Notes under the pieces: generated by a model | What the model saw: only the letters and a program-made list of their open reading frames with translations | Told to the model about the DNA's origin: nothing | Databases searched by the model: none | Assembly: GCA_000004695.1 (NCBI GenBank) | Contig: CM000153.2 | Coordinates: 416,001 to 480,000, forward strand | From: Dictyostelium discoideum | Lineage: Eukaryota | Reading direction: 5' to 3' | Length of the DNA: 64,000 bases | Program-made: the position numbers and the translations under genes | Part shown: positions 1 through 64,000 of the stretch, one piece after another | Layout: each line of letters begins with the position of its first letter | Position numbering within the stretch: the first letter of the stretch is position 1

Positions 1-30639: not shown

Positions 30640-31716
30640 TTAAGTTTTTTTATGAGAAGATGGCCAAGTTGGCATTAATAAAGGATCTCTTGGTTGAGGA
30701 TTTTCAAAGAAATAAGGATGTTTTAATGCATCAGAAGCAGAGATTCTAGCTTCAGGATTTAATTCTAAAAGTTTATTTAATAGATCGAAAGCATTATCGG
30801 TGATATGAGGGAATTTTGATTTTAAGTTATTATAAGGTTGATCTGTAAGATTAAAATATTTAGCCAAAGGTAATTTAAAGAAAGCAGGCCAACTTTTTTC
30901 AGTGGGCGTACCAAATAATTTGAAAATTTTATCCATTTGGTCAATTTCAGAAGAGCCTTGCAACAAGACCTCCTTTGAGATGATCTCTGCGAAAATGCAA
31001 CCAACTGACCAAATATCGATCGCAGGCGTATAGATCTCTGTGTCTAACAAAAGTTCAGGAGCACGATACCAAAGTGTGACGACACCCTTTGATAATGGTT
31101 TAAGGGGTGACCCGTATTCTCTGGCGAGACCAAAGTCTGCAATTTTTAAGACACCCTTGTTTGTGTATAATAGATTGGCAGTTTTCAAATCCCTGTGTAT
31201 CACCCAATTGTCGTGCATGTATGAAACGCCATTTAGCAGTTGCTGTATTAGAGTTTTGATTTCTGATGGGAGGAAGGGCTTTTTGATGACCTCCATCAGG
31301 CCACGGAGGTCATGGTCGATGAATTCCATTGCCATGAAGATACTATTGATGTTTTTGCCCAACACGATCTCTTTGATTTGAACTATATTATCGTGTTTTA
31401 GTTCCATCAACACCTTTATCTCTCTAACACTTGTTATTGGTATACCCTCACGCTCTCTCTCCATTTTAATTTTTTTTAATGCTACAATCTCTTCTGTCTC
31501 TTTATCTTGAGCACAATATACAACACCAAATGCACCTTCATTAATTGTATATAATTTCTTAAAACAATCAACACTCCTACATGCTGAATATGGACTTCTT
31601 AAACTACTAAAATATTGTTTTTCTTTATTTTTAAAATTCTCTTTTAATATTTCTTTATTTTCATTTTCTTTAATATTACAAGTTTCTTTATTTTCATTTT
31701 CTTGAATATTTGACAT
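30640..31716 (-). CDS. cdk10: Cyclin-dependent kinase, CDK10 (PISSLRE)-like, with a PITSVRE helix; single exon, about 358 aa
   Basis: [67 protein letters not shown]...[13 protein letters not shown] and [12 protein letters not shown]. The length and the absence of a long RE-rich N-terminus favour CDK10 over CDK11. The ORF track begins at a TTG at 31722; the first ATG is at 31716. Confidence 0.82.
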
Positions 31717-31878
31717 TTTCAAAAAAAAAAATAATAAAAAAAAAAAAAAAAAAAAAAAAAAATGAAAAAAAAAGTAAAAAAATAAAAATTATAAAAATAA
31801 AAAGCAAATAAAAAAAATAATTATAATTATTATAATAATAATAATTATTATAATTATAATTATTAATTTATTATTATT

Positions 31879-33138
31879 TTATTTTTTTTTAATAATTGTA
31901 AAAAAGTCACTTAAAAGATTACCAATTAAAATTTTACCATTATGTTCAATTGTGCTTGTAATTGTTGGAAAATCATTAGAGGTTTGGAAATAATTTAAGA
32001 TTTTACCAGTTTGAGTATCAGCAACTACTATTGAAGGTTTTTGAGGTCTCATTTTTAAATATGGTATTCTCAAGAAAATATTTTTGAGTATTGGATATGG
32101 ATGAATTAAATCTATAAACCAATTTCTACCACCAAATATACTAATATAAAGTTTTCCTTCTTTGAAATCAACATCAACACCATCTGGATAGCCTGGTAAA
32201 TTATCAATGAAAACTTCAGATTTACCTTTATTTGCACCTTTGATCCAGTATCTAAAAACTTTACATCCAGTGGTTTCACCAATGAAAATACTCTCTTCTT
32301 TTGGATCAAATGCAACACCATTTGAATATTTAAAACCATCCATTAAAACTTTAGTTTCCTTTGTATTTGGATTATAAGATAATAATTTACCATGACTAAC
32401 AGTGGTAACTAATGTATACATTGATGGTATTAAAGTATTCCAATCACCAGTATTATCTAAAATTGGCGCAATACTTGTACTATCTGTAAAATAAATCATA
32501 TCATCATTTCCAACAATTACATCCTTTTTTTTAAAAAAAAAAATAATAAATATTTAATTAATAATTTTTATTTATATATATAAATTTATTAAAAACACAC
32601 TTACATTTACAAAATTTAATTTTGAATGAGTTTTATTTGAATTTAAAAATGATGAAGTTAAAATTGAAAGTTGATTAGATTTAATATCAAATTTTAATAA
32701 ACCTTTGACGGAATCTGCTATAACTAAATTATCATCATTATCCATTGTTATACCTAAAGGACGACCACAAGTTAAAACGTATTCGGTTTTTGTTGGTAAT
32801 GCTTGATCTAATAATTTTCTTGGAACTGGTAAAAAGGGTGCTGATAATGAATGAATATTACCAGTTTTTAAAGCGAAATAAACCTTTTTACCATCTTTTG
32901 AAACTGCAATTGATTCTGGTCCTTCAACATCTAATTTAACATATTCGGCATCATTTAGATAAAATTCTGAAACTGTTTTATATTGGTCACTTGCATTAGT
33001 TAAATCAGGTTGGGGTGAATATGATTGTGGTTCTAAATCAATTTGATATCTTAAAAAAAAAATTGAATATGATGGTAATAATGCAATATATGTTAATAAT
33101 ATAAATATAATTATTACTAATATATTATTTTGTGTCAT
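31879..33138 (-). CDS. Strictosidine synthase-like / APMAP-family six-bladed beta-propeller protein with N-terminal signal anchor, 2 exons: 33138..32605 and 32523..31879; about 392 aa
   Basis: GPESIAVSKDG, LTCGRPLGI, DMIYFTDSTS, LLSYNPNTKETKVLMDGFKYSNGVAF, FIGETTGCKVFRYWIKG and LPGYPDGVD are typical of the family. Donor GTAAGT at 32604 and acceptor AAAAAG at 32524 keep phase 0. Confidence 0.8.
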
Positions 33139-33360
33139 TTTTTTTTTTATAATTTTTTATTTATTTATTTGAATATATAAAAAATTAATATTTGTTTAAA
33201 AAAAAAAGAAAAAATAAAAAATAAAAAAAAAATAAAAAAACTGTTGGATTAAAAAAAATTAAAAAAAAAAAATAATTTATATTTAATAATTCATAATTAA
33301 AAAAAAAAAAAAAAAAAAGGATAAAAGAACGAATTGGGTGTTTTTTTTTTTTTTCAAAAA

Positions 33361-33525
33361 ATTATAATTCTTCTTATTATCGTCATAATAATTCCAATTG
33401 GGGTTAATGAATAACAAAATAAAAAATTTCAGATTTCAATATTAAAAAATAATATTAATAAAAAAGAATATTTTTTTTTTAATTCCAATTGGAATTATTA
33501 TGACGATAATAAGAATAATTATAAT
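33361..33525. repeat. 41-bp near-perfect inverted repeat (arms 33361..33402 and 33481..33525, 1 mismatch) around a 78-bp A/T spacer; MITE-like or cruciform-forming element
   Basis: Left arm attataattcttcttattatcgtcataataattccaattgg. The reverse complement of the right arm is attataattattcttattatcgtcataataattccaattgg. The right arm begins with the perfect 16-bp palindrome aattccaattggaatt. Confidence 0.7.
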
Positions 33526-33906
33526 GAAAAGTTCTGTCATAAAGAGTTTTTTAATTTTTTAAAAAGTCTAATTTTTGAACTTCATTGAAAAATAAAAAAA
33601 AAAAAAAAATAAAAAAGTAATTTGTGGTTTAAAATTTATCATTATTTGATTAAATTATTTATTTTTTTTTACTATTTTTTTTTTAATTTAAATTTATAAA
33701 AGGGCAAATCTAGCATCATTTTTAACATCACAAATAATATCTTGATTTTTTTTTGAAATTTCTTTTTTTGAAAATAAAATTTTATTTTTTTATTTTTTTT
33801 TTTATTTTTTTATTTTTTAATTTCATTTTTTTTTTATTTTTTTGTTTTTTTTTTTATTATTAAAAAAATATTCACACATTATTTTTTAATTTATTTTATT
33901 TTTAAA

Positions 33907-33994
33907 ATGGATAAAGCAACATTAAGAAGAATAGATAATGTAAATATATAATAATGAATAAATAAAAATAAATAAAAAAATATTAATTTAATTT

Positions 33995-34037
<43 letters not shown>

Positions 34038-36098
34038 TATTATTATTATTTAAATAATAATAAAAAGACATTAAAACATTTAACAAAAGTATCAGATATT
34101 GAAAGTTTACATAAATCAACATTAAAAGATGAAATACCAAATGTAAAATTATTAAGATCAATATTAGATGGTGAATTTCATTTTGATCGTGATAGATTAA
34201 GAGAATTATTTCAAAGTTCAAATACATTTAATGAAAGATTTTTAATGGAACCATTATCAACTGATGAACATCGTGAACAAACGCTACAAGCATGTTTAGA
34301 GATTATTCAATTACAATTGGTCCAATTGAATGATATGGAAAAGAATCCAAAGAAATTTCTATCATGGTTTGAATCGATATCAATGTGTGATCCATCAGTA
34401 TCATTGAAATTTGCAGTTCAATATAATTTATGGGGTGGTACAATTCTATTCTTGGGTACAAAGAAACATCATGATAAATATCTTTCAGATATTGCCACTG
34501 GTAAATTACTTGGTGTTTTCGGTCTAACAGAATTAGGTCATGGTAGTAATGTAAATGGTTTAGAAACAACTGCAACCTATGATAGAAATACTCAAGAGTT
34601 TATTATAAATTCACCAACTTGGGAATCTCAAAAATATTGGCCTGGTAATATTAGTAAACATGGTAAAATGGCAACTATTTTTGCACGTTTATTAATAAAT
34701 GATAATGATATTGGTAGTGGTAGTGGTAGTGGTGATAGTGGTATTAAAAAAGATATGGGTATACATGCATTTGTTGTACAAATTAGAAGTGAATCAACAA
34801 GTAATAATAAATATGGTGAATTATTACCAGGTGTAACAGTTAGGGATATAAGTTTAAAGAATTGTTATAATGGTATTGATAATGGTGGTTTATCATTCAA
34901 TAATGTTAGAATTCCAAGAGAGAATATGTTGGATAGATTTAGTAGAGTTGACGCTAATGGTAAATATCATTGTGATCTTCCAAGTAATCGTCATTTCGCA
35001 ATGACTATGAGTGTATTTTTCATTGGTAGATTATGTTTATCATTAAATGCGCTATCATTTATGAAATCAGGTTTATCAATTGCCATTGGTTATTCAATCA
35101 ATCGTCACCAATTTAGTACAACTACCAAGTCAAGACAAGAGATACCAATATTAGTCTATAGTACAACCCAATTACGTTTAATACCATACATTGCAAGAGC
35201 ATATGCATTGGATTTAGCTCATAAAATGATTGCTGATCTATTGGGTAATTCAACGATTTCTAAAGAAGTGATTCATAGTTATAGTAGTGGTTTTAAGGCG
35301 ATTACAAGTTGGACATCGGTAGAATCATTACAATTGGCACGTGAGGTTTTAGGTGGTCAAGGTCTTAGATTATGTAATCGTATACCAATGTTATTGAATC
35401 ATGCTGATTTGATTACCACTGGTGAGGGTGATAATACAGTACTTTGTCAGCAGGTTACCAAATTCCTATTGGCCAAATATCATGCAACCATTAAATCAGC
35501 AGAACCTTCCAATTTCAAAGGTGAACTATCCTATATCAATCATCTCACTTCTCAACCACCAACCACCTCTTTATTGGGTGGAAATGGAGGTACTGATAAT
35601 TCATCGGTAGAGTTGAATTCAATAGCTTTCCATCAATGGTTATTGGAGAAGAGAGAATACATTTTAATTAAAACTTTACATTCTCGTCTCTATGGTAGAA
35701 TGGATGATGAACTAATTGAACCAAATACAGAACGTTGGTTCTCCAATTGGAATCAATCATTACCACTTTGTAAAATGATCACCAAAGCAAATGTTGATCG
35801 TTTAACTCAATCTTTCTTTTTACATAAAATCAATCAGCTAGCTTCCACTTTTGGTTCAACCGATACAAATACAATCACAATGTTAAAGAATCTTTGTCGT
35901 TTAGATACTTTATTTCAAATTCAAAAGGATTTAGGTTTCTTTATTAATAATGGTCTTTTAATTGGTGAAAGTAAATGGATTCAACTTCAAGATGAAATCA
36001 CTCATTTATCACGTGATATCTCACCACATTCCCATTTATTAACTGAAGCATTTGCTATACCAAATAAATTTAATCCACTTCAAAATTCAATTGAATAA
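33907..36098 (+). CDS. Acyl-CoA oxidase (peroxisomal ACOX family), 2 exons: 33907..33939 and 34068..36098; about 688 aa
   Basis: LGVFGLTELGHGSNVNGLETTATYDRNTQEFIINSPTWESQKYWPGN and GKMATIFARL are ACOX/acyl-CoA dehydrogenase N- and middle-domain signatures. The upstream in-frame segment LRSILDGEFHFDRDRLREL resembles the ACOX N-terminus. Exon 1 (MDKATLRRIDN|GTAAAT) is inferred. Confidence 0.82.
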
Positions 36099-36467
36099 AT
36101 TATAAAAAATAATTAAAAAATAAATTAAAAAATAATTATAATATAAATTGTCAAAAAATTGATAATTATTAATTTTCAATATTTTTTAATTTTTATTATT
36201 TTCTAATTTTTGACAATTTTTATTAATTTCCAGTTTTAGAAAATTTTTATTAAAAAATTGTCAAATATTTACAATTAAATAAAAATAAATAAATAAAAAA
36301 AAATTAATAATATTGGAAATTAATAAAAATTGCCAAGAATTTAAAATTAAATAAAAATAAATAAATAAAAAAAATTTTAAATTTTAAAAATTAATATTGG
36401 TAAAAAAAAAAAAAAAAAAAACAATAAAAAAATAAAATAATAAAAATAATAAAAATAATAAATATAA

Positions 36468-36502
<35 letters not shown>

Positions 36503-37095
36503 TAATAAATATAAAATGTTTGAAAAAATGAATCAGGGAAGTGGGAGATTTTAATTATATTAATGATTATGTGGAAAAACGAAAAATAGTTTTTGAGAAA
36601 AAAAAAAAAAATAAAATAAAAAAATAAAATTAAATAAAAAAAATATTTTTCAAAAAAAAACAATTCAAAAAAAAAAAAAAAAACTAAATCAAAAGGCGAT
36701 TGAAAGGTTGATAAAAAAAAAACACAAAAAAACACAAAAAAAAAACAATTGTGGTGTGTTGTGTGTTGTGTTTAAAGTATTTTTATTGTATAAATAAATT
36801 ATTTAAAAATAACAAAAATAACAACAACAAACAAAAAAAAAAACAATTCTTCACACACCCTATATTTATTTTTTTTTTTTTTTTTTTTTTAATTATTATT
36901 TTTTATTTTATTTTATTTTATTTTTTATTTTTTATTTTTTTAAATTAAAATTTAATTTGTTTGTTTTTATTTTTTATTTTTTATTTTTTATTTTTTATTT
37001 TTTATTTTTTATTTTTTATTTTTTTATACAAAAACAAAATTGTAATAATAAATAATAATAAATAATAAATAATTTTATAAAAATTAAATTAATAA

Positions 37096-39785
<2,690 letters not shown>

Positions 39786-40146
39786 AAAAATAAAAATAAA
39801 AATAAAAAAAAAAAAAAAAGGTAATAATTAATATGAATTCATATAAAATAAATAAATAAATAAATACATTTAAATGGAAATGGGTTAAGATAAAAAAAAA
39901 ATAATAACTGAATTCCAGAAAATATTTTTTTTTTTTTTCTTTTTGAAGTTCGAGACTGGGGTGGAGTATTTTTCGTATAAAAAAAAAAAGCTGTGAGAAA
40001 AATTTGAAAAAAAAAAAAATTAAAAAATAATAAAAAAAAAAAAAAAAAAAATTGAAATTTTTTTTTTTTTTTTTATTTTTTTTTTTTATTTTTTTTTTTT
40101 TTATTTTTTGTGATTTCATTCATTATTACAACAACTCCATACAAAA

Positions 40147-40478
40147 ATGTTAGCTCGTTTCTCAAGAACTGCAATTGTAAGTTTGTAACAAAAACAAACA
40201 AATGAAGAGATTGGGAGGGGGTTTATATGATATATATTATGGATTTAGGTTTTAGGTGAAAAAAAAAAAAAAAAATTCAACCAAACATATTTTATTATAT
40301 TTTATTTCAACTAAATAAAAATAATAAAAAAGAACAGAAAACAATTCAATAAAAAGAAAAGAACAACAATTTCGATTTTGCAACTGATCAATTAAAATAA
40401 AAATAAAAAAATAAAAATAAAAAAAAATAATAATTAACACTTGGTGTGTTGGTGATCATCTACTTTTTTTTTAGTGGG

Positions 40479-40526
<48 letters not shown>

Positions 40527-40634
40527 CCTTTTTCAAGTCAACGTCAAGAAAATAATCAGACACATAAACATATATCCCCCTTTCTCTCTTTTTTTCATTT
40601 TTTATTTTATTATCAATACTAATTTTTAATATGG

Positions 40635-40665
<31 letters not shown>

Positions 40666-41641
40666 AAGTGGTAGATATTTCTCCACCTCAGCAAAGAACA
40701 CTGCACCAGTTTCAGAGGCTGAAGAAATTGAAATTTTAAAAGCTGTCGAAGCACCACAATTCAAAGATGCAGTCAAGAAAACAAGACAACAATACCAAGA
40801 TATGATTTCCAAATTAACAAATGATGAAAGTGGTAAATCAATCACTCAATCAACTGGTCTCAGACCAACCATCAACATTAGCACTCCATCAGGTAAAATT
40901 GCTCACGCCCTTTTTGATGCTGCTTCATCCATGAGATCAGTTGGTATTGTTGCAAAGGAACTCACTCAAGTTAAAACTATCATTGATAAAACTCCAGGTC
41001 TCAAAACCGCTTTAGAAGGTGATATTGATAACTCTGAAAAAACTGTCATGCTCGAATTATTACAAGGTTCTGTCACTTTATCACCAGTTTCTGGCTTTTT
41101 CTTATGTATGTTTAATTAATATTATTAATTAATAATCATAATAATATAATCATAATAATATTTAAATGAGAATACTAATGTTTTTTTTTTTTTTTTTTTT
41201 TTTTTATTATTTATTATTTTAGACTACATGACTTATGAAAATAACTTTAAATTAATTAACCCAGCTTTAACTGATTTCAAACGTTTAGTTGGTTCATTAG
41301 ATACTGAAATGTCAATCAAATTAACTGTTGCTCATCAATACAGTGAAGCAGAGAAAAAAGATTTGGAAACCAATGTCAAATCTTTCTTCCCACCAGAGAC
41401 TCAATTCAAATTCAGTTATAATGTCGACCCAGAGATCCAAAAAGGTTACATTATTGAATCACCATTCATCAATCATGATGCTTCATACTCAACTGCCGTC
41501 AAAAAAGTTAAGGCTCAAGAACAATCAGTCCTTGCTGAATTCTTAAATGATATTAAAAATGGTATCAAAAATCAAACTGCCGTTTGGGAAACTAAAGAAT
41601 TTAGAGATAAATACTTAACTCTTGATGAATCAAAGAATTAA
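40147..41641 (+). CDS. Mitochondrial ATP synthase subunit O (OSCP / ATP5PO), 3 exons: 40147..40176 (MLARFSRTAI presequence), 40664..41105, 41223..41641
   Basis: The spliced protein ...LRPTINISTPSGKIAHALFDAASSMRSVGIVAKELTQVKTIIDKTPGLKTALEGD... and ...LSPVSGFFL-Y-YMTYENNFKLINP...KGYIIESPFINHDASYSTAVKKVK aligns along the length of OSCP. Donors GTAAGT and GTATGT; phases 0 and 1 check. Confidence 0.8.
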
Positions 41642-41655
41642 ATTAAATCAAATTA

Positions 41656-41691
<36 letters not shown>

Positions 41692-42536
41692 TAATATCGC
41701 CTATTTTCCTCTAACTTTAAAATCTCAAAAAAAAAAAAAAAAAAGTAATATATAATATAAATAATTTTTTTTCCTGAAAAAAAAAAAAAAAAAAAAAATT
41801 CCATCATTAATTTAATTAGTAATAATTGTATTTCATTCATTGATTAAAAAAAAAAAAAAAAAAAATATAAATAAAAATAATAATAAAAAAAAAAAAAAAA
41901 AAAAAAAAAACTATCCAATCCTTTTTTTTGGGACCAGTAAACCAGAAATTTTTTTTGTTTTTTTATTTTTGTTTTTTTATTTTGTTTTTTTTATTTTTAT
42001 TTTTTTTTTTTTATTTTTTTTTTTTTTTCTTTATTATATATATTTTTCCCTTTCTTTTTTATTTTCATAATAATATATTATTTATTATTATTATTATTAT
42101 TTTGGGGTAAAAAAAAAAAAAAAAAAAGAAATATTAAAAAAACAAAATAATTTTTATAATTTTTTTTTTTTATTTTTTTATTTTTTTTTTAGTCGACACC
42201 ACCCACAAATATTCAGATATTTAAATGTTGTAATACAATAAAGTATAATAATATAGACATAATTCAATTTTTTATTTTAATTTTTTTATAAAAAAAAAAA
42301 CAAAAATAAAACAATAGTATTTTTAAACAAATAATAATAAGCCAAAAAAAAAAAAATAAAAAAATAAAAAAATAAAAAATAAACAAAAAAAAAAAACAAT
42401 TAAAAAAAAAAACAGTTTCATATTAAATTTTTAAACAAAAAAAAAAAAAAATAGATAAATTAAAAAAAACAAAAAAATAAAAAAATAAAAAAATAAATTA
42501 ATAAAAAATATTATTAAACAAAAAAAAAAAATTAAA

Positions 42537-46904
<4,368 letters not shown>

Positions 46905-46915
46905 TTTCCCATAAA

Positions 46916-46950
<35 letters not shown>

Positions 46951-47264
46951 AGATCTAATTTTCTGTTTTTATTTTTAAAAAGAACAAAACAAAAATTTTA
47001 TTTTTATTTGAAGTTCAAAATGTCATATCCATTTATAGTTTTTTTTTTTTTTTATTATTTTTTTTATTTCTTATAGATTTGTTAAAAAAGGAAATTATTA
47101 ATTTTTTATTTTTATTATTTTTTTTTTTAATTATTATAAATATAAAATAAAATTTTTAGTAGTTTTTTTTTTACTTTTTATTTTTATATATTTTTTTTTT
47201 TTTTTTTTTTAATTATTTATTTTATTACTTCTTTAAAAAATAGAAAAATAAAATAAAATAAAAA

Positions 47265-48749
47265 ATGAATAATAGAAATATTAAATTTGTTTTTTTATTA
47301 TTACTTTTACTTATGTTTTTTGTGATTTTCAATTCACCAATATCAAGAAATATTAATAATAAATATAAATTTAAAGAAGAAATTATAGAAGATGATAATA
47401 ATAATAATAATAAAAATGAAGATAATAAAATAAATAATAATGATAATGAAAATAATAATAATAATAAAAAAGATAATTTTATTAAAAAGAATTTTTTTGG
47501 TAATAATTATATAATAAATAAACAAGGTAAAAAAATTAAAATTTCAGATGAAAAAGTATTAAAAGAATATCCATTTCCATTGATTGATTTGAAAACTCGT
47601 TATAATACTTATTTCTTTGAACCAATGACATCAATGTATAAGAAATTTCCAGATGTTGGTAAAAGAGTTCATTATTGTAAAGATTTGAATAATCCAAATG
47701 GTGATAATGTTACAGTTACCTTTCAATCAATGTATCCATCACATGAACCAACTTTACAAATTTATTTCAATCATTATTTCGATTTCCCACCTGAGGAGAT
47801 ACCATCATCACCTCCATCATCAACAATTCCAAGAGTTTTACATTCATTAGAACCACCCTATCAAAGATTTTGTACTATTTATGAACATTGTTCAAATAAA
47901 TTCAATTGGTCAATCTCTTATGAACGTACTGCAGATATACGTACTGGTCATTGTGATGATGAAGAAATTTTTCAAATTTTACCTTGGGAATTGGATACGT
48001 TTGTAATGGAGAATAAAACAAAATTTGCAAGAGAATTTAATAATAGAAATAAAAATTTAGAAATTAATAATATCAATAGCAACAGTAGTAGTAATGTGCA
48101 ACAACAACAACAACATCTTGATCATCATCCATTGGCAAGTTGGTTTTGTTCAAAATGTAATATTCATTTAATTAGTAATAGATTCGAATATGTTAGAGAA
48201 ATGATGAAGTATATTAATATTGATTCCTATGGTAGTTGTTTAAATAATGTCAAGCAAACTGAAAAAACTGGAAGATTTGCAAGTGATGCAATGGATGTTA
48301 AACAATCTTTTATTAGTAATTATAAATTTTATTTAGCATTTGAAAGTTGTAATTGTTTAGATTATACAACAGAAAAGGCATTACATGCATTAAAGGTTGG
48401 TACAGTACCAGTGGTTATGGCTCATCCCCAAACTTTAAAATACTTACCAGAGGGTTCATTCATTTACACTGGCGATTTCAACTCTGTAAAGGATTTAACA
48501 AACTATTTAAAATATTTGGATACAAACACTGAAGAATATTTAAAATATTTCAATTGGCGTTTCAATCAATCAATCATTGAAAAATGGAGAACTATTAATG
48601 ATTATCCTTTTAGACCAAATAGTAGAAATTGGGTTTGTCCATTATTTCATCATTATCAAAATTGGAAAAATGGTAAAATTCATTCTCAAACTTTGCATTC
48701 AACTCCATACAATGATTTATGTTTACCACCAAATATAATTAAAATTTAA
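47265..48749 (+). CDS. Alpha-1,3-fucosyltransferase (glycosyltransferase family 10), type II membrane protein, 494 aa
   Basis: N-terminal signal anchor (FVFLLLLLLMFFVIF). FYLAFESCNCLDYTTEKALHALKVGTVPVV matches GT10 motif I/II (FYLAFENS...DYVTEK). The C-terminal region resembles FucT. Confidence 0.8.
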   Translation: MNNRNIKFVFLLLLLLMFFVIFNSPISRNINNKYKFKEEIIEDDNNNNNKNEDNKINNNDNENNNNNKKDNFIKKNFFGNNYIINKQGKKIKISDEKVLKEYPFPLIDLKTRYNTYFFEPMTSMYKKFPDVGKRVHYCKDLNNPNGDNVTVTFQSMYPSHEPTLQIYFNHYFDFPPEEIPSSPPSSTIPRVLHSLEPPYQRFCTIYEHCSNKFNWSISYERTADIRTGHCDDEEIFQILPWELDTFVMENKTKFAREFNNRNKNLEINNINSNSSSNVQQQQQHLDHHPLASWFCSKCNIHLISNRFEYVREMMKYINIDSYGSCLNNVKQTEKTGRFASDAMDVKQSFISNYKFYLAFESCNCLDYTTEKALHALKVGTVPVVMAHPQTLKYLPEGSFIYTGDFNSVKDLTNYLKYLDTNTEEYLKYFNWRFNQSIIEKWRTINDYPFRPNSRNWVCPLFHHYQNWKNGKIHSQTLHSTPYNDLCLPPNIIKI

Positions 48750-49143
48750 AAAAAAATATAATAAAAATAAAATAAAAAGAAAATATTTTGGTTAATTATT
48801 TTTTTGGATGGATGAATGGTGGTTTGGGAATTAAAAATGATAATTTTCATATAAAATTTTTTTTTTTGTGGGTGATTTTTTTTTTTTTTTTTTGGTGTTT
48901 TTTATTTGAAAAATCTCATTTTGACCATATTTTTTGTGGTTAAACCAAAAGATATTAATTTTTTTTTTTTTTTTTTAATTATTATTTTTTTTTTTTTTAA
49001 AGGATTGGTGTTTGTTTTTTTTTTTTTTTTTTTTTTTTTGTTTGTTGTTTTTAATAAGAAAAAATAGGTAAAATATTAAAAAAAAAAAAAAAAAAAAAAA
49101 TTAAATATATAATAATATTTAAATAAAATAAAATAAAATTATA

Positions 49144-63658: not shown

Positions 63659-64000
63659 TGGTGTTTGCATAGAGGAGATCTAAGATAGTAGGGGTAATTT
63701 TCAATAGTAATTGATAGTGCGCTCAAAATAATAATGACCTGTTTTCTCTTCTCCCTTTTTTTTTTTACTTGTACATTTTTTTTTTTTTATTTGTTTTTTT
63801 TTTAAATTTATTTTTAAATATATTTAATATTAATTTTCTTTTTTTAATTATAATTTTTTAATTATTTTTTTTTTTTAATTATATTTTTTAACTATTATTA
63901 TTTTAATTATTTTTTTTTTTACATTTAATTTTTCTATTTTTAATTATATTTGTAATTATTATTTTTATTATTTTTCTTTTTTTCTATAAATAAAATATTA

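Follow-up and report, generated by a model that had tools for sequence, protein, structure and literature searches.

A near-perfect inverted repeat in the divergent promoter region of an SSL and an acyl-CoA oxidase gene of Dictyostelium discoideum, possibly a recent local inverted duplication

The intergenic DNA between a strictosidine-synthase-like (SSL) gene and an acyl-CoA oxidase (ACOX) gene of Dictyostelium discoideum carries a 165-nt unit, the two 41-nt arms of which are reverse complements with a single mismatch. All positions refer to the window, i.e., the whole, very A/T-rich stretch of 64,000 nucleotides (64 kb) that was analysed, in which the unit occupies 33361–33525. The inverted repeat is real and far from chance. 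Judged by comparison with related dictyostelids, it is specific to D. discoideum and lies within DNA that is subject to turnover through insertions and deletions. Since it is absent in these relatives and has no second copy in the sequence scanned, a recent local inverted duplication is its most likely origin, which we put forward tentatively, and a mobile element is unproven.

Structure of the inverted repeat

The arms lie at 33361–33401 and 33485–33525, separated by an 83-nt spacer, and their sole mismatch is a C at 33370 facing a T at 33516. The original prediction of a 41-bp near-perfect inverted repeat forming a 165-bp hairpin unit, with one mismatch between its arms, is confirmed; however, the spans that it assigned to the arms (33361–33402 and 33481–33525, 42 and 45 nt) were slightly loose because the paired arms are 41 nt each. 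In a repeat search of the window, pairing can be extended to 54 nt at 89% (arms 33361–33414 and 33472–33525). The parts of the unit, listed without strand, are as follows.

33361–33401: left arm, 41 nt, ATTATAATTCTTCTTATTATCGTCATAATAATTCCAATTGG (sequence reading and repeat search)
33485–33525: right arm, 41 nt (sequence reading; unchanged in a second D. discoideum assembly)
33402–33484: spacer or loop, 83 nt, ~88% A+T (sequence reading and folding)
33481–33496: perfect 16-bp palindrome AATTCCAATTGGAATT at the inner end of the right arm
33390–33405: degenerate copy of the palindrome, AATTCCAATTGGGGTT, with 2 mismatches, at the inner end of the left arm
33361–33368: outer 8 nt, ATTATAAT, itself palindromic; the same 8-mer stands at 33518–33525

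The palindrome at the inner end of the right arm is a perfect one of 16 bp, as had been noticed earlier, and its direct spacing from the degenerate copy is 91 bp. Arm identity stops at 33401/33402, within the palindrome, since the left arm has only the degenerate form there. At the outer ends, the palindromic nature of ATTATAAT would make an 8-bp target-site duplication indistinguishable from the end of the repeat itself. The spacer holds a small internal hairpin, AATATTA.....TAATATT. The unit is non-coding, its open reading frames (ORFs) being only 20–44 aa long and of low-complexity sequence; in one frame, the arms read N[SP]NWNYYDDNK[NK]NYN.

The repeat is the top non-low-complexity inverted repeat of the 64-kb window. 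A whole-window scan, in which the score is the length minus twice the number of mismatches, gave it a score of 41, compared with 26 for the runner-up and a maximum of 19 in 30 composition-preserving block shuffles. A 28-nt core of the arm occurs exactly twice in the window, once per strand, and in none of 100 shuffles. These two results uphold the earlier view that the arms are far beyond chance. Folding had been suggested as a check of hairpin stability, and the outcome is clear: the DNA of the repeat region folds at -44.5 kcal/mol (z -10.8), with 0 of 200 shuffles as good, and the RNA folds at -59.4 kcal/mol (z -12.7), matched by 0 of 200 shuffles, while the opposite strand reaches z -11.0. 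In physical terms, single-strandedness or transcription of either strand results in a very stable hairpin.

That the repeat is an assembly or sequencing artefact, for instance a chimeric fold-back read, has a practically negligible probability. A second D. discoideum assembly, GCA_054883475.1, agrees 100% with the window over the repeat region, and the presence of the same repeat there excludes an assembly artefact. This second assembly is a separate one, as indicated by a 12-nt difference in homopolymer length ~500 bp from the repeat. Furthermore, the arms differ by a mismatch, and the 83-nt spacer is unique. The homopolymer concerned is the T-run of ACOX intron 1 (33997–34037), where the window has 12 nt more than GCA_054883475.1, the sole difference between the two in 9.2 kb.

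Flanking genes and the divergent intergenic region

The location of the repeat between an SSL gene and an acyl-CoA oxidase gene, as originally proposed, is corroborated by protein and Pfam matches. A 617-aa ORF at 34245–36098 is 100% identical to the acyl-CoA oxidase of D. discoideum AX4 and has a Pfam ACOX match, and the minus-strand ORFs at 32572–33138 and 31879–32499 match a D. discoideum strictosidine-synthase family protein with the Pfam domains SSL_N and Str_synth. The true ACOX start is the ATG at 33907, not 34245; it is annotated likewise in another D. discoideum assembly (L006), and the start ATGGATAAAGCAAC is conserved across all orthologous loci. The first exons that face each other are as follows.

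32572–33138, minus strand: first exon of SSL, ATG at 33138 (ORF; Pfam SSL_N; 98% identity to the AX4 protein)
33907–33939, plus strand: first exon of ACOX, 11 codons (MDKATLRRIDN), followed by an intron (sequence reading)

With the ACOX ATG at 33907, the divergent intergenic region extends over 33139–33906, i.e., 768 bp, the same length as annotated in L006. The repeat lies 222 nt away from the ATG of SSL on one side and 381 nt away from that of ACOX on the other. SSL transcription probably starts after a T21 run on the minus strand (33297–33319), and relative to this putative start, the repeat lies ~65–230 nt upstream. Two copies of a 12–16-bp palindrome, 91 bp apart, have thereby been placed in this interval.

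Several other features of the window were observed. A promoter block, TTTGAAATTTCTTTTTTTGAAAATAAAATTTTA, at 33752–33790, ~120–150 nt upstream of the ACOX ATG, is largely kept in D. cf. discoideum, D. citrinum, and D. dimigraforme (ATGGAAATTTC/AGAAATTTC...GAAAATAAAATTT), and its 5' part is kept in D. firmibasis; it is a candidate for a real regulatory element. Just 3' of the ACOX stop, at 36159–36387, is a 94-nt inverted repeat at 72% with TTGACAATTTTT / AAAAATTGTCAA motifs. The orthologous 3' place in D. cf. discoideum (842–987 of its locus) is occupied by a zero-spacer palindrome with 73-nt arms at 81%, the 43-nt core of which has 2 mismatches and which adjoins a fully conserved block, GGAAATTAATAAAAATTGCCAAGAATTTA. 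The hairpin in the intergenic DNA 3' of ACOX is positionally conserved between D. discoideum and D. cf. discoideum. Elsewhere, the window contains 100 N at 7379–7478, an assembly gap, and a nearby 1319-aa ORF is not on record. No tRNA genes or Rfam families were found anywhere in the 64-kb window, so the repeat has no tRNA-targeted retroelement context.

Comparison with related species

Related loci, ~55 kb in total, were retrieved by means of the ACOX and SSL proteins, and are listed below with their relation to the window.

D. cf. discoideum, L004: syntenic with the window
D. citrinum strain 1, L001: syntenic with the window
D. citrinum strain 2, L005: syntenic with the window
D. dimigraforme, L002: syntenic with the window
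D. firmibasis, L003: ACOX locus only, with another gene upstream

In D. firmibasis, synteny is broken by a same-strand gene for an EF-hand mitochondrial carrier upstream of ACOX, and the SSL protein search returned no SSL ortholog from this species.

The arm is absent from the DNA upstream of ACOX in D. cf. discoideum, both D. citrinum strains, D. dimigraforme, and D. firmibasis. Local alignments of the left and right arms, on both strands, with the orthologous intergenic regions were no better than those of shuffled queries (p 0.1–0.7). The spacer likewise has no significant counterpart in orthologous intergenic DNA, where its matches fall elsewhere, in low-complexity DNA. Arms and spacer were also non-significant when tested on the colinear segment of D. 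cf. discoideum alone; with these tests included, the p values of the arms range over 0.1–0.8. In contrast to the repeat, the DNA on both sides of it is conserved, in the form of two anchors (without strand).

33341–33360: left conserved anchor, a T-run plus CAAAAA, ending exactly where the repeat begins
33560–33585: right conserved anchor, TAAAAAGTCTAATTTTTGAACTTCAT

The left anchor matches D. cf. discoideum at p=0.000 and the other relatives more weakly (p<=0.015), and the right anchor shares 25 of 26 positions with D. cf. discoideum and is likewise kept in D. dimigraforme (p=0, 200 shuffles). Between the anchors, D. discoideum has ~200 bp, whereas D. cf. discoideum has ~59–113 bp of unrelated sequence. 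The two stretches are unalignable under any gap parameters, and the alignment shifts as the parameters are changed.

Two more specific alignments were considered and rejected. In a MAFFT alignment, matches to D. dimigraforme (TGGGGT..., ATGTCGACAT) suggested that the left arm alone is new, the spacer and right arm having been inherited from an ancestor. However, TGGGGT aligns better with a conserved GGGTG/GGAAGG plus T-run anchor left of the repeat, and shuffle tests give no significant match for any arm or spacer. An alignment with D. cf. discoideum that resembled a clean insertion (CAAAAAAA^GTTGTG... vs GAAAAGTTCTG...) proved to be at chance level (p=0.34) and dependent on the gap parameters.

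The SSL-ACOX intergenic region has also changed in other lineages. The two D. citrinum strains are 91% identical in its aligned columns, i.e., they differ by 9%, and they are distinguished in the middle of the region by a clean indel of ~244 bp (L001 ~4368–4611 vs L005), the inserted sequence being unique and not of low complexity. D. cf. discoideum has an inverted repeat of its own (3766–3821 / 3871–3926 of its locus; 56–60 nt, 93%, almost pure A/T), which includes a lineage-specific duplicate of a ATGGAAGG+T16 block. The presence of this unrelated repeat implies that inverted duplication recurs in the region without a shared element. The arms of the D. discoideum repeat have diverged at 1 of 41 positions (2.4%), less than the 9% between the D. 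citrinum strains; therefore, the repeat is either young or kept homogeneous.

Origin of the repeat

A local palindromic duplication, which the original prediction had named as a fallback, is the reading favoured by the evidence, although we place it somewhat below an even chance. More precisely, the repeat may be a recent local inverted duplication of the template-switch type, specific to D. discoideum. One arm would have been copied as its reverse complement a short distance away, probably through a template switch during replication or repair, in which the nascent strand folds back or jumps briefly to the other strand. The setting would be the A/T-rich and rapidly changing part of the divergent promoter region that SSL and ACOX share, and a plausible switch point is marked by the inner junction of the copy, which falls inside the CCAATTGG palindrome. 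We infer this mechanism, along with the identity of the source arm, the switch point in CCAATTGG, and a lack of function; the repeat is probably neutral.

The observations that support a local duplication are the reality of the repeat, its lineage specificity, the conserved flanks, the low divergence of the arms, the indel-prone region, and the independent repeat of the sister lineage. Neither a further copy in the sequence scanned nor a clear target-site duplication turned up, which also favours it, as do the documented cases of one-step hairpin formation by template switching (PMC10710096). An inverted repeat present in one lineage and absent from the outgroups is what a template switch is expected to leave. 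A source arm should in addition pre-exist in an outgroup, and neither arm matches any outgroup significantly, a test that has low power either way since the nearest outgroup is distant (its SSL protein is 83% identical). As no outgroup carries either arm, at least one earlier arm-creating event must be assumed. Two further points count against a local duplication: a single insertion of the whole 165-bp unit needs fewer steps, and no gap separates the left anchor from the outer end of the left arm, which an insertion would predict.

Such an insertion, of the whole 165-bp unit as a MITE-like or foldback non-autonomous DNA transposon in the D. discoideum lineage, is the rival that we take most seriously, yet it is unlikely. 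It would account for the long terminal inverted repeats that bound a short unit without coding capacity, and for the fact that the whole unit is missing in relatives, its flanks being conserved on both sides and the left anchor stopping where the repeat begins. The outer ATTATAAT could be an 8-bp target-site duplication, and ATTGTAAT is present nearby in D. cf. discoideum. That foreign sequence does land in this intergenic region is demonstrated by the clean insertion of 244 bp that is specific to one D. citrinum strain. The original suggestion of a MITE is nevertheless weakened: its terminal inverted repeats are present, whereas neither a second copy, in the 64 kb of the window (from a 34-Mb genome) and the ~55 kb of related loci, nor a clear target-site duplication was found. 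The flanks, CAAAAAA before the unit and GAAAAG after it, have A-runs alone in common and hence offer no convincing target-site duplication. The site in D. cf. discoideum does not appear to be a clean empty site, as ~59 bp of unrelated sequence is located there in an alignment that depends on the gap parameters.

Searches beyond these loci are in line with a unit without known copies. A 21-nt core of the arm has no exact match in metagenome or viral collections. The matches to the arms in a sensitive blastn search (up to 81% over 42 nt) were rejected as (AAT)n asparagine-repeat coding DNA. A derivation of the arms from coding sequence was considered and rejected, since among 5.8 billion proteins, none shares three 5-residue words with the arm-encoded peptide; that no called protein carries these words speaks against a mobile element. 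For a 32-aa ORF that crosses the right arm, no record was found. In the Logan assemblies, D. discoideum contigs are ~1.1 kb long and break at intergenic DNA. The literature search found no paper describing MITEs in Dictyostelium; the DNA transposons of D. discoideum comprise three families, Tdd, DDT, and Thug, which together make up 1.5% of the genome (PMC5633606).

Possible roles in regulation and as a source of RNA

Two further readings would give the repeat a function. As a cis-regulatory element of the bidirectional SSL/ACOX promoter, it would act through sites for a dimeric factor, or through a cruciform driven by supercoiling, the two palindromic sites, TTCCAATTGGAA, consisting of overlapping CCAAT boxes that can be read both ways. 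Its position just upstream of the likely SSL start, the duplication of a perfect 16-bp palindrome at a distance of 91 bp, the very stable DNA hairpin, and one similar palindrome near the start of the window are compatible with this role, which is nonetheless very unlikely. Against the dimeric-factor site or regulatory cruciform originally suggested stands the absence of the element from the orthologous promoters of four related genomes, whereas the GAAATTTC...GAAAATAAAATTTTA block and TTGAACTTCAT of the same intergenic region are conserved there. Nor is the motif overrepresented. Outside the repeat, TTCCANTTGGAA has a single occurrence in the 64 kb, at 32–43, compared with 0.27 expected, and it has none in the related-species loci. 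CCAATTGG occurs 4 times compared with 1.36 expected, 2 of the 4 being within the repeat itself; once the repeat is set aside, the counts do not exceed expectation. Neither orthologous conservation nor motif enrichment, either of which would characterize a promoter element, was thus observed. An 83-nt spacer also disfavours cruciform extrusion. In the Dictyostelium literature, no paper on CCAATTGG as a regulatory motif was found, and one occurrence of the sequence was a gpdA PCR primer. The related imperfect palindrome noted earlier near the start of the window exists as AATTCCACTTGGAATT, although at 30–45 rather than 33–48. It is one mismatch from the 16-bp palindrome and lies in A/T-rich intergenic DNA ~1.2 kb upstream of an ORF starting at 1224; as a single occurrence compared with ~0.3 expected, it is probably a coincidence.

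Alternatively, the 165-nt unit may be a newborn hairpin-RNA or miRNA precursor that is transcribed and diced to ~21-nt RNAs, a reading that we regard as highly improbable. Its RNA would form a hairpin with a 41-bp near-perfect stem, with a folding energy of -0.47 kcal/mol/nt at 22 C and -0.35 at 37 C. The unit thereby passes the limit of < -0.2 kcal/mol/nt that has been applied to the miRNAs of D. discoideum (PMC6161686). The miRNA loci of this species are mostly intergenic, with T-runs ahead of them (PMC6161686), and T-runs are found upstream of the hairpin on both strands. The capacity of template switching to generate new miRNA hairpins also agrees with such an origin. On the other hand, the best Rfam match, MIR8643, scores 30 bits against a gathering score of 135, and nothing in the window reaches the gathering level. 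The arm strings do not occur among the miRNA sequences that PMC6161686 and PMC4894637 list in their supplements, a comparison that does not extend to the 17 miRNAs of Avesson 2012, and none of the full texts searched contains them. Since the unit lies between two divergent start sites, its transcription is not expected. Finally, its stem is longer and more perfect, and its loop much longer, than those of the listed precursors, which measure 105–153 nt and fold at -0.58 to -0.73 kcal/mol/nt.

Significance

If a local inverted duplication is indeed the origin, the repeat would illustrate, within clear boundaries, the de novo formation of long near-perfect hairpins in a genome extremely rich in A/T. 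Its newness is evident from the conserved anchors on both sides, and between the same two genes the sister lineage has built an inverted repeat of another sequence. Events of this type supply raw material from which new miRNA or hairpin-RNA genes may emerge and promoters may diverge. It is improbable that D. discoideum has gained a functional novelty here, either the first member of an undescribed low-copy dictyostelid family of MITE or foldback elements or a newborn hairpin-RNA gene. In the latter case, a gene would have been born by a one-step template switch in a bidirectional promoter, yielding small RNAs or altering SSL/ACOX expression relative to the sister species. On present evidence, the repeat is the product of an ordinary kind of event that changes no current picture, and it probably has no function.

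Comparison with known systems

Template-switch mutations that create hairpins de novo were reportedly described by Loytynoja and Goldman in 2017. Template switching is documented to make 30–55-nt hairpin stems in one step and is a documented source of new miRNA hairpins (PMC10710096). The D. discoideum repeat resembles these hairpins (Monttinen et al. 2023, PMC10710096) in being a lineage-specific near-perfect repeat in non-coding DNA, with a stem in the 30–55-nt range, a few post-event mismatches, and no clear target-site duplication, but differs from them in its long 83-nt spacer. In addition, the four-point template-switch solution is not reconstructable, unlike in the documented cases, because the source sequence was not found in the outgroups. 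The repeat of D. cf. discoideum is alike in its situation in the SSL-ACOX intergenic region, its lineage-specific origin, and its comparable arm length; however, it is unrelated in sequence, nearly pure A/T, and nearer the SSL gene, and one of its arms has a recognisable ancestral counterpart in D. discoideum.

With MITEs, the unit shares a size of ~165 bp, long terminal inverted repeats, A/T richness, a non-coding nature, a location in a promoter, and presence or absence between species, whereas no second copy (in the sequence scanned), unambiguous target-site duplication, clean empty site, or known autonomous partner was found for it. Analogous to the miRNA precursors of D. discoideum (mir-1176, mir-1177, and those derived from thug-S), it lies between genes, folds into a hairpin of favourable energy, and has T-runs upstream. 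Contrary to these precursors, it has no sequence match to the listed miRNAs and combines a longer, more perfect stem with a larger loop, and, unlike the thug-S miRNA loci, it is single-copy in the sequence scanned.
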